A DNA stretch of 1,170 bases from a phage: sequence record OR846254.1, one strand, 5' to 3'. A model generated the notes under the pieces. The model made no database searches, was not told where the DNA came from, and worked only from the letters and a program-made list of their open reading frames with translations. Shown one piece after another: positions 1 to 1,170 of the stretch. Made by a program: the position numbers and the translations under genes. Every line of letters begins with the position of its first letter. Positions within the stretch are counted from its first letter, which is position 1.

Positions 1-1170
1 AACCGGCCACCACCACGTTCAGGATTAATGCACCTGCGGTACCCGCCACGATTGAGCTGACACCGGGCTATTTTCAGATAACCGCCACGCCGCATCTTGC
101 GGTTTATGATCCGACGGTACAGTTTGAGTTCTGGTTCTCGGAAACGCGGATTGCGGATATCAGGCAGGTTGAAACCACAGCCCGCTACCTTGGCACGGGG
201 CTGTACTGGATAGCCGCCAGTATCAATATCAAACCGGGCCATGATTATTACTTTTATATCCGCAGTGTGAACACCGTTGGCAAATCGGCATTCGTGGAGG
301 CTGTTGGCCAGCCGAGTGATGATGCATCCGGCTATCTGGATTTTTTCAAAGGAGAAATCGGGAAAACACATCTGGCCCAGGAGCTGTGGACGCAGATTGA
401 TAACGGTCAGCTTGCGCCGGACCTGGCTGAAATCAGGACGTCCATTACGAATGTCAGCAATGAAATCACGCAGACCGTCAATAAGAAACTGGAAGACCAG
501 AGTGCAGCGATCCAGCAGATACAGAAGGTTCAGGTTGATACAAATAATAACCTGAACAGCATGTGGGCAGTGAAGCTGCAGCAGATGCAGGACGGACGCC
601 TTTATATTGCGGGTATCGGTGCCGGTATTGAGAATACGCCAGCAGGAATGCAGAGTCAGGTGCTGCTGGCGGCAGACAGGATTGCGATGATTAATCCTGC
701 GAATGGCAACACAAAGCCGATGTTTGTTGGTCAGGGCGATCAGATATTCATGAATGAAGTGTTCCTGAAATATCTGACGGCTCCCACCATTACCAGTGGC
801 GGCAATCCTCCGGCATTTTCCCTGACATCAGACGGAAAGCTGACCGCTAAAAATGCGGATATCAGTGGCAGTGTGAATGCGAACTCAGGGACGCTCAACA
901 ACGTCACGATTAACGAGAACTGTCAGATTAAGGGGAAACTGTCAGCCAACCAGATTGAAGGCGATATTGTCAAAACGGTCAGCAAGTCTTTCCCCCGCAC
1001 GAGCACTTATGCCAGTGGCACCATCACGGTAAGAATCAGTGATGATCAGAAGTTTGACCGGCAGGTCATGATACCGCCAGTGTTATTCCGCGGTGGTAAG
1101 CATGAGAATTTCAACAGTAATAACCAACAGTCATACTGGTATTCAACCTGCCGGTTAAGAGTGACCCGCA
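1..1170 (+). CDS. J: Phage host-specificity / tail-tip attachment protein J (lambda gpJ family), internal fragment truncated at both ends by the window; codons are in frame 3 (first complete codon nt 3-5, last nt 1167-1169)
   Basis: Frame 3 is open across all 389 codons (chance of no stop in 389 random codons is about 1e-8), while frames 1 and 2 hit stops within the first 60 nt. The translation contains long motifs I recognise from lambda gpJ and its prophage homologues: [109 protein letters not shown], and FDRQ....P..FRG. No ATG with a ribosome-binding site and no stop codon lie in this frame, so both gene ends are outside the window. Family assignment is from recalled sequence, not a database search. 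Confidence 0.9.
3..329 (+). other. Conserved lambda-J-like block (aa 1-109 of the window translation), ending in the [35 protein letters not shown] motif; probably the end of a beta-rich (fibronectin-III-like) domain of the tail tip protein
   Basis: High apparent identity to recalled lambda gpJ sequence over [52 protein letters not shown]. The composition, with alternating aromatic and aliphatic residues ([18 protein letters not shown]), suits beta strands. The domain assignment is inference. Confidence 0.5.
330..569 (+). other. Central block that appears divergent from lambda J (aa 110-189), including a Gln/Asn-rich segment with predicted coiled-coil character: [33 protein letters not shown]
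   Basis: This stretch ([76 protein letters not shown]) does not match what I recall of lambda gpJ at the equivalent position, whereas both flanks do. Polar Q/N/K/E residues alternate with periodically spaced hydrophobics (I, V, L, A). Confidence 0.4.
570..920 (+). other. Second conserved lambda-J-like block (aa 190-306): [17 protein letters not shown]...[86 protein letters not shown]
   Basis: Near-identical to recalled lambda gpJ motifs ([55 protein letters not shown]), with only scattered substitutions. Confidence 0.55.
921..1169 (+). other. Start of the distal, receptor-recognition portion of J (aa 307-389), which appears divergent from lambda; truncated by the window end
   Basis: From [86 protein letters not shown] onward only isolated anchor residues (ENC, GDIVK, FDRQ, FRG, a second Cys) match my recollection of lambda gpJ. 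In lambda the C-terminal portion of J carries the LamB-binding host-range determinants. Confidence 0.45.

What the first reader, a model, noticed from the sequence alone, without database searches (positions are those of the whole stretch)
330..569. Apparent mosaic junctions: a divergent central module between two conserved lambda-like blocks
Conservation relative to recalled lambda gpJ is high up to about aa 105 (nt ~320) and again from about aa 188 (nt ~565), but the roughly 80 residues between look unrelated. Sharp switches between near-identity and no similarity are the signature of modular recombination in lambdoid tail-fibre genes. If real, this J allele is a recombinant, and the exchanged module may alter fibre geometry or host interaction.
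Basis: inference. Interest (0 to 1): 0.45.

Follow-up and report, generated by a model that had tools for sequence, protein, structure and literature searches.

The report
Swapped shaft module in phage J
This is a stretch of a lambda-like phage tail-tip gene (J) whose helical "shaft" segment belongs to a different, longer and very common allele class than phage lambda's, a real but ordinary case of the module shuffling long known in these tail-fibre genes.

Summary
The window and lambda are 100% identical over nt 200-301, then 59% over nt 302-715, including a 28-aa length difference. At DNA and silent-site level the divergent block ends near nt 715, not nt 569. The return of protein similarity at "MWAVK" is a domain-constraint boundary, not a junction. 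The block is not unrelated to lambda: it encodes gpJ's alpha-helical shaft (AHS, nt 318-560) plus the upper beta-prism, in a long class (81 vs 53 aa). This long class (type A) is 95-97% identical in phage 21, VT1-Sakai and most E. coli prophages. Lambda carries the narrower short class. Recombination is strongly supported by saturated dS inside the block, PHI p=0.0005 and triplet p<=5e-5. The same OmpC-type ("A8") receptor-binding domain occurs with all three shaft classes. The window's own recent junctions lie elsewhere (nt ~50-83 and ~800-850). This is ordinary lambdoid mosaicism: a new combination of known modules.

The parts
3..1169 (+). Internal fragment of gene J (central tail fibre / tip attachment protein). 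Frame 3 is open throughout. It corresponds to lambda gpJ residues ~704-1061+ and to aa ~704-1090 of the 1160-aa long form.
   Evidence: PDB gpJ 8iyk E=6e-147. Pfam Ig_J_second, Phage_Tail_Tip and Ig_GpJ_C. Annotated as J in all close relatives.
1..82 (+). 5' patch that is 100% identical to Stx1-type (type-B) J alleles. Over nt 1-49 it is only 55-62% identical to lambda, phage 21, Chlobot and E. coli 730V1. A recent junction lies between about nt 50 and nt 83.
   Evidence: In the triplet test, 22 of 22 informative sites at nt 2-62 match Stx1_120412.
39..347 (+). Second Ig/FNIII-like domain of J (FNIII-2, aa 13-115). It is lambda/phage-21-like: 92% aa identity to lambda, with nt 200-301 identical to lambda.
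   Evidence: Pfam PF24489 E=8e-40.
302..715 (+). The block that is anciently diverged from lambda (59% nt identity, silent sites saturated). It is type A, 92-99% identical in phage 21, Chlobot, PhiR70_1, VT1-Sakai and others.
318..560 (+). Alpha-helical shaft (AHS) of gpJ, window aa 106-186, equivalent to lambda residues 809-861. It is 81 aa here versus 53 aa in lambda.
   Evidence: Mapped through the alignments onto the domain limits in Ge et al. 2024 (PMC11101478). No Pfam model covers aa 116-168. Amphipathic periodicity of 3.6 residues for aa 137-186, p=0.0025.
399..488 (+). Approximate position of the 28 extra residues absent from lambda (within aa ~133-162, '[30 protein letters not shown]'). 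Exact gap placement is ambiguous.
   Evidence: MAFFT and HMMER alignments.
561..716 (+). Upper part of the beta-sheet prism (central straight fibre, aa 187-238). It belongs to the same diverged block as the AHS and is co-inherited with it.
   Evidence: 62% nt and 58% aa identity to lambda. Type-A versions of nt 330-569 and nt 570-720 each occur in 65 phage records, with the same phages listed.
717..905 (+). Lower beta-prism (within Pfam Phage_Tail_Tip, aa 169-297). It is conserved across classes: 86-95% nt identity to lambda. It acts as the right-hand homology arm for exchanges.
849..1170 (+). [quoted passage not shown] It is 99.7% identical to Stx1a phage Stx1_120412 and ~98% (aa) to the natural C-terminus used in the engineered OmpC-targeting 'A8' gpJ. 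It is only ~51-55% identical to lambda (LamB type).
   Evidence: Brodel et al. 2024 (PMC11338833).

Best explanation
Nt 330-569 encodes the alpha-helical shaft (AHS) of the trimeric central tail fibre protein J. This three-helix bundle sits between the FNIII-2 domains and the beta-prism that carries the receptor-binding domain.

In lambda (shown experimentally by others) the shaft clamps the FNIII domains shut. On receptor binding a twist travels up the prism, the shaft flips and partly refolds into beta-strands on top of the prism, the clamp is released and the tail tip opens.

The window carries a different, ancient allele class of this shaft together with the upper prism (nt 302-715). Its shaft is 28 residues longer than lambda's. 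Lambdoid phages hold at least three such classes: lambda-type short, type A long and type B long. Homologous recombination shuffles them through the conserved sequences on either side: the FNIII-2 / GYLDFFKG region on the left and the lower prism on the right.

Shown here: the domain mapping, the breakpoints, the saturation at silent sites, the allele classes, the co-inheritance of shaft and upper prism, and free assortment with the RBD.

Inferred: that the long shaft forms a longer helical bundle and works like lambda's as the trigger transducer, and that shaft and upper prism travel together because they must pack on each other after triggering.
For: Domain mapping: the window aligns to solved gpJ (8iyk, 8xcj), with aa 134-162 unmatched. 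Lambda 809-861 (the AHS) corresponds to window aa 106-186. Pfam domains flank the uncovered shaft.

Breakpoints: 100% identity at nt 200-301, then 59.1% at nt 302-715, then 86.3%.

Different ancestry: dS is 0.19, then saturated, then 0.38. Third-position identity is 85-95%, then 29-58%, then 85%.

Allele classes: type A occurs in 65 phage records at >=90%, type B in 96 at 60-80%, and lambda type in 89.

Co-inheritance of AHS and upper prism: 65 records each.

Recombination: PHI p=0.0005 and triplet p<=5e-5. The left crossover sits at ~nt 301, ~336-345 or ~380 in different alleles.

Free assortment: the A8-type RBD occurs with the short shaft (phages 2H10, PhiR30_1, Turner), with type A (Chlobot, PhiR70_1, E. 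coli 730V1) and with type B (Stx1_120412).

Helical character: 3.6-residue amphipathic periodicity in aa 137-186, p=0.0025.

Shaft length is variable family-wide: spacer lengths of 58, 86, 112, 159, 257, 314, 423 and 445 residues. This agrees with long coiled-coil shafts in F-type pyocin central fibres.
Against: No structure exists for the long shaft. The AlphaFold2 monomer model was uninformative (mean pLDDT 39.8). Amphipathic periodicity over the whole 81-aa shaft is only marginal (p=0.054). A Gly...Pro motif (aa 134-139) may break the helix, so the extra 28 residues need not simply lengthen the bundle.

The direction and parents of the ancient exchange cannot be determined. Co-inheritance of shaft and upper prism rests on equal record counts and overlapping hit lists, not on record-by-record typing. 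The window is only 1170 nt, so what lies upstream of nt 1 and downstream of nt 1170 in this allele is unknown.
Confidence: 0.85

Rival explanations
1. There was no exchange. The central block diverged in place, through relaxed constraint or diversifying selection on a linker-like shaft, while the flanks stayed conserved.
For: The shaft is the least constrained part at protein level: dN 0.66 for aa 119-186 versus 0.03-0.05 in the flanks. It is also highly variable in length across the family.
Against: Synonymous sites are saturated inside the block and low outside. There are 102 identical bases immediately before the cliff. The same block is 95-99% identical in phages whose flanks differ. PHI and triplet tests are significant. 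Within type A the block is under strong purifying selection (dN/dS 0.02-0.13).
Confidence: 0.04
2. The mosaic pattern in the window is an assembly artefact: a chimeric contig that joins J fragments from different prophages of one genome.
For: Such chimeras clearly exist in public data. IMG/VR contigs L073, L093, L077 and L067 concatenate partial J fragments. Many clustered 'proteins' fuse terminase, portal or tape-measure N-termini to J C-termini. The window's exact three-part combination (type-B 5' end + type-A centre + A8 RBD) was not found in any complete record; the best match is 97.2% over nt 83-1170.
Against: The lambda-relative cliff at nt 302-715 is present in dozens of complete phage genomes and thousands of finished E. 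coli chromosomes, so it is biological. The window keeps one open frame through all junctions. The type-B 5' end joined to a type-A centre also occurs in other contigs (L102, L086, L078). Only the junction at nt ~50-83 could be assembly-derived.
Confidence: 0.06
3. The shaft module is a host-range determinant in its own right. The long shaft would be matched to particular receptors, or to surface layers such as O-antigen or capsule thickness, so its exchange changes which cells are infected.
For: 28 extra residues could add up to ~4 nm of reach if they form a continuous helix (inference). Central-fibre shafts vary from 53 to more than 400 residues across the family. In F-type pyocins the shaft is a functional platform.
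Against: One RBD type (A8/OmpC type) is found with short, type-A and type-B shafts in complete phages. That argues against receptor-specific matching. Lambda side fibres dock at the gpV/gpM junction, not on the shaft. There are no phenotype data.
Confidence: 0.15

Closest known systems
Phage lambda gpJ (tip attachment protein / central tail fibre; PDB 8IYK, 8XCG, 8XCJ)
   Same: Same gene family and same domain order (FNIII-2, alpha-helical shaft, beta-prism, Ig-like RBD). Near-identity in FNIII-2 (92% aa) and in the lower prism (90% aa).
   Different: The shaft is 81 aa instead of 53. Shaft plus upper prism is only 56-62% identical at DNA level with saturated silent sites. The RBD is of a different (OmpC-type) class, ~50% aa identity.
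J of phage 21, Escherichia phages Chlobot and PhiR70_1, and the E. coli O19:H7 730V1 prophage (1160-aa long form)
   Same: Same type-A shaft and upper prism (93-97% nt). Chlobot, PhiR70_1 and 730V1 also share the RBD type. Overall identity is 94-97% over nt 50-1170.
   Different: The first ~50-80 nt of the window belong to another allele family (55-62% identity). Phage 21 has a different RBD (74% from nt 797).
J of Stx1a-converting phage Stx1_120412 (type-B allele)
   Same: Identical at nt 1-82 and 99.7% identical at nt 849-1170. The shaft has the same length.
   Different: The whole interior (nt 83-848: FNIII-2, shaft, most of the prism) is only 68% identical.
Engineered 'A8' gpJ chimera (lambda gpJ 1-964 plus a natural E. 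coli gpJ C-terminus; PDB 9wca; Brodel et al. 2024)
   Same: The window from about aa 289 onward is almost identical to the A8 C-terminal part, with 2 aa differences in the overlap. A8 delivers through OmpC instead of LamB.
   Different: A8 keeps lambda's short shaft, while the window has the long type-A shaft. The window is a natural allele and stops before the end of the RBD.
Coiled-coil to beta-prism fold-switching central fibres (F7 pyocin, He et al. 2026 preprint) and the extended AHS of F2 pyocin
   Same: A trimeric helical shaft of variable length lies upstream of a beta-prism in a J-like central fibre. In lambda, part of the shaft (841-861) also converts to beta-strands on triggering.
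   Different: The pyocin shaft is far longer (163 switching residues). No fold switch has been shown or predicted here for the type-A shaft, and the SxSxxMxxLxS motif was not formally tested.

Membership tests
Lambda-like central tail fibre protein J (gpJ) | Second Ig/FNIII-like domain of J | tested here: met
   Pfam PF24489 Ig_J_second, aa 13-115, E=7.9e-40, 135.6 bits against a cutoff of 27.
Lambda-like central tail fibre protein J (gpJ) | Tail-tip fibre beta-prism domain (Phage_Tail_Tip) | tested here: met
   PF09327, aa 169-297, E=2e-31, 109 bits against a cutoff of 22.
Lambda-like central tail fibre protein J (gpJ) | C-terminal Ig-like receptor-binding domain | tested here: met
   PF12421 Ig_GpJ_C, aa 334-388, 46.6 bits against a cutoff of 26.2. 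Only profile positions 16-65 of 135 match, because the window ends inside the domain.
Lambda-like central tail fibre protein J (gpJ) | Sequence homology to structurally solved gpJ | tested here: met
   8iyk_J E=6.4e-147; 9wca_J E=1.7e-184.
Lambda-like central tail fibre protein J (gpJ) | N-terminal hub domains and the gene order K-I-J-lom-stf | not testable with these tools
   These lie outside the 1170-nt window. They are present in all close relatives examined.
Recombinant (mosaic) allele | Statistically supported identity breakpoints | tested here: met
   Change points against lambda at nt 50, 302, 716 and 935, and against Stx1_120412 at nt 83 and 849, each with permutation p<=0.01.
Recombinant (mosaic) allele | The jump in divergence is also present at synonymous sites | tested here: met
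   dS is 0.19, then saturated, then 0.38, then saturated. Third-position identity profile.
Recombinant (mosaic) allele | Phylogenetic incongruence between segments | tested here: met
   PHI p=0.0005 on 12 sequences from complete or finished records. Triplet test p<=5e-5. RBD type is shared across three shaft classes.
Recombinant (mosaic) allele | Identified parents and direction of transfer | tested here: inconclusive
   No record is more than 97.2% identical over nt 83-1170. The long class is broader than the short class, which hints that lambda's short shaft is derived, but this is not proof.
gpJ alpha-helical shaft (AHS) | Position between FNIII-2 and the beta-prism, homologous to lambda 809-861 | tested here: met
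   Alignments. The N-terminal '[16 protein letters not shown]' and the C-terminal 'N.MW' anchors are conserved.
gpJ alpha-helical shaft (AHS) | Amphipathic helical periodicity | tested here: inconclusive
   aa 137-186 show power at a 3.6-residue period, p=0.0025. The whole shaft (aa 106-186) gives p=0.054.
gpJ alpha-helical shaft (AHS) | Trimeric helix bundle that refolds on receptor binding | not testable with these tools
   Only monomer AlphaFold2 was available, and its model had mean pLDDT 39.8.
A8-type (OmpC-using) gpJ receptor-binding domain | Near-identity to the A8 C-terminal segment (from lambda position 964) | tested here: met
   Window aa 289-389 against 9wca: 2 differences (TST vs TNS) in the printed alignment.
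A8-type (OmpC-using) gpJ receptor-binding domain | OmpC-dependent, LamB-independent infection | not testable with these tools
   Shown experimentally only for the A8 chimera. The last ~70 residues of this allele's RBD lie outside the window.

The most novel reading that the evidence does not exclude
The alpha-helical shaft plus upper beta-prism (nt 302-715) is a self-contained, freely exchangeable 'trigger cassette' of the lambdoid tail tip. Its discrete length classes (53 vs 81 residues, and longer) would set the stand-off distance and/or the energy threshold of the helix-to-sheet rearrangement that opens the tail, independently of which receptor is bound. Natural shaft swaps would then tune ejection sensitivity rather than host range.
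Probability: 0.2. Interest if true: 0.5.

Novelty: new member of a known kind. Interest (0 to 1): 0.25.

Why it matters
Mosaicism in lambdoid tail-fibre genes is textbook knowledge, so the finding changes little. The useful refinements are as follows. The block that differs from lambda coincides with the structurally defined trigger-transducing part of gpJ, the helical shaft plus the prism surface it refolds onto. It comes in discrete length classes, and lambda, the model system, carries the narrower short class. It assorts independently of the receptor-binding domain. That gives phage engineers natural, pre-tested junction points, and it gives a natural series for testing how shaft length affects tail-tip opening. 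The window also carries the natural OmpC-type RBD already used to retarget lambda particles.

Tried and rejected
(1) AlphaFold2 monomer prediction of aa 86-266 with a 12-sequence alignment gave mean pLDDT 39.8. It was not used, and no fold search was run.

(2) The idea that 28 residues equals four heptads, i.e. quantised shaft length, was dropped. Family spacer lengths are 58, 86, 112, 159, 257, 314, 423 and 445, which do not differ by multiples of 7 or 11. The periodicity is ~3.6.

(3) Chi-site-driven junctions. The window has no perfect Chi. There are four 1-mismatch sites against 1.1 expected, and 5 of 200 shuffles reach four. One of them (nt 300-307) sits on the left junction, but this is not significant.

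(4) An overlapping gene. The frame-1 ORF at nt 277-555 (92 aa, TTG start) is interrupted by stops in almost all close relatives. dS in the block is not depressed within type A.

(5) Non-coding features. Rfam gave only a sub-threshold NiCo hit (17 bits against a gathering score of 37, E=0.97). Promoter-like and terminator-like sites are at shuffle expectation.

(6) Side-fibre docking on the shaft, as in F-type pyocin. In Ur-lambda the Stf collar sits on the gpV/gpM junction.

(7) Tandem arrays of alternative J 3' cassettes in IMG/VR contigs L073 and L093. They resolve into partial J fragments with back-jumps in J coordinates, most simply explained as assembly chimeras. These contigs were therefore not used as parents. 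Conclusions were re-derived from complete phage and chromosome records.

(8) Exact source of the window. It was not found in the phage collection, in 5,426 E. coli genomes, in GTDB species representatives or in IMG/VR.

(9) The pyocin fold-switch motif SxSxxMxxLxS was inspected only by eye. No clear match was seen and no formal test was done.
Full report
WHAT THE WINDOW IS

Frame 3 is open over all 1170 bases. The product aligns to lambda gpJ residues 704-1061. It matches solved gpJ structures (8iyk E=6e-147) and three Pfam J domains: Ig_J_second at aa 13-115, Phage_Tail_Tip at aa 169-297 and Ig_GpJ_C at aa 334-388. Close relatives are annotated as host specificity / central tail fibre protein J, are 1160 aa long, and lie in the order K-I-J-lom-stf. 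Lambda J is 1132 aa. The family is very common: 4,540 of 5,426 complete E. coli genomes have a match, with a median of 2 and up to 14 copies per genome. No database held this exact allele. The best matches are 95.1% over the whole window and 97.2% over nt 83-1170.

CHECKING THE OBSERVATION

The cliff against lambda is real.

- Protein identity to lambda is 92% in FNIII-2 (aa 17-105). It is 43% over the 53 alignable residues of aa 106-186, where 28 window residues have no lambda counterpart. It is 58% for aa 187-238 and 90% for aa 239-300.
- A likelihood change-point analysis of nucleotide mismatches, with permutation testing, gives 62% for nt 3-49, 95% for nt 50-174, 68% for nt 175-199, 100% for nt 200-301, 59.1% for nt 302-715, 86.3% for nt 716-934 and 51.4% for nt 935-1169. 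All breakpoints have p<=0.01.

The left edge is therefore at nt 301/302, directly after 102 identical bases.

No nucleotide breakpoint exists at the finding's right edge. DNA identity stays at 57-63% and third-position identity at 30-50% until about nt 720. That point is the boundary between a weakly constrained domain and a strongly constrained one inside a single diverged block. In that block dN is 0.66 for aa 119-186 and 0.29 for aa 187-240, and dS is saturated in both.

WHAT THE BLOCK ENCODES

Ge et al. [quoted passage not shown] Through the alignments, lambda 809-861 corresponds to window aa 106-186, which is nt 318-560.

In lambda the AHS is a three-helix bundle that holds the three FNIII-2 domains together. 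On LamB binding it flips by about 180 degrees. Residues 841-861 become beta-strands on top of the prism, the upper helix shortens, and the tip opens.

The window's shaft is 81 aa against 53 in lambda. No Pfam model covers aa 116-168. Residues 137-186 show strong 3.6-residue amphipathic periodicity (p=0.0025), while the whole shaft is marginal (p=0.054). An AlphaFold2 monomer model was uninformative (pLDDT 39.8).

ALLELE CLASSES

Alignment of 43 homologous segments shows three classes of the shaft/upper-prism block:

- **Type A:** the window, phage 21, VT1-Sakai, Chlobot and PhiR70_1, at 92-99% nt identity.
- **Type B:** many Stx-phage alleles. It has the same length, with 61-69% nt and about 60% aa identity.
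- **Lambda type:** 28 aa shorter.

In the phage collection, type A occurs in 65 records at >=90% and type B in 96 at 60-80%. The lambda type occurs in 89 records, including 434, HK629/630, some Stx1a/Stx2c phages, and more distantly Fels-1 and Gifsy-2.

In E. coli genomes about 3,300 of 4,574 matching records have a best hit at >=90% over the whole window, which is only possible with a type-A centre. So the window's module is the common one.

Among 47 representatives of 50%-identity clusters that have both anchors, the spacer from FVEA to the M of MWAVK is 58 residues in 16 and 86 residues in 24, with single cases of 112, 159, 257, 314, 423 and 445. A 136-residue case is a duplication artefact. 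The 86-residue class is much more diverse (minimum 38% identity) than the 58-residue class (minimum 67%). This suggests lambda's short shaft is the derived state (inference).

IS IT RECOMBINATION?

Yes.

1. Synonymous divergence from lambda is 0.19 for aa 17-100, saturated (pS 0.72-0.81) for aa 101-240, 0.38 for aa 241-300 and saturated again in the RBD. Local selection on the protein would not produce that pattern.
2. Within type A the block is under strong purifying selection (dN/dS 0.02-0.13).
3. On 12 sequences from complete or finished records, the PHI test gives p=0.0005 and a triplet test gives p<=5e-5.
4. The left crossover lies at different points in different alleles: ~nt 301 (window, phage 21), ~nt 336-345 (L086) and ~nt 380 (L009). 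Further hybrid forms appear among cluster representatives.
5. Segments assort freely. The window's RBD type occurs with the short lambda-type shaft in phages 2H10, PhiR30_1 and Turner (97-99% aa over 245 residues). It occurs with type A in Chlobot, PhiR70_1 and E. coli 730V1. It occurs with type B in Stx1_120412.
6. Type-A versions of the shaft (nt 330-569) and of the upper prism (nt 570-720) are found in the same number of phage records (65 each), and the same phages are listed. The two therefore travel together. This makes structural sense, because in lambda's open state the shaft refolds onto the top of the prism (the link is my inference).

THE WINDOW'S OWN RECENT JUNCTIONS

Against the complete Stx1a phage Stx1_120412, the window is 100% identical at nt 1-82, 67.9% at nt 83-848 and 99.7% at nt 849-1170. 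Against phage 21 it is 57% at nt 3-49, 96% at nt 50-796 and 74% beyond. Against its nearest finished relative, E. coli O19:H7 730V1, it is 57% at nt 1-49 and 97.1% at nt 50-1170.

So this allele differs from its nearest relatives by a junction at nt ~50-83. Its RBD block starts at nt ~800-850. The lambda-relative edges at nt 302 and nt 715 are old class boundaries shared by all type-A alleles.

FUNCTION OF THE C-TERMINAL PART

From the lambda-equivalent position 964 onward, the window is nearly identical to the natural C-terminus used in the engineered "A8" gpJ (PDB 9wca). That chimera delivers DNA through OmpC rather than LamB (Brodel et al. 2024, PMC11338833). The allele therefore probably uses OmpC. 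This is an inference, and the last ~70 residues of the RBD are outside the window.

ALTERNATIVES CONSIDERED

- In-place divergence is contradicted by the silent-site pattern and the shared modules.
- An assembly chimera is a real concern in this gene family. Several IMG/VR contigs are concatenated J fragments, and many clustered proteins are fusions. However, the nt 302-715 block is present in finished genomes. Only the nt ~50-83 junction could be affected.
- A role of the shaft in receptor choice is unlikely given free assortment with the RBD. A role in side-fibre docking is unlikely because lambda Stf docks on gpV/gpM.
- The overlapping frame-1 ORF (nt 277-555) is not conserved.
- Rfam, promoter, terminator and Chi scans are at chance level.

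VERDICT

The recombination interpretation is right in kind but lambda-centric. The block is the common long-shaft class, homologous to lambda's, and the exchanged unit is shaft plus upper prism (nt ~302-715). This is ordinary lambdoid tail-fibre mosaicism: a previously unrecorded combination of known modules. The only mildly new point is that the exchangeable unit coincides with the structurally defined trigger-transducing part of gpJ, and that it comes in discrete length classes independent of the RBD.

Noticed in passing
window nt 849-1170: The C-terminal part is the natural 'A8'-type gpJ receptor-binding region (2 aa differences from PDB 9wca in the overlap). That type was used to retarget lambda particles from LamB to OmpC, so this allele probably uses OmpC.
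   Followed up: partly
window nt 1-82: The first ~50-80 nt ('[19 protein letters not shown]') belong to a different allele family from the rest. They are 100% identical to Stx1-type J alleles and 55-62% identical to lambda, phage 21 and Chlobot. This is a separate junction, outside the finding.
   Followed up: yes
L093:1-7347, L073:1-11410, L077, L067 (IMG/VR contigs): These contigs contain 2-4 partial J fragments head to tail, with back-jumps in J coordinates (for example aa 463-946, then 365-913, then 396-1160, then 634-1159). They are most likely repeat-threading assembly chimeras from genomes with many lambdoid prophages, not cassette arrays.
   Followed up: partly
P0002, P0024, P0026, P0043-P0045, P0065, P0066 (cluster representatives); phrog_94, phrog_15: Many representative 'proteins' fuse terminase, portal, protease or tape-measure N-termini to J C-termini. 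PHROG families named 'head maturation protease' and 'terminase large subunit' also hit this J fragment, apparently because such chimeras contaminate those families.
   Followed up: no
L016-L024, L028-L032 (genome contigs): Lambda J sequence appears on low-coverage contigs of unrelated assemblies (Neobacillus, Leeuwenhoekiella, Pseudomonas, Shewanella, Bradyrhizobium and others). This is most likely lambda control-DNA contamination.
   Followed up: no
window nt 300-307 and nt 326-351: A 1-mismatch Chi-like octamer (GCTGTTGG) and a weak hairpin followed by a T-run sit right at the left junction zone. Both are at chance expectation.
   Followed up: yes
P0037, P0018, P0046 (E. coli-type J relatives): Some otherwise close J alleles have much longer shafts (159 and 257 residues between the FVEA and MW anchors) with internal sequence repeats. 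Shaft length is therefore polymorphic well beyond the 53/81 dimorphism.
   Followed up: partly
window nt 175-199: A 25-nt micro-patch is only 68% identical to lambda, inside an otherwise 95-100% identical flank ('[10 protein letters not shown]' vs 'ETSTRYLGTA'). This suggests fine-scale mosaicism or a small conversion tract.
   Followed up: no

Follow-up and report, generated by a model that had tools for sequence, protein, structure and literature searches.

A fragment of a lambda-like J gene combines a phage-21-type shaft with a receptor-binding module of the phi330/A8 type

Introduction

Which bacteria a lambda-like phage is able to infect is determined by the receptor-binding end of its tail protein J. 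The specificity region of J comprises residues 960-1132, and natural J homologues form lineages that are set by correlated indels at positions 1012, 1048-1049, 1077-1078 and 1107 (Maddamsetti et al. 2018, PMC6646904). The mechanism by which lambda J triggers infection was described by Ge & Wang 2024 (PMC11101478), whose domain naming is followed here for the tail tip fiber region.

Among the relatives of lambda, receptor data are available for several J alleles. The native receptor of phage 21 is LamB, and the change I1025T adds the use of OmpC (PMC11336670). The long-tailed Stx2a phage phi330 (vB_EcoS_phi330, PV189401) comes from an EHEC strain of clinical origin. Of 54 Keio outer-membrane mutants it lysed 53, among them lamB732, ompF746 and fhuA766, and spared only ompC768; supplying the ompC mutant with an ompC plasmid restored the plaques (PMC12502783). 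A8 is one of two gpJ chimeras reported by Brodel et al. 2024, in which residue 964 of lambda gpJ is the fusion point for the C-termini of natural gpJ variants. The screen used recipients that lack lamB, and tests were made in a lamB ompC double deletion that was complemented with 23 OmpC variants. A8 delivers DNA efficiently via the OmpC proteins of MG1655 and EDL933; its delivery into lamB-deleted cells is OmpC-dependent, which means that lambda particles were retargeted from LamB to OmpC. The chimera 1A2 recognises the OmpC of EDL933, but not that of MG1655 (PMC11338833).

Here, we analyse a stretch of 1,170 nucleotides of phage DNA (sequence record OR846254.1), which is named the window in the following. 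A sequence-only reading of this DNA had recognised a J-like protein whose distal part diverges from lambda. We consider it very probable that the window is a fragment of J, that the gene is a mosaic, and that it carries an OmpC-binding module of the phi330/A8 type.

Results

Frame 3 of the plus strand is open over 389 uninterrupted codons, without a start or a stop. It is the only end-to-end open frame in the window; the remaining listed ORFs are short and nested inside it on different frames. The encoded protein is collinear with residues 704-1063 of lambda J and with residues 704-1092 of phage 21 J. In aa 1-306, 74% of its residues are identical to those of lambda J, against 46% in aa 307-389, and the lambda J chains of the PDB were matched at E = 6e-147. 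Pfam matches were judged against the curated cut-offs, and PF24489, PF09327 and PF12421 all scored above them in the window (Table 1). The Phage_Tail_Tip region corresponds to the central straight fiber, which runs to the receptor-binding domain. The match to PF12421 is confined to profile positions 16-65 of 135, as the domain is interrupted by the end of the window. The closest protein in a collection of 5.8 billion is 98% identical (P0002); in this near-identical protein, a Pfam scan additionally matched PF24421 and the full-length PF12421. In all close matches, the gene is named J, host specificity protein, central tail fiber or gpJ. The near-identical phage and prophage loci that were examined share the gene order L-K-I-J-lom-side tail fiber gene (stf). 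The open frame, the three J-specific Pfam domains, and the gpJ annotation and tail gene context of the matching loci thus identify the window as an internal-to-distal fragment of J, the gene for the tip attachment protein (central tail fiber), from a lambda-like siphovirus or prophage whose host is Escherichia or Shigella.

Table 1. Features mapped on the window, in nucleotide and residue numbering of the window.
Feature	Position (nt)	Residues (aa)	Strand	Evidence
J-like tail tip attachment protein, ORF fragment	3..1169		+	Translation; alignment to six J proteins; gpJ annotation in matching genomes
Ig_J_second, second Ig-like (FNIII-type) domain, PF24489	39..347	13-115	+	E = 7.9e-40, 135.6 bits, cut-off 27
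Phage_Tail_Tip, PF09327, tail tip fiber region	507..893	169-297	+	E = 2e-31, 109.1 bits, cut-off 22
Conserved junction motif, 21 residues	834..896	278-298	+	Identical to lambda J 953-973
Receptor-binding module, phi330/A8 type, first 91 of ~159 residues	897..1169		+	Alignments
Exact DNA match to the J genes of phi330 and of the O157:H7 PV15-279 prophage	915..1170		+	Longest exact suffix match
Ile codon in GDIVK, equivalent to phage 21 I1025	966..968	322	+	Mapping; PMC11336670
Loop PRTST(Y), site of the four-residue deletion versus lambda	999..1013		+	Indel mapping; variants among 120 database proteins; PMC6646904
Ig_GpJ_C, PF12421, receptor-binding Ig-like domain, N-terminal part	1002..1166	334-388	+	E = 4.7e-12, 46.6 bits, cut-off 26.2
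Hairpin of 10 residues, phi330 E953-S962, with the five-residue insertion versus lambda	1104..1133		+	Mapping; alignment; PMC12502783

The top score in the protein search belonged to the 'Host specificity protein J' of Shigella sonnei (P0001, 608 aa). It was set aside, since its C-terminal allele is a different one and its score is inflated by an internal duplication of ~200 shaft residues. The receptor module of this protein (NENCRVLGKL...RDSRAPERWPSG...) is of the WGPS2 class and resembles that of the chimera 1A2 (PMC11338833).

The junction motif, which ends with NANSGTL, is the final conserved stretch ahead of the exchangeable receptor-binding module. Immediately downstream, at aa 299 (nt 897), the protein begins to diverge from lambda. 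At the DNA level, identity to lambda amounts to 92-95% over nt 781-900 and to 40-58% over nt 901-1170. The divergence therefore appears as a sharp breakpoint, as at a recombination boundary, and not as a gradual drift. The sequence-only reading had let the divergent region start at nt 921, which is slightly late, and had stated that only sparse anchors are kept. The divergence as such is real: over nt 921-1169 (aa 307-389; lambda 982-1063), 36 of 78 residues (46%) are identical to those of lambda J, with 9 gap columns. As about half of the residues are still identical, the sparseness was slightly overstated. The anchors named in that reading all exist in both proteins, namely ENC (aa 305 of the window, residue 980 of lambda), GDIVK (320 and 995), FDRQ (351 and 1030), FRG (362 and 1041) and the second of two cysteines (307 and 383 in the window, 982 and 1057 in lambda). 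The C-terminus of the gene had also been placed correctly beyond the window, which lacks the last 68 residues. The close identity to lambda J 974-1132 that marks a lambda-type LamB-binding module was not seen; identity is 46-49%, and there are three indels.

On the two sides of the junction motif, the window resembles different phages. Over nt ~61-800, it is 95-100% identical to phage 21 and to strain 14EC001, and 55-87% identical to the O157 prophage. Over nt ~849-1170, it is identical to the O157 prophage and to phi330 save one synonymous base at nt 914, and its identity to phage 21 is 50-88%. Natural recombination joints lie around the junction motif, the identity switch being located at nt ~800-850, and so does lambda residue 964, at which the engineered chimeras were fused (PMC11338833). 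To judge from these comparisons, the gene is a recombinational mosaic, in which a phage-21-type shaft and a receptor module of the phi330/A8 type are joined within the conserved linker. The best whole-window match in complete E. coli genomes is 95.1% identical over the full length (megablast). A search of species-representative genomes with a 120-base exact pattern that spans the junction gave 0 matches.

Further sequence differences were observed within the shaft. Compared to lambda J, the helical shaft region contains an insertion of 28 residues (nt ~402-488, aa ~134-162), which is common to phage 21, PhiR70_1, Chlobot, 14EC001 and the O157 prophage; in this region, only 15-35% of the DNA is identical to that of lambda. 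Nucleotides 1-60 differ from the rest of the shaft: they are 83% identical to the O157 prophage, 77% to 14EC001 and 63-68% to phage 21, PhiR70_1, Chlobot and lambda, and the encoded protein has 12 window residues in place of PASVSFRIAAPA. This pattern points to another recombination joint close to nt 60. Just 5' of the junction motif, aa 276 (nt 826-831) is a Ser within FSLTSDGK. This is a private change by two bases (nt 828 and 830); the counterpart is a Pro (FSLTPDGK) in the six aligned J proteins, in P0002 and in the A8 chain.

The 91 module residues inside the window are 100% identical (91/91) to those of phi330 J and of the J protein of the O157:H7 PV15-279 prophage. Identity is 98% for A8 (89/91) and also 98% for PhiR70_1 and Chlobot, 79% for phage 21, 66% for the WGPS2/1A2 type, 51% for 434 and 49% for lambda. 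Nucleotides 921-1170 occur with at least 99% identity in 719 complete E. coli genome records and with 95-99% identity in a further 783 records, mostly in prophages of Shiga-toxin-producing strains. A tblastn search with the inferred module of 154 residues found 44 phage records with at least 95% identity. These carriers include many long-tailed Stx1a- and Stx2a-converting phages, YYZ-2008, 2H10, Turner, Chlobot and PhiR70_1. The PhiR phages reportedly originate from Brenes & Laub 2025. In the same search, phage 21 (~80%), Stx2 phage 1717 (77%), WGPS2 (61%), 434 (45%) and lambda (43%) formed separate classes. The divergent region is thus a common, discrete and already characterised allele, and not an unknown variant. 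Furthermore, the indels that characterise the phi330/A8-type module versus lambda are present in the window and coincide with the lineage-defining hotspots of J (PMC6646904). The divergence of the window is an instance of this already described lineage pattern.

In the O157:H7 PV15-279 locus (L001), the region 3' of the tail fiber genes (8772-11463) contains an IS1 transposase, a gene for an OspG-family effector kinase, pseudogenes and a truncated ompW. The truncated ompW and the effector kinase gene lead to the conclusion that this prophage resides at the ompW site and carries effector cargo.

Among the rival explanations, the one that survives best holds that the window stems from a decayed, non-inducible prophage; J would then be without a working fiber, and its specificity without present function. 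This is unlikely. In its favour, a matching E. coli genome contains a median of 2 and up to 14 J-like places for the whole window, the O157 locus has IS elements and pseudogenes just 3' of its tail genes, and a related protein from Shigella sonnei contains an internal duplication. However, all 389 codons of the window are unbroken, its distal DNA is identical to that of the infectious phage phi330, and phages with the same or a near-identical module have been isolated as inducible (phi330, PhiR70_1, Chlobot, Turner and 2H10). The window copy is probably expressed in a functional phage.

The 68 residues beyond the window were deduced from a survey of the 120 best database proteins, 65 of which contain the exact 91-residue module of the window. 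A canonical tail of 68 residues (...AGISIS), which includes the hairpin ANNWTP, is identical in 55 of these 65 proteins. Nine others differ from it by one or two residues or by a short truncation, and a single one is aberrant. All phages and prophages examined that share the in-window part also share the tail. Because 55 of the 65 tails are identical and nine are near-identical, it is plausible to assume, with good but incomplete confidence, that the last 68 residues of the window's protein would be the canonical tail. The second rival explanation concerns this part. It states that an extra recombination joint within the receptor-binding domain has provided the gene with the 3' end of a different allele class, such that its specificity would not be that of phi330 and could not be predicted from the window. 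That the gene is a mosaic with at least two identity switches within 1170 bases fits this idea, as does the one aberrant tail; the uniformity of the other tails argues against it, and the correlated evolution of indels across the specificity region suggests that this region is inherited as a unit (PMC6646904). Taken together, a foreign tail is very unlikely, and the canonical tail is assumed in the following.

Compared to lambda, the window allele lacks four residues (SSVD, 1011-1014) and contains five additional ones (QQSYW) ahead of the second cysteine; a third indel, the deletion of the single residue R1103, lies beyond the window. The four-residue deletion is located in the loop PRTST, whose homologous counterpart in lambda is the host-range hotspot around residue 1012 (PMC6646904). 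This loop also contains the sole in-window polymorphism among natural copies of the allele: of the 120 best database proteins, 65 have TST and 38 have TNS, which is the form of A8, at aa 332-334, while TRT and others are rarer. The five-residue insertion is part of the hairpin E953-S962. In an AlphaFold3 model of phi330 J and OmpC, this hairpin points into the OmpC barrel; the second hairpin ANNWTP, which is outside the window, is placed on the barrel rim (PMC12502783).

Two candidates for the determinant of OmpC usage were rejected. The hairpin E953-S962 was dismissed as a sufficient determinant, since it is identical in the LamB-using phage 21. Residues that discriminate between the receptors must therefore be sought elsewhere among the differences from phage 21. 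Over aa 299-389, these differences are 19 substitutions, which cluster at positions 1030-1038, 1047-1053, 1058-1060 and 1087-1092 of phage 21. Likewise, the I1025T route by which phage 21 gains OmpC does not apply, as the window retains the Ile.

Solved structures were searched with the module, and chains named 'A8 gpJ 713' were found in the PDB entries 9wca and 9wcb, which contain a 99% identical module. In the A8 chain, the upstream part is lambda J and is followed by window-type sequence right after ...NANSGTL. A PDB search with E. coli OmpC identified three chains annotated as 'Outer membrane porin C' in 9wcb. A LamB query of the PDB returned neither 9wca nor 9wcb, and 9wcb does not list a maltoporin sequence. 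Judged from the co-deposited chains only, this indicates that 9wcb is a complex of A8 gpJ and OmpC. Our literature search found no publication for 9wca or 9wcb. The OmpC of chain A in 9wcb differs from that of K-12 in stretches of the extracellular loops, for example by the loss of four residues after SGEG and by the gain of four others, VING. In another entry, 9wso, the maltoporin sequence is the same as in the lambda J-LamB complex 8xcj, and no chain is related to the J receptor module. The printed DNA of A8 agrees with nt 800-1170 of the window in 355 of 372 columns, and most of the mismatches look like OCR dropouts. A receptor-screen preprint from 2026 was discarded as a source of receptor data, since it covers GpJ domains of the virulent Drexlerviridae type and not the window allele.

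Because the identical module of phi330 and the near-identical module of A8 need OmpC and not LamB, the comparison supports OmpC as the receptor of the window allele, with LamB being dispensable; the underlying experiments are in the literature, both for the identical allele and for A8, which is 98-99% identical. Published experiments on this very allele thus support the altered receptor that the sequence-only reading had predicted. That reading had, however, treated the receptor as an open question, although it is known for this allele from work of 2024-2025. Moreover, its general logic, according to which divergence from lambda implies a different receptor, is unsafe: as judged from separate comparisons, the allele of phage 21 lies at a similar distance from lambda to that of the window, and it still uses LamB. 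That the window allele likewise still uses LamB, its divergence being neutral or adapted to LamB variants, is extremely unlikely: the similarly distant phage 21 J (79-81% identical) with its identical E953-S962 hairpin does so, but phi330 with the identical module lyses a lamB knockout, the ompC knockout being the only one on which it fails, A8 was selected on lamB-deleted recipients and is OmpC-dependent, and 9wcb pairs A8 gpJ with OmpC and not with maltoporin. Phage 21 had initially been considered the nearest characterised relative, which would have implied LamB; this assignment was dropped once identical and near-identical alleles with receptor data were found.

If the triggering mechanism of lambda is transferred to the J protein of the window, which seems justified by homology, the following sequence of events would be expected. 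The receptor module would form an Ig-like domain, three copies of which sit as a trimer on the fiber tip. The bottom loops of the three receptor-binding domains would insert into the porin trimer from its extracellular side; the porin is LamB in the case of lambda and would be OmpC here. Binding to the porin would spread the receptor-binding domains apart. This spreading would tighten and twist the straight fiber, and the helical shaft would flip. Finally, the twist would be passed up the fiber, such that the tail tip opens and the DNA is ejected.

Discussion

The allele found in the window is already known at three levels, which are its lineage (2018), its receptor (2024 and 2025) and a deposited structure with OmpC. 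What the window adds is one further mosaic carrier of a widespread OmpC allele. The assignment of alleles to receptors helps to predict the spread of prophages, including those of Shiga-toxin phages. Receptor-typed alleles also help to choose modules for engineered phage particles, and the allele of the window is already in use as an engineering part. A word of caution applies to such predictions: a receptor should be predicted by a match to an experimentally typed allele class and not by the distance from lambda alone, as is shown by the LamB-binding allele of phage 21, which lies at a similar distance.

There is a slim chance that the choice between TST and TNS, together with the phage-21-type shaft and the private Ser at aa 276, fine-tunes the range of OmpC variants that the phage accepts, and hence the E. 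coli lineages that it infects. In this case, the window would be a previously unsampled recombinant with a host range of its own.

Among the characterised proteins, phi330 J is the closest in the receptor module: it shares 91/91 module residues with the window, including TST, its DNA is identical over nt 915-1170, and its gene is located upstream of lom, as in the near-identical loci. Upstream of nt ~840, in contrast, DNA identity is just 59-77%, and the window has a phage-21-type shaft. The A8 module and the window allele, whose tail is inferred, are identical in 179 of 181 residues over a longer stretch, as determined by the PDB chain search. Unlike the window, A8 is an engineered fusion to residues 1-964 of lambda J, and it contains TNS where the window has TST.

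Phage 21 J (OL657228) and the window share 94% of their residues in aa 1-306, where both have the insertion of 28 residues; in the receptor-binding domain, phage 21 J shows the same indel pattern versus lambda and an identical hairpin of the E953-S962 type. Its module, however, is only 79-81% identical, with the 19 substitutions between aa 299 and 389, and its receptor is LamB. Since the allele of phage 21 differs by only ~20%, has LamB as its receptor and is a single mutation away from the use of OmpC, the choice of the receptor can turn on few residues in the clade of phage 21 and the window.

Lambda J (NP_040600; PDB 8iyk and 8xcj) shares with the window the domain architecture and the junction motif, and its C-terminal Ig-like receptor-binding fold is recognisable in the window allele by sequence (E = 5.5e-47). 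In contrast, identity past the motif is 46-49%, the 28-residue insertion of the shaft is missing in lambda, and the receptor is LamB. Phage 434 J (OL657227) belongs to the same protein family as the window allele and also has OmpC as its receptor, whereas its module is only 49-51% identical and follows a different indel pattern. Phage 434 is therefore an independent class of OmpC-binding alleles.
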